Source of the DNA: Dehalococcoidia bacterium
GTDB lineage: Bacteria > Chloroflexota > Dehalococcoidia > SHYD01
Direction of reading: 5' to 3'
Assembly: GCA_965226775.1 (NCBI GenBank)
Contig: CBDDEI010000002.1
Coordinates: 653,638-717,637, forward strand
Length of the DNA stretch: 64,000 nucleotides
Below are positions 1 to 64,000 of this stretch, piece after piece (position 1 is the stretch's first letter; the number at the start of each line of letters is the position of its first letter). The position numbers and the translations under genes are program-made. The notes beneath the pieces are model-generated. The model did not search any database. It was given only the letters and a program-made list of their open reading frames with translations, and had not been told where the DNA came from.

Positions 1-11
1 GTTTCCTTCCC

Positions 12-551
12 ATGACTGGAGCGTCTGTCCACATCTACCCCGTTACCCCCGACCACTGGCCGGACATGGCCCGCTTATTCGAAGCACGCGGCGCTCCCCA
101 CTACTGCTGGTGCATGGTCTACCGCGCGCCAGATAATCCCCGGCTCTCGAACGATGAGAAGCGCGACCGCATGGCGGGGCTGGTGAGCGCCGGCACGCCG
201 GTGGGCCTGCTGGCCTATGACGGCGACGAGCCCGTGGGGTGGTGCTCCGTTGCGCCGCGGGAGACGTATCTGCGCTTGGAACGTTCCCGCGTCATGCCCC
301 GTATAGGTGACGCGCCCACCTGGGCTGTCCTGTGCTTCTTTGTCCGCCGCTCGCACCGGCAGGCTGGCGTGGGCCACGCGCTGCTGGCGGGCGCAGTAGA
401 GTACGCGCGCAACCAGGGCGCGCAGGTCATCGAGGGGTATCCCTGGGACACGGCGGGCGTCTCATCCCGCCACCGGGGCCACTCGGCCCTGTTCCGCGCC
501 GCCGGCTTCACGCAAGAGGGCAAGCGGTGGGTGTTGAGGGAGCGTTCTTAA
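12..551 (+). CDS. GNAT family N-acetyltransferase
   Basis: 179-aa ORF with an acetyl-CoA binding-like motif (RQAGVGHALL) and GNAT fold layout. ATG at 12. Host-like GC. Confidence 0.7.
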   Translation: MTGASVHIYPVTPDHWPDMARLFEARGAPHYCWCMVYRAPDNPRLSNDEKRDRMAGLVSAGTPVGLLAYDGDEPVGWCSVAPRETYLRLERSRVMPRIGDAPTWAVLCFFVRRSHRQAGVGHALLAGAVEYARNQGAQVIEGYPWDTAGVSSRHRGHSALFRAAGFTQEGKRWVLRERS

Positions 552-559
552 ATTCTAAC

Positions 560-1860
560 GATCCAGAACGAGAAGCAGTTTCTGGACTAAGAATGGACCA
601 GGCCTTCATCTCGCTATAAGATTGCCTGCAGTGTTAGGAGATAGTCTGTAGCACGATTTATGACACTTTGACGTCGATAATGCCAGCTGACTTAAAGGGC
701 TTCGAAGAGCGTATTGGATGAAGCGGTAGAAGGCTTCCAGGACCAGTTAGAGAGTGCTAAAGACGAAAGCTGACCAATGATGGTTTTCAATTCTACCGCC
801 TATTGGTTGGAAGGGTGAATCGCTTGCCTAATGGCAGTCAGAATTGCGTCTTCAAAGACCTTACGAGAAAATCCCTAATGGGCTGTCCTTCTCTACCTCC
901 AACGGCGAACCTTGCCTATCACTGAGCCCGCTCTAGTATGGAGCTCTGACAGAACCAAGTTGCTTTGGCAAAAGTCAGCTCAATGAACTGGTAGCTTTAT
1001 CAGGACTCGTAGCTGAGTCCTTAAAGCGCTTGCCTGGCGAGTTAGCCATTTTGATACTGAACTTGGGATCCTGTTGCTTCAATGTGAGAAGGAGCCCAGT
1101 TACCATGCTTCCCTCAATGGGCATCCTCCAAGTTCGTTTGAAAGGCTGCTGCCTTTGCCAACATGAATCGAGAAAATGCTTTAGCTGGGGCTGACTTGCC
1201 TTCCAAGTGCTCCATGTTGAATTTCTCTATTAGAGAGTTGCGAATAGCGTCCCATTATTACTATGGAGCAAATGCCTGGAAGCGTAGGCCGCTTCAAGGC
1301 TAGAGGTCCCGAACTCTCGCCTCTGATGAATGAAACCTAATCATCGATAAGCTAATTCACCAATGAGATAGCTTCAGCCCGATCCTAACGGCAAGGGCAT
1401 GTCTCCTAAGCTGGAAGCTTACGCTCTCTAATGACCTTAAATCGACCTCATGTCTCAGCTATATAAGCCCTATGATTTCATCTTAAGAGTGGCTGATAGA
1501 TCAAGCGGGGGGCTATTGCTAAACCTGGATTCAAGGAAACCTTCGGCATAGAGGTGCAGCCCTCTGGCCATGAAGCCAAAACCGAATCATCCATCTCTTC
1601 CAAAACGATAAGGATGGGTTGCTTAAGCCGATGGTGTTCGTCCAAGTCGTAAATTGCAGACGGCCTCGCGGAACACTTGCTTTCTAGCTCTTTAACCTTT
1701 GCAAGCACTTCATCCAAGGTGATTGATTGATGTGTGGAGGATAGTTGACTCATGTATTACACCATTGCTAGGAGGGATATGCACCTTTTGTAAGGCCTAT
1801 TGTCTTGCAGATTGACCGCCAACGTCAAAGTCCTTCGTAGAATTCAGACTTTCCTTCCCT
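560..1860. other. AT-rich (~47% GC) ORF-poor region, probably decayed foreign DNA or a non-coding element
   Basis: Composition is visibly lower-GC than the flanking ~63% GC coding DNA. Only one 91-aa ORF (1478-1753, -) with no RBS. Lies directly downstream of the prophage portal gene. Confidence 0.5.
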
Positions 1861-1895
1861 CACCCTAACCCTCTCCCAGAGGGCGAGGGAAGCAC

Positions 1896-3224
1896 TTAGC
1901 CCTCCTCCTCTCGCCACCTAGCCAGCTCCGCGTCGGGGTCGGCCACGCCGAGCAGGTCCGCCGCGGTGTGGCGAGAGTGGATGCCCGCCGCCACCAGCGC
2001 CGTCTCATCGGCCACCAGGCGGCTGCGGTCTTGCGGCAGCACCGAGCCCCAATTGATGCCCAGTCGCACCGGCCCAAAGCGCTGATCCGTCTTTTGCTCC
2101 AGCACCCGCAGGATCATCTGGTTTCGTTGCCGGTAGGCCGCGCTCCTGATGAGCCGCTTGCGCTTCACCTTCTGCAACAACGGGTGCAGCTCCATCTCCA
2201 ACGCCACGCCGGAGAGCGCTCGGCTGTTGTCGCCAAAGCTGGTGCGGGGCGCTTCCCCCAAGTCGTGGAGCGCCCGGTACAGCAGGTCGATGTAGCTGGT
2301 GTGCAGTTGCACGCCGCCGCCCTGCAGCAGATCCAGGAGGTATGCCTTAGCCCGCTCCGGCAGCTCCCACACCGCGCCTGGCTGCACTGCGATGTCCTGC
2401 GCGTCCTCCACGTTCTCCAGCACGGCAATGGGGTTGCCGGAAAGCTCGAGGATACTGGAAAGCTGGGTGAAGGCTCGGTTCAGCTCCCGGGCCGGCTCCA
2501 TCAAGGGGGCCAGGTCCGACACCCCCCAGAACTGCTTGGCCTCCCTTAGGTTGGGGAAGACCACAAAGGGGATGAAGCCGTAAGGGTTGGCCTTGGACTC
2601 CAGCAGCTCCCCCTCCAGCCAGAGCTGGAAGGCGTCTGCCGTCCACACCTCCGTAACGGCGTAGCTCTGCTTCTGCTGCCGAGCGCCCCGCGTCCTGCCT
2701 GCGGCCAGCGCCTGCGCGCCGTACAGCGCTGCCGCTTCTTCTGCGCTCAACGCGTACCGGCTGGCCACGCGCCACAGCCGGCCGGGGTCGTCGCCCCACC
2801 ACCAGACGTAGAGGCCCTGCACGTCCGGCGCGGTAACCCGCACCCGGCCTTGCGCCGGGTCCCAGGTCACTTTGAAGCAGCCGTCGCCCAGGATGGCGGT
2901 ATCCACCTCCGTGTCGAAGTCCAACTGCGCCAGGCCGTTGGCATCGTAGACCTGCGCCAGCGCGCGCTCCGCCTTGGTCGCCGCCTCGGCTGCCTCCGGC
3001 GAGGTCTCCCACGCCTCCGCGGTGTAGGTCACCTCGCTCATAAGATAAGAGGTAGCCTTCTCGACGAGCACCTTGGCGTAGTTGAAGGTGAGACGGCGCT
3101 CCCTGCGCCACGCCCGGCCCTGCCACTGCGCGCCTCGGTAGAACTCCAGGTGTTCTCTGTAGCGCCGGAACCGTTCCTGATCCATGCGGGCGAGTTGCTG
3201 TGGAAAGGGTGCTGTTTGTTCCAT
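1896..3224 (-). CDS. Phage portal protein (SPP1 Gp6-like family)
   Basis: 442 aa with a portal-family conserved core (…SSILELSGNPIAVLENVEDAQ…). Immediately downstream of terminase genes. Confidence 0.8.
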   Translation of the reverse strand: MEQTAPFPQQLARMDQERFRRYREHLEFYRGAQWQGRAWRRERRLTFNYAKVLVEKATSYLMSEVTYTAEAWETSPEAAEAATKAERALAQVYDANGLAQLDFDTEVDTAILGDGCFKVTWDPAQGRVRVTAPDVQGLYVWWWGDDPGRLWRVASRYALSAEEAAALYGAQALAAGRTRGARQQKQSYAVTEVWTADAFQLWLEGELLESKANPYGFIPFVVFPNLREAKQFWGVSDLAPLMEPARELNRAFTQLSSILELSGNPIAVLENVEDAQDIAVQPGAVWELPERAKAYLLDLLQGGGVQLHTSYIDLLYRALHDLGEAPRTSFGDNSRALSGVALEMELHPLLQKVKRKRLIRSAAYRQRNQMILRVLEQKTDQRFGPVRLGINWGSVLPQDRSRLVADETALVAAGIHSRHTAADLLGVADPDAELARWREEEG

Positions 3225-3322
3225 AAAGAAGTTACTCCTCTTGTATCATCCCAACCCCCGCAAAGGGGTTTGAGGTAACCTACGGGTTCATCAATGAGTT
3301 CAGGGGGACTCCCCCGTGATGC

Positions 3323-3637
3323 CTATTGCTGACCCTGCCCTCGCATGCGGGCCACCGCACGGTGCACTGTGCGACGGCTCACGCCAAAGCGCTCCGCCAG
3401 CGCGTGGATGTCCGGCCCCCGCTCCAGGTACAGCCGGTAGATCTCCTTGTCCCGCTCCTCCTGCGCCTGCCGTCGCTCCTCCTCTGGCTCATCGTAGATG
3501 CACTTCGCCAGCGGACATCGCAGGCAGGAGGGTGATACCTCGCACCCGGTATCCGGGAAGTAATCCTCGCTCGGCTCCCGGTCCACCAGCGGCAGCCGGC
3601 GCTTCTTGCTGTAAAGCTCTGTTCGTAACCCTGTCAT
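3323..3637 (-). CDS. Small Zn-ribbon + C-terminal HTH DNA-binding protein (possible phage regulator or terminase small-subunit-like)
   Basis: 104 aa with four Cys (CEVSPSCLRCPLAKC) followed by a sigma-70 region-4-like HTH (IHALAERFGVSRRTVHRAV). Sits between TerL and portal. Confidence 0.5.
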   Translation of the reverse strand: MTGLRTELYSKKRRLPLVDREPSEDYFPDTGCEVSPSCLRCPLAKCIYDEPEEERRQAQEERDKEIYRLYLERGPDIHALAERFGVSRRTVHRAVARMRGQGQQ

Positions 3638-3651
3638 TGACCGTCCCCCAC

Positions 3652-5025
3652 TTACGCATTGCTGTAACTCCGACCTCTCGCACTCCGGGGCTGGTACATA
3701 CTCGCCGCCTCCAGGGTGAGCGCTAAGCTCATCAGGTAATCGTCATGGCCGTCCCGCTCCTTCACGTAGAATTGCATCCGTTGGTTGGATCGATACTCTC
3801 CTTGCGCCCGCTGCAACTGCCGCCACAGCTCCCCACACTCCTCGGTGCCGTCCGGCGCATACAGCTTCAGGCGATGCAGGTTGGCTGCCGCCAGCAGCGC
3901 GAAGCCCAGGCGTGACTTGCTCTCCGCACTGAACACAAAGGGGTGCGCTACGGCCGCGCCCAGCAGTCGCTGGAGCATGCTGGCGATGCCTTGGCCCAGG
4001 CCCGTGGCGTCTACTAGCACGCGACGGCAATGCCAGGTGCGCCCCAGTAGGCCCGACAGCTCGCCGATGAGCGACGCGTGGTCGCGGCCGCTCCAGCGCG
4101 CGTGTTCCACCACCTCGACTCGTGGCGCGGGCACCAGTGACGGCTCATCGCTGGGCATCACCCGCGCGATGGTCGCCACTGTGGCATCGTGTTCCCGCGC
4201 TCCTTCGCCCTCTCCCGCGCCGCCGCCAATATCGACGCCCGCCACGTAGACGGCGCCGTCGGGCGCGTGCAGCCGGGGGTGGTCACCCTGCAACCACGCC
4301 AGCTGTTGCGCGCTGAACAGCCCGAGGCCGCCGTGGAGCGGCTCCAGGCAGTACTGCGTGCGGAACAGGGGATGGTTGCTCCCCAACCGCGCCTCTTCGC
4401 CTGCTACGTAGACGCCATAGTTGGGGTTGTGTCGTGCCACTTCTTGCCAGTCGTAGTGGAAATGGCGTTGTATGCCATCCTTCCGCTCTAGCTCCAGGTT
4501 CACCTGTTTCTGCTGCTCCAGCAGCGACTCGCCGTCCCAGGGCGTGCCGTATAGCACGGTAGTGGCGTTGGCGCTGGCCCCCATGGGCCGGAACTCCTTC
4601 TGATACTTCTCCGGGTCCACGTCCTGGGCCTCGTCCACCTCCAGCAGCAGGTCGGCGGTCGCGCCCACCACGTTGGCCGACGGTTCCGCGCTGTAGAAGC
4701 GTTGCTGCGCCCGGCCCAGCCGCACCAGGTAGCCGTGCTCCGTGCGGACGTGGTCGCCGTAGCCCGCTTCCGACAAGCGAGCCCGCAGCCGCTCCATACT
4801 GATGAGCGCCTGAGGGGCAAAGGTGGGCGCGCACTTCACGCCGCTCCCGCCCTTGAGCATGTGGAGGGTCAGCAGCAAGGTCTCCAGCTGTGCCGAGAGT
4901 TCGTTCTTGCCTCCCTGCCGGGCGATCTCCACGGTGAAGGTAAGGCCGTTGCGGTTCAGCACGCTGTCCAGCACCGCCCGCCCGACCTCTACCTGGTACG
5001 GCCGCAATTTACGCATCACAGCCAC
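3652..5025 (-). CDS. terL: Phage terminase large subunit
   Basis: 457 aa with an N-terminal ATPase (Walker A-like GGKN, Walker B LLEVDEAQD) and a C-terminal RNaseH-like nuclease with acidic residues (VAGVDIGGG, HDDY). Confidence 0.85.
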   Translation of the reverse strand: MAVMRKLRPYQVEVGRAVLDSVLNRNGLTFTVEIARQGGKNELSAQLETLLLTLHMLKGGSGVKCAPTFAPQALISMERLRARLSEAGYGDHVRTEHGYLVRLGRAQQRFYSAEPSANVVGATADLLLEVDEAQDVDPEKYQKEFRPMGASANATTVLYGTPWDGESLLEQQKQVNLELERKDGIQRHFHYDWQEVARHNPNYGVYVAGEEARLGSNHPLFRTQYCLEPLHGGLGLFSAQQLAWLQGDHPRLHAPDGAVYVAGVDIGGGAGEGEGAREHDATVATIARVMPSDEPSLVPAPRVEVVEHARWSGRDHASLIGELSGLLGRTWHCRRVLVDATGLGQGIASMLQRLLGAAVAHPFVFSAESKSRLGFALLAAANLHRLKLYAPDGTEECGELWRQLQRAQGEYRSNQRMQFYVKERDGHDDYLMSLALTLEAASMYQPRSARGRSYSNA

Positions 5026-5123
5026 GCACTACCCACGGCTCAATCCGTCCAGGGTGAGCGAATGATCCGATTGAGAAAAATGGTGAGTCAGGTGTTGATT
5101 GAAATGCTTCCACAAACCGGTCC

Positions 5124-5357
5124 TCATGCCATACCCGACCATTTCAACAGCAGCTGCGTCAGCACCGCGCCCGCCACTAAATAGAGCAGCCCGTTGATGC
5201 GGCTCCGCACCTCTGCCATCTCCCGCTCCAGTGCCGCCAAGCGCGCCGCCAGCTCTATCGCCGACACCACGGCGCTTGGAGCAGCAGCCGGAGCGTGATT
5301 GCCCGCCGCGCGCGACCGCTGTAGCAACGACCGCAGCGCGCGGGTGAACTCATCCAC
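5124..5357 (-). CDS. Small phage-associated protein with coiled-coil and C-terminal transmembrane helix
   Basis: The GTG start overlaps the stop of the upstream gene (GTGGATGA coupling). C-terminal hydrophobic helix LLYLVAGAVLTQLLL. Confidence 0.4.
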   Translation of the reverse strand: MDEFTRALRSLLQRSRAAGNHAPAAAPSAVVSAIELAARLAALEREMAEVRSRINGLLYLVAGAVLTQLLLKWSGMA

Positions 5358-5706
5358 GGGAATCTTCCTCCGGCAGCAGCAACTCGCCGACACCCTTCAG
5401 CACACCCACCGCGCTCTGAAAGAGATCGTCCTCACTCTTGCCGCTGATGCGATAGCGCGCCGCCACCGCGCGCACTAACAGCTCCATGCCCCGCAGGATC
5501 ACGGGCATGTCATCCGGGTGCTGTGCCAGGCTGCTGTACAGCTTCACCCGTAAGACCGCGATCTCCTCGTCCAGTCCCTCCACCGCTCGTGCGGGACCTA
5601 ACGCCGCTTGCTCGGCTTCCTGGAGCGCGGTGGTGTAAAAGTCTCGAGCGACTTTACGGGTCCGCCGCCGTTTTACTGGATGGACTCGCTCCGGTTCCTT
5701 AGTCAT
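5350..5706 (-). CDS. Hypothetical phage-associated protein (118 aa)
   Basis: In-frame ATG at 5706 overlaps the stop of the preceding small gene (ATGACTAA). The N-terminal extension offered by the ORF track (to 5757) is Arg/Cys-rich and unlikely to be real. Confidence 0.45.
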   Translation of the reverse strand: MTKEPERVHPVKRRRTRKVARDFYTTALQEAEQAALGPARAVEGLDEEIAVLRVKLYSSLAQHPDDMPVILRGMELLVRAVAARYRISGKSEDDLFQSAVGVLKGVGELLLPEEDSRG

Positions 5707-5845
5707 GCGGCTCCTCGAGCAGTGCCAGGATCTCCGGCAGAGTGTCCGGCACCGCATCCTCCAAGGTTCGTAGCAGGCCCAACGCGAGCAACAGCGCCAC
5801 CAGCTCCCATTGCTCCTGTTTGATAGCTTGTTCCAATGTGCTCAT
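5699..5845 (-). CDS. Small hypothetical protein (48 aa), translationally coupled
   Basis: Not in the ORF track (too short). ATG preceded by AGGAGG. The start overlaps the stop of the 5842-6144 gene (ATGA). Acidic, helical sequence. Confidence 0.4.
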   Translation of the reverse strand: MSTLEQAIKQEQWELVALLLALGLLRTLEDAVPDTLPEILALLEEPHD

Positions 5846-6144
5846 GCCTTGCCTCCTGTGAGTCGAACCAGCAGTCGCTGCACTACCGCCAGCGCAATCG
5901 CCAGGCTCCCTAACGCGACCATGCCTTGGGCTAGCGCAGCCGTTTCCGGCGACGGTTCAGCGCCGCGCCAGAGACTTACCCCGTGCACAACGCTCTGGGC
6001 CAACGTCCCGCCGCACACCAGCGCGAGAATGTTTGCGCTTCTGCGCCGCCGGTGTCCTAGGGGGCGGATCGTGGCAAAGTAGGCTGCGTTGCCCGCGCTG
6101 GCAAGCGTAGTGATAGCGTGTAAAATCAGCAGTCCTTCTGTCAC
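5842..6144 (-). CDS. Small membrane protein (3 predicted TM segments; holin-like?)
   Basis: 100 aa, hydrophobic. First gene of the coupled small-gene string upstream of terL. Confidence 0.4.
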   Translation of the reverse strand: MTEGLLILHAITTLASAGNAAYFATIRPLGHRRRRSANILALVCGGTLAQSVVHGVSLWRGAEPSPETAALAQGMVALGSLAIALAVVQRLLVRLTGGKA

Positions 6145-6330
6145 CGTGCTCCTCTACTGGCCGGGCTGTCCCCGCCCTCATTCAGTACCGCCACTCAACA
6201 ACTTCCTACCGCGGGGCAAGGCTCAGCCCGACCAGTGAAGTAAAAATAGAATAAACGTTCTAATTTAGTCAAGACAAATGGCACAGATGTAACCGTTGTC
6301 ATTACGAGAAGAGTGGGGAGTGCGTCGGGC

Positions 6331-7217
6331 GTGGCAGCCACCCCCGCTCGTGGTGAGCTAGTCGAACCAGGAGCAGGTGCGCGGGCCTCTGTCATTGCGA
6401 GGACTCGCCCTAAGGCGAGGCCGTGGCAATCTGGGGCGGGGGAGGAGGCGTTGCCCGTAGCCTGCGCGTGGGACACTCCCCGACACCGTGCCTCCCCGCC
6501 TCCCCAGATTGCTTCGCTCCTGCGTCGCTCCTCGCAAAGACGGGCTCACCATGAGCGGAGCGGGCAGCGTACCCCCGCTCATGGTGAGCTAGTCGAACCA
6601 GGAGCAGGCGCTGGGCCTCTGTCGTTGCGAGGACTCACCCTAGGCGAGGCCGTGGCAATCTGGGGCGGGGAGGAGCGCCGTTGCCCGTTGGCCTGCGCGT
6701 GGGACTGCTCCCCGACACCGTGCCTCCCGGCCTCCCCAGATTCGCTTCGTCACTCCTGCGTCGCTCCTCGCATGGTTCGACGGGCTGCGGAGCGGAGCGG
6801 GCAGCCACCCCCGCTCATGGTGAGCTAGTCGAACCAGGAGCAGGCGCGCGGGCCTCTGTCGTTGCGAGGACTCGCCCTAGGCGAGGCCGTGGCAATCTGG
6901 GGCGGGGGAGGCGCCGTTGCCCGTTGGCCTGCGCGTGGGATGCTCCCCGACACCGTGCCTCCCCGCCTCCCCAGATTGCTTCGTCACTCCTGCGTCGCTC
7001 CTCGCAAAGACAGTGTGGAGCGGTATGGCAGCCACCCCCGCTCGTGGTGAGCTAGTCGAACCAGGAGCAGGACTCGCCCTGTAGGCGAGGCCGTGGCAAT
7101 CTGGGGCGGGGGAGGAGGCGTTGTCCGTTGGCCTGCGCGTGGGATGCTCCCCGACACCGTGCCTCACCCACCTCACCGATTGCTTCGTCGAACTCCTGCG
7201 TCGCTCCTCGCAAAGAC
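6331..7217. repeat. Tandem direct repeat, ~230-bp unit, about 4 copies (last copy internally deleted), with nested inverted repeats
   Basis: Unit starts (cccccgctcRtggtgagctagtcgaacc) at 6341, 6572, 6808 and 7035, giving spacings of 231, 236 and 227 bp. Within a unit, ttgcgaggactcg pairs with cgtcgctcctcgcaa, and gcaatctggggcgggggagg pairs with cctccccgcctccccagattgc. ORFs across the array shift frame between copies, so it is non-coding. Confidence 0.9.
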
Positions 7218-7359
7218 AGTGCTGGGGTGGTAGGGTGGCCAGCCCTCCGCAGCCAGCATCTTGCCTCCCGCACGCCTGCAGTGTAGAGTGCGTTGAGCAA
7301 CAGCTTCGGTGGTCGAGCCTGCCGAGAGCACCGAGGCTTAATGAAAAGATGCGTTTAGC

Positions 7360-7953
7360 ATGACCACTGCAAACCTGAACCGCTGCCCCTGGCCCGGCGC
7401 CGATCCCCTCATGCAGGCCTATCATGATCAGGAGTGGGGTGTGCCCGTCCATGACGACCGTAAACACTTCGAGTTCCTGGTGCTGGACGGCATGCAGGCA
7501 GGGTTAAGCTGGCAAACTATCCTCCGCAAGCGCGAGAACTTTCGTCGAGCCTTCGACGGCTTCGATCCCGCGGTTGTGGCCCGCTATGGAGATAGTGAGG
7601 TCGAGCGCCTCCTCTCCGACGCCGGGATTGTGCGCAACCGCCTCAAGGTCCACGCAGCCATAACAAACGCTCAGTGGCTGCAGGAAACCCAGGCGGAGTT
7701 CGGCTCCTTCGATGCTTATATCTGGCGCTTTGTAGATGGCCGCACCATCCTCCACCAGCGACGCGCACTTACCGACCTTCCCGCTACCTCTCCCGAGTCC
7801 GACGCCATGAGCAAGGACCTGGTGCGCCGCGGCTTCAAGTTCGTGGGCTCCACCATCTGCTACGCCTACATGCAGGCCGCGGGTATGATCAACGACCATG
7901 TGGTCGACTGCTTCCGCTACGATGAGCTGGCGCAGGCGGGAGCTCACTCGTGA
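7360..7953 (+). CDS. tag: DNA-3-methyladenine glycosylase I
   Basis: 197 aa with Tag family motifs (CPW…DQEWGVPVHDD…LDGMQAGLSW; Zn-binding C/H pattern). Confidence 0.85.
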   Translation: MTTANLNRCPWPGADPLMQAYHDQEWGVPVHDDRKHFEFLVLDGMQAGLSWQTILRKRENFRRAFDGFDPAVVARYGDSEVERLLSDAGIVRNRLKVHAAITNAQWLQETQAEFGSFDAYIWRFVDGRTILHQRRALTDLPATSPESDAMSKDLVRRGFKFVGSTICYAYMQAAGMINDHVVDCFRYDELAQAGAHS

Positions 7954-8561
7954 ACCGCCGCACCGACGACCTTTACGAGCGCGCTGGGCGGCTCCACGCC
8001 GTTCTTGGCGCAGCGCTAGGGGTGGACAGGAGCACAGCGCCCACACGACTGCGCGCTGACCTCAAGTGGTTGGAGTTCTTTCAGGAGTCTGGCGCGCCGG
8101 TCTCGGACGAGGACCTCGAGAGCCTGGCGGTGCCCCTTATCCAAGCCCTGGCAGACCTCCGGGAGGAAGCGGCCGCGTGGCTCACTACGCATGGACAGGA
8201 CTCGGCCCAGGTGGACGCACTCATCGCGGCGCATGCGCCCGTAGCAATCCTCCAAGACCTGGCCTATCTCAATAGGTACGGCGCGCCTCCCAGAGATGGC
8301 GGGCTCTCCGGCAAAGCGCCCCGGCTTACGCACTTCCGCAGGATGATGCAGCCCGGTTCGGGGTCCCACAACACCTCGGTGACCTACGTCTTCGCCCCCT
8401 CCGGTGGGCCGCCGCTGGCCGGCGCAGGCTCGGAGCACACCACGGTCACCGCAGACGTGGTGGATAGCGATGGCGTGAAGCTGGGCGACCTGCGGGAGCT
8501 GGAGCTGGCTGCTTTGACCGAGTGGGAAGCATTCTTCCGCTCTCTGGGCGTGATCCACTAG
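7950..8561 (+). CDS. Hypothetical protein (203 aa), translationally coupled between tag and radC
   Basis: The GTG start overlaps the tag stop (GTGA). Protein-like composition. The antisense ORF 8016-8618 is Arg-rich junk. Confidence 0.55.
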
Positions 8562-8574
8562 TCGGGAGCAGCTC

Positions 8575-9288
8575 ATGACCACTACGCCTGACCCGCCCGT
8601 CGAGTACCGTCTCCGCATCCGGGAGTTGCCCGCAGAGGAACGCCCGCGGGAGCGGCTGCGGGACTACGGCCCCGGCGCCCTCAGCAATGCCGAGCTCCTT
8701 GCCATCATCCTGCGCGTGGGCACGGCTACCGAGAACGCGGTGCGCTTGGCCGAGCGCCTGCTAGCCCACTTCGGCGGCCTGCCGGGTCTGTATCGTGCCA
8801 GCTTCAACGAGCTGCGCAACCAGCACGGCCTCGGCGAGGCTAAGGCGGCGCAGTTGCAGGCCGCGTTAGAGCTGGGCAAGCGCCTTCTCTCGATGTCTCC
8901 GGAGGATAGGGCCTCCGTGCGCTCACCACAGGACGTGGCTAACCTGGTACAGGGGGAGATGGCGTTGCTGGAGCAGGAGCACCTGCGGGTAGTGTTGCTG
9001 AACACCCGCAATCAGGTGTTGGGCATGCCGGAGCTGTATCGAGGCAGCGTGAACAGCGCGCAGGTGCGGGTGGCGGAGGTGCTGCGACCCGCGGTCCGGG
9101 AGAACTGCCCCGCGCTGGTCGTGGTCCACAACCATCCTTCCGGCGACCCTACGCCCAGCGGGCAGGACATCGCGCTGACTAAGGAGCTGGTGGCGGCCGG
9201 CAAGCTCCTCGACATCGAGGTCCTCGACCACATCGTCATTGGCCGCGGCCGCTTTGTCAGCCTCAAGGAAACCAACCAGGGGTTCTAG
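8575..9288 (+). CDS. radC: RadC-family (JAMM/MPN) protein
   Basis: 237 aa with a C-terminal JAMM motif ([14 protein letters not shown]) and an N-terminal helix-hairpin-helix-like region. Confidence 0.85.
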
Positions 9289-9318
9289 TCGCGGGGCCTC
9301 ACGCGCCGCCGATGCGGC

Positions 9319-10164
9319 CTATGACGTGGAGTCCTCATCCAAAGACCGGGCCGCTCGAGCGACGGTAAGCATTGCAAGCGCGCGGCGATCCATTTCATCC
9401 AACCACTCGGGTTTATACTGGTCTGCTGCGCTGGCGCCTCCGCGGCTGGCTCCGGTCCCCGTAGCCGCATACTTAACGCCAAAGCTGTAGCGGGCGGCCT
9501 TCAAGAGCTCCTCCTCTGTGGTTACGCCCGCCTCCATGAGTTCCTCCACCGCCTTACGCATGGCGCCCTGGAGGAAATTGATAACAAAGGAGCGGCGATC
9601 TTTCAGGACCTTGATAGGCACCCACCCCAAGCTCTCAATGAACTCGGCTGCACTGTTCAGGGTCTCGTCCGAAGTGCGTTCACCGCGAATGATCTCGACG
9701 GCTCGCAAGGCGATAGGGGGCTCAAAGAAGTGGATACCGACCACCTGCTCGGGGTGCGCGCAGTGTTCGGCAATCTGGGTGGTCGGAATCCCCGATGCGT
9801 TGGTGCCGAGGATAGTGCCGGGCCGCGCCACCGCCTCCATTTGCGCGAAGGCGGCCTGCTTCATTTCAAGCCTTTCGGGCACGGCTTCTATCGCGAGGCC
9901 AGCCCCCGCAAGGCCCTCTTCCATGCTTGTGGTCGTGCGGATTTGGCCGAATGCGCGTTCCGCATCGGAGGCAGAGATCTCGTTAGCCCTAACGAGCACG
10001 TTGAGGTTGTGGCGGACTTTCAGGAGGCAGTTTTCAAAGAGGTCGGCTGAAACGTCGATGAGGTTGACCTTATACTCGCCTAGCGAACAGACGGTGGTAA
10101 TGCCACTACCCATCCATCCTGCGCCCACAACTGCGACTTCGTCGATGCCCGGTACTTTAGCCAT
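9319..10164 (-). CDS. hbd: 3-hydroxyacyl-CoA (3-hydroxybutyryl-CoA) dehydrogenase
   Basis: 281 aa with an N-terminal Rossmann motif (VGAGWMGSGI) and the IGIHFFEPP signature. Confidence 0.8.
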   Translation of the reverse strand: MAKVPGIDEVAVVGAGWMGSGITTVCSLGEYKVNLIDVSADLFENCLLKVRHNLNVLVRANEISASDAERAFGQIRTTTSMEEGLAGAGLAIEAVPERLEMKQAAFAQMEAVARPGTILGTNASGIPTTQIAEHCAHPEQVVGIHFFEPPIALRAVEIIRGERTSDETLNSAAEFIESLGWVPIKVLKDRRSFVINFLQGAMRKAVEELMEAGVTTEEELLKAARYSFGVKYAATGTGASRGGASAADQYKPEWLDEMDRRALAMLTVARAARSLDEDSTS

Positions 10165-10385
10165 GAGAATCCCTCTCTAACTACCTACTTGAAGATCACG
10201 TGCGCATAACTAAGAGCGGTTTCGGCCGGCCGCTGCGGCAATGCACAATAACCTGCCATGCAGCTCGTCGCTTTCCATTAACTCCTCGACGCCATGCTAG
10301 CAACTCACGGCGGTCACCTCATGAGGAAAGTCTGCGGAGTAGATGAACGGCTCGTTGTCCACTAGCTTACTAGCAGAGGGCAAGG

Positions 10386-12797
10386 TCAGCTCCCCGGCCC
10401 CACCGCCGGGGAAGAAGCGGCTCTCTGCGATCCGCTTGGTGATGAAGTCGTCAGGGGTTCTAGTTGTGGGGCCTCACTCCCGCCGTAAAGCTGGCGGTAG
10501 AAGCCCAGATGTTGCTGCACCAGCCGCGCGTAGCGGCGGGTCTCCTTGTAGTCTATGTTCTCCACAAAGAGATCGGGGTCTAGGTTAGGGTTGCCGCCGC
10601 CCCATCGGTGTGCGTTGCTCCCGCCGCCGTTGTACGCCGCCAGCGCCACTACTGCGTGCCTAAAGGTCGCGAGCTGCTGCGAGAGATAGTAGCTCCCAAA
10701 GCGGATGCTCACCACCGGACGGTAGAGGTCGGTTACAGCAAAGTCGGTCACACCTAAGTGCGCTGCAATGCCCTCGCCGGTGCTGGGGATGACCTGAGTC
10801 AGGCCGCGCGCCTGAGCAACGGACGTGGCCCAGGGATTGAAGAGGCTCTCCTGGCGCATGAGGGCGTACATGAGGAATGGGTCCACGCCGTACTCCCGGG
10901 CTGCCCGTTCCACTTGCTGTGCGTAAGGAGCGGGATAGTGCACTTTTTGGAGCATGGGCGGCAGGTCTGCCGTGCGGGCGCTGGTGAGGTTTTGCAAGTA
11001 CCCTATCGCGAGCATGGCCGGACCGTACTGCTCCCGTTCATAGAGTAGCGTTGCCAGCGCAAAGAGGGCCGCAGCATTCTCCTTGTGCTCCCGTACCGCC
11101 GTGCGATACTCCTCCGTCGCGACGCCCCACTGGCCCAGTTCGTAGAAGAGCTCCGCCCGCACGATGTTCCTGTGTGCTATCACTGCTGTCGGCGCCGACG
11201 TGATGGCGGCAGCGTCTACGTTGGGGAGCATTCCCCTCAGCCACAAGGCCGCCTCGGCCTCTTCCTCGGCGGTGATGGCCGTGTTTTCCAGTGAGGCAGC
11301 TGACTCTAGCCCCGCAGAAGCCCGTTGCTGGTCCAGAGACCGGAACGCGTAATAGCCGCCGGGATCGAGGAGCACCGCATCCTCATAGGCCCGCCGGGCG
11401 ACTTGTTGATATCCCCACGCGTCCAGCGCCTTGCCCTTCCAGAATGCTGCCCGCGCGCCGGTCTCCCCTTCGGCTGTGCGTGCCACGTCGCCGTTCAGGA
11501 GGTCCACCACCGTTTGGTAGTCCCGCGCGCGGTAGCTGCTCAGTGCCTCCTCGATGAGAGCGTCCTGCGCTCGCTGCGATGCCGGGAAAAGCTCCCGGAA
11601 CCGCTGGCGCGCCAGAGACGCCTCCTCGTACCGGCCCAGGTAGTCTAACAGCCAGCCATACTCCCATTGCGCATCCTGAGCCGCCTCGGAATAGGGGTAG
11701 TCCTCTACGATAGCGGCCAGTTCTTCCAGCGCTTGCTCGTTTGCCTCGTTGCGTTCATAGATAATGGCGGTTCGGTACCGGGCCCAGGGCGTCTCGATAC
11801 CATATGGAAGCTCTTGTTGCTGGCGCTCGAAAGCTGTTAGTGCAAGGTCATTCTGGTAATGAAAGTAGTAGCTGCGGCCTATCTGGTAAGGGGTAAGCAC
11901 GTAGTCCGCTGCCGCACCCAGTGTCTTCAGGGCTGTCAGGGCTTCTGCGGCGGCGGGGTAGGTTTGCACAATCTGCCCTAGCGTTTCGTGTAGCGCAGTC
12001 ACGCGTCCAGCTTGCTGCTGCGCTTCCGCAAGTTGATTGAGCAAGCTTAGCTTTCGTCCGCCCGTCTCGTTAGCCACCAACGCTTGAAATTTGTCTGACG
12101 CCTGTGCATATGCGCCCGACCGCATGAGCGCTTGGCCGTGAAGCAGTTCCGCCTCTTTGCTCACCTGTAGTGAGGTAGGAGCGGCGTCAAAAAGTGCGAG
12201 CTCCTGCAACACCGCGTCGTCATCCGCGGTCCGGAGCAGCAGTACGGTGCGTCGCAGCCGTGCAAAGTCCTCTATCTCCGGGTGAGTGGTGATGAACTCT
12301 TTGAAGAGTCGTAGGGCTTCCTGATCCCGTCCGGTTATTGCAAGGCTCTCCGCCAGCCAGTAAGTGGTTAGGGCAGCGCGGGGGTGGGCGCTATATTGCG
12401 CTCGAATCGCGCGGAAGGCCTGTGTGGCGCTGTCATAATTGCCCTGCAGATACTCCACGATACCCAGTTGGTAGGCCGCTTCCACCGACTCCGGCCGGCC
12501 AATGTAAGACAAGAGGAGGATGCGGAAGGCCGCTGCTGCTTGCTCATAGTCTCCCAGCCGCTGCGCCTCTATCCCTTCCTCTAAGAATGCCCGTAGGTAT
12601 TCGCGAGCGGGTGGTATGGTCGCGGTTGGTCTGGCCTCTGGCGTGGCGGCGAGGGTTAGCACAGGTGCCAACGCCTCAGCTACTACCGGCGGGGGCGTCG
12701 GCTGCCGCCCGCGTATAACCAAGCCCGCTGTGATGAGCACTGCAATCCCAACGATGAGCAGGATTGCTACTCGTATGGAGGTGCGTCGTAACAGCAT
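10386..12797 (-). CDS. Membrane-anchored TPR-repeat lytic transglycosylase (SLT domain at C-terminus)
   Basis: 803 aa with an N-terminal TM segment and a long TPR-like helical region. C-terminal SLT signature (…RQESLFNPWATSVAQARGLTQVIPST…). Confidence 0.75.
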   Translation of the reverse strand: MLLRRTSIRVAILLIVGIAVLITAGLVIRGRQPTPPPVVAEALAPVLTLAATPEARPTATIPPAREYLRAFLEEGIEAQRLGDYEQAAAAFRILLLSYIGRPESVEAAYQLGIVEYLQGNYDSATQAFRAIRAQYSAHPRAALTTYWLAESLAITGRDQEALRLFKEFITTHPEIEDFARLRRTVLLLRTADDDAVLQELALFDAAPTSLQVSKEAELLHGQALMRSGAYAQASDKFQALVANETGGRKLSLLNQLAEAQQQAGRVTALHETLGQIVQTYPAAAEALTALKTLGAAADYVLTPYQIGRSYYFHYQNDLALTAFERQQQELPYGIETPWARYRTAIIYERNEANEQALEELAAIVEDYPYSEAAQDAQWEYGWLLDYLGRYEEASLARQRFRELFPASQRAQDALIEEALSSYRARDYQTVVDLLNGDVARTAEGETGARAAFWKGKALDAWGYQQVARRAYEDAVLLDPGGYYAFRSLDQQRASAGLESAASLENTAITAEEEAEAALWLRGMLPNVDAAAITSAPTAVIAHRNIVRAELFYELGQWGVATEEYRTAVREHKENAAALFALATLLYEREQYGPAMLAIGYLQNLTSARTADLPPMLQKVHYPAPYAQQVERAAREYGVDPFLMYALMRQESLFNPWATSVAQARGLTQVIPSTGEGIAAHLGVTDFAVTDLYRPVVSIRFGSYYLSQQLATFRHAVVALAAYNGGGSNAHRWGGGNPNLDPDLFVENIDYKETRRYARLVQQHLGFYRQLYGGSEAPQLEPLTTSSPSGSQRAASSPAVGPGS

Positions 12798-12920
12798 ACG
12801 TTCAGTCTACAGGGGAAGCGGCGGTGTGTCCTGCGCTGTTGCTGGAGACGCCGGAGGAACTGGATCAAGACACGCCTACGCGGCCCACTCCGCTCAGCAT
12901 CGCAGGTGCTGGTAAAGAAC

Positions 12921-14114
12921 CTACTGTCCCGGTGACAATGCGCGCCGTGGCAGGTAGGGGAAGTACTGTACGGAGCTCCCTCCCACTAGTACCTCTACAC
13001 TCAGCGTCGCGGCGGTTACGTCGCTTGGCCCCTTGAAGATCACGGTTGCTTGGCGTGTGCCTGCAGGCAACCGCTGCGGGTAGATGTTCAGGATCACCTG
13101 TGCCGGCAGCGCATTGCCGCTGCTGGGGATGACCGCGAGCCACGAGGCCCCTTCTACTTCAGCCCGCCACTGAAGAGGCCCCGGTCCCGTGGCGCTGAAG
13201 AGCGTAACCGCTTGACTGGTGAGCACGCTTCCCGTCTGCGCCTGTACGCTTACGACACTGGGGTCGGTGTACAGCGTGCGGCAGGCGGCGGAATGCGTCT
13301 CCGACGGCGCGGCAATGGGTTCAGGCGTCATCCCAATGGCCGCACGGTCGGGGAGCGTGAGGGGCACGCCCTCCCACAGTGGCAGCTCATCTACTTCTGG
13401 CGGATGCGCCGCGTAGCCCCATACTATCTCCTGGTACGGATAGTCCAACCTGCTCTGTGAGCCATCGTACTCGGGCCGCGGCCAAGGATAGTCCGGGTTA
13501 TTGGGGTTGTTCTTGAAATTGAACTGGTTGTACGCCCACACCGCGTAGTACCAGTGCTCCGCCACTGAAGGGTCGCGGTCCCCCACCACGGCATCCAGCA
13601 AGTCTCCTGTGTTCCATTTCTCCGCCAGAATGTTCGTGCCCCAGGCAATGTTGAAGCGATAGTCGCCGGCTATGCGCAGCTGCGTCTCCAGCGGCAACTC
13701 GTTAGGGTTACGCATGCCGGAGGTGATCTGCATGATGCCGTAGCCGCAAGACGCAGATTGCTTCGTCGAGCCGCTGGCGCCGACCGGTACTGAGCCCCAC
13801 GCCTGCTCCCACATTCCTTCGGTGTAACCAATGGCTTTGAGGAGGAGGCAGGGAGCCGGTGCAGACACCAGCGATGTTGCGTCGGGGTAACCCATCTCCA
13901 GCTGCGGGAAGGTAGGATAGCCATCGCCCAACTGGGAGAGCGCAGTCTGCTCCATAGCCAGCGATACCTCCTGACTGGAAGCCTGGTACGCTTGAGCATC
14001 GTCGAGCGCGCACGCGTAGACCGATGGTGGCCCGACTGCCAAGAGTGCGCTCACCGACACGGCCAGCGCGGCCCAGAACCTGTGGCGCAGCTTTGTCAGC
14101 CTCATCGAGCCCAT
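12921..14114 (-). CDS. Secreted lysozyme-like/transglycosylase-like protein with C-terminal Ig-like (BACON-like) domain
   Basis: Signal peptide (MRLTKLRHRFWAALAVSVSALLAVG). Catalytic-type E…GYGIMQIT motif. The start is chosen at the internal ATG that gives the signal peptide (the ORF track extends to 14261). Start and stop overlap the neighbouring gene. Confidence 0.55.
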   Translation of the reverse strand: MGSMRLTKLRHRFWAALAVSVSALLAVGPPSVYACALDDAQAYQASSQEVSLAMEQTALSQLGDGYPTFPQLEMGYPDATSLVSAPAPCLLLKAIGYTEGMWEQAWGSVPVGASGSTKQSASCGYGIMQITSGMRNPNELPLETQLRIAGDYRFNIAWGTNILAEKWNTGDLLDAVVGDRDPSVAEHWYYAVWAYNQFNFKNNPNNPDYPWPRPEYDGSQSRLDYPYQEIVWGYAAHPPEVDELPLWEGVPLTLPDRAAIGMTPEPIAAPSETHSAACRTLYTDPSVVSVQAQTGSVLTSQAVTLFSATGPGPLQWRAEVEGASWLAVIPSSGNALPAQVILNIYPQRLPAGTRQATVIFKGPSDVTAATLSVEVLVGGSSVQYFPYLPRRALSPGQ

Positions 14115-15265
14115 CCTGCAAAGGTTGTGTAGCCGTCTCCCGTCACTGCTATCGGGTTGGAGTCGCCCGGTTGCAGCACCACCAGTTGCTCGCTCGTCAC
14201 CCGGTCCGGCCCATCGCCCGTAAGCAGGCGCGCGGCCAAGTAGCCGCCCCCAGGCGACCATGCCAGCGGCGCAACCAGCCCGCCCGGCACGCTTACCCCC
14301 GTGGCCTCCTGTACCGATTGCAACTGCAATGAGTGCCCGCTGGTTTGGGGCAGCAGGCCGCCCGCGGTGCCTAGAGTGATACTCTTGGCGTCCGAGCTCC
14401 AGGTAGGGCTAAAGCCGCCTGACGCTGCTTCCAACACGCGAGGTTCTGAGCCTGATAGCTCAGCCACCACGGTGCGGGTTGGCGGGCCGCCCGGCGGTAA
14501 CAGCTCCGTGTAGAGCAACCGTCTGCCAGCTCCATCTAGCTGGAAGTCCCGAGCTACCCGGTTGCTGGCGTGCAGCGCGAGACTGCCTGTGCCTGCCGCG
14601 GGAGCGTAACGATAGACATCAGTGCCTTGCTGCGTGTAGACGGCGTAGTAGAAATCGGCCAGCTCCGTCGCCCAGCCGATGGCCTGGACGGTGAGCGCAT
14701 CAGTCACTGCGACCAGCGGCGTGATCTTCCCACTGCGGGTGTCCACCGCGCGCAGCGCAAAGCCCTCTCCGGCGCGCTGCCGCACTGCTACGGCCGCGCC
14801 CTCCGGCGACCACACCGGCATGCCTTGCACATCTACGCCGCCCGTCAGCCGTCTTTGCTCTCCGCTCGAGAGGTTCAGCAGCCACAGCTCGCCCTCCCTG
14901 GATGGGTCACGGCTGCCTACAGGGAGTACTAGATAAGCCAGACGGTCACCCTGGGGCGAGACCCGTGCTCGCAGGCCGAACCCCGCTTGGTGCTGCACGC
15001 GCGTCAGCGTACGGCTATTCGTTGGGTCCGTTGCAGGCGCGGCGCGCAGCTCGCTCATACCCTCTTGGAGCACTGAGTACACGAGCAGAGGGGTACCTGT
15101 CTCGGAAAAAGGCTCGCCAAAAGAGGCAGCCCACGTCCGCGGGCTTTCGGGAAGCGCCAGCAGCCCGAGGAGCAGGACCACGTACAGCGCTTGCCGCAGC
15201 CGTGCTGCCACTGGCACTAGTGCTCCATGGATGGAGGAGCGGCGCGGGTTAGCTTTGCGCCTCAT
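14102..15265 (-). CDS. TolB-like (PD40/WD40-like) beta-propeller protein, secreted
   Basis: 387 aa with an N-terminal hydrophobic signal and repeated …WSP.G… motifs (PVWSPEGAAVA, LAWSPGGGYLA). Confidence 0.6.
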   Translation of the reverse strand: MRRKANPRRSSIHGALVPVAARLRQALYVVLLLGLLALPESPRTWAASFGEPFSETGTPLLVYSVLQEGMSELRAAPATDPTNSRTLTRVQHQAGFGLRARVSPQGDRLAYLVLPVGSRDPSREGELWLLNLSSGEQRRLTGGVDVQGMPVWSPEGAAVAVRQRAGEGFALRAVDTRSGKITPLVAVTDALTVQAIGWATELADFYYAVYTQQGTDVYRYAPAAGTGSLALHASNRVARDFQLDGAGRRLLYTELLPPGGPPTRTVVAELSGSEPRVLEAASGGFSPTWSSDAKSITLGTAGGLLPQTSGHSLQLQSVQEATGVSVPGGLVAPLAWSPGGGYLAARLLTGDGPDRVTSEQLVVLQPGDSNPIAVTGDGYTTFAGWAR

Positions 15266-15857
15266 GTTTGCGGAGATGCCGGTAGATATAGATACCTAAG
15301 AGGGCTAGCAATGCAAGGATGATGGGGATATCGAAGGGCCGGGTGATCTCGCGCATCTCTTCCCAATGCTCACCCAGGATGTAACCGCCCATAGCGAGGG
15401 CCCAGCACCAGATTGTGGAGCCGGCCAGGGTCATCAGGGTGAACCTGCCTATGGGCACACGCACAATGCCCGCAGGAACGCTGATGATCGTCCGCACCAG
15501 CGGCACCATGCGGGAGAGGAAGATCACTCCGTCGCCGTACTTTTCGAACCATTGCCCTGCCGTTGCGATGTCCCCCGGCGTCACCAAAACATAGTGCCCA
15601 AAGCGCATGAGGATCGCCCGTCCCCACCAACGTCCGGCAGCGTATGCGATGAGGGAGCCTACGGTGCACCCCAGCCCGCCGTAGAGTCCGGCCACAAGGG
15701 TGTACTCCCAACCCAGGCCCTGTTCCTTAACGAGCATCCAACCGGCCAAGGGCATAATGGCTTCGCTAGGAATGGGAATGCATACACAGGTGCTCTCCAG
15801 CGCCATGAGGGCTACCACTCCGGGCCAGCCCATCGTGACATAGATCGTGCGCACCAA
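15249..15857 (-). CDS. DedA/VTT-family membrane protein
   Basis: 202 aa, multi-TM, with a DedA signature region (…KYGDGVIFLSRMVPLVRTIISVPAG…). Confidence 0.75.
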   Translation of the reverse strand: MVRTIYVTMGWPGVVALMALESTCVCIPIPSEAIMPLAGWMLVKEQGLGWEYTLVAGLYGGLGCTVGSLIAYAAGRWWGRAILMRFGHYVLVTPGDIATAGQWFEKYGDGVIFLSRMVPLVRTIISVPAGIVRVPIGRFTLMTLAGSTIWCWALAMGGYILGEHWEEMREITRPFDIPIILALLALLGIYIYRHLRKHEAQS

Positions 15858-15897
15858 CTCGATAAGCTGGAGCTCAAATGCCTCTAACAGGTGCCGG

Positions 15898-16545
15898 TTA
15901 CCTCACTCGCGGCGGCGTTGTCGTGCTGGTCTGAGAAAGCTCTGGTTTTGGTTGGGCGCCTGCTTGGTCACTTTGGTCACTGGAGAGCAGGCTAAGGAAC
16001 TGCTGCAGGATGCGAGCCGTTGCGCCCCAGATAATGTGGTCGTTGTAGCGGAAATAGGGCGTCGAGATGTTCACGTCTCGCCAGGCCATCGGCTCCGTGC
16101 TCAGGGCTTCTGGGCTTAACAGGTAGTCCAGGGAGATCTCCAGTACCTCCGCCACTTCCGTAGGCTGGGGCGTGAAGGCGTGTGGAGTTTTGAGTACTGC
16201 CACGTAGGGCGTGACAAGGAACTTGAAACGGGTTGCCCGCGCCTCCAATGCGCCCAGCACCTCCGTTTCCTCAGTGCGCAGACCTATCTCCTCGGCGCTC
16301 TCCCGTAGCGCAGTGTGCATAAGCGACTGGTCTACCGCCGGTTCGTGGCGACCGCCGGGGAAACAGACCTCACCCTTGTGGTTTGCTACCAGCTCCGTGC
16401 GCTTGGTCAGCACCACCCGGTAATCCTGATCGCGCGGGTAGAGCAGTACCAGCACCGCGGCCAGCTTGAAGTCGGGATCTTCGGCAACGGATGGGGCGGG
16501 CGTCTGAAGCGCGGCGCGCAGGTGATCGATAGAAAGACTACTCAT
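15898..16545 (-). CDS. NUDIX hydrolase (CoA pyrophosphatase-like)
   Basis: Nudix box GGRHEPAVDQSLMHTALRESAEEIGL. 215 aa. Confidence 0.8.
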   Translation of the reverse strand: MSSLSIDHLRAALQTPAPSVAEDPDFKLAAVLVLLYPRDQDYRVVLTKRTELVANHKGEVCFPGGRHEPAVDQSLMHTALRESAEEIGLRTEETEVLGALEARATRFKFLVTPYVAVLKTPHAFTPQPTEVAEVLEISLDYLLSPEALSTEPMAWRDVNISTPYFRYNDHIIWGATARILQQFLSLLSSDQSDQAGAQPKPELSQTSTTTPPRVR

Positions 16546-16618
16546 GACACTTCACTCTCGTCATAGTACCCCGCGCAGGGGCGTTCCTCAAGCCAGGGGC
16601 CGCGGCGTCGCAGGTTGG

Positions 16619-17542
16619 CTAGGGTGTAGTAGCCGGAATGATGAGCTCTTCTCCCACCCTGAGGAGTGTGGGGTCCGTTATGTCGTTGGCAGCGACGATG
16701 GCCTCGACGGTCACCCCGAAGCTGGCCGCAATTGCGTTCACACTATCGCCAGCCTGCACCACGTAGCGCCGTGTGGTTAGGGTAGGTGTCGGCGCAAGCT
16801 GGGAAGCAGCCGTGGCCGTGGCCGGAATGATGAGCTCTTCTCCCACCCCGATGAGTGCGGGGTCTGTAATGTCGTTGGCATCGATGATGGCGTCGGCAGT
16901 CACCCCGAAGCTGGCCGCAATGGTGCTCAGATTATCGCCATCCTGCACCACGTAGCGTCGCGTGGTTCGGGTAGGTGTTGGCGCAAGCGCAGCCGTGGCC
17001 GGAATGATGAGCTCTGCGCCCACCCTAATGAGTGCGGGGTCTGCAATGTCGTTGGCAACGATGATGACCTCGACGGTCACCCCGAAGCTGGCCGCAATGG
17101 TGTTCAGATTATCGCCACTCTGCACCACGTAGCGCAGCGTGGTCGGGGTAGGTGTTGACGTAGGCGTAGGCAAGGGAGCAGGCGTGGCCGCGGCCGTAGG
17201 CGCAGCTGTAGCAGTGGCTGTAGCCGTAGCTGCCACGGTAGGCGCTGGTGTAGGCTCCACTGGCGTGACATCCAGTACGTTGGTTTCCGCCGCCGCCAGC
17301 GCCGCGAGGATCCGTGGCTCCGGTAAGGGAAACTGTGGCCAGGCCCACAGGTGCCAGCCGGCCAGCCCCAGTGCCACTACCAGCGTGCCCAGCACCCCAC
17401 GGTACACCAGTCCGGAGGGATAGCCGCCCGGCAGGTCCCGGCATCGGTCACAGCGGCCCTCTCCGTGACGCGCGCAGAACCACTGCTGGCAGCTTTTGCA
17501 CTGGTCTAAGGCTTCTTCAGAGCAGGCGTAGCAGTGCTGCAT
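16619..17542 (-). CDS. Zn-ribbon / single-TM / triple LysM-domain protein
   Basis: The N-terminal CxxC…CxxC ribbon is followed by a TM helix and three ~45-aa LysM repeats (RYVVQSGDNLNTIAASFGV…), also visible as DNA repeats. The start is chosen at the ATG with a GAGGT RBS (the ORF track extends to 17590). Confidence 0.7.
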   Translation of the reverse strand: MQHCYACSEEALDQCKSCQQWFCARHGEGRCDRCRDLPGGYPSGLVYRGVLGTLVVALGLAGWHLWAWPQFPLPEPRILAALAAAETNVLDVTPVEPTPAPTVAATATATATAAPTAAATPAPLPTPTSTPTPTTLRYVVQSGDNLNTIAASFGVTVEVIIVANDIADPALIRVGAELIIPATAALAPTPTRTTRRYVVQDGDNLSTIAASFGVTADAIIDANDITDPALIGVGEELIIPATATAASQLAPTPTLTTRRYVVQAGDSVNAIAASFGVTVEAIVAANDITDPTLLRVGEELIIPATTP

Positions 17543-17596
17543 TAGCGTATTACCTCGCCGCGTAGTAAGCGGTAAGATGTAACAAGACACGTCTTT

Positions 17597-19201
17597 GTGA
17601 TCATCTTGGCCATATTACTACGCTGGCTGCAACAGAGCACTGCGCGAACCACCCTCATCTTTGGGTTGTGGGCCGCCTTCTCGTTGGTAGCGTGTAATCT
17701 GCTTTCCCCCAGCGCGACGTCACCGCCTCCGCCTCCTCCAGCACCGTCACCGCAGTCTACGACGACGACTACGACGACGTCATTGTCGACACCGCTGCCC
17801 GTTTCCATCACCGTCACTGTACTCCCGGAGTTGACGCCGACCGTTACAACTAGTCCGGTTGCTAGCGCTAGCGTTACTGCTACCCCTTCTCCTACTGTGA
17901 CCCCGACCTACGCGCCGATGCCCAAAGGCGAGGTGGTGCGAGGCGATGCCCTACGCCCAGTTATCGCGCTTACCTTTGACTGCGGGAGCGCCGACGGCCC
18001 CACGGCTACCATCCTGGACCTGTTGAAGCAGTACAACCTCCACATCACCTTCTTTGTCACCGGCCAGTACGCAGAGCGCTATCCGGCGCTGGTGAAGCGC
18101 ATCGTTGCCGAGGGCCATGAGCTGGCCAACCACACCTACTCCCATCTCGATCTCACCACGCTCCCAGACGCAAAGGTGCGCTCAGAGCTGCTCAAGGCGG
18201 AAGCTGCATTCCAGCAGGCCGCCGGCCAAGATGGCAAACCCTGGATGCGGATGCCCTTTGGCGCACGGGATGGCCGTGTTCTGGGCATCATTACGCAGTT
18301 GGGCTATACCTCGGTCTATTGGACCATCGACTCTGGCGATTGGCGGGAAGAGGCAACCACCCAACGCGTGCGCGATAAAGTCCTCGGCAGTATTGAGAAC
18401 GGCGGCATCGTGGTCCAGCATTGCAACGCCCCCCAGTCCGCAGAGGCGCTGCCGTCCATCCTGGAGGGCCTCAAGAGCAAAGGGCTCACCGTAGTTACCG
18501 TCTCCGCGCTCTTCGGGGTAAACCCCAGCGCCGCTGCGGCAGCAACTCCCACCGCCGCGCCGTCCGCCACTGCCTCTAGCACGCCATCAGTATCCGCTAC
18601 GCCGGTGTCTTCTCCGTCTCCTGAGGCCAGCGCAACCGCTCTGCCTCACCCATTTCTCGCTCCCATGAGCAAGACCTATGCGCTCGAGCCCGACTACGAG
18701 CCTTCTGATCTGGTAGACGTGACGGAGGTGTTGACCGTCCGCAGCGAAACAAAACTGCGTGCAGCCGCGTACCAGGCGGTGAAGGAGATGCTGGCTGCCG
18801 CGGAAGAGGAAGATGTGCGCATTTACGTGCTCTCGGCCTACCGCTCCTACCAGAAGCAAGCGGAGGTTTACGAGGAAGTAGTGGAGCACATAGGGGAAGA
18901 GGAAGCGGCGCGTGTCTCCGCAAAGCCCGGCCACAGTGAGCACCAGTTGGGCACCACCATCGACTTCACTACACCGCGAGTAGACTATGATCTGGTGGAG
19001 AGCTTTGGAGCCACGCCGGAAGGGGAGTGGCTTGCCCAGAACGCGGGTCGCTTCGGCTTTGTGATGAGCTATCCCCAAGACAAGGAACAGGTTACCGGCT
19101 ATGCTTATGAGCCGTGGCATTTCCGTTACGTGGGCGTGGATGTTGCCGCCGCGGTCGCCGAGAGTGGGCTTACCCTGTATGAATATCTGCTGGATAGGTA
19201 G
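17597..19201 (+). CDS. Lipoprotein: polysaccharide deacetylase (NodB) domain fused to M15/VanY D-Ala-D-Ala carboxypeptidase domain
   Basis: Lipobox LVAC. NodB motifs (LTFDCGS…, HTYSHLDL). C-terminal VanY-like region (LSAYRSYQKQ…GHSEHQLGTTIDF). Confidence 0.75.
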   Translation: MIILAILLRWLQQSTARTTLIFGLWAAFSLVACNLLSPSATSPPPPPPAPSPQSTTTTTTTSLSTPLPVSITVTVLPELTPTVTTSPVASASVTATPSPTVTPTYAPMPKGEVVRGDALRPVIALTFDCGSADGPTATILDLLKQYNLHITFFVTGQYAERYPALVKRIVAEGHELANHTYSHLDLTTLPDAKVRSELLKAEAAFQQAAGQDGKPWMRMPFGARDGRVLGIITQLGYTSVYWTIDSGDWREEATTQRVRDKVLGSIENGGIVVQHCNAPQSAEALPSILEGLKSKGLTVVTVSALFGVNPSAAAAATPTAAPSATASSTPSVSATPVSSPSPEASATALPHPFLAPMSKTYALEPDYEPSDLVDVTEVLTVRSETKLRAAAYQAVKEMLAAAEEEDVRIYVLSAYRSYQKQAEVYEEVVEHIGEEEAARVSAKPGHSEHQLGTTIDFTTPRVDYDLVESFGATPEGEWLAQNAGRFGFVMSYPQDKEQVTGYAYEPWHFRYVGVDVAAAVAESGLTLYEYLLDR

Positions 19202-19237
19202 TGCAACGGTGCAAGAACAAGTAGGAGGGATCGCTTA

Positions 19238-19570
19238 GTGGACTGTATTTTCTGCGCTATCGTCGCGGGACAGGCCCCGGCGACCATCCGCTATGAGGAC
19301 GATAAGGTGCTTGTCATCGATAACATCCTCCACTGGGTGCCCGTCATGTTCTTGGCTATGCCTAAAACCCACATGAGCCAGGAAGAGCTCTGGCAGGATA
19401 TGGGAGAAGTGGCGCGTGTAGCCGTGGAGATAGGCAGGCAGCACTGCCCCGACGGATTCCGCCTCCTCTCTAACTTTGGGCAGGACGCCCTCCAGACGCA
19501 AGAGCACGGCCATCTCCACATTCTGGGTGGGACACGCTTGGGATGGTATGCCCGTCCTGAGAGCCCGTAA
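19238..19570 (+). CDS. HIT-family (histidine triad) hydrolase
   Basis: 110 aa with a C-terminal HGHLHIL triad. GTG start preceded by AGGAGGG. Confidence 0.75.
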   Translation: MDCIFCAIVAGQAPATIRYEDDKVLVIDNILHWVPVMFLAMPKTHMSQEELWQDMGEVARVAVEIGRQHCPDGFRLLSNFGQDALQTQEHGHLHILGGTRLGWYARPESP

Positions 19571-19581
19571 GAACGATCCCC

Positions 19582-20796
19582 ATGTCTCGTCGTACACGAC
19601 ATAACAAGATTGAGCTTGTCCCGCCAGGCATGCGGTTCACCCTCACCCTCACGGATATGGGCCACAATGGCGTCGCGCTGGGCCGCCACGAAGAGCAGGT
19701 TATCCTTGTGCCTTACGGCATCCCCGGCGAGACCGTGGAGGTAGAAGTAACCCGCAAGCACAAGGACTACCTGGAGGCGGAGATCGTCAGCATTCTCTCG
19801 CCCTCACCCGATCGCACAGAGCCGCCTTGCCCCTACTACGGAGAGTGCGGCGGCTGTCAGTGGCAGCACATCGCCTACCCCCGCCAGCTCGATCTCAAGC
19901 GGCAGGTGGTGCTGGATCAGCTCCGCCGCATCGGCAAGTTTACGGATGCGTCGGTGGAGCCTACTCTCACCGCGCCCTCGCCTTTCCGCTATCGCAACCA
20001 TGCGCGCTTCACTATCAATAAAGAAGGGGGCATGGGCTTTGTCCGCCGCGGCACTCACCGCGTCATCCCGCTGGATGAGTGCCTGCTCCTGGACGATGGC
20101 ATCAACGGCCTTATGAACCAGCTCCGGGGCTACTGCGCGGAAACCCGCCAGCTCTCTGTGCGCTACGGTTCTCACACCGGCGACTGGCTCGTCCAGCCCA
20201 AGATCAAGAACCCTGACCTTGCTCTGGAGACCGGCCAGCAGAGTTACAACGAGGAGATGTCCGGCCACAGTTTCCGGGTGGCCTCTCCCTCTTTCTTCCA
20301 GGTGAACACAGCGCAGGCCGAGCGCTTGGTGGAAGTAGTGCGGGGCTACTTGGCCCCAACCGGCTCGGAAGTGCTAGTGGACGCCTACGCAGGCGTCGGC
20401 ACGTTTGCCGTGCTCCTGGCCGATTACGTGGGCAAGGTCATCGCCATTGAAGAGTCTGGCCCGGCAGTGCGGGACGGCCGCATCAACGCCCAGCAGAGCC
20501 CCAACGTGGAGTATCTCCAGGGCAAGGTAGAGGAGCTTCTCCCCGCGTTGGAGGAGCGGCCCCACGCGGTCCTTCTAGACCCGCCCCGCGCCGGCTGCCA
20601 CGCCGACACCATGCGCGCCCTCCTGGACTTCCGTCCCCAGAAGCTGGTCTACGTCTCCTGCGAGCCCGCTACCCTTGCCCGCGACCTGCGCATCCTCTGC
20701 GACGGCGGCTTCCGCCTCATAACCGTCCAGCCTGTCGACCTCTTTCCTCAGACGTACCATATCGAAGCGGTGGCATTGCTGGAGCCGCAAGAGTAA
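19582..20796 (+). CDS. rlmD: 23S rRNA (uracil-C5)-methyltransferase, RlmD/RumA family (TRAM + Fe-S Cys cluster + SAM MTase)
   Basis: 404 aa with an N-terminal TRAM domain, a Cys cluster (CPYYGECGGCQWQH) and a class I MTase motif (VDAYAGVGTF). Confidence 0.8.
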   Translation: MSRRTRHNKIELVPPGMRFTLTLTDMGHNGVALGRHEEQVILVPYGIPGETVEVEVTRKHKDYLEAEIVSILSPSPDRTEPPCPYYGECGGCQWQHIAYPRQLDLKRQVVLDQLRRIGKFTDASVEPTLTAPSPFRYRNHARFTINKEGGMGFVRRGTHRVIPLDECLLLDDGINGLMNQLRGYCAETRQLSVRYGSHTGDWLVQPKIKNPDLALETGQQSYNEEMSGHSFRVASPSFFQVNTAQAERLVEVVRGYLAPTGSEVLVDAYAGVGTFAVLLADYVGKVIAIEESGPAVRDGRINAQQSPNVEYLQGKVEELLPALEERPHAVLLDPPRAGCHADTMRALLDFRPQKLVYVSCEPATLARDLRILCDGGFRLITVQPVDLFPQTYHIEAVALLEPQE

Positions 20797-20797
20797 T

Positions 20798-21520
20798 ATG
20801 GCCCTAATGTCTGGCACCATTGCCCTAGTGGGCGCAGGGGAGTTTCTGGAAGGCATGGCGGAGGTGGACAGCTACCTCCTTGCCCATGTTCCCGAACAGC
20901 CCGCGCGCGTGGCTATCCTACCCACCGCGGCAGGGCTGGAAGATCCCCGCGCTTGGACCGACATGGGTGTTCCCCACTTCCAACGCTTGGGCGCACAGGC
21001 TGAACCCGTCTTTGTCCGGGATCAGAAGGATGCCAACGATCCCGCTATGGCGGAGGCCGTCCGCAAGTCCAATTTTGTCTACCTCTCCGGCGGCAGCCCC
21101 GGCTATCTCCTACAGAGCTTGCAAGGCTCGGAAGTGTGGGCGGCCATCCAGGAAGTGTACGCAAAGGGCGGTGTGCTGGCTGGTTGCAGCGCCGGCGCTA
21201 TGGTCTTGGGCGGCCAGACGCGCGTGGCGCGGGCTGGCGCTCGCTCCGGGCCTCCTGCGCCCCAGGACTGGGGGATGGCCCCAGGCCTCGGTCTGGTGCC
21301 CCAGGTGGTGGTTTCGCCCCACTTCAACCGCATGACGGAGGAGCGGCTGGAGTACCTCCTGGCTCAGGTGCCCGATGACCTCCTTATCCTTGGGGTGGAC
21401 GAGCACACCGCCGCGGTGGGCGATGGCTCCCACTGGACGGTGATGGGCCGCGGCTCCGTCTTCTTCTCCGACCACAAGACGTCTACCCGTTACCTGCCCG
21501 GCCAACAGTTCAGTCTGTAA
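20798..21520 (+). CDS. Peptidase S51 / cyanophycinase-like type-1 glutamine amidotransferase-like protein
   Basis: 240 aa with the S51 arrangement (…NFVYLSGGSPGYLL…GVLAGCSAGAMVLG) and a nucleophile Ser context. Confidence 0.6.
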   Translation: MALMSGTIALVGAGEFLEGMAEVDSYLLAHVPEQPARVAILPTAAGLEDPRAWTDMGVPHFQRLGAQAEPVFVRDQKDANDPAMAEAVRKSNFVYLSGGSPGYLLQSLQGSEVWAAIQEVYAKGGVLAGCSAGAMVLGGQTRVARAGARSGPPAPQDWGMAPGLGLVPQVVVSPHFNRMTEERLEYLLAQVPDDLLILGVDEHTAAVGDGSHWTVMGRGSVFFSDHKTSTRYLPGQQFSL

Positions 21521-22158
21521 TGCCGCCGGAACTCGTCCTTGCCTCCACCTCTCCCCGGCGGCTAGAGCTGCTGAATCACTTCGGCCTGCCCTTCTCTCTG
21601 TTTAGCCCCGACATCGACGAAACCCTTGAGGCCGGCCATGCGCCGGAGCTTGAAGTATTGCGTCTCGCCACGGAGAAGGCCGAAGCTGGCGGCGCTTCCA
21701 ACAACAATGCCTACACTATTGGCGCGGATACCCTGGTCACCGTCTCGGGCCGCATCTTGGGCAAGCCCACCTCGCCGGAGGAGGCGTTGGATATGCTTCG
21801 CACCCTGCGTGACCGCCAGCACGAGGTTGTGACGGGCGTGGCCGTGGCCCACGAGGGTGCTGTGTGGAACGCCTGGCGCTTTACCCGCGTCCAGATGCGC
21901 CCCTATACAGAGGAGGAGCTACAGGCCTACGTGGGTTCCGGCGCAGCCATGGACAAAGCGGGAGCCTACGCCATCCAGGACGAAACCCTCCACCCCGTCG
22001 CTCGTCTGACGAACGACGTCTCCAATGGCAACGGCTGCTATTGCAATGTGGTAGGACTACCACTGGCAATGCTGGTCTATCTCCTGGACCTGGCAGGGTA
22101 TCCGGTGGATCAGATTGCCTGCCCCGCACAGTGCGCTCGCTGCCCCGACTGGGACTAG
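21520..22158 (+). CDS. maf: Maf-like nucleoside triphosphate pyrophosphatase
   Basis: N-terminal LVLASTSPRR…LL motif and a GADTLV motif. The start overlaps the upstream stop (TAATG). Confidence 0.8.
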   Translation: MPPELVLASTSPRRLELLNHFGLPFSLFSPDIDETLEAGHAPELEVLRLATEKAEAGGASNNNAYTIGADTLVTVSGRILGKPTSPEEALDMLRTLRDRQHEVVTGVAVAHEGAVWNAWRFTRVQMRPYTEEELQAYVGSGAAMDKAGAYAIQDETLHPVARLTNDVSNGNGCYCNVVGLPLAMLVYLLDLAGYPVDQIACPAQCARCPDWD

Positions 22159-22167
22159 CCGTTTCGT

Positions 22168-22662
22168 ATGTTGCAGTCTTCCCTGCGGCGTCTCCTGGCC
22201 GAGCTTCCCCTGATTGACGCTCCTGCCCAAGACCAGCAGCTTGCGTCACAGTCGCCGATCCCGTGCTTCCAGTGCGGGGTGTGCTGTCAGAAGTGGCAGC
22301 CGCTCCTCAGCCCCCAGGAGCTGCGACGTTTGGCTGAAGCGCGCGGCCTCTCACCGCAAGTCTTCTCCCGTCGCTACACCCGAGCCTATCCGTTGCGGCG
22401 CGGCTGGCGGCAACTCAAGGCTACCGAGCGGGGGTGTATCTTCCTCGCATTCGAGGGGGAGCGTTCCCGCTGCAGCATCTACGCCGACCGGCCCCAGGTG
22501 TGCCAGGACTGGCAGGCCGGTCTAGACAAGCGGGAGTGCATCGAAGGGCTCCGCCAATGGGACCAGGACGCTTCGCTGACGCTGCAACGCCTCTACGAGC
22601 AACCTTCCGAGCGGCTCCAGTTCCAACAGGCCGCCTCGGCACTGCTTGCGAAGCAGACTTAA
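22168..22662 (+). CDS. YkgJ-family (UPF0153) Cys-cluster protein
   Basis: CFQCGVCCQ…CIFL…CSIYADRPQVCQ motif arrangement. 164 aa. Confidence 0.6.
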   Translation: MLQSSLRRLLAELPLIDAPAQDQQLASQSPIPCFQCGVCCQKWQPLLSPQELRRLAEARGLSPQVFSRRYTRAYPLRRGWRQLKATERGCIFLAFEGERSRCSIYADRPQVCQDWQAGLDKRECIEGLRQWDQDASLTLQRLYEQPSERLQFQQAASALLAKQT

Positions 22663-22852
22663 GCTCCGAATAGGATTTATTTTGAAAAAAATTTCACAAA
22701 TAACGCTAAACCCCCTTCCGCGAGGGATAAAGATAAGCTACACTTTACCGCTGGTAGCCTAGTTGTGTTTGTACCTCTAGGAAGGCAAGCAGACACGGCC
22801 TGGGCGCAAATACACATGATGCAGATGCGTAACTAAGCACCTCTGGAGCCTT

Positions 22853-23152
22853 GTGGAACCCATTGATCCGCGAGCTATAACTGGGCAGGACTGGCTAGTT
22901 CTACCCTCCTTAGTGAGTTTCCTTTGGTTGCTCGTTATTTTTAACGTTGGTTTCGCCGGGAGCATGCTCTTAGCCCACATAGCGATACCCTCCCTTATCG
23001 AGACCACGCATTTGCCTGCGGGGGCGTCCAAGGCCCGCCCGGTGCTCACCGTTATCGGACTCCTTTCCCTTTCGGCGTCTGTAATAATGGTGGTTAGCTG
23101 GTTGGGATTGCTGCCCATTATCTATGATGTCTATCCAAAACTACTCATCTAA
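22853..23152 (+). CDS. Small two-TM membrane protein (hypothetical), immediately upstream of actA
   Basis: 99 aa, hydrophobic, lower GC than neighbours. Could be an accessory ACIII subunit or spurious. Confidence 0.3.
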   Translation: MEPIDPRAITGQDWLVLPSLVSFLWLLVIFNVGFAGSMLLAHIAIPSLIETTHLPAGASKARPVLTVIGLLSLSASVIMVVSWLGLLPIIYDVYPKLLI

Positions 23153-23169
23153 GCAATTGGAGCCAATCT

Positions 23170-23694
23170 GTGCCTAGCCGCCCGCCGTTAGTGGTTGGTG
23201 TGGTAGTAATCGTGGTGCTTCTTGTGGCGCTCGCGGGTGGCCAGGCCGTGGCCTCCCAGGTGAACGAGGGTCCTGAGCAGCCCATCGCTTTTAGCCACAT
23301 TACTCACGCAAACGTAATGCAACTAGATTGCATCTTCTGCCACCGCAACGCGGAGGTGGGCCAGACCGCGAGCGTGCCTGCCGTGGAGCAGTGCATGTTC
23401 TGCCATAAGGTAGTGGAGGGGGCAACGCCCAGCCAGCAACTGGAGATCGATAAGGTGCAGGAGGCCTTTGCCAGCGGCAGTCCTATTGATTGGACCCGTG
23501 TGCATCGTGTACCTGACCACGTACGGTTTGTGCATGAAGCGCACATCACAGCCGGCGTCTCGTGCTCAGCTTGCCATGGCAACGTTCAGGATATGGCCAC
23601 GGTGCGGCAAGTCCGCCCGCTCAAGATGGGCGATTGTGTTGCGTGCCATCGTGTTAATGATGCGCCAACCGACTGCACAACCTGTCATAAGTAG
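23170..23694 (+). CDS. actA: Alternative complex III subunit ActA (pentaheme cytochrome c)
   Basis: Five CxxCH motifs (CIFCH, CMFCH, CSACH, CVACH, CTTCH). N-terminal TM anchor. Heads an operon with ActB/C/D/E homologues. Confidence 0.85.
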   Translation: MPSRPPLVVGVVVIVVLLVALAGGQAVASQVNEGPEQPIAFSHITHANVMQLDCIFCHRNAEVGQTASVPAVEQCMFCHKVVEGATPSQQLEIDKVQEAFASGSPIDWTRVHRVPDHVRFVHEAHITAGVSCSACHGNVQDMATVRQVRPLKMGDCVACHRVNDAPTDCTTCHK

Positions 23695-23700
23695 GACTAT

Positions 23701-25983
23701 ATGGACGTATCTAGACGACATTTCCTCCAGGTGACCGGCGCTTCCGCAGCGGGGGCCGTGCTTTTCAACGGCTGTATGGCTCCGGAGCAAGAGATGCTCA
23801 TTCAGAGCCCGGTTATGCTGCCAGAGGATACCGTCAATAGCTTTGAGAACTTCTATGCCAGCGTCTGCCAGCAATGTGGCGCCGGTTGTGGTGTAGTGGT
23901 CCGCGTGGTAGAAGGCCGGGCCAAGAAGATTGAAGGCAACCCGGACCACCCGCTGAACCAGGGCAAGCTCTGCGCTCGCGGTCAGGCAGGCGTCCAGGCG
24001 CTCTATCACCCAGACCGCATTCGCACTCCGCTGCGCCGCACCGGGCCCCGTGGCTCAGGCCGCTTTGAGGTCATTAGCTGGGACACCGGCCTTGATGAGT
24101 TGGTTGGCCGTCTCAAAGCGCTCTCTGATGAGGGGATGAGCGACACGGTCGCAATGGTTACGGAGCCGCTGATGGGCCTCCAGGCGACTATTGCCCAGCG
24201 CTTTGCCGACACTTACGGTGCGGACTATCTGGTGCACCAGCCTATGGAAGACACCGTGCTCTACGCCTCCATGAGCCAGCTTTTTGGCGAAGACCGCATC
24301 CCGCATTTCGACATCGAACGCTCAAAATACGTGCTCTCTATCGGGGCTAACTTCCTGGAGCCCTGGATCTCCCAGGTACGCTACAACCGGGCCTACGGCG
24401 AGTTCCGCCAGGGCACCAGCGGCCAGCGCGGCTACCTCGTACAGGTGGAGCCGCGGCTTTCTATGACGGCAGCCAATGCAGACGAGTGGGTGCCCATTAA
24501 CCCCGGCACCGAGGGCATCTTCGCCCTGGGAATCGCCTATGTGCTCGTCTCGGAGGGCCTGGCTAACCCTGAGGCAGCCAATGCCCTTACGGGCGGTGTG
24601 GGCGCTTCTGCTTTGAATGCCTACCGTCCAGAAGCGGCCGCGTCGCTGACCGGTATCTCTGCCGATCGCATCATCGGCATTGCGCGCAGCTTTGCAGAGC
24701 ATCAGCCGGGCATTGCTCTTGGCGGGGCGGGCGCAGCCTCCCACTCCAACGGGCTCTTTAATCTCAATGCAATCTATGCGCTCAACTTCCTGGTCGGCAG
24801 CGTCGGCCGGCGTGGCGGCATCATGATGAACGGTGTGCCGCCGGTGTTTGAGTTCGCGGCACAGAAACACGCCTCGCCGCTCTCCACCTGGCAGCAGTTC
24901 ACCCAGCGGATCGCCAGCAAGCAGCCCCGTCCGGTGAATGTCCTGATGGTGCACAACGCGAACCCGCTCTACGGTCTGCCTGTTGAGGTGGGTTTTGGCC
25001 AGGCGCTGCGCAATATACCCGTCATTGTCAGCTTCTCCAGCTTCATGGACGAGACCACGGCTATGGCTGACCTCATCCTGCCCGATCATGTTTATCTGGA
25101 GGCTTGGGGCGACGTCGTTCCCGAACCGGGCGCCGGCTACCAGGCCATTGGCTTTCAGCAGCCCGTCGTGAAGCCGGCCTTGAACACACGCTCTTTTATG
25201 GACGCCCTCCTGGCTGTAGGCGCAGACTTGGGCGGCCTTATGGAGAAGGTCTTGCCCTGGCCTACCTACCTGGACGCGATGCGCGCGTCAGCAGAGTCGC
25301 TCTACGACTTGGGTCGTGGTTCCGTGCGGGCCCCGGACTTTGAGCACTTCTGGAACGGCGCGCTGCAGCGAGGTGGCTGGTGGGATGCCGCCTCCACCCG
25401 TACCTCAAAGCCGCCTCTACCCGGCCCCCTGCCCCAGCAGCCGGTCATGCCTCGGTTTGCCGGGTCGGATGCGGATTACCCGTTCCACCTGAGCATTTTC
25501 CCGGGCGCTGGCATCAACGATGGCCGCGGCGCAAACCTGCCTTGGTTGCAGCTTACGCCGGACCCCACCAGCACCGTAAGCTGGCAGACCTGGGTGGAGC
25601 TAAACCCCAAAACTGCGGCATCTATGGGGATTGCGACCAACGATATTGTTATAGTTACCTCGCCCAGCGGCCAGTTGGAAGCGCCGGTGTACGTTTACCC
25701 GGCCATCCCGCCCAATGTGGTGGGCATCCCAGCCGGCCAGGGCCACACTTATTTTGGCCGCTATGCAGAGCAGCGCGGCGCCAACCCCCTCTCCATCCTC
25801 GCGCCGATGCAGGAGAGCGAGACGGGTGCGCTGGCGTGGAGTGCCACGAGGGTGCAGCTCACCAGGACAGGCCGCCAATACCGGCTGCCGAAGCTGGAGG
25901 GCGCGGTGCCCGCCGTTGAGCCCGACGATTACGATCTGGTTCAGATTGAGGACCTGCGTTCCGATTCTGAGGCGGGACACTAG
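23701..25983 (+). CDS. actB: ACIII subunit ActB1 (molybdopterin-oxidoreductase-like, Tat signal, N-terminal Cys cluster)
   Basis: Tat motif RRHFLQVTGASAAGA. N-terminal CQQCGAGCGV…C cluster. 760-aa MopB-like fold region. Confidence 0.85.
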   Translation: MDVSRRHFLQVTGASAAGAVLFNGCMAPEQEMLIQSPVMLPEDTVNSFENFYASVCQQCGAGCGVVVRVVEGRAKKIEGNPDHPLNQGKLCARGQAGVQALYHPDRIRTPLRRTGPRGSGRFEVISWDTGLDELVGRLKALSDEGMSDTVAMVTEPLMGLQATIAQRFADTYGADYLVHQPMEDTVLYASMSQLFGEDRIPHFDIERSKYVLSIGANFLEPWISQVRYNRAYGEFRQGTSGQRGYLVQVEPRLSMTAANADEWVPINPGTEGIFALGIAYVLVSEGLANPEAANALTGGVGASALNAYRPEAAASLTGISADRIIGIARSFAEHQPGIALGGAGAASHSNGLFNLNAIYALNFLVGSVGRRGGIMMNGVPPVFEFAAQKHASPLSTWQQFTQRIASKQPRPVNVLMVHNANPLYGLPVEVGFGQALRNIPVIVSFSSFMDETTAMADLILPDHVYLEAWGDVVPEPGAGYQAIGFQQPVVKPALNTRSFMDALLAVGADLGGLMEKVLPWPTYLDAMRASAESLYDLGRGSVRAPDFEHFWNGALQRGGWWDAASTRTSKPPLPGPLPQQPVMPRFAGSDADYPFHLSIFPGAGINDGRGANLPWLQLTPDPTSTVSWQTWVELNPKTAASMGIATNDIVIVTSPSGQLEAPVYVYPAIPPNVVGIPAGQGHTYFGRYAEQRGANPLSILAPMQESETGALAWSATRVQLTRTGRQYRLPKLEGAVPAVEPDDYDLVQIEDLRSDSEAGH

Positions 25984-26008
25984 GGGACAGATAGAGAGGA
26001 CTCGAGTT

Positions 26009-26776
26009 ATGGCAGAAGAACGTAAGTGGGGAATGGTTGTCGATGCTGACAAGTGCACCGGTTGTCAGGCCTGTGTCATCGCATGTCAGGCGGAGAACAA
26101 TATCTTGCTGAGCACGGAAGACATCGTGCAGCAGAACCGCACCATGGCGTGGATTCGTATAGAGCGCTACTGGGAGGGCGAATACCCTGACATTAAAGCG
26201 CGCTTCCTGCCGGTCATGTGCCAGCACTGCGAAAACGCTCCCTGCGAGCCGGTGTGCCCGGTATATGCCACCTACCACAACGACGAGGGCTTGAACGTAC
26301 AGGTGTATAACCGCTGCGTGGGCACGCGCTACTGCGCCAACAACTGCCCCTACCATGCCCGCTTCTTCAACTACTGGGAGCGGCATACCGATGCGCCTTT
26401 TAAAGAGATGATCCCCCTGAGCCAGACCATGGCAGAGCCCATGAACGAGTACCTGAATCCGGACGTCACGGTCCGCTCTAAGGGCATCATGGAGAAGTGC
26501 ACCTTCTGTGTGCAGCGCATCCGCCGCGTCTCCCGCGACGCCGCGCGCGATGGCCATGAGCTTAGCGATGGCGATGTGCAGCCTGCTTGCGTGCAGTCCT
26601 GCCCTACCAGCGCACTCATCTTCGGCAACCTGCTCGACCCCAATAGCCAGGTTAGCCAAGCCGCTCATGGCGAGCGCACCTACACCCTGCTGGAGGATTT
26701 GGGAACCCTGCCTTCCGTAACCTACCTCAAAAAAGTGGATCCGAACGCATCAGGAACAAGTGCACCAGCACATTAA
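26009..26776 (+). CDS. actB: ACIII subunit ActB2 (4Fe-4S ferredoxin-like iron-sulfur protein)
   Basis: Multiple CxxCxxCxxxCP ferredoxin motifs (CTGCQACVIACQ, CQHCENAPCEPVCP, CVGTRYCANNCP, CTFCVQR). The real ATG at 26009 has a GAGAGGA RBS. The ORF-track N-terminal extension from 25715 overlaps actB1 and is rejected. Confidence 0.85.
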   Translation: MAEERKWGMVVDADKCTGCQACVIACQAENNILLSTEDIVQQNRTMAWIRIERYWEGEYPDIKARFLPVMCQHCENAPCEPVCPVYATYHNDEGLNVQVYNRCVGTRYCANNCPYHARFFNYWERHTDAPFKEMIPLSQTMAEPMNEYLNPDVTVRSKGIMEKCTFCVQRIRRVSRDAARDGHELSDGDVQPACVQSCPTSALIFGNLLDPNSQVSQAAHGERTYTLLEDLGTLPSVTYLKKVDPNASGTSAPAH

Positions 26777-28112
26777 TCCCCGGCCGCACCTTCCGGAGAC
26801 GCCGGCAGAGCTAACCCGCGACTGGTTGGCGCGATTCCTCCAGCCGCGCGGCGTTACCATACTGGTCATCACCGGATTGCTGGTGGTGGCGGGTATAGTG
26901 GGCGTCTATCTCCGCTTGAGCGCCGGCATGAACCGGGCCGAGTGGGGCTTCTACGCCGCAACGGTGATGTTTTTGTTCTCTACCGCCCAGGGCGCTCCTA
27001 TCCTTGCGGTCGCCACACGCCTTACTAAGGGCTACTGGCGTAAGCCGCTGGTGCGCGTGGCAGAACTGTTCACCATAACCGGCCTCCTGTCCTTGGTGCT
27101 CTTCATCCCTCTGTTGGCCGTGTTGCCGCCGCTGGAAGGTCGCGCCACGTTCTGGGTGTCATGGCCCGGGACGCCGCAGATTCCGCTTATCCTGGCTATC
27201 ATTGGTCTTGTGGTATGCGGGCTCGGTCTGCTGTATGCCTCCGCACGCCCCGACCTGGCTGCGGTGCGAGACCTTGCGCCAGGCGGTCTTACGAGCTTGC
27301 AGGCTCGCCTTGCCGGCAAGTGGGGCGGCTCTACTCGCCAGTGGAAGGTACAATCCAACGCGATCACCTACCTCGGCGTCTCCTATCTCATGATGCTGGT
27401 CTTTGTGCACTTCCTCCTGAGCGTTGAGTTTGCTATCACCCTGGTGCCCGGTTGGCGTGACCCCATATTCCCGGCATTCCACGCCATCAGCGGTTTGCAA
27501 GCCGGTCTAGCCACACTGGTGCTGGGTCTGGGCTTCTTGCGCTACTTTGGCGGCTTCAAAGAGTATCTTGCCCTTGACCAGTTCTGGAATCCTGCCAAGC
27601 TCCTGCTGGCCTTCTCGCTACTGTGGTTCTACTTCTGGTGGTCTGGATTCATCGTCTTCTGGTATGGCCGCACCCCTGCGGAACAGGGCGTGTTGGAGCT
27701 TACCATCTTTGGGCCCTACTTTGTGCCCTTCCTGTTGGGACTGCTCTGCAACTTTGTGCTGCCGCTCATCCTGCTCGCCTACAACCCTATTAGAGTAAGC
27801 ATCCCTGGACCGATATTAGCCTCCGGCGTGATCCTCTTTGGCAACTTCATGGATCGTGTGCGCATCTACGGCGGCTCCTTCTTAGTCGAGTCGGAAGGTC
27901 ACATACTGGAACACATTCCAGCCACACACCTTCCCCAGCTTGCTGATTTCCTGGTGCTTGCCGGCGCAATTGGCGGCGTTGTCTTTCTCTTCGTGCTCGC
28001 AACGCGGATCATCCCGCCGATAGCGCTGTGGGAGCTTAAAGAAGGGCAATTACTTACTCGGACTAGAACTTTGCATAAAGCAGAAGTCATTGTTATTGGC
28101 AAACCCCAATAA
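26760..28112 (+). CDS. actC: ACIII NrfD/PsrC-like polytopic membrane subunit (ActC-like)
   Basis: 450 aa with ~10 TM helices. GTG start overlapping the actB2 end. The start is uncertain. Confidence 0.75.
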   Translation: MHQHINPRPHLPETPAELTRDWLARFLQPRGVTILVITGLLVVAGIVGVYLRLSAGMNRAEWGFYAATVMFLFSTAQGAPILAVATRLTKGYWRKPLVRVAELFTITGLLSLVLFIPLLAVLPPLEGRATFWVSWPGTPQIPLILAIIGLVVCGLGLLYASARPDLAAVRDLAPGGLTSLQARLAGKWGGSTRQWKVQSNAITYLGVSYLMMLVFVHFLLSVEFAITLVPGWRDPIFPAFHAISGLQAGLATLVLGLGFLRYFGGFKEYLALDQFWNPAKLLLAFSLLWFYFWWSGFIVFWYGRTPAEQGVLELTIFGPYFVPFLLGLLCNFVLPLILLAYNPIRVSIPGPILASGVILFGNFMDRVRIYGGSFLVESEGHILEHIPATHLPQLADFLVLAGAIGGVVFLFVLATRIIPPIALWELKEGQLLTRTRTLHKAEVIVIGKPQ

Positions 28113-28159
28113 GCCGGTGTACCTAAATAACGTTGTGGTCATAACAAGGTAGGAACGGA

Positions 28160-29527
28160 ATGCAAGAACGGGTAGTGCTTAGCGAGGCTCAGGTAAATCA
28201 TGGCCTCCTCAAGGATGTCATAGGGCTGCCTTCATGGTGGTTCCCTTCGGCTGCCTTTTTGGCGCTGATCCTAGGCGGCGGTCTCACAGCCCTCACCTTC
28301 ATGCTCACCTTTGGGCTGGGCGTCACCGGCCTGAATCGGCCCATCTTCTGGGGCTTCATGATCGTGAACTTTGTGTTCTGGGTCGGTATCAGTCACGCCG
28401 GCGTGATGATCTCTTCCATCCTCCGCCTCTGTCAGGCGGAATGGCGCCGCCCCGTCACGCGCGCCGCAGAGGTGCTCACCGTCTTCTCCCTGGCCACCGC
28501 TGCCCTCTTCCCGCTCATCCACATGGGCCGTATGTGGCGCTTCTACTGGGTGTTCCCCTACGACTTTGACCGGATGCTATGGCCAAACGTGCGCTCCCCG
28601 CTTATCTGGGACCCCAGCGCTATCTTTACCTACCTTACGGGCGCAGCCCTCTTTGTCTACATCGCGCTGCTGCCGGACATGGGCATTCTGCGGGATCGCA
28701 CTACGGGTTTCTGGCACAAGTTCTATGCCATCGTTTCCCTGGGCTGGCGCGGCAATCCCAGGCAGTTCAAGCTACAGTTTGTCCTTGGCATCCTGCTTTC
28801 GGCCCTCATCCTGCCGGTGTTCGTATCCGTCCATAGCATCGTGTCCTGGGACTTTGCCGTCTCTCTGGTGCCTGCCTGGCACGCTACGGTGTTTGCTCCC
28901 TACTTCGTTATCGGGGCCGTCCACTCCGGTGTATCGGCTGTGGTGACGATGATGGTGGTGTTGCGTTTTGCCTTTAAGTGGCATGACTTCATCACCCCCG
29001 ACCATTTTGACGCCTTGGGCCGCTTGCTTATGGCGGTGGCTACGGCGTGGCTCTACTTCTTCTTGCTGGACGTGTTCTTTGGGATATACGGCGGGGAGAG
29101 CAAGGAGCTGGCAGTGATGAACCAGCGCATCTTTGAGTGGCCGTGGGGCCTGATGTTTCTCGTGATCCTCTTCCTAGGGTATGTGTTGCCTGTGGGCGCG
29201 TGGCTCTTCCGCAGCGTGCGCCGCAACATCGGCATGATGTTCGTGCTCTCGATTCTGGTGAATGTCTCCATGTGGCTGGAACGGCTCTGGCTCATTGTGC
29301 CAGGCATACAGAATAAAGAGCGCATGACCTTCAACTGGAACATCTATACACCTACCCTGGTGGAGATCATGCTCGTCGTCTCGTCCTTCGCCCTTGTGGG
29401 TCTGGGACTGCTCATCTTCTCTAAAGTGTTCCCGCTCATCCCAGTCTGGGAAGAGAAAGAGGGTCAAATTCTTCAGGAAGAAATTCAAATTGGCCGCCGG
29501 AGCGTTCCGGCTATTATCCGAGAGTGA
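28160..29527 (+). CDS. actF: Second ACIII NrfD/PsrC-like membrane subunit (ActF-like)
   Basis: 455 aa, polytopic, paralogous architecture to the preceding gene. Located before ActD/ActE rather than after them. Confidence 0.7.
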   Translation: MQERVVLSEAQVNHGLLKDVIGLPSWWFPSAAFLALILGGGLTALTFMLTFGLGVTGLNRPIFWGFMIVNFVFWVGISHAGVMISSILRLCQAEWRRPVTRAAEVLTVFSLATAALFPLIHMGRMWRFYWVFPYDFDRMLWPNVRSPLIWDPSAIFTYLTGAALFVYIALLPDMGILRDRTTGFWHKFYAIVSLGWRGNPRQFKLQFVLGILLSALILPVFVSVHSIVSWDFAVSLVPAWHATVFAPYFVIGAVHSGVSAVVTMMVVLRFAFKWHDFITPDHFDALGRLLMAVATAWLYFFLLDVFFGIYGGESKELAVMNQRIFEWPWGLMFLVILFLGYVLPVGAWLFRSVRRNIGMMFVLSILVNVSMWLERLWLIVPGIQNKERMTFNWNIYTPTLVEIMLVVSSFALVGLGLLIFSKVFPLIPVWEEKEGQILQEEIQIGRRSVPAIIRE

Positions 29528-29536
29528 GGCTGAGGT

Positions 29537-30055
29537 ATGGCAAATCGTACCTTGCTAGGTGTTTATGAAGCCCCCGACGATGTGGCGGAGGGAGTGACTC
29601 GGCTGCGTGCAGCGGGGTTCACGGATGACGATTTCGACATCCTCTCCGGCACACCCTACCCGGAGGGCGCGTTTGGAGAGAAGCTGGTCAACCACAGGTT
29701 GTTCCGCTTTCCGCTCATTGGAGCCATCTGCGGGTTCTCGGTGGCATTGCTCATTACTGCGGGCACCCAGCTCTCCTACCCCTTGGTCACCGGCGGCAAG
29801 CCAATCCTGGCTATTCCGCCCATGTTGATCATCATATATGAAGGCACCATGTTGGGAGCCATCCTATTCACAGTCATTGGGCTCATCTTTGAGTCACGAC
29901 TGCCCCGCTTCGACATTGGCGTCTATGATACGCGGATTACCGAGGGCTATATTGGCCTGCTGGTAGCGTGCCCGGAAGAACGCTTTGGTTATACCCAACA
30001 GCTCTTGCGGGAATCCGGCGCAGAAGACGTGAAAGACGATAGCGCTGCTCACTGA
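29537..30055 (+). CDS. actD: ACIII subunit ActD (DUF3341 membrane protein)
   Basis: 172 aa with a soluble N-terminal region plus two TM helices, typical of ActD. Operon context. Confidence 0.7.
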   Translation: MANRTLLGVYEAPDDVAEGVTRLRAAGFTDDDFDILSGTPYPEGAFGEKLVNHRLFRFPLIGAICGFSVALLITAGTQLSYPLVTGGKPILAIPPMLIIIYEGTMLGAILFTVIGLIFESRLPRFDIGVYDTRITEGYIGLLVACPEERFGYTQQLLRESGAEDVKDDSAAH

Positions 30056-30056
30056 C

Positions 30057-30608
30057 ATGCAGAGTTTGTTGAAACACCTTCCCGGGCGCACTAAGCTGGG
30101 GCGACGCTTGCCCCTCTGGGTCTTGCCTGTCACGCTGGTGCTCCTTGCGCTGGCCTGCAACCGCGGCCCGTACACCATCGACTGGTTCCCCGAGATGCAC
30201 TACCAGTCGTCCTTCCGGGCCCAGGAGCCGCCGCGGCTCTACCCGCCCGCGGGCTCAGTGCCCCGCACCGGCGCTGAGGTAGCCTTCGACTTTGCTGAGG
30301 CCGCTTCTTTAGTCAACCCCGTGGTTTACAACGCCGCCAACGCAGAGCGCGCCAGCAAGCTCTATCAGGTTAACTGCGCAGCGTGTCACGGTGCGGCGGG
30401 TCATGGCGATGGCTTGGTTGGTGAGAAGTTCCGTCTTGCTGGAGCAGCGCCGCCGATAGATTTCTCTCAGGACCGCACCAAGGACCGCTCAGAGGGAGAG
30501 CTCTGGTGGATCGTGACCAATGGCCTAGGCAACATGCCTGCCTGGAAACCGCTGCTTACGGTAGAGGAGCGCTGGCTCTTGGTTCACTACGCGAAGGCTG
30601 TTCAGTAG
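30057..30608 (+). CDS. actE: ACIII subunit ActE (monoheme cytochrome c, membrane anchored)
   Basis: Single CAACHG heme motif. N-terminal anchor or lipobox (LLALAC). 183 aa. Confidence 0.8.
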   Translation: MQSLLKHLPGRTKLGRRLPLWVLPVTLVLLALACNRGPYTIDWFPEMHYQSSFRAQEPPRLYPPAGSVPRTGAEVAFDFAEAASLVNPVVYNAANAERASKLYQVNCAACHGAAGHGDGLVGEKFRLAGAAPPIDFSQDRTKDRSEGELWWIVTNGLGNMPAWKPLLTVEERWLLVHYAKAVQ

Positions 30609-30621
30609 CCTTCCCGATTGT

Positions 30622-31370
30622 CCTCAACTCCAAGGTGGCATAGACCTCAAATGAGGCGAGGACAGAAGAAGCTGGCTGGGAGCAGTACCGCTCGCTTACG
30701 CTCCACGTAGCTCAGGGTTCCCACCCTGGGCGATTTTTATTCGCAAGCTGCTTAGAAATTCACCCCCACATTGTGGTGGAGAGGCCAATCCCTTCCCCCT
30801 CGATGGGGGAAGGCTAGGATGGGGGTGACTGAAGCGTACCCCTCTGCCCAAGGATTCTCAACGGAATTATAAAGCGTTCTCAACTCCAAGGCGGCATAAA
30901 CCTCAAACGAGGCAAGGACAGAAGAAGCTGGCTGGGAGGAGTACCGCTCGCTTACGCACCACTTAGCTCAGGGTTCCCATGCAGTGGGCGATTTTTATTC
31001 GCAAGCTGCTCGCAAATTCACCCCCATCCTAACCTTCCCCCATCAAGGGGGAAGGAATGGTTTTCTCCCCCCTAGTTGGGAAGAGCTGGGGGGTGACTGA
31101 AGCGTACCCTTCTTCCTAATGATTCTCAAAGGCAGCTAAGCGTTTCTCTAGGGCTAGAGCAGCAGAGACTTCAAACAACGCCTGCTGGATAGGATCCGTG
31201 ACCTCGACTACACGTACCTCATTTCCCTAACGCGCTCTTTTGCGTCTCAATAAAGCAAGCGAAACTCAAACATCTTGAAGAAGCTTCCTAGGCACAGTCG
31301 AGAAGAAAATCCCTTCCCCCTCGATGGGGGAAGGCTAGGATGGGGGTGACTGAAGCTACCCCTCTGCCCG
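30622..31370. repeat. Tandem direct repeat, ~257-bp unit, two full copies plus a distal partial copy, carrying palindromes
   Basis: Copies start at 30622 and 30879 (ctcaactccaagg…). The partial copy at ~31305-31370 repeats cccttccccctcgatgggggaaggctaggatgggggtgactgaagc. Palindrome cccttcccccTCGAtgggggaagg. ORF-free, ~52% GC. Confidence 0.85.
30711..30742 (+). terminator. Candidate intrinsic terminator downstream of the ACIII operon (also present in repeat copy 2 in degraded form)
   Basis: Stem cagggt/accctg with a 4-nt loop, followed within 5 nt by ATTTTTATT, ~110 nt after the actE stop. Confidence 0.35.
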
Positions 31371-31373
31371 CGC

Positions 31374-32150
31374 TTATCCCCCATCTCTAGGCGCCCCTAA
31401 CCGCGTTTCTATCGCAGCCCGCGTCGGGATGGCGCTCAGTCCTCTCCCTTGGATCGAGAGACTTGCCGCCGCGCTGGCAAACTGACCGGCTTCCCCCACA
31501 CTCCCTGTACGCGCGTACTCGCAGAGCAACGCAGCGGCAAACACGTCCCCTGCGCCGGTGGTGTCTACCACACGCGTAGGGTAGCTGGGCACATGCTCCC
31601 ACCGCCCCTCATGCCATAGCTGCGCGCCCGCCGCGCCCCGCGTCACCGCCAGAATGGGCGCTTGCAGCAAGGCGGGCTGGTCTTCCAGGCTATTGGGGGG
31701 CAGGTCTTCTTCCGACAGCGCTACGAGCGTAGTGAAGCCAAGGGCTTGCTCTGCGTTGCGCCACCCAATCGCGCGAACGAGGCCCTGCGCATCGCGCGCA
31801 CGCATCCAGCCCTGGGGACATACGCCGAGCACTGACGTTGGGAACAGGGCAGCCACTGCTGGGTCGACCTCCTGGGCCACAGGTGCCAGCAGGACGATAG
31901 GCGTGTTGCGCCATGCTGCCGGCACCGATGCGGCGTCCAGCGTCCTACATTCGCCGAACCAGCGCTGCTCACGGCCCGTAGCTGTAGCCTGATTGGAGAA
32001 CGTTGTAGTGGCCGGCGCATCGGTGAGGTGGAGCGATACTTCTGGCAGCGCAGCAGCGATGTCTAACTGTGCGTGAGGGTTTGAGATGATAGCCGCCCGC
32101 AACCCGAGTCGCGCGGCGGTAACGGCTGCGTAGGCGGCAGCGCCACCCAC
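31374..32150 (-). CDS. PfkB-family carbohydrate/ribokinase-like kinase (N-terminus probably extends via a non-ATG start)
   Basis: C-terminal DTTGAGDVFAAALL motif. The conserved N-terminal LDFLAIGQVTAD… is encoded in frame upstream of the first ATG with no ATG/GTG/TTG. Either a rare start codon or a lesion. Confidence 0.6.
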   Translation of the reverse strand: MGGAAAYAAVTAARLGLRAAIISNPHAQLDIAAALPEVSLHLTDAPATTTFSNQATATGREQRWFGECRTLDAASVPAAWRNTPIVLLAPVAQEVDPAVAALFPTSVLGVCPQGWMRARDAQGLVRAIGWRNAEQALGFTTLVALSEEDLPPNSLEDQPALLQAPILAVTRGAAGAQLWHEGRWEHVPSYPTRVVDTTGAGDVFAAALLCEYARTGSVGEAGQFASAAASLSIQGRGLSAIPTRAAIETRLGAPRDGG

Positions 32151-32244
32151 TGTGTAGCCGGACGCAGTGCGATCTGCGGTGACCTGGCCGATGGCCAGGA
32201 AGTCGAGGGGTGGGAAGTTAGTGGCTGAGGGTTGCGTAGGCTAG

Positions 32245-33072
32245 CTAGGAGGGCCGCTTGGGAACCACGGTCACCTTGCGGTTCTCACCCTCGCCCACGC
32301 TCTGCGTAGCAACGTCCTGGTAGTCCTGCAGCGTCATGTGGATGATCCTGCGCTCAGAGGCGTTCATCGGCTCCAGGGTGACAGGCTGGCCGTTGCGCCT
32401 AACTCGGTCCGCCATGCGCTCGGCAAGGGTGCGCAGGGCCAGGTAGCGACGTGCTCGGTAGCCCTCCACGTCTACCACCACCAGAGCGGAGTTGCGGAGC
32501 TTGCGGTTGACCATCATGTTCACGACAAACTGAATCGAGGCCAGCGTTTGCCCACGCCGTCCTATCAGCAGTCCCAAGTCCCTACCGCGCACGTCGAAGG
32601 CAACGGTGATGTCGCTAGTGGCCGGGACGGGTATCGGAGGCGCGGTTTCTACTAAGGTGGCCCTGAACCCCAGGCCGCTCAAGATGCCTTCTAGTATCTC
32701 CCGGCCGGCCTTAGCTGCAGGTCGAGACTCGTTGCTGAACTGGACCTCCGGCGCGGCGGCCGGTTCGTCTTCCTCGTCTTCGTAGTCCTCGTCCTCGTCG
32801 TCATCGATAACGGGTCGTGAAGTTTGAGGGGATTGAGATGCGTAGGTGATGGCCGGCGGGCGAGGAGGGAAGTTCTCAGATGACATTCGGGAGCGTCCAA
32901 CATCCAGTTTGGTCACGCGGACGCGGGCATCTTCCGCACCAACGCCCAGGATTCCGGCGCGTCCTTCGGTCAGGACAATAATTTCTACTTCAGAAAGCTT
33001 TGCGCCCAACTGTTGCAGGGCTAGGTCAACGGCCTCGTCTACTGAACCTGCGTTTACTTCTAGTGTTTCCAT
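32245..33072 (-). CDS. jag: Jag/KhpB-like RNA-binding protein (Jag_N, KH, R3H domains)
   Basis: N-terminal METLEVNAGSVDEAVDLALQQLG and a C-terminal R3H region. Downstream of yidC, overlapping its 3' end. Confidence 0.8.
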   Translation of the reverse strand: METLEVNAGSVDEAVDLALQQLGAKLSEVEIIVLTEGRAGILGVGAEDARVRVTKLDVGRSRMSSENFPPRPPAITYASQSPQTSRPVIDDDEDEDYEDEEDEPAAAPEVQFSNESRPAAKAGREILEGILSGLGFRATLVETAPPIPVPATSDITVAFDVRGRDLGLLIGRRGQTLASIQFVVNMMVNRKLRNSALVVVDVEGYRARRYLALRTLAERMADRVRRNGQPVTLEPMNASERRIIHMTLQDYQDVATQSVGEGENRKVTVVPKRPS

Positions 33073-33910
33073 TCGTGCGCCTCGTCTGCGTGGGTTGTGT
33101 GCCGCCAGCTGCCGGCTCTACTAACGCCGGAGTTGCATCATCATCTGGAACGGCGAGGGTTACAGGAGCGGTCTTGGAGAACCAGGTGAGAGAGCCCCAG
33201 CCTGTGACATAGTACTGAATAACAATGCTAATAACGTTTGAGATAAGCCAGTATATAGCCAAACCGCTGGCAAAGGATACTGTAAAGAACCCGAACATCA
33301 TGGGCATCATCCACTGCATAGTGGCGTTCATCTGCTTCTGACGCGGGTCTACTGAAGGCATAGTAGCCATCTTTTGCTGGATCCAGGCGCTTCCGCCGAC
33401 CACTATTGGCAGCACAAACACAGGGTCTGGCAAGGCCAGGTCCAGCCACAAAAACTCGCTGTTGAGCGGCACCAGCGTCTGCGCAAACGAAAAGCCGGGG
33501 TAAAGGTGTCTGGAGAGCTCCATTAAGTCTTGAGGTGTGGCAGCCAGCGCTTTCAGAATCGACTGGTAGAGGCCAATCCAGATCGGCAACTGGACGAGTG
33601 TAGGGAGCGCACAGCCCAGGGGGTTGACGCCTTGTTCCTTGTACAAACGGATCTGCTCTTGGCTCAGCCGTTGGCGGTCGCCAGCGTAGCGTTTCTGGAG
33701 CTTTGCGAGTTCCGGTTGCAGGGTAGCGATCTGCCGGGCCGCCCTGAGCTGGCGGAGGGTAAGGGGCAGGAGGATGATGCGCATCGTGAAGGTGAACAGG
33801 ATGACCGTTATTCCGAAGTTGTTGAAGGCAATGCCGTACAGCAGCAAGAGCCCGTTCAGCATGGGCTGAAAGACGACACTATTCCAGAGAATGGTAATGA
33901 TTTCTGGCAC
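33026..33910 (-). CDS. yidC: Membrane protein insertase YidC (short, Gram-positive-type)
   Basis: 294 aa, 5 TM helices, conserved TM1 region and a basic C-terminal tail. Confidence 0.85.
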   Translation of the reverse strand: MPEIITILWNSVVFQPMLNGLLLLYGIAFNNFGITVILFTFTMRIILLPLTLRQLRAARQIATLQPELAKLQKRYAGDRQRLSQEQIRLYKEQGVNPLGCALPTLVQLPIWIGLYQSILKALAATPQDLMELSRHLYPGFSFAQTLVPLNSEFLWLDLALPDPVFVLPIVVGGSAWIQQKMATMPSVDPRQKQMNATMQWMMPMMFGFFTVSFASGLAIYWLISNVISIVIQYYVTGWGSLTWFSKTAPVTLAVPDDDATPALVEPAAGGTQPTQTRRTNGNTRSKRRFSRRGR

Positions 33911-33912
33911 AG

Positions 33913-35076
33913 CTAGCCCTCGATCCTATAGACCCACTTGGGAGTGCCGTTAGCGCTGTCCAGAGCGATCAATCGCTGGTTTAGCGGCACTACGTAGACG
34001 GTGGGAGCAGAGGCGTCCACTGCTGCGCCGGTGTAGATGGCCCCGTTCGGGTCGGTGGAGTAGGTCCACCGCTGCGTCCCTGTACTGGGATCCAGGCCGT
34101 ATACTCGGCCGTCCTGCGCCGGGATAATAAGCACGTCTCCGGAAATAGTAGGCGCGGCGCTCACGGGCCCCGCAGTCTTGAAGGGCTCGGCCCAGCTCGG
34201 CTGCCCGGTTGAGGCGTCTACCGCGTACACTTCATTGGCAAGTGTCCCAAAGTACAGCGTGCCTTGCGCCAAGTAGGGGCTGCCCCAGACCCAGCTGTTG
34301 CTCTCGAACACCCAGCGCTGCGTTCCGCTAGAGGCGTCCACGGCGTAGAGCTTGTTGTCGCCGGAACCTATGTAGACGGTTCCGTTAGCGTACAGCGGCG
34401 CAGAAGCAATGGGCGCCTCCGACGTGAACTGCCATCTTAGCGATCCGTCGTCAACAGAAAGGGCGTACAGGCTGTGATCTAAGGACGCGATGTACGCGGT
34501 GCCTTCCAGGTCTAGCGTGACCCCTGCCCACACCTTGTGGTCCGTGCTGAAGCGCCACTTGAGTTGACCGTTGTTTGCGTCCAGTGCATACACATTGTGG
34601 TCTTCTGATCCGAAGATCACCGTCCCGCCGGCAACGGAGGGGGAACCGACTACACTGCCAATAGATCCCTCTACAGGGTACTCCCAGCGCTTTTGCCCGC
34701 TGGATGCATCTAAAGCCAGCATTTTCCCCTGACGCGGCCTCTCGTAGCTGTAGAGGCCGACGTAGAGGGAGCCATCGGAGAGGAGAGGCGTCGCGTATGC
34801 GGGGCCAAGGTTGCTGTCCTCATCTGTCGGATACTGCCACTCGCCGCTCGATATCGCAGGAAACGCATCGCCCCGGCTACGGGCGGTCAGGTCCAGTCCC
34901 ATCACCTTACCGTTGGAGCCTACAAAATAAACCTTGCTCGCGGAAATAGCCGCGCCGCCCCAACCTTGGGGTTGACCGGTGCAACCGGCTACCAGAAGCG
35001 CTGCTATAAGCCAAAGGCCTAGCAGAAAGTGTGGTCTCTTGTGGTGAAGAGAGTGTGTTTGCGTATCAGTCGCCAT
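33913..35076 (-). CDS. PQQ-like beta-propeller lipoprotein (BamB/YfgL-like repeat protein)
   Basis: Lipobox LVAGC. Repeated …LYA.D..SG..(R)W… propeller blades. Confidence 0.7.
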   Translation of the reverse strand: MATDTQTHSLHHKRPHFLLGLWLIAALLVAGCTGQPQGWGGAAISASKVYFVGSNGKVMGLDLTARSRGDAFPAISSGEWQYPTDEDSNLGPAYATPLLSDGSLYVGLYSYERPRQGKMLALDASSGQKRWEYPVEGSIGSVVGSPSVAGGTVIFGSEDHNVYALDANNGQLKWRFSTDHKVWAGVTLDLEGTAYIASLDHSLYALSVDDGSLRWQFTSEAPIASAPLYANGTVYIGSGDNKLYAVDASSGTQRWVFESNSWVWGSPYLAQGTLYFGTLANEVYAVDASTGQPSWAEPFKTAGPVSAAPTISGDVLIIPAQDGRVYGLDPSTGTQRWTYSTDPNGAIYTGAAVDASAPTVYVVPLNQRLIALDSANGTPKWVYRIEG

Positions 35077-35130
35077 AGTTACTAATCTTTGCCGTAACGC
35101 ACTGGTTGCCTAACCGGAGCGCGGGATTTG

Positions 35131-35343
35131 TTATGGAACAGGATCAAACTCTTGCTGGTGGAAGGGGTGACAGCGTGCAATGCGTCGCAGGGTCATCCAT
35201 CCGCCCCTCCATGCGCCGTAGCGGTCAACGGCCTCGTATCCATACTGGGAGCACGTAGGCTCAAAGCGGCATCGTGGCGGACTCAGCGGACTCCGAGTGC
35301 TCCTATACACGCCAATCACCCAGAGGAGCAGTGCGCGCGCCAT
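35131..35343 (-). CDS. yidD: Membrane protein insertion efficiency factor YidD
   Basis: 70 aa with YidD signature (…[22 protein letters not shown]…). Abuts the rnpA stop. Confidence 0.85.
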
Positions 35344-35736
35344 CTACTCTTTACCCTGCTTCAGGACGCCCGCCCTACGGAAGGTGGATAGCAACGCGTC
35401 TTGCATGTCTGCAAAAGTGCTCTTTGCCACCGGCGGCCGGCCGCTGATTACAATGTCTACGCCCTGCTTCAGCGGAAGGGTCCGTACAACCTCTCTAAAG
35501 CGCCGCCGTATCAGATTCCGCATCACGGCCTTACCTAGCCGCTTGCTTACGGTAAATCCGATGCGCGTTGCGCCCTGCTGATTGTGATTGTACAGCACAC
35601 GTACGCTGACGAGAGGGTGCCACCAAACACGCCCGTGGGAGAACACTCGCGCATAATCGCTAGAGCGTTTTAGCCGCGTCTCTGGTGGAAAACTGTTAGG
35701 CCGCCACCGGGTGAGTGGAGCCCCCCCGGAAATCAA
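35344..35736 (-). CDS. rnpA: Ribonuclease P protein component
   Basis: RnpA conserved core (LKRSSDYARVF…GFTVSKRLGKAVMRNLIRRRFRE). A TTG start at 35736 gives 130 aa. The ORF-track extension to 35949 overlaps rpmH in another frame and is rejected. Confidence 0.75.
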   Translation of the reverse strand: MISGGAPLTRWRPNSFPPETRLKRSSDYARVFSHGRVWWHPLVSVRVLYNHNQQGATRIGFTVSKRLGKAVMRNLIRRRFREVVRTLPLKQGVDIVISGRPPVAKSTFADMQDALLSTFRRAGVLKQGKE

Positions 35737-35744
35737 GTGTCCGG

Positions 35745-35885
35745 TCAGGCCACTGAAAGGCGCTTCCGCCCCTGCCGGCGGCGAGCTTGTATAACGGCTC
35801 GTCCTCCGTGAGTGCGCATGCGAACCAGAAATCCTAGTGATCGCTTTCTGGGAATTCGTTTCGGTTGGTACGTTCGTTTTGGCAC
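35745..35885 (-). CDS. rpmH: 50S ribosomal protein L34
   Basis: Hand translation of the minus strand gives (M)[45 protein letters not shown], 46 aa, with a GTG start. Missed by the ORF track (under 60 aa). Classic rpmH-rnpA-yidD-yidC-jag order. Confidence 0.8.
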
Positions 35886-36049
35886 GGTGTCCTATCTTAG
35901 CTAAGGGGTAACATAGGGAATTATACCTAGACTTGGCCTTGAGCGTCAATTGAACTAGCCCTTTGGGAGTGGGTCACTTTGCGTTTTTGCTGGTGAATAC
36001 ACCCTCGCCCTGTGCTAGAAGAAGCCCGCCCGCCACAGGCAGGCGCCAG

Positions 36050-36262
36050 CCGCTCGTAGTGAGCTAGTCCAAGGGCTCCCGCTCATGGTGAGCTAGTCGA
36101 ATCCATGTGGATTCGCTCCTAGTGAGCCTGTCCAAGGTGTTCGTAGGGGCGGGTTTGAAACCCGCCCCTACTGTCAACTATCCAAGGGACTTCCGCTCGT
36201 GGTGAGCCTGTCCAAGGGCTTCCGCTCGTGGTGAGCTAGTCGAATCCATGAGCAGAAAGTTG
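36050..36262. repeat. Cluster of five ~30-bp degenerate direct repeats (cgctcRtRgtgagcYWgtcSaa…) with embedded palindromes. Same motif family as the 6331-7217 array
   Basis: Units at ~36051, 36080, 36112, 36196 and 36225. Perfect 12-bp-arm palindrome aggggcgggttt/aaacccgcccct at 36145-36169. Hairpin cgaatcca-tg-tggattcg at 36107-36124. Confidence 0.8.
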
Positions 36263-36376
36263 CCTGCCTTAGACTGACCCACTACTAACCCCTTGGATAG
36301 CTTGATCCTTCGGGACGTTTCCATTACAGTCTGTGTGCCTTGTTTAGTGGATAGTACCGGAATAGGAGGAGGTTAT

Positions 36377-37321
36377 ATGACAACCGAAGCAAAGACTCTT
36401 ACACTCAAGACCGCTATAGGCAGTTATGGGCACACCGCCGCCTTGAAAGACGGAAGCGTGACAGCCAAGGGTGTTCAGCTCGACCACATTGAAGTGACGC
36501 CGATTACGAGCGCCTTTCGTCGCATGTGCCGCGCCGTGGAGTTCGACATCTGTGAGATGGCAATCACCACTTATCTGGCGGCAAAGGCCCACAACTTGCC
36601 CTTTACGGCGCTGCCGGTCTTTCCCGTCAGAGCGTTCCATCACGGGGGCGTGATCTACAACCAGAAGTCTGGCATCAAGACCCCCAAGGACTTAGAGGGC
36701 CGCAGAGTGGGCGTACGCGCATACACGGTAACCACCGGCGTGTGGGTCAGGGGCGTCCTCGCCACCGAGTATGGGGTCGACCTGGACAAGGTCACCTGGG
36801 TGATTGTGGATGAAGAGCACGTGGCCGAATTCATGGTGCCTTCAAACGTGGTCATGGAGCAGAAACCGCTCATGGACATGCTTGTTGCCGGCGAGATTGA
36901 CGCCGCCATCGGCATTGGCGCTTCTGATTCACCAGACATCATGCCGCTGAACCCTGGCGCCCGTCAGGCCGAAGAGGAGTGGTACAAGCGCACGAACATC
37001 TTCCCTATCAACCACACGGTAGTGGTCAAGAACGATCTCCTAGCCGCAGAGCCGTGGCTGGCGGCGGAGCTCTATGCGGCCTTCAAAGAGGCCAAGGATG
37101 GCTTTGTGGCCCGCATCAGCGCCGAAGCAGATCCCTCTGCTGAGGCCAAAACGGTCCTGGCCCGGCGCGCGCTCGTCGGCCCAGACCCGTTGCCCTACGG
37201 TGTGGCGGCCAACAAGCCGGCTATCGATGCCATCATCCAGATGGCTACTGCTCAGCACATCCTCCCGCCTCAGTTTAGTGCGGAAGAGGTTTTTGTGCCC
37301 AGCACCGTGATGTTGGCCTAA
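36377..37321 (+). CDS. NMT1/THI5-like (SsuA/PhnD-type periplasmic-binding-fold) protein without signal peptide. This family is often annotated '4,5-dihydroxyphthalate decarboxylase'
   Basis: ATG at 36377 with a GGAGGAGG RBS (the ORF track starts upstream at 36293). 314 aa, no signal peptide. Confidence 0.55.
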   Translation: MTTEAKTLTLKTAIGSYGHTAALKDGSVTAKGVQLDHIEVTPITSAFRRMCRAVEFDICEMAITTYLAAKAHNLPFTALPVFPVRAFHHGGVIYNQKSGIKTPKDLEGRRVGVRAYTVTTGVWVRGVLATEYGVDLDKVTWVIVDEEHVAEFMVPSNVVMEQKPLMDMLVAGEIDAAIGIGASDSPDIMPLNPGARQAEEEWYKRTNIFPINHTVVVKNDLLAAEPWLAAELYAAFKEAKDGFVARISAEADPSAEAKTVLARRALVGPDPLPYGVAANKPAIDAIIQMATAQHILPPQFSAEEVFVPSTVMLA

Positions 37322-37423
37322 CCGCTGCCCCAAGCAACCGTAGTTACCAGAGAACAGAAACATCCCCCCGCCTTAGGCGGGGGGATGTTCGTTTTGTCTT
37401 GTTAGCCCCTCTGGGGGTCTAGC

Positions 37424-38326
37424 TTACTGCGATCCTCTGAGGCGTGGGTCCAGGATGTCTCGTATTGCGTCACCAAGCATGTTGAAGGCCAGCACTACGA
37501 TGGTGATAGCAATACCTGGTGCGATAGCCATCCACGGAGCGGAGGACATATAAGTCCGGGCGCTGCCGCTAAGCATGGAGCCCCAGGTTGGGTTGGGCGG
37601 TGGTGGCCCAAGGCCCAGGAAGCTGAGGGAAGACTCTGCCAGGATAGCAGTACCCAAAGACACAGATATAAGCACAATCATGGGCGCCCAGCAGTTGGGG
37701 AGGATGTGCTGCAGCATGATCCGTTTATCGGAGGCTCCCATTGCTCGTGCCGCATCAATGTACTGGTTCTGCATGATAGTGAGGGCAGTGCCTCGCATAA
37801 CGCGGGATCGTGTGGCTATGGGGTGTATCGCGATGGCCAGAATGACGTTCGTCAGCGACTGCCCCAGCGTCGCCACAATCACCATGGCCAGCACAAGGGA
37901 TGGGAAGCTTAACAAACCGTCTATTACGCGGGACATGACCATGTCGTATTTACCGGCAAAGTAGGCAGAAGTCAGACCAACCAAGATACCAAGGAAGATG
38001 CTGATAAACACTGCCCCGAGGCTCACGGTGAGGGAGACCTGGGAGCCGTAGATCAAACGGCTTAGGATGTCCCGGCCCAACTCATCCGTCCCTAGGAGAT
38101 GCTGCGCGCTAGGCGGGGTGAGCGCTACGTCCGTATCCACTTCAAGAGGGTCGTAAGGTGCGAAGACCGGCGCAAAGAGCGCCGTCGTCACAAGCCCAAT
38201 AATGATGAAGGCAGAAGCGGTGCCTAAGTATTTCCTGCGCGCGAGGCGTATCAGGTTGTCGCGGAAGCCCGTCCTCTGCTTAATCCACTGTAGTTCAATA
38301 GCCCTACTTTCTACAGCTGCCATAGT
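37424..38326 (-). CDS. ABC transporter permease, peptide/nickel (DppC/OppC-like)
   Basis: Six TM helices, EAA-like loop, C-terminal …GDAIRDILDPRL typical of DppC. Confidence 0.75.
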   Translation of the reverse strand, partial: TMAAVESRAIELQWIKQRTGFRDNLIRLARRKYLGTASAFIIIGLVTTALFAPVFAPYDPLEVDTDVALTPPSAQHLLGTDELGRDILSRLIYGSQVSLTVSLGAVFISIFLGILVGLTSAYFAGKYDMVMSRVIDGLLSFPSLVLAMVIVATLGQSLTNVILAIAIHPIATRSRVMRGTALTIMQNQYIDAARAMGASDKRIMLQHILPNCWAPMIVLISVSLGTAILAESSLSFLGLGPPPPNPTWGSMLSGSARTYMSSAPWMAIAPGIAITIVVLAFNMLGDAIRDILDPRLRGSQ

Positions 38327-38342
38327 AGCCTCCCTAATATCC

Positions 38343-39293
38343 CTACTTATACCGAATCCGGGGGTCAAACCACCCGTAGCTAATGTCCACAATCAGGTTA
38401 AGCATAATATAGATAGTCGCAAGGAACAGGATGTTTATCTGCAACTGTGGAATGTCACGGTGATTGATGGCGCTTAGGGTCAATTGACCAACACCGGGAA
38501 GAGAGAAGATGTTCTCTGTAATCACGGTGCCGCCCATGAGTGCGCCCAGCTGTGTTCCAGCGTAAGTAACCACTGGAATCATGGCGTTCTTAACAGCGTG
38601 AACCCACCAAACTCGTCGTGACGTAAGTCCCTTTGCGAAAGCAGTCCGGACGTAGTCTTGGCGGACCACCTCCAGCAGCGTGCTTCGGCTTACACGGACG
38701 ATGCTAGCCGCAGATGAAGCCCCCAGGATAATTGCCGGGATCAGGAATTGCTGCATGTTCGTACCTGGGTCTTCGAACAGAGGCGCTACTCCACCTATAG
38801 GTGGGATCCAGCCGAAAGTGCCTGCAAAGAATACAATCACGATTGTGGCTATCCAGAAGTTAGGCATTGCTAGCAAGAGCACCGAGCCCAAGCGCGCAAG
38901 CTGGTCAAACGGTTTATCTTGGTTAGTAGCTGAAAAGACGCCTACTGGAACGCCTATGAGCATTTTGATGGCGAAAGCAAGGAGCGCCAACTCCAGCGTG
39001 ATGGGAAGTCGGTCCGCTATTTCCTGAAGGACGGGCCGGCGTGTCCATAACGAGTCGCCTGCATCTAGAGTGACTACACCCTTCATCCACTCAAAGTATT
39101 GGATGTACATCGGCCGGTCATACCCAAGCGATTCGCGTAATTCGTCAATCTCTACATCAGTGAGTGAAGAATCCGCATACATCACGTCCAGAATGTCTCC
39201 AGGGACAATGCGGATCAGCGCAAAGGAGACAAAACTCACCACCAACAGCACTGGTAGGGTGGCTAAGAGCCGTTTTAACACATATTGCGTCAT
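38343..39293 (-). CDS. ABC transporter permease, peptide/nickel (DppB/OppB-like)
   Basis: 316 aa. N-terminal MTQYVLKRLL…IPVLLVVSFVSF and a C-terminal …PRIRY ending, typical of DppB. Confidence 0.75.
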   Translation of the reverse strand: MTQYVLKRLLATLPVLLVVSFVSFALIRIVPGDILDVMYADSSLTDVEIDELRESLGYDRPMYIQYFEWMKGVVTLDAGDSLWTRRPVLQEIADRLPITLELALLAFAIKMLIGVPVGVFSATNQDKPFDQLARLGSVLLLAMPNFWIATIVIVFFAGTFGWIPPIGGVAPLFEDPGTNMQQFLIPAIILGASSAASIVRVSRSTLLEVVRQDYVRTAFAKGLTSRRVWWVHAVKNAMIPVVTYAGTQLGALMGGTVITENIFSLPGVGQLTLSAINHRDIPQLQINILFLATIYIMLNLIVDISYGWFDPRIRYK

Positions 39294-39568
39294 AGTACCT
39301 CCTTTGGGCCAGCCTCAGACCTAAGTTGTTATGAACTCTAGCTGATGAGTCCCTGGCGTTAATTTGTATCTGTGTACACTAGCATTCGTACGCTAGTTAC
39401 ATTCCAACAACTCCGATCCACAATCCGAGTGGAGTGGCTACATTCTATGAGTGACCCCTGCCCTTGTCAAGGGAAAAAGCAAACTCGTAGGAGTATGGAA
39501 TAACCAGTAAAGTAAGCTCGTTTCAATGAGATATGCCTTAGTTTGGGCGTGACGGCGCATGACGAACG

Positions 39569-40219
39569 GTGGCAAGCATGGCTAACTTAGAAGCAGCGCG
39601 GGCGAGGCTCCTACGAGAGCTGGCAGGCACGATCGGTGACGAACGAGTCCTCGATGCCATAGCACAGGTGCCCCGCTCGCGCTTTGTCCCTGAGCCACAC
39701 CGCGCAAAAGCGTACGATGACGCAGCGCTCCCCTTGGCCGTCGGCCAGACCATTTCCCAACCAACGATAGTTGCCATCATGACTCAAGCACTCGCGCTTA
39801 CCGGCGAGGAACGCATATTAGAAGTGGGAACGGGAAGCGGCTACCAGGCGGCGCTTCTTAGTCGCCTCGCAAAATCCGTTGTCACGGTGGAGCGCCACGC
39901 CACGCTGCTACAAGCCGCGACCGAAGCGCTCCATGCCGTGGGTGCAGACAATGTGGAGGTTCATCTAACCACCGAAACCTTAGGTTGGCCCGCCGCTGCG
40001 CCCTACGATGCCATTATCGTCACCGCGGCGGCGCCCCAGGTGCCTCAGGCGCTGCTTGACCAGCTCCAAGACGGCGGGCGTCTGGTGATACCCGTCGGCC
40101 CCCGTGAACAGCAGGAGCTGCTCTTGGTGACCAAACAGAACAACCGCATCGAGCGTCGATCCCTCGGCCCCTGCCGCTTCGTGCCCCTCATTGGCGCGCA
40201 GGCCTGGCCCGCCTCTTAA
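39569..40219 (+). CDS. pcm: Protein-L-isoaspartate O-methyltransferase
   Basis: PCMT motifs (…TISQP…, LEVGTGSGYQAALL). Confidence 0.85.
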   Translation: MASMANLEAARARLLRELAGTIGDERVLDAIAQVPRSRFVPEPHRAKAYDDAALPLAVGQTISQPTIVAIMTQALALTGEERILEVGTGSGYQAALLSRLAKSVVTVERHATLLQAATEALHAVGADNVEVHLTTETLGWPAAAPYDAIIVTAAAPQVPQALLDQLQDGGRLVIPVGPREQQELLLVTKQNNRIERRSLGPCRFVPLIGAQAWPAS

Positions 40220-40241
40220 TGGCTATGAGGATGCGAGCGGG

Positions 40242-40595
40242 TCAGTCCGGCGCCTTATCACCACCGGGGATGCCATTCACCCACTCCGGGGCGTGCATCC
40301 GTTGGGACAGCCAGCCACGTAGCGCCTGGTTAAGCCACAGCGCGTCCAGATAGACCTCCGCCACTATGCTCTGGTCTTCCCAGTGGATATGCCCGTTGGG
40401 GACGTAAAGCACGGTTTTGCCCAGCAGAACCTCACTGCTGTAGCGGTGCATCGCATCGCCTAACGGTGTGCCGGGCGTAGGCGCCCAGACGTTGCTGATG
40501 CGCACACGTACCTGCGCCTGCCCATTATCTAGGACCAGGGTATCGCCGGTAAGGACTGAGGTGCAGATTCCTGAACGCATGTGACCTGTCTTCAC
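40242..40595 (-). CDS. Hypothetical protein (weak SNase/OB-fold-like GDT…VR motif)
   Basis: 117-aa ORF with protein-like composition. No confident family assignment. Confidence 0.35.
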   Translation of the reverse strand: MKTGHMRSGICTSVLTGDTLVLDNGQAQVRVRISNVWAPTPGTPLGDAMHRYSSEVLLGKTVLYVPNGHIHWEDQSIVAEVYLDALWLNQALRGWLSQRMHAPEWVNGIPGGDKAPD

Positions 40596-40693
40596 GCTAT
40601 CTTACCCCTAGGCGTATCGCGTGCCAACTGGGTGGCCTTAGGGTTACCCTTACTGCGCTGAATTAAGAGGAAGACAGCTACGGGGAGGGACGT

Positions 40694-41029
40694 GTGTTAG
40701 AAGTTGCAAGGACGCTGGGGTTGTTTGTGCTTGCGGGCTTGTGCGAGATTGGCGGCGGTTACCTGGTCTGGCAGTGGCTCAGATCCGGTCGAGAGGTATG
40801 GTTCGGGCTCTTTGGCGCAGGGGTACTGGTGCTTTACGGCATTGTGCCCACGTTGCAGACGGAACCAAACTTCGGGAGAGTCTACGCTGCTTACGGCGGA
40901 GTGTTTGTGCTCCTTGCCCTGGTCTGGGGCGCAGTGTGGGACCAGTGGTCGCCCGACCATTGGGACATCCTGGGTGCGGTGATCGTTTTTTTGGGCGTCT
41001 CGGTTATACTCTGGGGGCCAAGAAATTAA
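40694..41029 (+). CDS. ynfA: YnfA-family (UPF0060) small membrane protein
   Basis: 111 aa, four TM helices, with the conserved EIGGGY motif near the N-terminus. Confidence 0.7.
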
Positions 41030-41053
41030 TCTTAGGTTCATTGAGTTCACCCC

Positions 41054-42154
41054 TTGCTGAGTAGGATGCCCGTGCCTGATCCAACTATCCGCTACCCTAT
41101 CGGCTCCCTAACGGTGCGTCTGGCCGCCGGCGAGGAGCTTCTCCCGCTCCCGACTCCTGAAGAGCCAACGCCGCCGCCCAGCAACGATGGTCCGCAGTTC
41201 TTCCACGGCGGTCCCTTCCGTACCGAGTCGGGTAGTGTCATCCCAGACCTGACCATCTGCTACGAGACCTGGGGTAGACCGGCCCCAGGACGCAGCAATG
41301 CCATCATCCTGTGCCATGAGCGCTCCGGTGACACCGCCAGCTGGGGCGCGTTTATAGGTGTCGGAAAGCTCTTCGACCCCGAGCGCCATTTCATCATTGC
41401 TATGGATGCGTTGGGTTCCGGGCGCACCACAAGGCCAAGCGCCAGTGGCCTGGGGATGGACTTCCCCCAGTACACCATCCGGGACATGGTTAGGGCGCAG
41501 TGCCTAATGGTCACCAAGGAGCTGGGCGTTACCCAACTGCGCAGCGTGGCGGGCGTTTCCATGGGCGCGTACATGGCCCTGGAGTGGGCGCTCATGTACC
41601 CGCCCTTCGTGCGCAACGCGGTCTGCGTGCTGCCCTCCGCCTTTGCCACGCCCCAGCTCCGTGCCGTGCATGAAGCGGTGCGCGAAGCCATAGCCCTCGA
41701 CCCGGGCTGGCAAGGTGACCGCTCTACCATGCCACCGTATGCCAGCTTGGAAGCCGCCGCGCTAGTCGAGTTTCCCTGGGGCTACGGCGAGGAGTGGTAC
41801 CTGCAATACCGAAGCGATGCCGCTTATGAGGAGAAGCTAGCCCAGGTGCGCCAGAAGGCTCACAATAACAACGCTCTGGACGTGTGGTACCAGACTGTCG
41901 CCTGCGACCTCCACGATGTCGCTATGCCCTACGGGCTCGGGCTGCCGGGTGCGTTGGAGCGGTTCCGCTCCCCCGTCTTGCTGCTCCCCTCCTCAACTGA
42001 CGTCCTCATTCCGCCCAGCAACGCAGCGCTGCTCCAGGAGCTTTTGCCCAACGCCCAACTCGTCGATATTCCCTCCTACGCCGGGCACGCTGCAGGGTTG
42101 CTAGAGGTGGAGTTCGTCAGCCAGGCTATTCAGTCCTTCTGGGAAGGTCGCTAG
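41054..42154 (+). CDS. Homoserine O-acetyltransferase (MetX)-family alpha/beta hydrolase
   Basis: MetX-like N-terminal (…LTICYETWG…NAIILCH…) and nucleophile elbow GVSMG. 366 aa. Confidence 0.6.
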   Translation: MLSRMPVPDPTIRYPIGSLTVRLAAGEELLPLPTPEEPTPPPSNDGPQFFHGGPFRTESGSVIPDLTICYETWGRPAPGRSNAIILCHERSGDTASWGAFIGVGKLFDPERHFIIAMDALGSGRTTRPSASGLGMDFPQYTIRDMVRAQCLMVTKELGVTQLRSVAGVSMGAYMALEWALMYPPFVRNAVCVLPSAFATPQLRAVHEAVREAIALDPGWQGDRSTMPPYASLEAAALVEFPWGYGEEWYLQYRSDAAYEEKLAQVRQKAHNNNALDVWYQTVACDLHDVAMPYGLGLPGALERFRSPVLLLPSSTDVLIPPSNAALLQELLPNAQLVDIPSYAGHAAGLLEVEFVSQAIQSFWEGR

Positions 42155-42810
42155 CTGCTAAAGGGCTGGTAGCCAAGAAGGACCGCTACTCCGGAGAGCA
42201 TGAAGTAGCCGCTTAGCGCCAGCAGGAAGAGCGCGCAGGACACGATCAGGCCCCGGTAGACCACATCCGAGAGGGCCCGCCGCCCGGCGGCGACAATAGC
42301 CGCCACAAAGGAGTACCACGTAAAGTCGGCGGTGATATGCCCTAGATAGAAGGCGGCTACACCCAGGAAACCCCACGTCATGGACGTCGAGAGGAAAGCT
42401 GCGCCCACTGTCGCCCACCAGAGCAGCCAGTAGGGGTTGGAGATGCTGGCCGTAACCCCCGCGATAATGGGGCCGCTTCTCGACTCCGTCCGCGCCGCTG
42501 CCACTTGCGCCGCTAGAGAGAGGGTGCGCACGGAACGGAACATCTTGCTGCTTATCCAAAGCAGAAAAAGCCCGCCTAGCAAGCCCACCATGCCGGGCAC
42601 TATGCCTTGGCTCAGTAGAGGGCCAAGACCCATGACCAGCAAGATTACCGTGACAAGCTCCAGCAGGCTGTGCCCCAGCGCCACGCCCGGCCCGGCCCAG
42701 AAGCCGCGCTTGGCAACCTCTGCAATGTTTACCATGAGCAGCGGCCCCGGCGTCACTGCGCCGGAAAATCCCACCGCTAGCGACGTGCCAAAGAGAAGTA
42801 CGAGTTCCAT
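42151..42810 (-). CDS. LysE/RhtB-family amino-acid efflux transporter
   Basis: 219 aa, six TM helices, with the N-terminal GAVTPGP motif. Confidence 0.75.
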   Translation of the reverse strand: MELVLLFGTSLAVGFSGAVTPGPLLMVNIAEVAKRGFWAGPGVALGHSLLELVTVILLVMGLGPLLSQGIVPGMVGLLGGLFLLWISSKMFRSVRTLSLAAQVAAARTESRSGPIIAGVTASISNPYWLLWWATVGAAFLSTSMTWGFLGVAAFYLGHITADFTWYSFVAAIVAAGRRALSDVVYRGLIVSCALFLLALSGYFMLSGVAVLLGYQPFSS

Positions 42811-42823
42811 TAGACGTAACTTG

Positions 42824-44401
42824 CTACTGTTCTACCCTGATGCGCCCGTTTTCGTACACTAGTACCTGGCCTGGCTGCACCGCAAGACGCGCCGCCCAGT
42901 GGTCGTCACCTAGTAGCTCCGCCTCCGCGGGCAAGCCCTGTACCAAGGCAAAGACGCTGGGGTCGGTGAAGACGGCCCATTCCACACCCTCCGGCACGAC
43001 GACTCGCTGTGTCTTGGCGCTCTGCGTATAGACCCGCGCCAGATGGGGATACTCGGGCAGATAGTAGCGGAAGCGTGTGTGGCTATCGTTGCTTAGCACC
43101 AGCACTTCTGGAGGCTCATACGTGCTTAGGTAGCTCAACGTAGCGCCGGTGGCGCGGTCGCTGGCGCGCAGGCCGGACAGCGTGAGCGGTTGCTCGAAGA
43201 GAAAGAAGAGGAAGGCGTTGGTCATGAGCACAAGCGCGAAGCCGCTGACGACCAGCGAGAGCGTCTGCTCGCTGCGCTGCTGCAACCAGCGGCTCCACCC
43301 ACCGATGCCCAGTAGCAGGACCGGCGGAAGCAGGCTAAAGGCGTTGCCGGGGTCGCCAATGTGGACAAAGATGTAGAAGAGGCCCATAGGAGCGCCCCAT
43401 GCCGCCAGGAACAGATAGAACCACAGATCTCTGCCCGCAGGCCGCTTCCAGATGAGCAACAACAGCCCAGTAACCACCACCAGCGCTTCGGCATAGAGCG
43501 CATAGAACAGGTAGGTCGCGCTAGCCTGCACGTTTACCATCAGCCCGCCGCTCCCCAGCGCCGCAGGCGCGTAGCTGACGCTATCGGCCCCTCCCAAGTA
43601 GGCGTTCACCGCCGCCAAGTAACTCCCTAAACCGCCCGACGCGTAGCTAACGTTAGCGGCCACGCTCAAGTGGGCGTTCAGCGTCGCCCAGTAACTCCCG
43701 GGACCGCCCGAGAGCAGCACGGTCGGGATGAGCCAGGCCAGCACGCCCACAACGGCGATAGCCAGCGCCGTCACTACGCGCAGCGGCGGCTGCCGCCAGC
43801 ACGCTATGACCAGCAGCGGCAGCAGGAAGAGCGCTAAGTTGGGGTGAAAGCCCGTCCCAACGGCATAAGTCAGCGCGCAGGCGAACAGGCGAGGTCGCTC
43901 CAGAAAAGCGGTCTGGTAAGCAAAATACGCGGTCAGCGCACCAAATGCGGCCAGCGCAGGGTAGGCCAGCGCGACCTCTCCGTAGTACCAGAAGCTCACG
44001 CTGGCCGCTAAGAGCAGCCCTGCCGCCAATCCAGCGCTTTCTGAGAAGACAAGCGAGGCAAAGCGGTAGAGCGCCACTACCGCTACCACTTCCAGCAGCA
44101 CGCTGACCGTGACCAGCGCGGCGTTGGCATCGCCAAAGATCAGGTTGAGCAGCGCGCCCAGGCCCACAAAGTAGGGGAAACCTGGCGGATAGGGTTGCTG
44201 CAACCCAACATTGAAGAGTTGGGTGCCCAGGGCAAAGTTGGCGGCGTCCCAGTTGTAGAGATAGCTAGTACGGAAGGGCCAGCGACTCAGCAGCACCAGA
44301 AATGCTAACAGGAGCGGCGCCCATACTCCCGATGAGATCAGTGGCAGGAGTGTTGTTCCGCCGGCACGCGGGGTGTTCTGGGATGCGGAGGATGCTTGCA
44401 C
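42824..44401 (-). CDS. Large polytopic membrane protein, putative GT-C-type glycosyl/mannosyltransferase (ArnT/PMT-like)
   Basis: 525 aa with more than 12 TM helices and an N-terminal loop containing a conserved-looking acidic/aromatic patch (RWPFRTSYLYNWDAANF). The assignment is tentative. Confidence 0.4.
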   Translation of the reverse strand: MQASSASQNTPRAGGTTLLPLISSGVWAPLLLAFLVLLSRWPFRTSYLYNWDAANFALGTQLFNVGLQQPYPPGFPYFVGLGALLNLIFGDANAALVTVSVLLEVVAVVALYRFASLVFSESAGLAAGLLLAASVSFWYYGEVALAYPALAAFGALTAYFAYQTAFLERPRLFACALTYAVGTGFHPNLALFLLPLLVIACWRQPPLRVVTALAIAVVGVLAWLIPTVLLSGGPGSYWATLNAHLSVAANVSYASGGLGSYLAAVNAYLGGADSVSYAPAALGSGGLMVNVQASATYLFYALYAEALVVVTGLLLLIWKRPAGRDLWFYLFLAAWGAPMGLFYIFVHIGDPGNAFSLLPPVLLLGIGGWSRWLQQRSEQTLSLVVSGFALVLMTNAFLFFLFEQPLTLSGLRASDRATGATLSYLSTYEPPEVLVLSNDSHTRFRYYLPEYPHLARVYTQSAKTQRVVVPEGVEWAVFTDPSVFALVQGLPAEAELLGDDHWAARLAVQPGQVLVYENGRIRVEQ

Positions 44402-44404
44402 CGG

Positions 44405-45112
44405 CTAGAGTTCTCTTGCCAGCGTTAGGCCCCAGACGGAGACTGCGCCCGCGGCAGTCAGCGCGTCTGCGCATGCGTTGAGGGTTGCCCCTGTGGTGCA
44501 CACGTCGTCCACCACGGCCACGCGCCGTCCCGCTACCAGCTCTGCTCGCGCGGCAAACGCGCCGTTAACGTTCCGCGCTCGATGCGTCCTATCCCCCATA
44601 CGCGCCTGCGGCTCGGTCCACACGGTGCGCTGTAGCGCTGCGGGCGTCACAGCAAGGCTTGCTGCCTCGCCCAGGGGGCGTGCGATCACTTCCGCCTGGT
44701 TGTAGCCGCGCTCCTTCAGGCGGCGCGGATGCAGGGGCACCGGCACGATGACGTCTACCGGAAGCGGGTGGTCAACCACAAATCGCGCGAGTAGGTCGCC
44801 CAACTCCTCACCTGCCGCCCGCAAGCCGCGATACTTTAAGCTCAGCACGGCCTCTCGCAGCGCACCCTCAAATGCGTAGGCGGTGCGCAAGCCCGCAAAG
44901 GCCGGCGGATGGTCTCTGCAAAATGCGCACTGACCCCCAGCCTTTGCAGGAAGGCCGCAGCGGTCGCACCAGGGCGGCTTGAGGGGTGTGGTCTTGTTCG
45001 CCAAGCATTCGTCGCATAGGTAGCCATTCTGCTTATTGCAGCTCACACAGGTGCGCGGGAACAGCACGTCCAGCGCCATAGTTCGCAATTGTCTGAGAGG
45101 AAGGGGAAGCAT
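44405..45112 (-). CDS. comF: ComF-family protein (double Zn-ribbon + phosphoribosyltransferase domain)
   Basis: N-terminal CxxC…CxxC…CxxC…CxxC and a C-terminal PRTase motif (VAVVDDVCTTGATL). Confidence 0.75.
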   Translation of the reverse strand: MLPLPLRQLRTMALDVLFPRTCVSCNKQNGYLCDECLANKTTPLKPPWCDRCGLPAKAGGQCAFCRDHPPAFAGLRTAYAFEGALREAVLSLKYRGLRAAGEELGDLLARFVVDHPLPVDVIVPVPLHPRRLKERGYNQAEVIARPLGEAASLAVTPAALQRTVWTEPQARMGDRTHRARNVNGAFAARAELVAGRRVAVVDDVCTTGATLNACADALTAAGAVSVWGLTLAREL

Positions 45113-45136
45113 CTGCGGGAGTTGTGGGGGATTGGT

Positions 45137-45487
45137 TTAGGTGCCGCTGAATTCTAGCATATCGCCTATTTGGGTGTCCGTCGCCAGAATAGTGCCCGCC
45201 GGCAGCTCCACCACGCCTCGCGCATGGAAGTTTGCAGGGCCCACCCGGTTCGGCGCAATAGAAGATGCCGTCCCCAGCACTTTCCAGTCAGCGTCTACAA
45301 AGAGCGCGTCAAAGGGGAACTGCATGAAGAAGCTATGGATGCCCTTGCAGTGGTCAAGATACAGCCCCTGACCTTCAGCAAGCCCGGAGCGTCCCAGCAG
45401 GCCCTTGCTCCGTTGCCAGAAGTTTGAGGCTAGCTCCAACTCCGTTGCCAGAGACTTGCCCGTACGACTATTACGCAGCGTAGCCAC
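45137..45487 (-). CDS. DUF192-domain protein
   Basis: 116 aa with DUF192-like core (…LLGR…L…GQGL…FPFDALFVDADWKV…). Confidence 0.6.
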   Translation of the reverse strand: MATLRNSRTGKSLATELELASNFWQRSKGLLGRSGLAEGQGLYLDHCKGIHSFFMQFPFDALFVDADWKVLGTASSIAPNRVGPANFHARGVVELPAGTILATDTQIGDMLEFSGT

Positions 45488-45645
45488 CCATCCTGATAAC
45501 CACCTTTGGCCGCTTAGGGCCGGGGATCACGAGCCACAGCGATGGCCTCATGAAGTAGTTATAGCATCCTTTTAGATGAGGTCAAGCGAAGCTGCTCAGG
45601 CGTACTGGAACCATTCCGGGTTCTGCGGGTACCTAGGGCTATGCT

Positions 45646-47004
45646 ATGCTCGGCGCAGGTTACAGCGCAGAGATGTTTCAAGCTATGAAATCGTTCCTCT
45701 GGCGGGCCGTCCGCTCGCCTTTGCTATGGCTTATCGTGCTGCTGCTGGCGTGGGGCAGCGTCACCAGCGCTTCGGTCTTTGCAGTGCGGTCTGCTATGGA
45801 GACGCTGCAGGGCGTTACACGCGCCGGCCCTAGCGGTTTTGGCGGCGCTCCCACTGCCCTAGACGAGGTCACGACGTGCTGCCAGTTCGACCTCTTGGCC
45901 TGGGAAGCCAGGGGAATCGGCCGCTGGTTTCTCAATGCCATGCAACCTCAGGCCAGGCAAGGCGCCTCTGCCGATGCCATCCATGACCTTGAGCGCTTCT
46001 TTGCTCTCTCTCGTGCCCTCCAGTATGCAGAGTTTGCCCGGGACAACCCGAGCGCAGAGCAGACATCGGCCGCACAGCTAGCGGCGCAGCGGGCGGAGCA
46101 GGAAGCGCTGCGGCCAACGGCGCAAACAACCGTTATCAAATTGGTTGGTCAACAACTCAGCGCAGAGGGCTTGGGGACGTGGTTTCCTGGCAGCGGCTAC
46201 GTGCCCTTCCCGCCGGTAGCCGTTTCCCTGGTGCCGCCTCCTAACGTGCTGGTTGTGTCTCCCCGTGACCGTATTTTCCTGGAGAGAAGCATCCTGTTGG
46301 CGCCTGCGCTGACCTTTGAGCAGGTCTTACAGATGGAATCCAATGCAGAGGCGCAGGGCTGGTCGGTCCTCGTGGAGCCCACCGGAGGCTATTCATCCTA
46401 CCCAACTATCGTCTCCGACCGCGCCACGCTAGGGTACGCCTTGCAATCTGTGGCCCATGAGTGGTCGCACACCTACCTCTTCTTCCGCCCCCTCGGCTTC
46501 AACTACTTCCGCGATCCACAAATGCGGGTGATCAATGAAACCGTCGCCAATCTGATTGGTCGGGAGATAGGCCGCTCAATTAGGGAGGTCTACTACCCAA
46601 GGCCCGCTGCCCAACCTTCCACCGCCGCTCCTTCTGGGCGGGAAGCGCCCGCCTTCAACTTTCGCGCCGAGATGCGGGAGACCCGTCTGGAAGCCGAGCG
46701 CCTCCTGGCATTGGGCAACATAGAGGAGGCGGAGTCCTACATGGAGCAACGACGGCTTGTGCTCGTGGAGCATGGCTACCGCATCCGTAAGCTGAACCAG
46801 GCCTACTTTGCCTTCCACGGCAGCTATGCGGATGCTCCTAGCTCGGGTTCTGTTAGCCCAATCGCTCCGCAACTGATTGCCCTGCGGGAGCGCGCCGCCA
46901 CCGTCAAGGAGTTTATCGAGACTGTGTCCAGTGTCTCCAGCCCCCAGGACTTCCAGGCATTGCTGGAGCGGGAGGGCCTTAGTCACATCACGGGCGTTCC
47001 GTAA
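45646..47004 (+). CDS. Membrane-anchored hypothetical protein with HExxH (zincin-like) motif
   Basis: N-terminal TM helix (LLWLIVLLLAWG). HEWSH motif at ~aa 275. No confident family. The start is uncertain (an alternative ATG lies 9 codons downstream). Confidence 0.5.
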   Translation: MLGAGYSAEMFQAMKSFLWRAVRSPLLWLIVLLLAWGSVTSASVFAVRSAMETLQGVTRAGPSGFGGAPTALDEVTTCCQFDLLAWEARGIGRWFLNAMQPQARQGASADAIHDLERFFALSRALQYAEFARDNPSAEQTSAAQLAAQRAEQEALRPTAQTTVIKLVGQQLSAEGLGTWFPGSGYVPFPPVAVSLVPPPNVLVVSPRDRIFLERSILLAPALTFEQVLQMESNAEAQGWSVLVEPTGGYSSYPTIVSDRATLGYALQSVAHEWSHTYLFFRPLGFNYFRDPQMRVINETVANLIGREIGRSIREVYYPRPAAQPSTAAPSGREAPAFNFRAEMRETRLEAERLLALGNIEEAESYMEQRRLVLVEHGYRIRKLNQAYFAFHGSYADAPSSGSVSPIAPQLIALRERAATVKEFIETVSSVSSPQDFQALLEREGLSHITGVP

Positions 47005-47204
47005 TTGCAGCAGCCTCCCTACAAAACGTCTACTAACCACACCTAATGCGCTGAACACCACGGCTTCCGCGCAAAGCCTGCGCTGCTGCCGCATGCCGCC
47101 CCGGTGGGTTGATGCTCTAGAACGGAGCAGAGTATGATGGGGGTAAGCAGAAGGCCTAGGGCCTTCTGCACTTAGTATCAGCGGATGGCACACACGTACA
47201 CCAC

Positions 47205-48329
47205 ATGGCGACAAAAAAGCGCGACTTTTACGAAGTCTTAGAAATCGAGCGGACGGCCTCTGAGGAAGACATCAAGAAGGCCTTCCGACGCCTCGCGTTC
47301 CAGTACCACCCCGACCGCAACAAGGAGACCGACGCTGAAGCCCGCTTCAAGGAGATCAACGAGGCCTATGGGGTTCTCTCCGATCCTGAGAAGCGTTCCC
47401 GCTACGACCGCTATGGCACCGTAGATGGCGCAGAGACGGGCCGCGGCTTTGAAGGCTTCGAGGGCCGCGGCTTTGGCGACATCTTCGATGCCTTCTTCGG
47501 CGGCAGCTCAACCAGAACCCGCCAAGGGCCGCTCCAAGGCCAGGACCTCCAGTACCGGGTCACCCTTGACATGGAGGAAGCCATCTTTGGTGTGGAGAAG
47601 CAGCTTGATGTCCAGCGTCGTGAGCGGTGCGTCCAGTGCAGAGGTGCAGGCGCGGAGCCCGGCACGCAACCCGTCCGCTGCCAGGTCTGCAACGGTCGCG
47701 GCGAGGTGCGGCGAGTGCAGGAAAGCCTCTTTGGACAGTTTGTGAATGTGGCGACCTGTTCGACCTGTCAGGGTGAAGGCCAGCGTATTGGGTCGCCCTG
47801 CACTAAGTGCCGCGGCCGTGGGCATGAGGTGCAGTCCCGCCGTATCGGCGTCAAGATACCCCCAGGTGTGGACGAGGGTACTCAGGTGCGCGTTACCGGC
47901 GAGGGCGAAGCCGGCCTGCGCGGCGGGCCGCCCGGCAACCTCTATGTGATGATCTCCCTGCGTCCGCACAAGCTCTTCAGGCGTCGCGGCGACGATATCC
48001 TCTATACTTTGCCGATAAATGTGATATATGCGACCCTTGGCGGCACGGCCTCAGTGCCCACCCTGGACGGCCCCGACGAGTTGAAGATTCCCGCCGGCGC
48101 TCAGTTCGGCGAGCAATTTCGTCTCAAGGGCAAGGGTGTTCCCAACGTCCGCTCCGGCGTCCGCGGCGACCAGGTGGTGATGCTCAAGGTAGTGGTGCCG
48201 GATAAGCTCACGGATGAGCAGCGGAAACTCCTCTTGGCATTTTCCCGGACATTCCCTGGCGGGGAAGCCCTGCAAGATGAAGAGGACAAGGGCGTGTTGG
48301 ACAAGCTCAAAGACTTCCTAGTCGGCTGA
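47205..48329 (+). CDS. dnaJ: Molecular chaperone DnaJ
   Basis: J-domain (DFYEVLEI…HPDRN), G/F region, four CxxCxGxG repeats and a C-terminal domain. Confidence 0.9.
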
Positions 48330-48368
48330 TCCCCTCTGTCTGACCCACCTCCTCTTTCAGGAGCCTTT

Positions 48369-49304
48369 ATGAGCCGCTGGTGGGAGTTTGTCATTACGGT
48401 GGCACCCGGCGCAGCAGATGAAGTAGCCGCGCTCCTCATGCCCCTAGCCTACGGCGGTGTTGTGCAAGAGCCCGCGCTGACCTTGGAGCCGGGGGAAGAG
48501 GGTTTCTCCTACGCCCAAGACCAGCCCACCGTCCTCAAGGCCTACCTCCCCGTAGAAGCAGGCGCTGGAGCGCGCCAAGAGCTGCTGACCACCCTCCAGA
48601 CCGTCTTCCCGGACGCCAGTGTAGTCCACCGCGAGTTAGAGGCCCAAGAGTGGTCCAGCGCTTGGCGCGACTTCTTTCGAGTGCGGCGAGTTGGGCGCAT
48701 CGTGGTGCAGCCTGAGTGGCTGACCTACACCCCGCGGCCCGATGACGTAGTGGTGCTTCTGGAGCCGGGCATGGCCTTTGGCACCGGCGACCATCAGACT
48801 ACGCGAGCCTGCCTGCGCGCCTTACAGCAGCACATCAAGCCGGACGATCGTGTCATCGATCTGGGCACTGGCTCAGGGGTGCTGGCCATTGCGGCGGTGA
48901 AGCTGGGCGCGGCGGCGGTGCTTGCTCTGGATACGGATCCCCTCGCAATAAGCGCCACGCAGGAGAACTGCGCCCGCAACGGAGTGGAGCCTGCGGTGAA
49001 CGCGCGGGTAGGCAGCATCGACCTGCCCGAAGTGGCCGCATGGGGCAAGGCCGACCTCCTCCTCGCGAATCTCAATAGCCAGCTCCATTTGGACATGGCT
49101 GAAGCTATCCTTCACTGTCTTAAACCCGGCGGCCTCGTCATCGCCAGCGGCATCGGTGCGGCCTCAGTCCGCCGCGTCACTGCCGCCTACCGACGCGCAG
49201 GCGCGTCCGCCATCGCCGTGCGCCGCCAGGGTGAGTGGCGCTCCCTCCTGATCTTTTGTGACGCACTCTCCTCCAAAGGAAAGAGGGTTGGGGTGAAGGA
49301 GTAG
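48369..49304 (+). CDS. prmA: Ribosomal protein L11 methyltransferase
   Basis: PrmA family with SAM motif (VIDLGTGSGVLAIAA). Conserved dnaJ-prmA-rsmE order. Confidence 0.8.
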   Translation: MSRWWEFVITVAPGAADEVAALLMPLAYGGVVQEPALTLEPGEEGFSYAQDQPTVLKAYLPVEAGAGARQELLTTLQTVFPDASVVHRELEAQEWSSAWRDFFRVRRVGRIVVQPEWLTYTPRPDDVVVLLEPGMAFGTGDHQTTRACLRALQQHIKPDDRVIDLGTGSGVLAIAAVKLGAAAVLALDTDPLAISATQENCARNGVEPAVNARVGSIDLPEVAAWGKADLLLANLNSQLHLDMAEAILHCLKPGGLVIASGIGAASVRRVTAAYRRAGASAIAVRRQGEWRSLLIFCDALSSKGKRVGVKE

Positions 49305-49308
49305 CCTC

Positions 49309-50043
49309 GTGGACCGCTTCTTCGTCGATCCCCTGCAGGTAACCGGCGATACTGTCACCTTCTCCCCGGACCAGGCGCGCCAGATGGCCCGTGTCCTTCG
49401 GTTGCGGCCTGGCCAGCAGGTGTACGCCCTTGACGATCAGGGGAGCTACTACCTGGTGGAGCTGCGGCGGGTGGCGCACATGGCCGCACACGGGATTATT
49501 TTGGAGCGGCTCGCTGCAGATACTGAGCCGCGGGTGCGGGTCACGCTGTGGCAGGCGCTTATGCGAGGCGCAAAATGGGAGTATGTGCTGCAGAAGGGCA
49601 CCGAGGTAGGTATCGCAGCCTTTGCTCCCGTGGTAACCGAACGCTGCGTTGCCCTCTATGAGCCAGATCGCTGGGATGCTCGCCAGGAGCGCTGGGCGGC
49701 GGTCCTCCGCGAGGCCGCGGAGCAGTCGGGGCGAAGCCGCATCCCTGCGCTGCGTGCGCCGGTGTCTTGGGAAGAGGCGTGCCGCACGGGCGAAGGCTTG
49801 CGCCTGCTGCTGCACCCAAGCGCACAGAGCGTACCGCTAGAAGCCGCGCTCGCCGCACATGGTGACGCGACCACGGTGTCGCTATACGTTGGGCCGGAGG
49901 GCGGCTTTACTGAGGCAGAGGTTGCTCAGGCAGAGCAACTGGGAATAACCAGCGTTCGGTTGGGGCCGCGCATTCTGCGTACGGAGACCGCGGGCATGGT
50001 GGCCGCCGCAGCCCTCTTCTACGCCCTGGGCGATCTAAGCTGA
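49309..50043 (+). CDS. rsmE: 16S rRNA (uracil1498-N3)-methyltransferase
   Basis: RsmE family (N-terminal MDRFFVDP…, C-terminal SPOUT-type fold). Confidence 0.8.
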   Translation: MDRFFVDPLQVTGDTVTFSPDQARQMARVLRLRPGQQVYALDDQGSYYLVELRRVAHMAAHGIILERLAADTEPRVRVTLWQALMRGAKWEYVLQKGTEVGIAAFAPVVTERCVALYEPDRWDARQERWAAVLREAAEQSGRSRIPALRAPVSWEEACRTGEGLRLLLHPSAQSVPLEAALAAHGDATTVSLYVGPEGGFTEAEVAQAEQLGITSVRLGPRILRTETAGMVAAAALFYALGDLS

Positions 50044-50046
50044 GGC

Positions 50047-50262
50047 CTAGTCTGGGGGAAGGTCACGGGCGCGGACGCTGGTGAAGGGCGCTTTGCCGTT
50101 TGCCCCACTCATGTAGAGTGTTGCGCCCCCACCTAGCTGCTTGCTGGCTACTAGCTGCCTGAGCTCGGTGCTGCTGGGCTTGTGGTTGTACTCGGCCAGC
50201 TGCTCTTTCAGCTCTTCGCCAAACCAGCGCCGCTGGAGAAAGACTACGTACTTATCGGCCAT
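50047..50262 (-). CDS. Small hypothetical protein (71 aa)
   Basis: Protein-like composition. Lies downstream of grpE on the same strand. No family recognised. Confidence 0.3.
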   Translation of the reverse strand: MADKYVVFLQRRWFGEELKEQLAEYNHKPSSTELRQLVASKQLGGGATLYMSGANGKAPFTSVRARDLPPD

Positions 50263-50279
50263 AGGGCGTTAGGAAGCGG

Positions 50280-50840
50280 CTAAGCGGGCGGCTGCGGCTC
50301 TTCTGGGCTGGCTTCTGCTGGTGCTTCTTCAGCGCCTTCACCTGAGCCCACCGCCACTAAAGAAGGACGGATCACTCTGCCGCCTAGGATGTAGCCGCGC
50401 TGGAACTCTGCTATCACCACGCCCTCTTCCCCGGGCACGCGCTGCACTGCCTCGTGCTGGTTGGGGTCAAAGGGTTGGCCCATCGCTTCGATGGCCGCTA
50501 CGCCTTGGTTCTCCAGGACGGCCTGCAGCTTGCGATAGATAAGGTGGACGCCTTCAATCCAAGTAAGCCCGGCCAGCTCCTTAGAGATGTTGCCCAAGGC
50601 CCGCTCAAGGTCGTCTATGACCGGGAGCAGGTGGACGATCAGCATGGCGCTGGCAAATTTGTCCACTTCTGTGCGCTCCTGCTCGGTGCGGCGCTTAAAG
50701 TTCGCAAAGTCTGCCGCCGTGCGTTGCCAGCTGGCATAGTAGCCCTCTGCTTTTTGGCGTTCTTCCTCTAGTTGTTGTTGCAACTCCTCCGGCGAGAGCG
50801 CCTCTGGGGTCGGAGTAGCCTGCTCTTCTTCTTGTGTCAT
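50280..50840 (-). CDS. grpE: Nucleotide exchange factor GrpE
   Basis: Coiled-coil N-terminus, conserved RKR…E motif region and a C-terminal beta domain. Immediately downstream of hrcA. Confidence 0.85.
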   Translation of the reverse strand: MTQEEEQATPTPEALSPEELQQQLEEERQKAEGYYASWQRTAADFANFKRRTEQERTEVDKFASAMLIVHLLPVIDDLERALGNISKELAGLTWIEGVHLIYRKLQAVLENQGVAAIEAMGQPFDPNQHEAVQRVPGEEGVVIAEFQRGYILGGRVIRPSLVAVGSGEGAEEAPAEASPEEPQPPA

Positions 50841-50881
50841 AAGCCTTCTGTTAACGAGTAAGTTGATGATGTGTTGCGTGG

Positions 50882-51937
50882 TTAAGTGTAACGTTCCGCC
50901 AGGGAGCCGCTCATGAGCTGGGCAAAGTAGCGCACCGCGGCAATGGTCTTGTTGTAGGGCATCCGCGTGGGTCCCAGTATGGCCAGGGTGCCTTCCAGAC
51001 CGCCGGGGATCCCGTAGGGCGCTACCACAAGGCTAAGGTCTTGCATCTCTAGTTTCGGATTCTCGTCACCAACGATTGCCCGCACCTCTTGCTCGGTCGA
51101 AACTGCGCTTAGGAGTGCGCCAAGGGTGCGGCGGTCTTCCAGCAACCCAACAAGGTCCACCACGCGCTCCGGCGAAGCGAACTCCGGCTGACTCAGCAGA
51201 TGGCGTAGCCCGCCCGATTGCGCCAGCTCTAAGCGCTGGGCCTCCTCTTCCTGCACCATGCGGTTCATGTTCTGCGCCACATGTTCCTCGAATGGGTTAA
51301 GGATTGCTCCACCCAAGCGTTGTGTCATCTCGGGAGCGCTTGTACCTGCCACCAGTTCGTTCAAGTGCTGGGACGAGGCGTAAAGCTCATCCTGTGAGTA
51401 AGCCTCATCGGCATGAAAGAGCGCCTGGAGCACGCGGGCTTCTTGCAGCACTAGGACCATGAGTACCACGAACTCTTGGAGCCCCACCAACTCCAGCCGC
51501 TTTATCCGGACAGTGGGCGCTCGTGGAGAGGTGACTAGTGCCACCATGCTTACCAGTTGAGCCAGCAGCGCTGCGGAGAGATCGGTGAGCTGGCTCAACT
51601 CTCCCTCCCAGTCGCTGAATTGCTCCTGGATCTGCTTCCTGGTGGCGGGCTGCGGCGGGTCCTCCTCCATGAGGACCTGAATGTAATAGCGATACCCCTT
51701 ATCAGAAGGGATACGGCCCGCGGAGGTGTACGGATGGACGATGTAACCCTCTTCCTCTAACGCCGCCATATCGTTGCGAATGGTGGCAGGGCTGACGCCG
51801 AGGGAGTGGTCTTTTGCGATGTGTTCCGAGCCGACCGGCATCGCGTTCGTCACGTAGTCGCCCACGATGATGCGCAGAATGGCGCCTTGCCTGACGGGGA
51901 GTAATCGTATGGGGTAGCTGTTCATCGATTGACTCAT
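50882..51937 (-). CDS. hrcA: Heat-inducible transcription repressor HrcA
   Basis: 351 aa with an N-terminal winged HTH (…ATIRNDMAALEEEGYI…). A perfect CIRCE element lies immediately upstream. Confidence 0.85.
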   Translation of the reverse strand: MSQSMNSYPIRLLPVRQGAILRIIVGDYVTNAMPVGSEHIAKDHSLGVSPATIRNDMAALEEEGYIVHPYTSAGRIPSDKGYRYYIQVLMEEDPPQPATRKQIQEQFSDWEGELSQLTDLSAALLAQLVSMVALVTSPRAPTVRIKRLELVGLQEFVVLMVLVLQEARVLQALFHADEAYSQDELYASSQHLNELVAGTSAPEMTQRLGGAILNPFEEHVAQNMNRMVQEEEAQRLELAQSGGLRHLLSQPEFASPERVVDLVGLLEDRRTLGALLSAVSTEQEVRAIVGDENPKLEMQDLSLVVAPYGIPGGLEGTLAILGPTRMPYNKTIAAVRYFAQLMSGSLAERYT

Positions 51938-51949
51938 GGCTTACCTCGA

Positions 51950-51976
51950 TTAGCACTCTGTTTATGAGAGTGCTAA
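51950..51976. promoter_or_regulatory. CIRCE operator (HrcA binding site) TTAGCACTC-N9-GAGTGCTAA
   Basis: Exact consensus ttagcactc-tgtttatga-gagtgctaa. The extended palindrome cctcgattagcactc…gagtgctaatcgagg spans 51944-51982, directly upstream of hrcA. Confidence 0.9.
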
Positions 51977-52115
51977 TCGAGGTTACTGTAGCATTAACCG
52001 TCTAGAGGGTCAAGTCATTGCCGTGGGTGTGCCCCTCTAGTATACTCACCCCGTATCTTATCCCCCGCCGCGGTGTTTTACATGGGTAGCACCGCAGCTG
52101 GCATGTGGTGACTCT

Positions 52116-52688
52116 TTGTATGAGGATGAGCTAGAGCTAGTAGAACGAGCAAAGGCGGACCCAGAGGCTTTTGGTCCTCTTTATGAGCGCTACGTAGGAC
52201 GGGTCTACAGCTATCTTTATCATCGCACCAGCGACGTCTCCGATGCTGAAGACCTGACCGAGCGAGTCTTTATGCAGGCGCTTGCGCACCTATCGTCCTA
52301 CACGTACCGAGGCCTCCCACTCTCCGTCTGGCTCTTTCGCATCGCCCACAATGTACTCGCTAACTGGTATCGTGACCACAAGCGCCGGCAGACGCTGTCT
52401 ATCGATGACCAGGCAATCGCCGACCTCGAGCCTTCGGCTGGCATAGAGGAGGAGATTGAAGACGCAGCGCTCCTGCGGCGTGCAGTGGCTTCCCTCTCAC
52501 CGGAACGGCAGCAGTTAATCCTGCTGAAGTATGTTGAGGAGTTGCCCCACGCAGAGATTGGCATGATTATGGGTAGAAGTGAAGGTGCGGTGAAAGCTCT
52601 GCTCCACAGAACCCTTAAGGCCCTGAAGAAGGAGCTGCAGGAAGAGTTCCAAGTGCAGCCCGGAAGTAAGAGGAGAGGTAGCAACTAA
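52116..52688 (+). CDS. RNA polymerase sigma-70 factor, ECF subfamily
   Basis: Sigma-2 region (…ERVYSYLYHRT…AEDLTERVFMQAL…) and a sigma-4 HTH (…LPHAEIGMIMGRSEGAVKALLHR…). Confidence 0.85.
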   Translation: MYEDELELVERAKADPEAFGPLYERYVGRVYSYLYHRTSDVSDAEDLTERVFMQALAHLSSYTYRGLPLSVWLFRIAHNVLANWYRDHKRRQTLSIDDQAIADLEPSAGIEEEIEDAALLRRAVASLSPERQQLILLKYVEELPHAEIGMIMGRSEGAVKALLHRTLKALKKELQEEFQVQPGSKRRGSN

Positions 52689-52689
52689 A

Positions 52690-52986
52690 ATGGACGCTCT
52701 ATCAGAAGACTGTCTAGCCCTGGAAGCAGGACTACGTCGTGCCTACCAGACCGTCGAGCCTGACCCTGCGTTTCAGGAGGCTCTATATCTTCGTTTGATG
52801 CAGACTGCAGCCCAGCCGGAAGCGCCCGTTGCCCATAGCCGCGCTGCCGGTGTGGTGGGCGCACTGGTAGGGGTTGCTGCCCTGTCGGTCGCCGGCGCGG
52901 CTGTAGTGCTCCTGCGCGGCCGCAAGGGCGCACCCATGTACTCTGCCGTACTTCAGAGCGGCTTTAGCGCTCTTAAAGGTCACTAG
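52690..52986 (+). CDS. Putative anti-sigma factor (small single-TM protein)
   Basis: 98 aa, starting 2 nt after the sigma gene stop. Contains one TM helix (AGVVGALVGVAALSVAGAAVVLL). Confidence 0.55.
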   Translation: MDALSEDCLALEAGLRRAYQTVEPDPAFQEALYLRLMQTAAQPEAPVAHSRAAGVVGALVGVAALSVAGAAVVLLRGRKGAPMYSAVLQSGFSALKGH

Positions 52987-53000
52987 GACGCGTCCCAAGC

Positions 53001-54011
53001 TTGCAAAAACATATGTTAGGCGGGCATGCCCGCATTGTTGGGTGGGGGAAATACCTTCCCTCAACAGTGCTCACAAACTTCGATTTGGAGCAGCGCCTTC
53101 CCACCTCTGACGAGTGGATCACCACCCGGACAGGTATCAAAGAGCGCCGCCTGGCAGGCGACACTGAAACGCCCGCCACTATGGGCGTCATTGCAGCCAG
53201 AGAAGCCCTGGCTAATGCAGGTCTAGATAGCCAGGATGTCGACCTCATCATCGTCGCCACCTCCAGCCCGGAGCGCGTCTTGCCGGCAACAGCAGGCATC
53301 ATCCAGCGTGAGCTTGGCCTCCGCAACGTCGGTGCTTTCGATATCAACGCGGCCTGCAGCGGCTTTGTCTACGGGCTGAGCATCGCCTCCCAGTTTGTAG
53401 CGGCCGGTGTGCATCGCAACGTCCTGGTCGTCGGGAGCGAGGTGTATTCTCGGCTCTTGGACTGGGAGGACCGGAGCACCTGCGTCCTCTTTGGTGACGG
53501 AGCCGGTGCGGCCGTAGTGCAGCAGTCTCAGGAACCCGGCGGCATCCTCTCCTGGGCCCTGGGCAACGAAAGCGATGGCGTGGACATGATCTATGTGCAC
53601 GGCGTTGGCGCTGCATCTGCCGAAGCGGAAAGCTATCCTTATCTTGTGATGCAGGGCTCGTCGGTCTACAAGGCTGCCGTGCGGGCGCTGGTGGACTCTA
53701 CCAAGCATGTGGCCAAGGAAGCAGGCTTGGAACTGGCGGACATCGATCTCCTTATTCCGCACCAAGCCAACCTGCGGATTATCCGCAGCGCCTCGGAGAG
53801 CTTGGGCATTCCCGATGACAAGGTCTTTGTGAATGTAGACCGTTATGGCAATACTGCGGCGGCGTCCATCCCCATTGCCCTCTGTGAGGCGGTAGAGATG
53901 GGCCGCCTGAAAAAAGGCGACCAAGTGGTGCTGACCACCGTGGGTGCGGGTATCTCCTGGGCGGCCATGGCTATGGAATGGCAACCCCAGTCTGCCTCCA
54001 CGTCCGAATAA
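53001..54011 (+). CDS. fabH: 3-oxoacyl-[ACP] synthase III
   Basis: FabH family with active-site Cys context (NAACSGFVYGL) and C-terminal His/Asn motifs. Confidence 0.85.
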   Translation: MQKHMLGGHARIVGWGKYLPSTVLTNFDLEQRLPTSDEWITTRTGIKERRLAGDTETPATMGVIAAREALANAGLDSQDVDLIIVATSSPERVLPATAGIIQRELGLRNVGAFDINAACSGFVYGLSIASQFVAAGVHRNVLVVGSEVYSRLLDWEDRSTCVLFGDGAGAAVVQQSQEPGGILSWALGNESDGVDMIYVHGVGAASAEAESYPYLVMQGSSVYKAAVRALVDSTKHVAKEAGLELADIDLLIPHQANLRIIRSASESLGIPDDKVFVNVDRYGNTAAASIPIALCEAVEMGRLKKGDQVVLTTVGAGISWAAMAMEWQPQSASTSE

Positions 54012-54037
54012 ACGAACTCTTCCTCAGGAGCTACAGC

Positions 54038-54616
54038 ATGCGAGAGAACGCATTCCCCCGGATTACCCTTGCCCAGGCGCTCTTGCCGAATCGCACCCTG
54101 CTTCAAGAGGTGCTGCTCATCCTGGCATTCAGCACCCTCATCGCCGTTTGCGCACGCATAACCATTCCTTTGCCCTTTACGCCGGTGCCCATCACGGGGC
54201 AGACCTTTGGCGTCTTGCTCACCGGCGCGGTCTTGGGCAGCCGCCGCGGCGCATTAAGCCTGGTCACCTACGTTGGCATCGGCGCACTTGGGATGCCGGT
54301 GTTCGCGCTGACGGGAGGTGTCGCCAGCCAGGGCTACTTAGCAGGCTTTATTCTGGCGGCCTTTGTGGTAGGCTTCTTAGCAGAGCGGGGATGGGACAAG
54401 AGCTACTGGCGCAGTGTAGTTGCCATGCTGGCAGGAAATGCCGTGCTCTATGTTCCAGGGCTTATCTGGCTCGCTAACTTTGTAGGCCCTGAGCAGGCCA
54501 TCCCGCTGGGCCTTCTGCCCTTTATTCCCGGCGATCTTATTAAACTGCTCCTAGCCGCGGCTGCGTTGCCGTCCGTCTGGCGATTCATCCCCCGGCGCGA
54601 CCTTGATGCAAGCTAA
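54038..54616 (+). CDS. bioY: Biotin transporter BioY
   Basis: BioY family (…ITGQTFGVLL…). The start is chosen at the ATG with an AGGAG RBS (the ORF track starts at 53978 inside fabH). Confidence 0.75.
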   Translation: MRENAFPRITLAQALLPNRTLLQEVLLILAFSTLIAVCARITIPLPFTPVPITGQTFGVLLTGAVLGSRRGALSLVTYVGIGALGMPVFALTGGVASQGYLAGFILAAFVVGFLAERGWDKSYWRSVVAMLAGNAVLYVPGLIWLANFVGPEQAIPLGLLPFIPGDLIKLLLAAAALPSVWRFIPRRDLDAS

Positions 54617-54646
54617 CGCGCCAACCACGTTACCTGAGAGGAATGT

Positions 54647-55285
54647 ATGGACATAACCTGGCTCGGCCACTCCGGCTTCCGCGTTCGAGGCAAGGAGGCC
54701 ACCGTCATCATCGATCCGCCTCCCTTTGAAGGCAAACCCACCGCATCCCAAGAGGCCGATATGATGCTCCTCAGCCATCACCATAAAGGTCACGCTAACC
54801 GGGAGCTGGTAAAGGGTGAGCCCTTAGTCTTTGATGGCCCCGGCGAATATGAAAGTCAGGATGTGCCCATATTCGGCCTCAGCACTTTTCATGATGATGC
54901 CAAGGGAGAGCGCCTCGGCAAGAACGTTGTCTTTCGCATGGAGCTGGAAGCATTGGTCCTTTGCCACCTGGGCGACCTTGGCCACGGCCTCTCCTCGCAG
55001 CAGGTGGAGGACTTAGGCGCAGTGGACATCCTGCTGGTGCCCGTTGGCGGTGGCTCTACCATCAACGCGTCTAAGGCCGCTGAAATGGTGAAGCTCATTG
55101 GGCCCAAAGTTGTGGTGCCTATGCACTACCGTCAGGGAGAAGCTAGAGAAGACCTGGATACGGTAGACAAGTTCCTCAACGAGATGGGAGTGAAGGAGGT
55201 TGCCCCGCAACCCCGGCTCACCGTGAGCCGCTCCACGCTGCCTCAGGATACGCAGGTAGTGGTCCTGGAGGCGCGGCGCAGCTAG
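54647..55285 (+). CDS. MBL-fold metal-dependent hydrolase (UPF0173-like)
   Basis: N-terminal MDITWLGHSGFRV and His-rich motifs. Confidence 0.7.
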   Translation: MDITWLGHSGFRVRGKEATVIIDPPPFEGKPTASQEADMMLLSHHHKGHANRELVKGEPLVFDGPGEYESQDVPIFGLSTFHDDAKGERLGKNVVFRMELEALVLCHLGDLGHGLSSQQVEDLGAVDILLVPVGGGSTINASKAAEMVKLIGPKVVVPMHYRQGEAREDLDTVDKFLNEMGVKEVAPQPRLTVSRSTLPQDTQVVVLEARRS

Positions 55286-55301
55286 CTGGTTCTAGCGCAT
55301 T

Positions 55302-55338
55302 CAAAAAGCCCTGTGCTTAACGGCACGGGGCTTTTTCG
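55302..55338. terminator. Bidirectional intrinsic terminator between convergent genes
   Basis: aaaaagccctgtgc-ttaa-cggcacggggcttttt: an ~11-bp stem (one G·U) flanked by A-run and T-run. It can serve both the + gene ending at 55285 and the - gene ending at 55356. Confidence 0.6.
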
Positions 55339-55355
55339 TGAGCGTTTTCTAGGGG

Positions 55356-56504
55356 TTATCTTGGCAGGGCTTGGAGCGGATCGAAGGCGACCCCATTATG
55401 GTGCATTTCAAAGTGCAGGTGTGGGCCGGTCACCCGACCGGTGGTCCCCACGTTCCCTATATGCTCTCTGAGTTCAACCCGCTGACCGGGTACGGCGAAC
55501 GCCTTCGATAGGTGAGAGTACAGTGTTTGATAGCCGTTCTCGTGATCGATGATGAGGTAGTAGCCATAGCCCCAGTCTAGGTATTCCAGCTTCACCACTA
55601 CGCCTGCTTCCGCTGCATAGACGGGCGTACCGTAGGCGGGAGAGATATCCAAACCGCGATGCGCAGCGCTGAACCAGGAGAAGATGGGGCCGGAAGTGGG
55701 CCACTGGAACTGAGTGCCCGGCAGCTGTGTCGCCGCCGGCGGTGTAGTGCCACCGTTGGGGGGTGTAGCCCCTACCGCGCGCTCGAATCGTACGACTGGC
55801 TTTACGCCGCCCGGCACCATAACCTTCTGGCCTATTCTTAAGGTATCGGGATCCGGTATCTCGTTGAACGGGTACGCGATGATATCGCTCGTGTTGACGT
55901 CGTAGCGCGTTGCAAGGCTGCTCAGCGTATCGTCTTTTCTTATGGTATGGAGGACGCCAGAGGTGGGCGGAATAGTGATCGTACTGCCCAGTTTGAGGCT
56001 ATCGGGATTGGGGATATTGTTAGCCCAGATGAGGGTCATGGTGGTGAGATCAAATTTGGAGGCTATTTGGGAGAGCGTATCGTTGGGGACTACTATGTAT
56101 TCACGAATGGTGGGAGCCAGGGGCTTGATTTCGACGGAAGCGAGTCTGAGGGTCACTTCTTTTTCTTCAGTTACCGGAATGGCCTGGGCTGCTTGGGCTT
56201 CCTGAGGTGCCGGGGCTAGCGGAAGAGCGGACTTCACTATGTAATTCGCTTTCCGCACCGGTGATTGCGAGAGGTCTGTAGACTGCTGCGTCTGCAATAC
56301 CGGGCTGTCTGTGGCAGCAGACACCACGTTTTGGGGCTGATGCTGTGCAAACCCTAGCGCATCCGCATTGACGGCTATGAGCGCGACTCCTACTAGAAAG
56401 CCGTGTAGGGCGTAGCGATAAGGGGCATGGCTCGACTTGATAGAGTGCCACGCAGCCGAGGCAAAAAGAGAAGGACGTTTCGCAGTCTGTAGTCTGGGAT
56501 CCAC
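55356..56504 (-). CDS. LysM-domain M23-family metallopeptidase
   Basis: Two LysM repeats (…DTLSQIASKF…, …DDTLSSLATRYDV…) and a C-terminal M23 domain (HRGLDI…, GPHLHFEMH). Confidence 0.8.
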   Translation of the reverse strand: MDPRLQTAKRPSLFASAAWHSIKSSHAPYRYALHGFLVGVALIAVNADALGFAQHQPQNVVSAATDSPVLQTQQSTDLSQSPVRKANYIVKSALPLAPAPQEAQAAQAIPVTEEKEVTLRLASVEIKPLAPTIREYIVVPNDTLSQIASKFDLTTMTLIWANNIPNPDSLKLGSTITIPPTSGVLHTIRKDDTLSSLATRYDVNTSDIIAYPFNEIPDPDTLRIGQKVMVPGGVKPVVRFERAVGATPPNGGTTPPAATQLPGTQFQWPTSGPIFSWFSAAHRGLDISPAYGTPVYAAEAGVVVKLEYLDWGYGYYLIIDHENGYQTLYSHLSKAFAVPGQRVELREHIGNVGTTGRVTGPHLHFEMHHNGVAFDPLQALPR

Positions 56505-56588
56505 TAGTCGCTCTAGTTTTTCCCTTTGTTCATCCTGCCTCAGAACGTACCTCCGAACGGATCATGAACCTCTCGGTGGTTCACCCAG

Positions 56589-57926
56589 TTACATGTCCCT
56601 GTTGAGTGTTGATAAAAACTCAACATTGTCTTTTGTCTTTGACATCCGCTCCAGCACACGCTCCGTGGCTTCCGTCGGATTCTGCGCATTAGAGCCAAGC
56701 ATGGCTACAACTCGTCTGAGAAGGTATACACGATTTAATGTAGCCTCGTCAAGCAGTAGTTCTTCCCGACGGGTGCCGCTGCGTTGAATGTCTAAGGCCG
56801 GCCACAGCCGTTTCTCCGCCAATCGGCGGTCCAAATGCAACTCCATGTTGCCCGTGCCCTTGAACTCTTCGTAGATCACGTCGTCCATGCGGCTGCCGGT
56901 ATCGATAAGGCAGGTGGCGATGACGGTGAGGCTGCCGCCCTCTTCCGTATTGCGTGCGGCGCCAAAGAAACGCTTAGGCGGATACAGCGCAATCGGATCA
57001 ATGCCGCCGGAGAGGGTACGACCGCTGGGCGGCATGCCCAGGTTATACGCGCGGGCCAGCCGGGTGAGGCTGTCCAAGAGGATGACTACGTGCTGGCCGC
57101 CTTCCACCAACCGTTTTGCCCGATCCAGCGCAATCTCTGCTACCCGGATATGGTCTTCAACCGGCTCGTCAAAGGTGGAGCTGATGACTTCGCCCCGGAC
57201 GGAGCGCTTCATATCCGTTACCTCTTCTGGACGCTCGCCAATCAGACAGACCATGAGCTGGATGTCGCGGTAGTTAGCCACAATGCCATTGGCAATAGCC
57301 TTCAGCAGGAAGGTCTTGCCCGCTTTTGGCGGCGAAACGATGAGGCCGCGCTGGCCGCGTCCAATGGGGGAGATGAGGTTGACTAAGCGGGCGGAGATAT
57401 TCTCAGGAGTGGTTTCTAGGTTGATGAGGACTTCGGGGAAGATGGGAGTCAGGCTTTCAAAGTAGGGCCGTCTACGAGCTACTTCCGGGTCAAGGCTGTT
57501 CACCGTCTCCACCCGGAGAAGTCCGTAATACTTCTCACCCTCCTTGGGTGGCCGGATCAGACCTGTCACTAGGTCGCCGGTGCGCAGGCCAAAGCGCCGT
57601 ACTTGGGATTGGGAGACGTAGATGTCGTTGAGGCCGGGCAGCAGCGTATCGCCCCGCAAGAACCCGTAGCCATCGTCGACCGTCTCTAGGATGCCGCCGC
57701 TGAACAGGTCGCCGTTGGCCCTGCCTGCGCCGTCCTGCTCGGACTGAGCTTGCAGCAAGCGTGTCACCAGTTCCTGCTTCTTCAGGGTGCTGTAGCCGGA
57801 GATGCCGAGCTCTTTGGCAATCTCGAGCAGATCTTCTCTGCTCCTAGTCTCAAGTTCTGCTACGTTCACACGTACTCCTTGAAGGTCTTGAAAGGTGGTG
57901 CCGTGGGATGTGGTTTCTGTACTCAC
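56589..57926 (-). CDS. rho: Transcription termination factor Rho
   Basis: N-terminal Rho_N/CSD, Walker A (GKTFLL), Q- and R-loops. 445 aa. Confidence 0.9.
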   Translation of the reverse strand: MSTETTSHGTTFQDLQGVRVNVAELETRSREDLLEIAKELGISGYSTLKKQELVTRLLQAQSEQDGAGRANGDLFSGGILETVDDGYGFLRGDTLLPGLNDIYVSQSQVRRFGLRTGDLVTGLIRPPKEGEKYYGLLRVETVNSLDPEVARRRPYFESLTPIFPEVLINLETTPENISARLVNLISPIGRGQRGLIVSPPKAGKTFLLKAIANGIVANYRDIQLMVCLIGERPEEVTDMKRSVRGEVISSTFDEPVEDHIRVAEIALDRAKRLVEGGQHVVILLDSLTRLARAYNLGMPPSGRTLSGGIDPIALYPPKRFFGAARNTEEGGSLTVIATCLIDTGSRMDDVIYEEFKGTGNMELHLDRRLAEKRLWPALDIQRSGTRREELLLDEATLNRVYLLRRVVAMLGSNAQNPTEATERVLERMSKTKDNVEFLSTLNRDM

Positions 57927-58153
57927 GATGTTTATTGCTTAGGTGCTTCTATATCAAGGCTAGATAGTGCTTGTCAAGCTGCATACGTTGATTCCGTTCT
58001 CCTCATGTTGTGTAGAGAGGTGGAATTCTCTCCTGCTAACGATTTAAGACGGCTGGTTCGTACCTGGTTGGTGCATCGAATAAAGCGTGGGCTTTTGTGC
58101 ACAAGGAGAGGTTAAAGCAAGCTGGGCATAGCTTAATAAGCGGCTCGGATGAA

Positions 58154-59788
58154 CTAAGCGCCCTCAACAAAAGAGAACTGCTCGCCTTCCCGCTTAGTAG
58201 TCATGGCCGCGGCAATAAAGTCCCTGAATAGAGGATGCGGCCTGGTTGGTCGTGACCTAAACTCCGGGTGGAACTGGGAGCCAAGCATCCAGGGATGGTC
58301 CTTCAGTTCTGCCATCTCCACCAGTGTGCCGTCCGGGGAGAGGCCGCTCAGCACCATCCCGTGCTGCTCCAGCAGGTCACGGTAGTCATTATTCACTTCA
58401 AAGCGGTGCCTATGCCGCTCATGGATTATAGCTTCTCCGTAGGCGCTGGCTGCCCGCGTGCCTGGCACTAGGCGGCAGGGATAGGAGCCCAGCCGCATTG
58501 TCCCGCCCATATCCGCCACGCCGCGCTGTTCCGGCATAAGATCGATAATTGGGTGCTGTACGTCTTTGATGAACTCGGTGGAGTTCACCTCGTTGGTGCA
58601 CAGCGCATGCCGCCCGAACTCGATGACCATCATCTGGAAGCCCAGGCATAGGCCAAGATAGGGCACCTGGTTAGTTCGCGCATAGTGGGCTGCGACGCAC
58701 ATGCCCTCTACCCCGCGATATCCAAACCCGCCCGGCACCACGATCCCCTTCACGTGCGCCAGCAGCTCTTCCCCGCCTGCCTGCTCCAGCGCCTCCGAAT
58801 CGATCCACTGTACGTCCGGCTCGAAGCCGTAGTACAGCGCCGCGTGGCGTAGCGATTCTGCAACGGAGAGATAGGCGTCCTTAAGCTGCACATACTTGCC
58901 CACGAGCGCGATGGGCACTTTCTCCATGGGCTGCTTGATCCGGGTTACCATGTCCCGCCACTTACCCATGCCGGGGCCTTTGCCCTCCAAGCCAAAGCGG
59001 TCGGTGATCACGTCGTCCAAGCCCAGGTCCTCCAGGATCTGCGGCACTTCGTAGACCGTCTGCACCGTGGGAACGGGAATCACCGCCCGGTTCTCCACGT
59101 CGCAGTGCAGTGCAATCTTATCTTTGATGTCTTCATCAACAGGATAATCGCTGCGGCAGAGGATCACGTCTGGCTGGATGCCTATACGACGCAATTCTTG
59201 CACGCTGTGCTGGGTTGGCTTTGTCTTTAGCTCTCCGGTAGCCATAATGTAGGGAAGATAAGTGACGTGTACGTACAGTACGTTATCTCGGCCTACCTCG
59301 TTACGCATTTGCCGTATGGCTTCTAAGAAAGGCAGGCCCTCAATGTCTCCTACCGTACCGCCTACCTCTACTATGAGCACCTCCGCCGCACTATCCTGCG
59401 CCAGCGTCTTGATGCGTCCCTTGATCTCGTTGGTCACGTGGGGGACTACTTGAATGGTGCCGCCTAGGAAATCACCACGGCGCTCCTTCTGGAGCACTGA
59501 TCGATAAATCTGTCCGGTGGTGATGCTAGAGGCGCTGGTGAGGCTGATGTCGGTGAAGCGTTCATAGTGGCCCAAGTCTAGGTCGGTTTCGGCGCCATCC
59601 TCGGTCACAAAGACCTCGCCGTGCTGGTAGGGGGACATGGTTCCGGGGTCTACGTTGAGGTAGGGGTCTAACTTTTGGAGAGAGACGTTAATACCGCGGC
59701 TCTCAAGGATCCGGCCTATGGAGGCCACCGTGATACCTTTGCCTACTGAACTTACTACGCCACCAGTAACGAAGATAAACTTCGCCAT
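58154..59788 (-). CDS. pyrG: CTP synthase
   Basis: N-terminal synthetase domain (MAKFIFVTGGVVSSVGKG) and C-terminal GATase with catalytic Cys (GLCLGFQ). Confidence 0.9.
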   Translation of the reverse strand: MAKFIFVTGGVVSSVGKGITVASIGRILESRGINVSLQKLDPYLNVDPGTMSPYQHGEVFVTEDGAETDLDLGHYERFTDISLTSASSITTGQIYRSVLQKERRGDFLGGTIQVVPHVTNEIKGRIKTLAQDSAAEVLIVEVGGTVGDIEGLPFLEAIRQMRNEVGRDNVLYVHVTYLPYIMATGELKTKPTQHSVQELRRIGIQPDVILCRSDYPVDEDIKDKIALHCDVENRAVIPVPTVQTVYEVPQILEDLGLDDVITDRFGLEGKGPGMGKWRDMVTRIKQPMEKVPIALVGKYVQLKDAYLSVAESLRHAALYYGFEPDVQWIDSEALEQAGGEELLAHVKGIVVPGGFGYRGVEGMCVAAHYARTNQVPYLGLCLGFQMMVIEFGRHALCTNEVNSTEFIKDVQHPIIDLMPEQRGVADMGGTMRLGSYPCRLVPGTRAASAYGEAIIHERHRHRFEVNNDYRDLLEQHGMVLSGLSPDGTLVEMAELKDHPWMLGSQFHPEFRSRPTRPHPLFRDFIAAAMTTKREGEQFSFVEGA

Positions 59789-60481
59789 AAGTTATAGTTC
59801 GGCCTTGCCTACACTCCTAGTGAGAACAGATACTGGGGAAGGGGGAAAAAAGAAGTGCTCTTTTTCAACATACCCGCTGCAAATCCCGTTGTCAAGCTAA
59901 GCAGGACGACTTAGGAGACAGCCACAATAACTCCGCCACCTAGCGGCCAGTCCTCGTACGCCGCCGGATCATCCTTCCCTCCCAAAGTTTTTCCAGCGTA
60001 GCTCGTTGGGGCGAAGCTCCTGACCGCCATATCCAGCCGCCGTCGTCACAGTCTTCTTCTGCAGTGCCCGCCCGTTGGGAGAGCCTTCGTATTGCCTACC
60101 GCTTGATGGGATGCAGGTCTCAATGTAGGCGTCCAGGCCATTGAGCATCTTCTGGATTTCTTTACTGTAGGGCCCTGCCAAGGTCCAGTATCTGCCCGCT
60201 CAAGTTGCCGGTAAGATCGAATCGTTGTGCTCACGATTCGGAATTTCCTAGTTTAAGGTCTGTCATTACCTAAAATAGCACTCAGAGCACGTCGAAGGCA
60301 ACAAGACGTTCCTAGTCATACAATAGTGGCCCCCCAATTCACGTGCCGAGGTCACCCGCAGCGGCTCCGATACGAGCTACGAAGGCGTCCCACGCAGTCG
60401 TTGGGGAGACGGAGCGCGTGCACCATCCCACTTCCGACACCGCTGTTGAGGCTTACTTACTCACCCGCCGTTAGAGCCCCA

Positions 60482-60628
60482 GATAAGCGGCTCTCGCCAT
60501 ATCGCTTGCGCGGTATCGGCCTTGAATCCGCAAAAGGTCGTAGCCGATGATCCCGTTCACCATGAGCCGCGTCACAGTGCTGACCATATTGATCATCGCG
60601 CCCTCACCAAACGTCCCCATACTGCCAA
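60482..60628 (-). pseudogene. Fragment resembling the C-terminal ~45 aa and stop region of the adjacent LLM (luciferase-like monooxygenase family) oxidoreductase gene (degraded partial duplicate)
   Basis: The DNA ggcttacttactcacccgccgttagagcccc (60453-60483) matches ggcttgcctactcacccgccgttagcccaaagc at the 3' end of the 61243-62325 gene. The upstream reading frame gives …NGIIGYDLLRIQGRYRASDMARAAYLGL*, weakly similar to …GMVTYCYDFADRANSYRLVAERFGL. Confidence 0.35.
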
Positions 60629-61242
60629 TATTCTCTTCCTCGAGTGCCCCTGCAGAATAGTAGCACCTATACAGCCCCCTTGACTCGATTTATACCGGCC
60701 CGGGAGGCGGCTAACCACATGCGTTCAGGAGCCAATTGTTGGTCGCCTACTGTAGAACACCGTTTGCCGCCGTTGCCTCCGTTACGTATGCAACTCTCTT
60801 TGGAGAATGAGCCGCAATGGCATTTAATCGCCCGACGATGGTATGGAGAGCCGATAGATGGCCTCGGTGGTGGTGGGTCCTAGTCGTAGCTGGATAGTGG
60901 TGTGGAGGTTGCCGTAGGAGCAGCGATTGTCGCTCGCGCTTCTGGCGTCGGTCGAAGTGCTTTATTGACATCACGCAGAGGACGAAGATGGGAACGTACA
61001 GCCCTCCCATGAGGCTTGTTCCGCATGAGCATACCGTGCCCACGAAATGCCAAGCTGGACGTCCCTCTCTGTACGCCATAAGGGTAGCCCGCCGGTGGCG
61101 CACAAAGAGGGGAGACAAATAGTGACTGCTGTGCAGCACCGCTACAGGTCATCAGTACGATGCGGGAAAGGCGCGGCCTACGTCAAGGTGTGTGTATTGC
61201 CAGCAACTAGGCACTGCTTGCTCAGTTCGGTTGTTGGCTTGC

Positions 61243-62325
61243 CTACTCACCCGCCGTTAGCCCAAAGCGCTCTGCCACCAGCCGGTAGGAGTTGGCCCTA
61301 TCCGCAAAATCGTAGCAGTAGGTCACCATGCCTATGTCCTGCGTCCCGTAGCGCTCTCCTGCGTCCATGATGCCCTGGCGCACCGTCTCCGGCCCGCCCT
61401 CAATGAAATGCGACGTATAGGCCATGATGGTCGGCCCTAGCTCTGGGTGCTGCACCAGCGGGAACGCCTCCTCCGGCGATTCCAGCCCCTGACGACGCTC
61501 GCCGGTGCGGGTGCGCGCTACCTGTAGCCGCTTGCTTGAGCCGAGATAGCGAGCGCGCTCGTCGGTCTCGGCGCAGACCACCTGCAGCGTCACGTTGAAC
61601 TTGGGCTCCTGGAGATAGGCTGAGGGACGGAACAGGGAACGGTATATCTCCGCTACCTGTGGGCCCTGGCCGCCGGCGTAGCCAAAGAAATCGGCAAAGG
61701 CAAAGGGCAACCCCAGCGATGCGGCCAGCTGCGCGCTGTAGTCGCTGGAGCCCAGCAGCCACACCTCCGGCAGGATCTCTGGCGCCACCGTCCCCGGCTG
61801 TGCGCTAATCCCCGCCATCGAGCCTTGTCCAGGGTTTGTCGAAGGATCCTGCGCCGCTTGCGTCCCGTGCAGAAAGCCCAGCAGGTCCGTGACCTGGCGC
61901 GGGAACTCATCTACGGGCGCCGGTTGCCGTGGGTACGCCAGCGCTACCGCGGTGCGGCGGTCGCTGCCGGGAGCGCGGCCCAGGCCGAGGTCTACGCGTC
62001 CGGGATAGAACGCGGACAGAAGGCGGAAGACCTCCGCCACCTTCAACGCCGAGTAGTGCGTGAGCATAACTCCCGCGCTCCCTACGTGGATGCGCTGGGT
62101 GTTTGCGGCTATCTGGCCTATCAGGATCTCCGGCGCGGTGCCGGCCACCGACTGGGAGCTGTGGTGCTCGGTCACCCAGTAGCGTTCGTAGCCGAACTCC
62201 TCCACGGCTTTTGCAAGCGCCACGCTCTCTTGGAGGGCCTCGGCGGCGGTCCCGCCCATCCGCATGGGCGATTGGTCTACTACACTCAGGGTGAACTCTG
62301 ACATCTCGGCTCCTTGGCGCGGCAT
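61243..62325 (-). CDS. LLM-class flavin-dependent (luciferase-like) oxidoreductase
   Basis: N-terminal …YERYWVTEHH… and a TIM-barrel LLM fold pattern. 360 aa. Confidence 0.75.
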   Translation of the reverse strand: MPRQGAEMSEFTLSVVDQSPMRMGGTAAEALQESVALAKAVEEFGYERYWVTEHHSSQSVAGTAPEILIGQIAANTQRIHVGSAGVMLTHYSALKVAEVFRLLSAFYPGRVDLGLGRAPGSDRRTAVALAYPRQPAPVDEFPRQVTDLLGFLHGTQAAQDPSTNPGQGSMAGISAQPGTVAPEILPEVWLLGSSDYSAQLAASLGLPFAFADFFGYAGGQGPQVAEIYRSLFRPSAYLQEPKFNVTLQVVCAETDERARYLGSSKRLQVARTRTGERRQGLESPEEAFPLVQHPELGPTIMAYTSHFIEGGPETVRQGIMDAGERYGTQDIGMVTYCYDFADRANSYRLVAERFGLTAGE

Positions 62326-62447
62326 AAGTGCTGCGGCAGTCCCATCATAGCGCGGAGGTGGGAAGCGTCAAGGCGATGGATATTGACCCGCCCTCCTGCG
62401 CCTGGGTACTATGTGAAACGCAGAGCGACCTTCAAGGAGCCCGAAAC

Positions 62448-63143
62448 ATGGCGGATCAACCCGAAACAATTCTCGTAGTGGCAGCCCATCCCGACGATTG
62501 CGACGCCGGCTGCGGCGGTAGTTGCGCCCGCTGGGCTGCGGAGGGCTACCGGGTGGTCCTCTGTGTTGCCACCAACGGCGAGAAGGGTTCGGAGTTGCTG
62601 GAGATGACCTCCGCCAAGCTCGTTGAGCTCCGCGACGAGGAGCAGCGGGAAGCCGCTAAGCAGATGGGCATTTCAGAAGTCATCATCCTTCCCAACGCGG
62701 ACGGTGAGCTGGAGGACACCACCGAGTTCAGGGGCCAGCTTGTCCGCCTCATTCGCAAGTACAAACCCTTCCGTGTGGTTACCCACAACCCCTTCCAGTG
62801 GCAGCACCGGGACCACCGCATGTCCGGGCAGGTGAGCTTAGACGCCACCTACCCCTACGCCCGGGACCGCCTCCACTTCCCAGAGCTGGAACAAGAAGGG
62901 CTGACACCCCACAAGGTGCGGGAGGTCTACCTCTTTGCCGGCTTTAATTCGGACAAGTACGACACGGAAGTAGACATCACCGACTTCCTGGACTCCAAGC
63001 TTAACGCGCTCGCCAGCCATGTGAGCCAGTTTGGTCCGCCGGAAGAGACCAAGCAGCGCTGGCGGGAGCGTTGGAGCGGTCGCATGAAAGACCAGGAGGG
63101 CCGCTTCTTTGAGCGCTTTATCAAAGTGGAGTTTCCGGTCTAA
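62448..63143 (+). CDS. PIG-L/LmbE-family N-acetylglucosaminyl deacetylase-like protein
   Basis: LmbE motif VVAAHPDDCDAGCGG. The start is chosen at the internal ATG (the ORF track begins at 62328 with 40 low-complexity residues). Confidence 0.65.
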   Translation: MADQPETILVVAAHPDDCDAGCGGSCARWAAEGYRVVLCVATNGEKGSELLEMTSAKLVELRDEEQREAAKQMGISEVIILPNADGELEDTTEFRGQLVRLIRKYKPFRVVTHNPFQWQHRDHRMSGQVSLDATYPYARDRLHFPELEQEGLTPHKVREVYLFAGFNSDKYDTEVDITDFLDSKLNALASHVSQFGPPEETKQRWRERWSGRMKDQEGRFFERFIKVEFPV

Positions 63144-63426
63144 CCCAGCCTCGCAAAAAGGAGTGGGATTGGGTAATCTTCGGCCGTCATCTCCGGGGCA
63201 ACTGGCCCTCTTTGCCCTCATTCCGTTGGGGGTAGGGCTATTAGGGGTGCTTGGCCCTGCTACTCCCTTTGCGCTCTACCTGGGCATCCTCATGCTCGTG
63301 GTGGCGACGGCCGGCTATTTCGGGCGTCCTCAGAGCCGCACCGTTTACTGGCGAGGCCAGCAGATAGATATGTCCGACCAGCTGAACTGGTGGGGACAGC
63401 TCTACTACCGTATTTTCCGCAAATGA
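63109..63426 (+). CDS. Small membrane protein, hypothetical
   Basis: Two TM helices. Overlaps the 3' end of the preceding gene. The start is uncertain. Confidence 0.35.
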   Translation: MSALSKWSFRSNPASQKGVGLGNLRPSSPGQLALFALIPLGVGLLGVLGPATPFALYLGILMLVVATAGYFGRPQSRTVYWRGQQIDMSDQLNWWGQLYYRIFRK

Positions 63427-63448
63427 TTGCCCTTATGCTGGTACAAAA

Positions 63449-64000
63449 ATGATGAACAGCGAATCCCCCTGGACTAAGCGGGCAAAGATAGTCGCCACCC
63501 TTGGCCCGGCCACAGACAAACCGGAGCTGGTGGAGGCACTCATCCTGGCCGGCGTGAACGTCTTCCGCCTCAACTTCTCCCACGGCGGTCACGATGATCA
63601 TGCGCAGCGCATCCAATGGATACGGGAGGCCTCCGCGCGGCTGGATCAGGCCATAGCCGTCATGCTGGACTTGCAGGGCCCAAAGATCCGTACCGGTCCG
63701 CTGGCCGGTGGCGGGCCGGTAGAGCTAAGGGACGGCGCTTTCATTACCATTACTACGGATCCTGTTGAAGGCACGGCTCAGGAGGTCAGCACCTCCTACC
63801 CTCATTTGCCTGCAGATGTGAACGAGGGAGACCCGCTCCTTATCTCGGACGGCCGCCTGGCGGTACGTGTCTACTCCGTTGCCGCACCTAAGGTGCATTG
63901 CGTGGTGGAGCGGGGCGGCATGTTGCGTGAGCGCCAGGGCATCAATATCCCCGGCGGTGCGCTCTCAATGCCGTCCATGACCGTGAAGGATGAAAAAGAC
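63449..64000 (+). CDS. pyk: Pyruvate kinase (5' part, runs off window)
   Basis: …KIVATLGPA…FRLNFSHG…MLDLQGPKIRTG… canonical PK N-terminal motifs. No stop within the window. Confidence 0.85.
   Translation, partial: MMNSESPWTKRAKIVATLGPATDKPELVEALILAGVNVFRLNFSHGGHDDHAQRIQWIREASARLDQAIAVMLDLQGPKIRTGPLAGGGPVELRDGAFITITTDPVEGTAQEVSTSYPHLPADVNEGDPLLISDGRLAVRVYSVAAPKVHCVVERGGMLRERQGINIPGGALSMPSMTVKDEKD

Follow-up and report, generated by a model that had tools for sequence, protein, structure and literature searches.

A cluster of short repeats upstream of rpmH is probably a lineage-specific, BIME-like mosaic, built from units of a widespread hairpin family and one GTAG palindrome of a second family. 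The cluster lies in the 491-bp spacer (35886-36376) between the divergent rpmH and NMT1-like genes of the 64-kb stretch of Dehalococcoidia DNA analysed here (the window), in agreement with the intergenic location between rpmH and an unrelated gene given in the initial annotation. Our verdict is a REP/BIME-like mosaic whose hairpin repeats are selfish or neutral, junk-like in character. The locus itself is an ordinary REP/BIME-like patch, and the cross-phylum hairpin family to which its units belong is in neither Rfam nor the literature that was searched. A false lead is thereby removed, as the repeats adjoining rpmH are, on this probable reading, neither an origin nor an operator.

Architecture of the cluster upstream of rpmH

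On the minus strand, rpmH (ribosomal protein L34, 35745-35885) is the first gene of an rpmH-rnpA-yidD-PQQ propeller-yidC-jag operon, for which the gene labels were taken from the Pfam labels of homologous loci. The gene for an NMT1/THI5-like substrate-binding protein (36377-37321, plus strand) diverges from it. A promoter for rpmH was identified at 35920-35949 on the minus strand (TTGACG-18-TATAAT, 11/12 match), leaving the cluster more than 100 nt further upstream. Between the two lies a terminator-like minus-strand hairpin at 36024-36044 (GCCTGCCTGTGGCGGGCGGGC followed by TTCTTCT), which points toward rpmH and has no minus-strand gene upstream of it. No promoter was found either between the cluster and the start codon of the NMT1-like gene or, on the minus strand, upstream of the cluster. 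Within the operon, the gene for a PQQ-type beta-propeller (33913-35076, minus strand) sits between yidD and yidC of an otherwise universal rpmH-rnpA-yidD-yidC-jag cluster, a position that is kept in relatives (L214, L215 and L216) down to 47% identity.

The cluster spans 36050-36255 and comprises five units of ~29 nt with the form CCGCTCRTRG-TGAGCYWGTCSAA, all on the same strand; decayed unit remnants push its end out to ~36300. A repeat finder placed the starts of the direct units at 36051, 36080, 36114, 36194 and 36223, with spacings of 29, 34, 80 and 29 nt, which confirms the five units of ~30 bp with a common module described in the initial annotation. It also reported units 1-2 and units 4-5 as a 58-nt two-copy repeat with 91% identity.

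The model of the family hairpin is fitted by units 2 and 5 only, while units 1, 3 and 4 are half-units. Unit 5 (36222-36255, plus strand; CCGCTCGTGG-TGAGCTAGTCGAAT-CCATGAGCAG) is the sole nearly complete family hairpin of the cluster, with 9/10 stem pairs and a covariance-model match at 36217-36261 of 35.0 bits (E 1.4e-7). In unit 2 (36079-36107, plus strand; CCGCTCATGG-TGAGCTAGTCGAAT-CCATG) the stem is shortened, and the model match at 36074-36118 reaches 28.9 bits. Unit 1 (36050-36078, plus strand) runs from the 5' arm CCGCTCGTAG through the loop variant TGAGCTAGTCCAA into GGGCTC; its complementary 3' arm is absent and the covariance model does not match it. The same holds for the model match of the decayed half-unit 3 (36113-36142, plus strand; TCGCTCCTAG-TGAGCCTGTCCAA-GGTGTTC), while unit 4 (36193-36221, plus strand; CCGCTCGTGG-TGAGCCTGTCCAA-GGGCTT) gives a partial match of 10.2 bits. 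With TGG as its 5' and GGG as its 3' triplet, unit 4 is unable to fold on itself. More generally, units 1, 3 and 4 consist of a 5' arm and a loop (GTCCAA) that run into GGG and the next unit, and hence do not fold.

Further elements fill the region around these units. At 36176-36188 a truncated 3' remnant of another plus-strand unit is present, with CTATCCAAGGG at 36178-36188, and the junction of units 2 and 3 forms a small palindrome without strand (36098-36115, CGAATCCA-TG-TGGATTCG), whose 8-nt arms correspond to the 8-bp-arm hairpin reported earlier. One or two decayed units on the minus strand at 36267-36300 are complementary to units 1, 3 and 4 and could potentially close the cluster into a long hairpin. 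Successive units do not alternate in orientation; the five main units share one strand and only the remnants at 36267-36300 are inverted. Five units, remnants, the 18-nt palindrome and the GTAG palindrome are packed in a BIME-like manner inside 250 bp. The cluster region folds far better than shuffled sequence, with z-scores of -4.3 and -4.6, one for each strand; that both strands fold equally well is expected of DNA palindromes. A spurious 48-aa ORF at 36178-36324 arises from the repeat DNA.

The centre of the cluster is occupied by a perfect palindrome without strand (36143-36171, GTAGGGGCGGGTTT-G-AAACCCGCCCCTAC). Its arms of 14 nt around one central base are larger than the 12-bp arms claimed for the strong palindrome in the initial annotation. 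The GTAG head is paired with CTAC, so that the whole 29-mer is perfectly palindromic. According to PMC3733652, a GTAG head is typical of RAYT-associated REPs. Two near-identical copies of the palindrome were found within 8 kb of another Dehalococcoidia genome (L082), and the cluster is hence a mosaic of at least two repeat families. The central base (36157) reads G in the window but C at two loci of sister strains (L010 and L212), a difference to be expected from an inverted palindrome or from a point mutation.

Within the 64-kb window, the core GTGAGCYWGTCSAA occurs at 11 sites with at most one mismatch, where 0.18 are expected. The nine exact copies are all on the plus strand and all within 6353-7060 or 36059-36244, and the module is confined to two loci, the cluster in the rpmH spacer and a tandem array of 236-bp units at 6333-7240 (plus strand). 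Each unit of this array is headed by CCCCGCTCRTGG-TGAGCTAGTCGAA-CCAGGAGCAGG and continues, after the family hairpin module, with a long GC-rich inverted repeat (gtcattgcgagg...cctcgcaaagac); one inverted module copy is located at 6519-6563. Positions 36078-36101, in unit 2 of the cluster, are identical to 6574-6597 of the array at 24/24 bases, and the tail of unit 5, agtcgaatccatgagcag, resembles agtcgaaccaggagcagg of the 236-bp repeat, which bears out the ending shared with the long repeat that had been noted before. In a sensitive BLAST comparison (word size 7) only the module of 20-24 nt was common to cluster and array. As the similarity ends at the module, the two loci have a building block in common and are not copies of each other. 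The array also differs between strains: at this site, sister strains with identical RadC have 1-5 module copies in a spacer of 728-1316 bp, and the four 236-bp units of the window compare with five in the sister locus L001 (contig ERZ28763718 ctg124923). By the positions of RadC and RnpA, the window would span position 1 of this 2.35-Mb contig; it hence stems from another assembly or strain, or the record is circular and rotated.

Other repeats and genes in the window were observed alongside. The 236-bp array lies directly downstream of phage-like genes (SPP1-type portal, Mor-like), and a further hairpin with a related loop (7296-7335, cttcggtg-GTCGAGCCTGCCGAGA-gcaccgagg) closes the array spacer, immediately ahead of the tag (adenine glycosylase) gene. 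A 177-bp tandem repeat (16815-17157; 1.9 copies, 89% matches) lies inside the minus-strand ORF 16619-17590; since the counterparts of this ORF in sister loci contain LysM repeats, the tandem repeat is probably a repeated protein domain.

Sister loci were reached through protein look-ups with PQQ, the RnpA ORF and RadC. One sister contig (L010), whose PQQ protein is identical to that of the window, has 48 extra bp inside the cluster, corresponding to one full unit and one partial unit. In another (L212), a single base is deleted relative to the window, besides the C at the palindrome centre. The gain and loss of units between strains hence continues in this array. Two short-read contigs from independent assemblies (L011 and L213) both end inside unit 2 at ~36106, where repeats or strain heterogeneity evidently break the assembly. 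Unstable repeat DNA of this kind will break short-read assemblies and yield spurious ORFs.

The nearest relatives recovered have PQQ proteins that are 47-58% identical; one of them is labelled as a Dehalococcoidia MAG. Three relatives keep the gene order rpmH-rnpA-yidD-PQQ-yidC-jag as well as a promoter, TTGAC-N17/18-GTATAAT, directly upstream of rpmH. The repeat cluster upstream of rpmH is absent from all three, and their upstream neighbours differ, being a ferredoxin, a 219-aa membrane protein and a short hypothetical ORF. Conservation of the intergenic region in related genomes, which the initial annotation had considered, is therefore not observed among relatives with the same rpmH operon; instead, the absence identifies the cluster as a recent, lineage-specific addition.

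The hairpin family beyond the window

When the flanks of module copies in other genomes were read, a canonical element emerged, CCGYTCRTGG-TGAGCYWGTCGAA-CCAYGARCGG, with a GC-rich stem of 10 bp and a conserved loop of 13 nt. The outer stem is often lengthened by complementary bases specific to the locus or lineage. The family unit has ~33 nt and is either solitary or accompanied by an inverted partner.

A scan with the exact pattern TCRTGGTGAGCYWGTCSAA, taking one genome per species, matched at least 120 stretches, and the module is present in at least 10 bacterial phyla as well as on plasmids and viral contigs. Matches were obtained in Chloroflexota (Dehalococcoidia, SAR202 and others), and in Devosia, Phyllobacterium, Altererythrobacter, Thiobacillus, Gallionella, Sulfuricella, Methylobacter, Crenothrix and Moraxella, with Alpha-, Beta- and Gammaproteobacteria represented. 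Further matches fell into Nitrospirota, Bacteroidota, Ignavibacteriota, Acidobacteriota, Elusimicrobia, Vulcanimicrobiota, Thermodesulfobacteriota and Myxococcota, including Desulfobulbaceae, Geobacteraceae and Anaeromyxobacter. The CTAG-loop variant, which dominates in the window, was found in 80 metagenome stretches, and the general module pattern in 60 stretches of IMG/VR viral contigs. The 33-nt consensus matched 14 plasmids, always under unannotated DNA; the carriers are Comamonas (6-9 copies per ~640 kb), Moraxella osloensis, Phyllobacterium, Nitratireductor and Methylobacter. Other genomes contain several copies per 8 kb in places, also in unannotated DNA. Devosia, Phyllobacterium, Moraxella, Comamonas and Methylobacter are cultured carriers, next to uncultured genomes of many phyla. 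The idea of a dispersed motif family put forward in the initial annotation thus holds for many phyla, plasmids and viral contigs, but not inside the 64-kb window, which holds two sites only.

The hairpin is supported by covariation. Across 114 distinct copies, aligned without gaps, 65.8% of cells show the 3' flank paired with the 5' flank, compared to 27-41% when the flanks are slid against each other; the module search had left the 3' flank unconstrained. The stem covariation score of the 114 copies was 0.251 versus 0.168 for shuffled alignments, and none of 500 shuffles scored as high. Stem pairs 6-9 alternate among C-G, G-C, U-A and A-U. Stem pair 12/32 (alignment A3), by contrast with Watson-Crick pairing in 18 of 58 near-complete hairpins, is a G-T or A-C mismatch in 38. 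This mismatch looks like a preferred irregularity of the stem; it may be of consequence, and is reminiscent of the recognition irregularities in transposase-bound hairpins.

Among 240 copies outside this species, 45% stand alone, while an inverted partner is located within 90 nt downstream in 34% and upstream in 20%. Inverted partners (128/240, 54%) compare with same-strand neighbours in 9/240 (~4%). The inner triplet of the inverted partner is usually CCC/GGG or TCC/GGA and not TGG/CCA; because of these differing triplets, the doublets are heterodimers able to fold into one long hairpin. Folding into one long hairpin is also described for REP dimers and REPINs (PMC3733652, PMC3116915).

In three Dehalococcoidia MAGs (L013, L060 and L063) and in the metagenome contigs L144, L145, L159, L163 and L181, the module is found inside longer, lineage-specific composite repeats. 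These recur nearly identically at several loci, one example being ggtcttttgattctgggatttggggcacaggccc plus the module plus ...cccttcgactagctcagggtgagcgg. Their sequence suggests larger MITE-like elements that may be built around the module.

Small palindromic repeats are usually lineage-specific. The family did not match any entry of Rfam 15 at the gathering score over the 64-kb window, and only at chance level with E up to 10 over 35850-36400. Literature searches by sequence and by peptides of the translated repeats returned chance primer matches only, and in two REP surveys a term search found neither TGAGC nor the loop sequence in print. Suspected similarities to hammerhead cores, tRNA T-loops, attC sites and the 5' end of tmRNA were dropped, as nothing was found in the Rfam scans, whose models cover ribozymes, tRNA and tmRNA.

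Several observations address whether the family acts at the level of DNA or RNA. In the 58 near-complete hairpins, G-T (51) and A-C (42) mismatches are equally common. Copies between co-directional genes are oriented 26:26 relative to the upstream gene, and the co-directional, convergent and divergent spacers holding copies (52:24:20) match the amount of such spacer DNA, both on the basis of crude ORF calls. Together these data point to a DNA-level palindrome without a directional RNA function. A role as terminator or mRNA stabiliser was rejected, given that neither an orientation bias nor an enrichment at gene 3' ends was seen with the crude gene calls; some copies in AT-rich genomes (Moraxella) are flanked by runs of A and T like bidirectional terminators, which is not general. 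A suspected link to small GIY-YIG nuclease genes was likewise discarded after a signature regex gave one match only over ~120 loci. An all-versus-all BLASTP comparison of ORFs within 1.5 kb of the copies (~120 loci) revealed generic families only (SDR, ABC ATPase), although such clustering of neighbours would miss a single-copy gene.

Origin of the cluster and competing explanations

We propose that a single unit, or a few, inserted into the spacer that separates the divergent promoters of rpmH and the NMT1-like gene. Replication slippage, or unequal recombination between direct repeats, would then have amplified them head-to-tail and scrambled them, with the outcome of five same-strand units, three of them without a 3' arm, plus remnants. 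As head-to-tail packing is rare in the family (~4%), the array looks like a local tandem amplification, and tandem amplification of a rearranged unit would produce half-units such as 1, 3 and 4. A sequence-specific function for the flanking genes appears to be lacking. Any effect may be generic, by formation of cruciforms or hairpins or by absorption of supercoils between the divergent promoters. For the spread of the family between loci and phyla, our best guess, made by analogy with REP/RAYT, is a trans-acting enzyme. No pair of a filled and an empty site was recovered, so that transposition is proposed by analogy only, and over ~120 loci neither a mobilising enzyme nor a gene family recurring beside the copies came to light.

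That the 13-nt loop is kept from phylum to phylum is not readily explained if the DNA is purely neutral, and hints at a recognised function. The unit might then belong to an undescribed, nearly pan-bacterial superfamily of DNA hairpins read by a conserved trans-acting factor, an idea which we regard as tentative and rather doubtful. It would account for a loop, TGAGC-NN-GTCGAA, that stays the same in at least 10 phyla, on plasmids and in phage-like contigs, next to a covarying stem. If true, the factor would read the loop of extruded or single-stranded DNA and could be a host protein found universally, or else a transposase or nuclease of wide distribution. The element would be a horizontally moving 'universal REP' and the rpmH-proximal cluster a decayed landing site. 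A cross-phylum family would also be a handle for finding the propagator or reader of such elements.

Explanations that give the cluster a role at this locus were weighed against the mosaic. The five units could form an operator array through which a DNA-binding regulator, a nucleoid protein or gyrase acts on the divergent promoters of rpmH and the NMT1-like gene. E. coli BIMEs do bind IHF and gyrase, the repeats lie between two divergent genes with four of the five units at a regular 29-nt spacing, and something may recognise a loop that is conserved far beyond drift. However, the cluster is missing from the three relatives that keep operon and promoter, the unit number varies between strains, 3/5 units are truncated and the rpmH promoter is more than 100 nt away; the module moreover adjoins unrelated genes in many phyla, without a recurrent neighbour. 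Such an array is therefore unlikely, and the protein-binding repeat family suggested in the initial annotation is unsupported. Still somewhat less probable is a structured RNA, either a 5' leader of the NMT1-like gene or a minus-strand small RNA ending at the terminator-like hairpin (36044-36024). The folding z-scores, the position of that hairpin just past the cluster on the minus strand and the fact that no promoter was found between the cluster and the start codon of the NMT1-like gene would fit an RNA. Against it stand the lack of any Rfam match even at E up to 10, NMT1 motif included, the equal folding of both strands as for DNA palindromes, the family's lack of strand bias relative to genes and of an excess of G-U over A-C, the missing cluster in relatives, and the missing minus-strand promoter upstream of the cluster.

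The initial annotation had offered two further readings, neither of which is supported. Descent of the cluster from a second, now eroded copy of the 236-bp tandem array (6333-7240) would agree with the identical module at both sites and the similar tail after GTCGAA, but beyond the 20-24-nt module nothing of the 236-bp unit is found in the spacer at word size 7, and in hundreds of other genomes the module stands by itself as an element; we consider this reading very improbable. The proposal of recombination scars at a rearranged origin, in which the repeats are remnants of an origin once adjoining rpmH from which dnaA moved away, is barely tenable. It draws on the fact that rpmH adjoins dnaA and oriC in many bacteria, on the divergence of the genes from the spacer and on a cumulative GC skew that is near its minimum over ~28-50 kb; yet the skew curve over the 64 kb is shallow and flat in this range with two minima, and 64 kb is short for placing an origin. 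A DnaA box (TTATCCACA-like) with at most one mismatch does not occur in 35886-36376, and 13 DnaA-box-like sites are scattered over the window without a cluster in the spacer. The G+C content is 0.56-0.59 in 4-kb windows over the spacer, with no AT-rich dip at such resolution, and DnaA is not among the ten window ORFs scanned against Pfam. The three relatives are also without dnaA upstream of rpmH; that they have three different neighbours there argues against a recent rearrangement specific to this genome. In other genomes, finally, the repeat is a generic element located anywhere.

Relation to known repeat systems

With the DnaA-box clusters of oriC, the cluster has in common only the position next to rpmH and the nature of a repeat cluster; DnaA boxes, an AT-rich unwinding element and a neighbouring dnaA or dnaN are all missing from it. 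The dRS3/Correia arrays of Neisseria and the rhizobial RIMEs are closer in organisation, as unrelated short repeats are interleaved in one intergenic region and vary between strains. Their sequences are other ones, however, and they are linked to phage integration or IS targeting, which is unseen here.

The palindrome at the centre of the cluster resembles the description of GTAG-23 of Thermomicrobium roseum (Di Nocera et al. 2013, PMC3733652) in its GTAG start, its GC-richness and its occurrence in a Chloroflexota genome. There the tag is described as unpaired, whereas it is paired with CTAC in the cluster. The REPIN/RAYT system (Bertels and Rainey; PMC3116915) resembles the family in that many copies of the latter are inverted doublets foldable into one hairpin. 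It differs in that no gene recurs beside the family copies, and in that REPIN-RAYT pairs are inherited vertically within lineages, whereas the module is found across phyla and on plasmids.

The likeness to REP/BIME elements of Enterobacteria and Pseudomonas is the most extensive: both are short, GC-rich, imperfect intergenic palindromes clustered in mosaics with other motifs, inverted dimers of two different unit types predominate in the wider family, and the copy number varies between strains. The stem-loop unit of 20-40 bp that characterises REP-type elements is found in the canonical unit and, in the window, in units 2 and 5 only. With regard to the predominance of inverted dimers, the family conforms and the window cluster is exceptional; its units are arranged head-to-tail, which is rare or absent in REP families according to PMC3733652. 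The main unit starts with CCGYTCR and is without a GTAG or CGTC tag. REPs are specific to a species or genus and have an unpaired GTAG head, whereas in the present family the loop is kept in at least 10 phyla and the variation lies in the stem.
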